Of a DNA stretch of 15,961 nt, positions 1-15,961 are shown one piece after another (position 1 is the first letter of the stretch; every line of letters begins with the position of its first letter). The stretch lies in NCBI RefSeq assembly GCF_006345805.1, contig NW_021825282.1, positions 1 to 15,961 of the forward strand, given 5' to 3'. The notes under the pieces are model-generated. The model was given only the letters and a program-made list of their open reading frames with translations. It did no database searches and was not told where the DNA came from. The position numbers and the translations under genes were made by a program. This stretch comes from Octopus sinensis. Lineage: Eukaryota.

Positions 1-24
1 GAAAGTAGAGGTGGCATCGTCTCG

Positions 25-144
25 TATATATATATATATATATAGTATATATGTATGTGTGTGGGTGTGTGTGTGCGTGTGTGTGTGCGTATGTGTATGA
101 GTGCGCATGCCACCGTATACACATATACATCTATTATAATATAC

Positions 145-231
<87 letters not shown>
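25..231. repeat. Compound (TA)n/(TG)n microsatellite
   Basis: (TA)n at ~25-50, (TG)n-like at ~51-100, pure (AT)n at 147-231; this explains the YIYI/CVCV ORFs. Confidence 0.95.
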
Positions 232-234
<3 letters not shown>

Positions 235-760
235 TGCATGTATATGTCTATCCTAGTCTCCAGCCAACCTCGTTTGTCTTATTGCCCCTCTTTTTTTTTC
301 TTTCTTTCCACTTTTCTTCTCTCCTGGTCCTCCCGTATCCTTTTTATGAACCCCTAACCTTCCCTCACTCACAAAACATTCCTGTTGATTTATGATCTCT
401 CTAATGACTCATCTCTCCAAAGTTATTCACCAGAACATCTTTACGCGATCAAATGCCACACACAAACCAGTCCTAAGTTATAGAAAAGGGGAATAAAAAA
501 AAACCCAGAAAATATAGAAACAAAATGAGGTAAAATAAAAAAAAAAGTAATATAAATGAAACGAAAGACTGAAATGTAAAGAATACTGTTTCAATGTACT
601 CGAGCACTGTGGGGCAAATTCACAGACATAAGAAGGATTAGATGGGGTGAACCCCCTTTTTTTTGTTTGGTTTTGCGGTAATGTGTTGATGGGGTGGAGT
701 TATTGATGGTCTTTCGTCTTTTGTTTTTAGTTTTCTTGTTAAATTTTTGTGTTGTTTTGG

Positions 761-850
761 TTGTTGTTGTTGTTGTTGTTGTTTAGCACCAAGTCAACAC
801 TGATTGATTAGTGCCATGATCAAAGACGTTCCAGCCATCATCTCCATATT
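761..850 (-). mobile_element. Possible SINE/retroelement 3' fragment with (TTG)n tail
   Basis: (TTG)n at 761-783 is followed by TTAGCACCAAGTCAACACTGATTGATTAGTGCCATGATCAAAGACGTTCCAGCC, which resembles from memory a common octopus repeat 3' end. No second copy in the window confirms it. Confidence 0.3.
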
Positions 851-920
851 GTCTGTTTGGAATATTTGTTGAAGTCTATATTATTGTGCGTGTTCAAATA
901 CATATACCATATACATGTAT

Positions 921-943
921 CTATCTCTCTATCTCTCTATCTA

Positions 944-1016
<73 letters not shown>

Positions 1017-1040
1017 GTCTGTCTGTCTGTCTGTCTGTCT
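921..1040. repeat. Compound (CT)n/(ATCT)n/(GTCT)n microsatellite
   Basis: Direct reading of the tandem units. Confidence 0.95.
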
Positions 1041-1483
1041 ATGTCCGTATGTAAATATTTCGCATAATGTGATATCAGGAAGATATGTCTGTTACTTTTG
1101 CAGGTTATTTTCCCATGTTTACTTTATTTTTGTCATGACTTAGGAAAAGAAAGGCCCGAAAAACTCGCAGGTTTTTAATGCCCTTAAGGTTTGTGAGAAG
1201 AAACCTGGACCAAATGATAGCAAGGCAGAAAACTTCGCAAAAGTGAGGCAATTTCTGTATTAAACCGGACATTGGATTAAACACACCATTCATTATCGTT
1301 CTGCTACTTCAAATCCTCCCTCGTCGAGCAGAAATACGTTCAAAGGTGTTTCGGCATTAACGATCTCGTTTTTGTTTTTAAATATTTTTATTTTGAGACT
1401 CCATTATGGACTATGTCTTCCCATATTTTAAAGGCAGAGGAGATAGATTACGAGCCTCTTGAAATTTGAAGGAGAGTCTAGAG

Positions 1484-1733
1484 CAGTGGTTTTCAACTGG
1501 GATCCATGTAGCCCCGGGGTTGGGGGGGGGCATAAATATTTTATTTTAGAAATTTATCTGTAATAAATTGGTTAACTCAATGCATAAAATATATTTTTGG
1601 TTATTTTTATAGAATTCGTAATAATATTTAATTATAAAAATACAGTAAGATGTTTTCTTTTTATGTACAGGAAGTGATTATTGAGGTCCACTAGTGTAAG
1701 ATAGGCAAAAAAAAAAATGGCTGAGTACCACTG
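1484..1733. mobile_element. hAT (Charlie-type) non-autonomous MITE
   Basis: Imperfect TIRs CAGTGGTTTTCAACT (1484-1498) and GGCTGAGTACCACTG (1719-1733), 11/15 match. The left 8-bp flank GTCTAGAG fits the Charlie nTCTAGAn target preference, and the right flank TTCATGAG matches it at 5/8. The interior is AT-rich and non-coding. Confidence 0.7.
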
Positions 1734-1888
1734 TTCATGAGGCACCTTTGTTATTTTGTATTGAGCCGACGTAAACTCAGATTTTAGATCGAAAACACAG
1801 ACATTCAAAACCTTGCCGTCAGTTACTCCGACAGACAGGTTGATGTAGTCCGTCTACTTGTCTGCCTTCACTCTCTATTCAATACTAG

Positions 1889-2277
1889 CGGAGGCGCAAT
1901 GGCCCAGTGGTTAGGGCAGCGGACTCGCGGTCAGAGGATCGCGGTTTCAATTCCCAGACCGGGCGTTGTGAGTGTTTATTGAGCGAAAACACCTAAAGCT
2001 CCACGAGGCTCCGGCAGGGGATGGTGGTGATCCCTGCTGTACTCTTTCACCACAACTTTCTCTCACTCTTACTTCCTGTTGTACCTGTTGTACCTGTATT
2101 TCAAGGTGTCGGCCTTGTCACTCTCTGTGTCACGCTGAATATCCCCGAGTACTACGTTAAGGGTACACGTGTCTGTGGAGTGCTCAGCCACTTACACGTT
2201 AATTTCACGAGCAGGCTTTTCCGTTGATCGGATCAACCGGAACCCTCGTCGTCGTAACCGACGGAGTGCTTCCATCC
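1889..2277 (+). mobile_element. Full-length tRNA-derived SINE (tRNA-Arg-like head), family A
   Basis: A box TGGCCCAGTGG (1900-1910), B-box-like GGTTTCAATTCCC (1943-1955), short (TCCA)-type tail, and a perfect 12-bp TSD ATTCAATACTAG at 1877-1888 and 2278-2289. Confidence 0.9.
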
Positions 2278-3115
2278 ATTCAATACTAGATCTAGTAACT
2301 TCCACAATTCCTTGCCATGGATTATCATCAAACGTTCTCATTTGAAACTGCTAATGGACCTTACCTATAACTGTATTATTTAGTCAATCATAGATCAACA
2401 TAATATATACCTATCGTACTCCGATCCTTCCCTCATGCTTGACAAGCTGGAATATACTAATATCCTCGACTGCAAATATTTTTTCTTTTATATATCTCTC
2501 GAACTTCTCCCTCTCTGATGACGAAATACTCAGCGTATGGAAGCAGCCCTTACTCAATATCACGATCCACATGCTTGGGTATTTTAAAAACTGCTGTAAG
2601 AGACTCTGTATGTTTATATCATCTATTAAAATTAAATGTCTTTTTTGAGTGATGCCAAATGTTTCCTTTTTCATTTTTTTATTTAATCTATATGTACCTG
2701 CTCAAGGAGAAACCAGTTCTAGCTGCCTCTGATAGAGAGTCTCACTATCACAATTTCTGTTGCAATTCATGCCAGAGTTCTAATGGTAAACCAAACTGAG
2801 CGCTCCTAGTACATACCTATTACATTACCCCGCCGCGGCCTTCGGGCTAAAACATTTTTAAGGATTTAAGGATATATGTATATATATATATATATGTAAG
2901 TATGTATATGTGTATATTTTAGAAACGAAGAACGATTTGGTGAAATGGCTATATTTTTCATACAAAATGAGTAAGAGAGAGAGTGAACGATTGGAAGGAA
3001 TTCGGTTATTGTTTCTGGTTTGTCGTGCGATTGTGCAGATTGTCATCTATAGACTTGTTTTGCAGGATTTGCCTTAATAATTACAAGCACCAAACTTATT
3101 AAAGTAAGTTATTTA

Positions 3116-3530
3116 GGCGCAGGAGTGACTGTGTGGTAAGTAGCTTGCTTACGAACCACATGGTTCCGGGTTCAGTCCCACTCCGTGGCACCTTAGGCAA
3201 GTGTCTTCTATTATATCCTCGGGCCGACCAAAGCCTTGTGAGTGGATTTGGTAGGCGGAAACTGAAAGAAACCTGTCGTATATATGCATATATATATATA
3301 TGTGTGTGTGTGTGTATGTTTGTGTGTGTCTGTGTTTGTCCCCCTAGCATTGCTTGACAACCGATGCGGGTGTGTTTATGTCCTCGTCACTTATCGGTTA
3401 GAGACCGATAGAATAAGTACCAGGTTTACAAAGAATAAGGCCTGGGGCCGATTTGCTCGACTAAAGGCGGTGCTCCAGCATAGCCGCATTCAAATGACTG
3501 AAACAAGTAAAAAAAAAGAGAAAGAGAAAA
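3116..3530 (+). mobile_element. tRNA-derived SINE family B with internal (TA)/(TG) microsatellite, copy 1
   Basis: A-box-like TGACTGTGTGG (3126-3136), B box GGTTCAGTCC (3169-3178), CORE-like CCTTAGGCAAGT, internal microsatellite and A-rich tail. Homologous copies lie at 4372-4693 and 8664-9065. Confidence 0.88.
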
Positions 3531-3895
3531 TGTGCGACGCTCTTCCGATATTGCAATTTTGTTCCTTTTGTAAATCCATACAATAAAGCGATTTACCACA
3601 TATGAATACATAGAAACACACAACGATACACACGTATTGTCACACACGCATGCGCAGAGAAGCATTAACTGGAAGTGGAAAGAAAAATAGACAACGGTGT
3701 GTATCCAAACGTTTTATAGACTGGCGGGAAGATTTCAAACATGGCTACTTTTAAATAAAATGAAATATCAAATTGGCGAAAATGTAAACAAGGAATATTA
3801 AATTCAGTTTAAAGAAAAGGGAATAACGCATAATTAAATAAAAATAAATTTTCAAAAAAAAATAAAAATTATGCAAATACATACGGATAGAAGGG

Positions 3896-3950
3896 AATAA
3901 CAACAACAACAACAACAACAATAATAATAATAACTATAATAATAATGATA
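3896..3950. repeat. (CAA)n/(TAA)n trinucleotide repeat
   Basis: Direct reading. Confidence 0.85.
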
Positions 3951-4371
3951 AAAGCAAAAAAAAAGTTGAAAATGTGTAATTAAATACAAAACAACGAAAA
4001 TCCAATTTACCTCACACGTATAAACACACTCACACACACACACACACTCACGCACACATACACACGTATGCGCAGTGTAATACATCAAACAATAATACAT
4101 GAAAGGTCAAACTGAGATGTATGCGCATACGCCATATACACAAGCGTCACAAACGCACACAGGAAGCCGTTGAATTGGCAGTCTTTAAATAATTATGCAG
4201 CTCATTTATATCGTAGGTCGTTAAAGTATCAAATTTTAGCAGATTGATATTGTTTTAAATATTATCAAAGAATTTGTCAAATAAGTAGCTTGCACATTTG
4301 ATTGCATCAACAGATATGCACTCACTTGTTCACAGACACACGTAAACTATACGAAGCCATACATGCCCATA

Positions 4372-4693
4372 TATTTCTTTTATTCTTTTATTTGTTTTAA
4401 TCACTAGACTGCGGCCACGCCGGAGCACCGCCTTTAGTCGAATAAATCGATGCCAGGACTTTTTCGTTGTAAGCCTAGCACTAATTCTAGCGGATCTCTT
4501 TTGCCGAGCCACTAAGTTACGGGGACATAAACACACCAGCATCGGTTGCCAAGCGGTGGTGGGGGACAAACATAGACCTATATACATATATATATATATA
4601 TGACAGGCTTCTTTCAGTTTCCGTCTACCAAATCCACTCACAAGGCTTTGGTCACCCCGAGGCTATAGTAGATGACACTTGCCCAAGGTGCCA
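4372..4693 (-). mobile_element. SINE family B, copy 2, missing its tRNA head
   Basis: The reverse complement aligns with copy 1 from TGGCACCTTGGGCAAG to the A-rich tail; homology stops at 4693. Confidence 0.88.
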
Positions 4694-5531
4694 GAAAAAG
4701 GAAAGATTTGGTTGCTATTACATGCACGCCCTGCTACCACGTACCATCGGAAAAGTCAGCAATTTGGGTCAATGTGTTCCTTACAAACTTTCCGAGTTTA
4801 ATCATGCACAGAGAGTGAATGTGTGCTCTTCTTTGCTGCCACGTCTCATCAATGAACCTCTTTTGGACCGAATAGTGATTGGTGACGAGAAATGGGTTCT
4901 GTATAAAATATCAAGCACCGAAGAATGTGAGTAGGTAAAGGAGAAACACCGGCACGCCGGGCTAAAGAAGGTCTTCAAACACGTAAGGTATTGTTATGTT
5001 TGGTGGGATATGAAAGGTTTAGTCCACTTTGAACTGTTAAACCCAAACCAAGCAATAACAAAGGGGATCTACCGTGAGCAGCTTGAGTAGCTGAAGTTAG
5101 CGTGAGAAGAAAAATGATCATTTTTTGGTTTCTATACGGAAGGTGTTCTTCCATCAAGATAATGCTTGGCCACATACAACAAGGATGACATTCTAAAGGC
5201 TGGAGTAGTTTCAATGAGAAACGATGCCCCACCCGCCATATTTGCCGGACATTGCCCCATCTAATTATCATTTATTGCGCAGATTTCAAAATTTTTTGGA
5301 TGGGAAAAATATGTATTCTGTAAACGATGTCAGAACAGTACTGGAGGAGTATTTTTCATCTTGGACAAGTGAATTTTGGAAGAGATGCTTTGCAACCCTA
5401 CCAGATTGATGGAAGAGGAATTGCAGAAAATGGAGAGTATATTATTGATTAAAAAAACAACGTTGTTTATCTTAATTTTGAAAAATAAAAGAAGTATTTA
5501 AAAAATGCATTATTTATGGGATGTCCCAATA
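4694..5531 (+). mobile_element. Mariner (Tc1/mariner, DD34D-type) transposon relic, 5'-truncated, pseudogenised transposase
   Basis: Translated pieces: GQCVPYKL (WVPHEL-like), IVIGDEKW (first D), LCVWWDMKGLVHFELL, HQDNAWPH (second D), HPPYLPDIAPSNYHL (YSPDLAPSD-like, third D changed to N). Stops and frameshifts are present. A putative 3' TIR ending ...TTATGGGATGTCCCAA is followed by TA at 5530-5531. No 5' TIR. Confidence 0.93.
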
Positions 5532-5832
5532 CATGTAGATCGCAGTGGCTGAAACTCGAGTCGACAGACAGATTCTCACCTTCACATGTCATTAAAAATA
5601 ACTTTCTACATGTACTGAGCACTACTTTCTCATTTGTCTGACATTAAATACCGTCGGTATATACATATATATATATATATACATCCATACTTTTATACAC
5701 ATATCAAACATGTCACTGTTTCTCAGTTAAAAGAAATATATTTGGGTTCTGTTTCAAAACTGCGTATTTTCTTACAGTAAACATGACCTCTTCGTCTTAA
5801 TTTAAGGAATAAAAATACTACATCCAAATGCC

Positions 5833-5906
5833 TCTCTCTTTTTCTCTCTCTCTCTCTAGAGATATGTGTGTGTGAGTGTGTGTTGTGTGTGAGAGAGAGA
5901 GAGAGG
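5833..5906. repeat. (CT)n/(TG)n/(AG)n compound microsatellite
   Basis: Direct reading. Confidence 0.85.
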
Positions 5907-6264
5907 AGAAAGAGATTGTGTAAGTAGTTATATCTTCAGCATTGTCGGCGATCTGTAGACAACTGCCCTATCAGCCTACTCCTTCAATTAACATATAAGC
6001 GATTGACAATCCACATGCACGTGTTTCTTTAAAGCAGTCCTCAGACGGAATTGTCCTAATACAGTGCGATAAAAGAAAGCTTTTTAAATTACAGATAGAA
6101 TCCATTAGACGAGGTTCAGCACAGTTACCGACTAACCAAGTTCAGTGACGCTGTTTGGGTTAGTATTTCACAAGAGGCCGCGTGAGGTCGTTTAGGAGGA
6201 TTGAAGCTAGGACCTGGTATTATTAGCTAAATGAACTTGTTAACCTTTGGATCATGCTGGTTTT

Positions 6265-6296
6265 TATTTATCTATCTATCTATCTATCTATCTATA

Positions 6297-6383
<87 letters not shown>

Positions 6384-6525
6384 TTATCTATCTATCTTCT
6401 GCTAAACATATACCTATACATGCATGCATATATATATATATATATTATACGAACGTCTATGTATGCATATATCTATATATAATATTATATATATATATAT
6501 ATATATATAGATATATATATATATA
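6265..6525. repeat. (ATCT)n followed by interrupted (TA)n microsatellite
   Basis: Direct reading. Confidence 0.93.
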
Positions 6526-6672
6526 AATAAATGAAAGAATGGAGTCGAACGAAGATGTTAACAAAATTCCTTTACTCTCGACACATGTTTCGAAGACAGC
6601 ATGTTTTCATTCCAAAGGAATAAAGGGTGCATTATGCAATCTTCCCATCAGGAAAGAAAGGGAGCCTCTCTC
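6526..6672 (-). repeat. Left arm of 147-bp inverted repeat (3' pLTR relative to the endonuclease ORF)
   Basis: Reverse complement of 7857-8003 with 4 mismatches in 147 bp by manual alignment. Confidence 0.95.
6569..6661 (-). ncRNA. Type I hammerhead ribozyme, A9G core variant
   Basis: Minus strand: CCUUU-CUUUC, CUGAUGG, stem II GAAGAU...GUCUUC, GAA, ACAUGUGU, C (GUC cleavage triplet), GAGAG-U-AAAGG. Stem I is 10 bp with a bulged U. The core has G in place of A9 (C at 6645 on +). Confidence 0.7.
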
Positions 6673-7126
6673 GACAACAAGACAAACAAAAATTTCGATG
6701 ATTGCCTACATGGTAATCAAAGCGATAACGAGTGTTTTTTTTAAAAAATCCGTTAGAAGAATTGACTTCAAAAATAGATAGTAGGAAGAGAAGGGATAAA
6801 GTAATAATAGGCAGGGAACAGTATGTTTGCTGTATGTATGGAAATGTGTGAGTGTGTGCTTGTGTTAATGAGTGCGTGTATTTGTGTGTGTGTATGTGTG
6901 TGTGTATAACTGCATTTGTGTCTGTGTATGTGATTGTGTGTGTGAGAGAGACAGATGTCAAAGATAGATAGTAGGAAGAGAAGATATAAAGGAATAATAG
7001 GTAGGGAACAAGTGGAGAGGGAAGGGTACGTTGATTGAAAGAATGTTTGAAGGCTTAGGAAAGAATTTCTCTATAGCAGTTGGGTGGACGTGAAGCTAAT
7101 TGTTCAAACCACAGTGACTATCGTTA

Positions 7127-7928
7127 TCATTTATATGAGTAGAAAGTGTGTTTCTGCCAGTGTTTACATTTGTACGATTTTTCTGTATGTTTACTAGGGG
7201 AACCTTAGTGAAAAGAATATGGAAGAGTTCAGAGTTACAAATGTTACAAAATCTCCAGCCCTTATCAAAAGGAAAGGATACAGACAATATGAACCAATCT
7301 AACTTGAAAATTATATTGTTGTCTTTAAGACGCCTAACTAATTTACTAAGCCCTGTACTATATCGTTTTTTCCTATCTCTAAATGTTGAATAGTGGTTTA
7401 AATTCTCTTGGATAACTGGGAAGTGGACGCTCCTATATAGAAGAAGACATCGGTACCGGAAGAAATTCTACACTGGTAAATAGAATTCTTAATCTTAGAA
7501 TTACTAGACAAAAATTTAATTCTGTTGGGGTTGTCCTCCGAGATCGAGACGAAGTTTTTATTGTTATGACTGTTGTTACTATTATTATTAGCGCTAACAA
7601 CTACACTATTTCTATTATTATTAGTATTATTAATGGTATTACAACCAGCAATACCCCCGACAATAATACCGTTATTGTTGTTACCATCAACACTACCATT
7701 GTTATTAACACGACTAATACTATTATTAATATTATCATTGTTAACACTTTCGCTGCTACTAATGCTGCTACTATTAATACTATTCCTATTATTATGATTG
7801 TATGATGGGTTGGAATTAGCAAGATTAGTGTTGGAACTCCCGGGTGAAGAATCTTTGAGAGAGGCTCCCTTTCTTTCCTGATGAGAAGATTGCATAATGC
7901 ACCCTTTATTCCTTTGAAATGAAAACAT
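7127..7928 (-). pseudogene. GIY-YIG endonuclease of a Penelope-like element with Asn-rich N-terminal linker, two 1-nt frameshifts
   Basis: NSIYQCRISSGTDVFFYIGASTSQLSKRI (YIG at 7431-7439); after a shift at ~7400, NHYSTFRDRKKRYSTGLSKLVRRLKDNNIIFKLDWFILS...CNICNSE (7228-7248)...LVN; after a shift at ~7180, KSYKCKHWQKHTFYSYK-stop (TGA 7127-7129). The catalytic-type Y, R, E, N residues and the H, CxxC, H ligands are all present. Confidence 0.85.
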
Positions 7929-8003
7929 GCTGTCTTCGAAACATGGGTCGAGAGTAAAAGAATTTTGTTAACATCTTCGTTCGACTCCATTCTTTCATTT
8001 ATT
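7857..8003 (+). repeat. Right arm of 147-bp inverted repeat (inverted 5' pLTR)
   Basis: Reverse complement of 6526-6672. Confidence 0.95.
7870..7958 (+). ncRNA. Type I hammerhead ribozyme with canonical core
   Basis: Stem I CUUUC (7873-7877)/GAGAG (7950-7954); CUGAUGA (7878-7884); stem II GAAGAU (7885-7890)/GUCUUC (7932-7937); GAAA (7938-7941); short stem III AC/GU; GUC triplet with predicted cleavage after C7949. Confidence 0.8.
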
Positions 8004-8164
8004 CATATACAACACACAAATTTCTACACATGAACCCGGAGTTTCTACCCTTGACAGGTGGCTTCAACCGTGTTTTCTGACGTGAATTTGCAACCCAGGT
8101 TTCGGTTAAACGAATTTTCCATGCTGTCGATAAACATAGGATAATTCATTCACCTACTTAAATA

Positions 8165-8196
<32 letters not shown>

Positions 8197-8663
8197 AGCT
8201 TACATATATGCGTAAGTAATTATATCAAAGACTTGGCTGGTTAAGATGGCTTCTTGTTATCACAGAATATGGCAGATAAGGTAACTAACAAACAGATGAC
8301 GTTAGCACAGTCCCTGACCTAAAACATATTCGAAAATGAAATCGAATCCATTAAAATAAATGTATAAATATTGTATAAATATATAAAGAATAAACTAATA
8401 ATACAAAAAAAAAAAAACCCGCTCAAAACAAAGTCAGAAAAGAGGCTATGATCGATGTAATCAATGGTATCTGATGTGTGTTGATACCGAACACGGCATT
8501 ACCTGAAATTTTCATTGTATCTTAGCTCGGCTAATGTAACAATAGATCAGAGTAAAAGATTAATTTGCATACGTGACGGCTGTGAATTAGGAGACGTACA
8601 TTAAAATGGGAAAAATATAAGTAATATAGTAGAATAGTGAATGAGGGAAGAAAAATACTCCTT

Positions 8664-15961: not shown

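What the first reader, a model, noticed from the sequence alone, without database searches (positions are those of the whole stretch)
6526..8003. RT-less Penelope-like cassette: GIY-YIG nuclease between two inward-facing hammerhead ribozyme repeats
Seen directly: 147-bp inverted repeats (143/147 identical), a hammerhead fold in each arm, and an endonuclease ORF with no RT. Established: PLEs carry GIY-YIG nucleases, pLTRs in direct or inverted orientation, and type I hammerheads. Inference: transcription from either direction meets a ribozyme near its 3' end, so the unit could release defined RNAs. It is either a one-off 5'-truncated insertion with an inverted pLTR or an amplified non-autonomous endonuclease-only family. 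The latter would be a distinct system.
Basis: partly seen in the sequence, partly recalled or inferred. Interest (0 to 1): 0.85.

Follow-up and report, generated by a model that had tools for sequence, protein, structure and literature searches.

The report
Dead, truncated octopus Penelope-like retroelement copy
This is the decayed 3' part of a Penelope-like retrotransposon of the "Hydra" clade, in an octopus-like genome, joined head-to-head to a short inverted partner copy; this layout is already well described for such elements, so the finding is ordinary.

Summary
The sequence features are real. Arms 6520-6672 and 7857-8009 form a 153-nt inverted repeat (148/153 identical). Each arm carries a type I hammerhead-like motif. 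Between them lies a GIY-YIG-type reading frame, and the window holds no reverse transcriptase.

Three details differ from the finding.
- The nuclease frame is a pseudogene with two frameshifts. Its 176-aa ORF starts at a chance ATG inside the arm.
- The left hammerhead has a core mutation (CUGAUGG). Rfam reports no hammerhead match in either arm.
- The ribozyme strands point outward, not inward.

Relatives in Octopus sinensis identify the parent as a Hydra-clade Penelope-like element. [quoted passage not shown]

The only other copy of the same subfamily I could reach (L001) has one arm and extends further upstream, so the 7856/7857 junction is not shared.

The unit really spans 6520-8162, between TA-rich repeats. 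It is best read as two 5'-truncated cDNA copies joined head-to-head, one of them with the optional 3' "tail". This architecture is published for these elements.

I found no evidence for an amplified endonuclease-only family, but no octopus genome could be searched. Interest is low.

The parts
6428..6519 (.). TA-rich microsatellite flank on the left: the presumed (TA)n target
   Evidence: TRF reports a period-2 AT array at 6428-6529. The arm ends directly against it.
6520..6672 (-). 3'-terminal arm (pLTR segment) of copy A, without a tail
   Evidence: Inverted repeat I1. It is collinear with the single 3' arm of L001 at 11412-11674.
6575..6656 (-). Hammerhead-like motif of the left arm, with a mutated core (CUGAUGG at 6651-6645). 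The nominal cut lies between 6580 and 6579.
   Evidence: Alignments A1 and A7. My core pattern and my descriptor both miss it.
6673..7126 (-). 3' UTR of copy A, with a (TG)n-like tract flanked by a 53-nt direct duplication (6768-6820 / 6958-7010)
   Evidence: Its ends align to the L001 3' UTR.
7127..7532 (-). GIY-YIG endonuclease domain remnant in three frames: 7532-7401 (-3), 7398-7189 (-2) and 7183-7130 (-1). Stop codons at 7129-7127.
   Evidence: tblastn with the L001 and L003 nuclease sequences. Alignment A5 shows that Y, YxG, R, H, E and N are all retained. Distant family proteins hit 7180-7410.
7533..7856 (-). Asn-rich low-complexity linker of the PLE ORF. The 5' truncation point of copy A is at 7856.
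   Evidence: 58% identity to P0001 across this region. In L001 the frame continues upstream into the WF.IPF linker domain.
7857..8009 (+). Copy B: an inverted, heavily 5'-truncated copy consisting of the 3'-terminal arm
   Evidence: Inverted repeat I1. It is 85% identical to the L001 arm in + orientation.
7873..7954 (+). Hammerhead-like motif of the right arm, with an intact core. Helix I is 7873-7877 with 7950-7954. Helix II is 7885-7895 with 7927-7937. The cut follows C7949.
   Evidence: Pair counts on A7: 92% of cells paired against 38-49% with the partners slid, and 3 compensatory pairs.
8010..8162 (+). 3' 'tail' extension of copy B, present on this side only
   Evidence: Collinear with the segment after the arm in L003 (12311-12445): a 25/29 match, z about 9. 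The last 24 nt are an exact reverse complement of L003 12471-12494, the other half of a palindrome around (TA)n.
8163..8196 (.). TA/TATG microsatellite flank on the right
   Evidence: TRF reports a period-4 TATG array at 8163-8196.
7398..7928 (-). Chance 176-aa ORF that starts at an ATG inside the arm and reads into the linker and the first half of the nuclease
   Evidence: The same arm-encoded peptide opens a 47-aa ORF from the left arm (6601-6744, +). No gene with this product is on record.

Best explanation
The region 6520-8162 is one old, inactive insertion of a Hydra-clade Penelope-like retrotransposon (PLE) into a TA-rich microsatellite of an octopus-like genome. It consists of two 5'-truncated copies of the same element joined head-to-head at 7856/7857.

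- Copy A lies on the minus strand (7856 to 6520). It keeps the last part of the single PLE ORF (the Asn-rich linker and the C-terminal GIY-YIG nuclease, now with two frameshifts), the 3' UTR and the terminal pLTR segment with the hammerhead motif.
- Copy B lies on the plus strand (7857 to 8162). It keeps only that terminal segment plus a 3' 'tail'.

The 153-nt inverted repeat is simply the stretch the two copies share. Its length is set by where copy B was truncated and by where reverse transcription of copy A began.

Inferred mechanism: the element's nuclease cut both strands of the (TA)n target. Both 3' ends primed reverse transcription of element RNA from one of two alternative internal start sites, which gives ends with and without the tail. 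The two incomplete cDNAs were then joined.

The hammerhead is a normal part of the element's pLTR. It has no special role in this arrangement. One copy is mutated in the core, and the two lie on opposite strands, so they cannot pair as the dimer that such minimal hammerheads are thought to need.

Shown: the anatomy, the homology and the decay. Inferred: the two-strand priming origin.
For: FAMILY
- The only close protein relatives are two Octopus sinensis predictions.
- L003 carries a 667-aa ORF plus a 161-aa nuclease ORF, followed by a second partial-tandem copy.
- 2082 library representatives match the thumb and linker region of P0002.
- Their alignment shows RW, DKT, KDHK, FYPSI, YRDDGL, WFNPPFS, CxCx5C, GIY..YxG..R..H..E..N, CxxC and CxH. 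These are the signatures published for the Hydra clade, along with (TA)n insertion (PMC8557442).
- The AF2 model of member P0034 (pLDDT 87) matches TERT best, at E=1.7e-9, followed by other RTs.
- The nuclease profile's two best PDB hits are I-TevI and T4 endonuclease II.

ONE-OFF TRUNCATION
- L001 is about 80% identical in the ORF and 79-85% in the arm. It has one arm, no inverted repeat, and an ORF that runs about 370 bp further upstream.
- The L003 copy 1 has its own 42-nt inverted 3'-terminus at its 5' side. The layout therefore recurs with different junctions.

ENDS
- The left arm and the L001 arm stop at (TA)n. The right arm and the L003 arm continue through a conserved tail to (TA)n.

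LITERATURE
- An inverted 5'-truncated copy next to the 5' end, and a tail on one side only, are described as typical.
- A purified PLE protein cleaves and extends both strands and starts reverse transcription at two internal sites that define the tail (PMC11167929).
- Paired hammerheads on opposite strands 100-700 bp apart have been seen before (PMC4209133).

DECAY
- Two frameshifts, about 3% divergence between the arms and an A9G change in the left core.
Against: - No octopus genome could be searched. Copy number and junction uniqueness rest on one comparable copy (L001), which is itself only about 80% identical.
- The tail here is about 150 nt long, against the 30-40 nt described for other PLE clades.
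- Its end is related to the 5' leader of the L003 copy 2 in reverse orientation. A more complex history is therefore possible, such as rearrangement of a longer copy.
- I cannot distinguish formation at insertion from later deletion or inversion.
- The hammerhead assignment rests on a hand-written descriptor and four sequences, two of them nearly identical. Rfam and folding energies give no support.
- Inverted repeats of this kind can also be assembly artefacts.
Confidence: 0.78

Rival explanations
1. The cassette (arm - linker/nuclease - 3' UTR - arm) is a member of an amplified non-autonomous family. It is mobilised in trans by RT-bearing Hydra-clade elements, and the ribozymes define the ends of its RNA.
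For: Non-autonomous PLE derivatives that share 3' ends with autonomous families do exist: Chlamys MRC1 and animal retrozymes. The cassette keeps a complete 3' end, and the arms are 97% identical.
Against: The one other same-subfamily copy lacks the junction and the second arm. The nuclease frame has two frameshifts. A search with junction and arm peptides found nothing. In the PLE tested in vitro, insertion did not need ribozyme cleavage. The inverted layout is already explained by ordinary PLE insertion.
Confidence: 0.05
2. A longer or full-length copy with an inverted upstream partner was inserted first. The RT part was lost later by internal deletion or rearrangement. The junction at 7856/7857 would then be post-insertional.
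For: The end of the tail (8137-8160) is an exact reverse complement of the 5' leader of the L003 copy 2. On the minus strand the unit therefore begins with leader-like sequence. The arms differ by only 5 of 153 positions.
Against: The same arm-then-tail order occurs in L003 in the sense orientation. The tail is therefore most simply part of the 3' end. 5' truncation at insertion is the common state for PLEs. No remnant of RT or N-terminal sequence is present in the window.
Confidence: 0.12
3. It is a cut-and-paste DNA transposon or MITE-like element, with 153-nt terminal inverted repeats and a TA target duplication, that happens to carry a nuclease gene.
For: Long terminal inverted repeats, with TA-rich sequence on both sides.
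Against: In L001 and L003 the arm is the single 3' end of a retroelement. The interior is the truncated C-terminus of an RT-nuclease polyprotein. The right end carries an extra 150-nt tail that the left end lacks. No transposase is present.
Confidence: 0.03
4. The 'hammerhead' is not a working ribozyme in this family. It is only a conserved pLTR sequence that happens to contain CUGAUGA and GAAA 53 nt apart.
For: Rfam reports no hammerhead match even at E<=10. Folding is not better than shuffles. Helix II carries a 33-nt insert and an internal mismatch. Two of the four copies have core or G10.1-C11.1 defects. PLE hammerheads cleave poorly in vitro.
Against: Core, cleavage triplet and all three helices are kept between subfamilies that are only about 73% identical. 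92% of cells are paired, against 38-49% in slid controls, and there are 3 compensatory pairs. The helix III region is palindromic (ACAUGUGU, ACAUAUGU), as in published PLE hammerheads. A compact hammerhead flanks another Hydra-clade ORF and is also missed by Rfam.
Confidence: 0.2

Closest known systems
Hydra clade of C-terminal EN+ Penelope-like elements (Craig, Yushenova, Rodriguez, Arkhipova 2021, PMC8557442)
   Same: RW and DKT motifs and a divergent RT in the parent (L003). C-terminal GIY-YIG without the CCHH motif. [quoted passage not shown] Ends at (TA)n. A hammerhead in the pLTR. Aquatic invertebrate host; Mollusca are listed among the hosts.
   Different: The octopus copies have lost every Cys of the CxCx5C linker motif and instead carry an Asn-rich low-complexity insert. 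The L003 unit is about 3.65 kb rather than under 3 kb. The hammerhead has a long helix II insert rather than the canonical form.
Standard PLE insertion architecture: 5'-truncated copy, adjacent inverted 5'-truncated copy, one-sided 'tail' (PMC8557442 Fig. 2; Frangieh et al. 2024, PMC11167929)
   Same: Head-to-head truncated copies that form flanking inverted repeats. A tail on one side only. An AT-rich target. Two alternative 3' ends.
   Different: The tail is about 150 nt rather than 30-40 nt. The mechanism has been shown in vitro for a Poseidon element of Anolis, not for this clade.
PLE minimal type I hammerheads (Cervera and de la Pena 2014, PMC4209133)
   Same: Open helix I of 5 bp. Long helix II closed by G10.1-C11.1. 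A 2-bp helix III with a palindromic loop region. Location in the pLTR. Pairs on opposite strands a few hundred bp apart have been reported.
   Different: Helix II has 11 positions, with one mismatch and a 33-nt distal insert. There is no unpaired base between A9 and G10.1. The two motifs are 1.2 kb apart.
Animal non-LTR retrozymes (non-autonomous PLE derivatives; bioRxiv 10.64898/2026.07.22.740005)
   Same: An RT-less sequence derived from PLE pLTRs and carrying hammerheads.
   Different: Retrozymes are tandem direct repeats with hammerheads on one strand, which allows a unit-length RNA to be cut out. Here the motifs are inverted and enclose a broken coding fragment.

Membership tests
Penelope-like element, Hydra clade | RT of the PLE/TERT type, with DKT in place of DKG and an RW(K) motif | tested here: met
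   Met for the parent family only. L003 has ...SDKTRN... and ...RIRW.... DK is invariant and T is the consensus residue after it (two of 17 rows have N) in the 17-protein alignment. The AF2 model's best PDB match is TERT, E=1.7e-9. Pfam RVT_1 is below threshold. The window itself has no RT.
Penelope-like element, Hydra clade | C-terminal GIY-YIG nuclease lacking CCHH, with CxxC and CxH around the conserved E and N | tested here: met
   Alignment A5: invariant Y, Y-G, R, H, C..C, E, N and C.H, all present in the frame-corrected window sequence. There is no CCHH.
Penelope-like element, Hydra clade | Linker with a CxCx5C motif upstream of the GIY motif | tested here: not met
   The window, L001 and L003 all read NPNR[IL][KR]FLSSNSKI[KR]N where the other members have CNCx5CPLxGxC. 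This is a subfamily-specific loss. The upstream WF.IPF...SHNNKLL linker domain is present in L001 and L003.
Penelope-like element, Hydra clade | Insertion into (TA)n | tested here: met
   TA-rich arrays abut both ends of the window unit, the L001 3' end and the L003 ends. An empty site was not available.
Penelope-like element (general) | 5' truncation, pLTR and inverted partial copies, optional tail | tested here: met
   compared with the published description.
GIY-YIG nuclease superfamily (Pfam PF01541) | Profile match at the curated threshold | tested here: inconclusive
   The window scores 15.7-16.1 bits against a cut-off of 22.6. 4 of 16 family members match, with a best E of 7.4e-5. The top two PDB profile hits are I-TevI (E=0.046) and T4 EndoII (E=0.054). 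All catalytic residues are conserved.
Hammerhead ribozyme, type I | Core CUGANGA ... GAAA ... UH with G10.1-C11.1 | tested here: met
   Met in the right arm and in L001. Not met in the left arm (A9G) or in L003 (G.G at 10.1-11.1).
Hammerhead ribozyme, type I | Three helices supported by covariation | tested here: met
   19 pairs, 92% of cells paired against 38-49% with partners slid, and 3 pairs with changes on both sides. There are only 4 sequences, so support is modest.
Hammerhead ribozyme, type I | Match to the Rfam covariance models | tested here: not met
   No hammerhead family is listed at gathering score or at E<=10. L001 and L003 were scanned whole at gathering score only; part of L003 that includes its arm was also scanned at E<=5. 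Neither gave a hammerhead hit.
Hammerhead ribozyme, type I | Self-cleavage | not testable with these tools
   Needs in vitro transcription or mapping of RNA ends.
Non-LTR retrozyme | Tandem direct repeats with hammerheads on the same strand | tested here: not met
   The two motifs are on opposite strands. There is no direct repeat of the arm in the window.
TIR DNA transposon / MITE | Both termini inverted in all copies, target duplication, transposase or a transposase-bearing parent | tested here: not met
   L001 has a single arm. The parent is an RT-nuclease retroelement. A target duplication cannot be scored in TA repeats.

The most novel reading that the evidence does not exclude
The arm-nuclease-arm cassette could be a unit that has amplified in octopus genomes as an RT-less PLE derivative. 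Alternatively, its read-through transcripts could matter to the host, for example as a 153-bp hairpin RNA or as ribozyme-trimmed RNAs made from either strand. My evidence argues against both readings but does not exclude them, because no octopus genome or transcriptome could be searched.
Probability: 0.05. Interest if true: 0.5.

Novelty: new member of a known kind. Interest (0 to 1): 0.15.

Why it matters
The result matters mainly for annotation. It shows that an eye-catching 'nuclease between two ribozymes' is the ordinary scar of Penelope-like retrotransposition, and it places an octopus family in the recently defined Hydra clade.

Two small points may interest specialists.
- These octopus copies still sit at (TA)n even though they have lost the CxCx5C zinc-finger-like linker, which has been proposed to be linked to that targeting.
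- Their hammerhead has an unusually long helix II, which standard Rfam models miss.

Tried and rejected
- Rfam scans of the window, of the region at E<=10, and of all related loci gave no hammerhead. They returned only low-complexity microRNA-like noise in the TA/TG repeats.
- Single-sequence folding of the arms gave no thermodynamic signal.
- Pfam on the raw ORF and on a first, wrongly joined frame found nothing. The correct frame join came from the O. sinensis relative.
- An exact look-up of the 176-aa ORF found no record.
- A word-index search with junction-spanning and arm-encoded peptides found nothing. This is uninformative, because octopus repeats are rarely gene-called.
- Pfam on ten full-length family proteins gave only sub-threshold RVT_1 and GIY-YIG hits. 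RT identity was therefore established by structure instead.
- I considered a Naiad-type (N-terminal nuclease) origin, because the nuclease follows directly after the arm. I rejected it because L001 and L003 show the RT thumb and linker upstream of the nuclease.
- I considered that the tail is an inverted 5' leader marking a full-length 5' end. The collinear arm-tail order in L003 makes a 3' extension the simpler reading.
Full report
OBSERVATION

The inverted repeat is real. Arms 6520-6672 and 7857-8009 are 153 nt long, 97% complementary and 1184 nt apart.

The right arm carries a complete type I hammerhead core on the + strand:
- helix I, 7873-7877 with 7950-7954;
- CUGAUGA at 7878-7884;
- G10.1-C11.1 closing an 11-position helix II, 7885-7895 with 7927-7937;
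- GAAA at 7938-7941;
- a 2-bp helix III;
- GUC ending at 7949.

A core pattern matches once in the window, against 0.04 expected from shuffles. I wrote the pattern after seeing the motif, so that comparison is post hoc.

The left arm is the mirror image on the minus strand but reads CUGAUGG. This is a change at invariant position A9.

Rfam reports no hammerhead match at gathering score or at E<=10. Folding energies are indistinguishable from shuffles.

Each ribozyme strand runs toward the outside of the unit, so 'inward-facing' is not accurate.

THE READING FRAME

ORF 7398-7928(-), 176 aa, begins at an ATG inside the arm. It then crosses an Asn-rich stretch and ends just after SIYQCRISSGTDVFFYIGASTSQLSKRI.

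Pfam saw nothing in it. The only close database relatives are two Octopus sinensis predictions, P0001 and P0002. The genomic locus of P0001 (L001) shows how the frame should continue...RISNHYSTFRD...TGLSKLVWRLK...WSIL...CGICNSELF..PLVN...CKHW.

In the window this continuation lies in two other frames. tblastn gives 7925-7401 (-3), 7398-7189 (-2) and 7183-7130 (-1), which means two frameshifts. The nuclease gene is therefore a pseudogene, and the arm-encoded N-terminus is a chance extension.

WHAT FAMILY IT BELONGS TO

L003, the locus of P0002, has three relevant features:
- a 667-aa ORF;
- a 161-aa nuclease ORF directly after it, with a frameshift in between;
- a second copy starting about 3.65 kb downstream, which is a partial tandem.

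A full HMMER scan with P0002 found 2082 library representatives (E<=1e-3), many of them 700-800 aa long. Their alignment shows, in order:
- RxRW, ADKT and TLKDHK..CRLINP;
- FDI..FYPSI, FDVTMGS, GLYRDDGL and FLDVTLDL;
- PY.KPN, SNHPP and WFNPPFS..V.TNIGK.FL;
- CNCx5CPL.G.C and VVY.A.V...Y.G.T..FK.R...H;
- T.LS.Y.W.LK, W.SI, C.LC..EK..I, LN.R.E and C.H.

These are the features Craig et al. list for their Hydra clade of C-terminal EN+ PLEs:
- DKT instead of DKG, and an RWK motif;
- no CCHH motif;
- a CxCx5C linker, with CxxC and CxH around the conserved E and N;
- hammerheads in the element;
- insertion into (TA)n.

Pfam barely recognises the family, so I predicted the structure of one member. 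P0034 gave pLDDT 87 and pTM 0.84. Its best PDB match is the telomerase catalytic subunit (3du5, E=1.7e-9), followed by other reverse transcriptases.

A profile of 16 nuclease domains has I-TevI and T4 endonuclease II as its two best PDB hits, at weak E-values of 0.046 and 0.054. The frame-corrected window sequence keeps every invariant catalytic position. Distant full-length members hit window 7180-7410 directly, with their residues of about 615-700.

The parent is therefore an RT plus C-terminal GIY-YIG element. The window holds only the C-terminal part of it.

IS THE CASSETTE A FAMILY OR A ONE-OFF?

L001 is the only other copy of the same subfamily I could reach. It is about 80% identical in the ORF and 79-85% in the arm. 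It has a single arm downstream of the ORF and no inverted repeat. Its frame continues about 370 bp further upstream, through KNYIWFVIPFGK...IASHNNKLLNKDSSPGS, before meeting a LINE-like fragment.

The window's junction falls exactly at ...L|KDSSPGS (7856/7857). It is therefore a truncation point that L001 does not share.

The L003 copy 1 has its own inverted fragment at its 5' side, a 42-nt exact reverse complement of its 3' terminus. The layout thus recurs, but with a different junction each time.

A search with junction-spanning and arm-encoded peptides found nothing. A genome-wide DNA count was not possible with the collections available.

TRUE LIMITS AND THE TAIL

The left arm and the L001 arm end at ...TTCATTTAT followed directly by (TA)n. 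The right arm continues for about 150 nt to a TA/TATG array at 8163-8196.

That extension is collinear with the segment after the arm in L003 (a 25/29 block, z about 9). It ends in a 24-nt exact match to one half of a palindrome that brackets (TA)n in L003.

The unit therefore spans 6520-8162 and lies between TA-rich repeats. It has two kinds of 3' end, with and without the tail.

MECHANISM

Published work describes exactly this pattern:
- high 5' truncation;
- an inverted 5'-truncated copy adjacent to the 5' end, forming flanking inverted repeats;
- a tail that is often present on one side only.

A purified PLE protein cleaves and extends both DNA strands. It starts reverse transcription at two internal RNA sites, and the interval between them is the tail. 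It does not need hammerhead cleavage for insertion in vitro. Opposite-strand hammerhead pairs 100-700 bp apart were already noted in PLE-rich genomes.

The simplest account is that two cDNAs were primed from the two strands of a cut (TA)n site, both were incomplete, and they were joined head-to-head. This is an inference. Later deletion from a longer copy cannot be excluded.

THE HAMMERHEAD

The four available copies are the right arm, the left arm, L001 and L003. On their alignment, the hand-drawn structure is paired in 92% of cells. With the partners slid, the figure is 38-49%. There are three compensatory pairs, one in helix I and two in helix II.

The helix III region is palindromic (ACAUGUGU, or ACAUAUGU in L003), as in published PLE hammerheads that are thought to act as dimers.

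A compact hammerhead lies 95 nt downstream and about 150 nt upstream of the ORF of another Hydra-clade element in marine metagenome contigs. Rfam misses that one as well.

I therefore accept the motif as the family's pLTR hammerhead. It has an unusually long helix II, with a 33-nt distal insert.

In this locus it is unlikely to do anything. One copy is mutated and the two are on opposite strands. In a read-through transcript the arms would pair with each other over 153 bp rather than fold as ribozymes.

COMPARISON AND VERDICT

It works like, and is, a remnant of a Hydra-clade PLE. One clade feature is not met: the CxCx5C linker has been replaced in all three octopus copies by non-Cys residues, after an Asn-rich insert.

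It is not a retrozyme, because there are no same-strand tandem repeats. It is not a TIR transposon, because other copies have a single arm and the parent is an RT-nuclease retroelement.

The locus is a new member of a known kind, and interest is low.

Noticed in passing
window 7533-7856 (-); L001 10225-10560; L003 10750-11200: All three octopus copies lack every cysteine of the Hydra-clade CxCx5C linker. They carry an Asn-rich low-complexity insert instead, yet their ends still lie at (TA)n. This sits awkwardly with the proposed link between that linker and (TA)n targeting.
   Followed up: partly
window 8010-8162; L003 12311-12494: The 3' tail is about 150 nt, much longer than the 30-40 nt described for PLEs. 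In L003 its end forms a 72-nt palindrome around an internal or target (TA)n (12420-12491). The window's last 24 nt match the far half of that palindrome exactly, in reverse complement.
   Followed up: partly
window 7966-7989 (antisense) vs L003 12517-12539: The outer end of the arm, read antisense (ATGGAGTCGAACGAAGATGTTAAC), resembles the start of the element's ORF in L003 (ATGGAGTTGTTCGAGATTAAC). It could be a short terminal inverted repeat or chance. Unexplained.
   Followed up: no
window 6768-6820 and 6958-7010: A 53-nt direct duplication (91% identical) brackets a (TG)n-like tract inside the 3' UTR of the element.
   Followed up: no
window 3186-3523, 4374-4693 (inverted), 8716-9069: Three copies (77-81% identical) of a SINE-like repeat of about 340 bp. 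It also occurs several times in the O. sinensis loci L001 and L003.
   Followed up: no
window 10002-10315 / 11931-12264 and 10752-10862 / 13080-13210: Two further inverted pairs (82% and 93% identical) lie in an A-B-A'-B' order within very TA-rich sequence. This is another repeat structure of unknown kind.
   Followed up: no
window 13731-13888 (also 9326-9426): A dispersed repeat that is 93% identical to L003 338-495. This was the closest DNA match between the window and O. sinensis outside the element.
   Followed up: no
L001 7556-7984 (-) and 9076-9848 (+): A second, different Hydra-type linker remnant (VLWFNSIFGSHVSTKIAGKLL...FNRLTVKVSYAN), and a LINE-like ORF fragment that abuts the 5' end of the L001 PLE copy.
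   Followed up: no
L007 2448-2485 (+); L008 113-150 (+): A compact hammerhead (attgc CUGAUGA gagag...ctttc GAAA ...UA gcaat) flanks a 727-aa Hydra-clade ORF in marine metagenome contigs. My descriptor finds it, but Rfam does not, even at E<=5.
   Followed up: partly
window 6404-6513: Weak Rfam matches to mir-297, mir-466, mir-3149 and similar families fall entirely in TA/TG microsatellite sequence and are low-complexity artefacts.
   Followed up: yes
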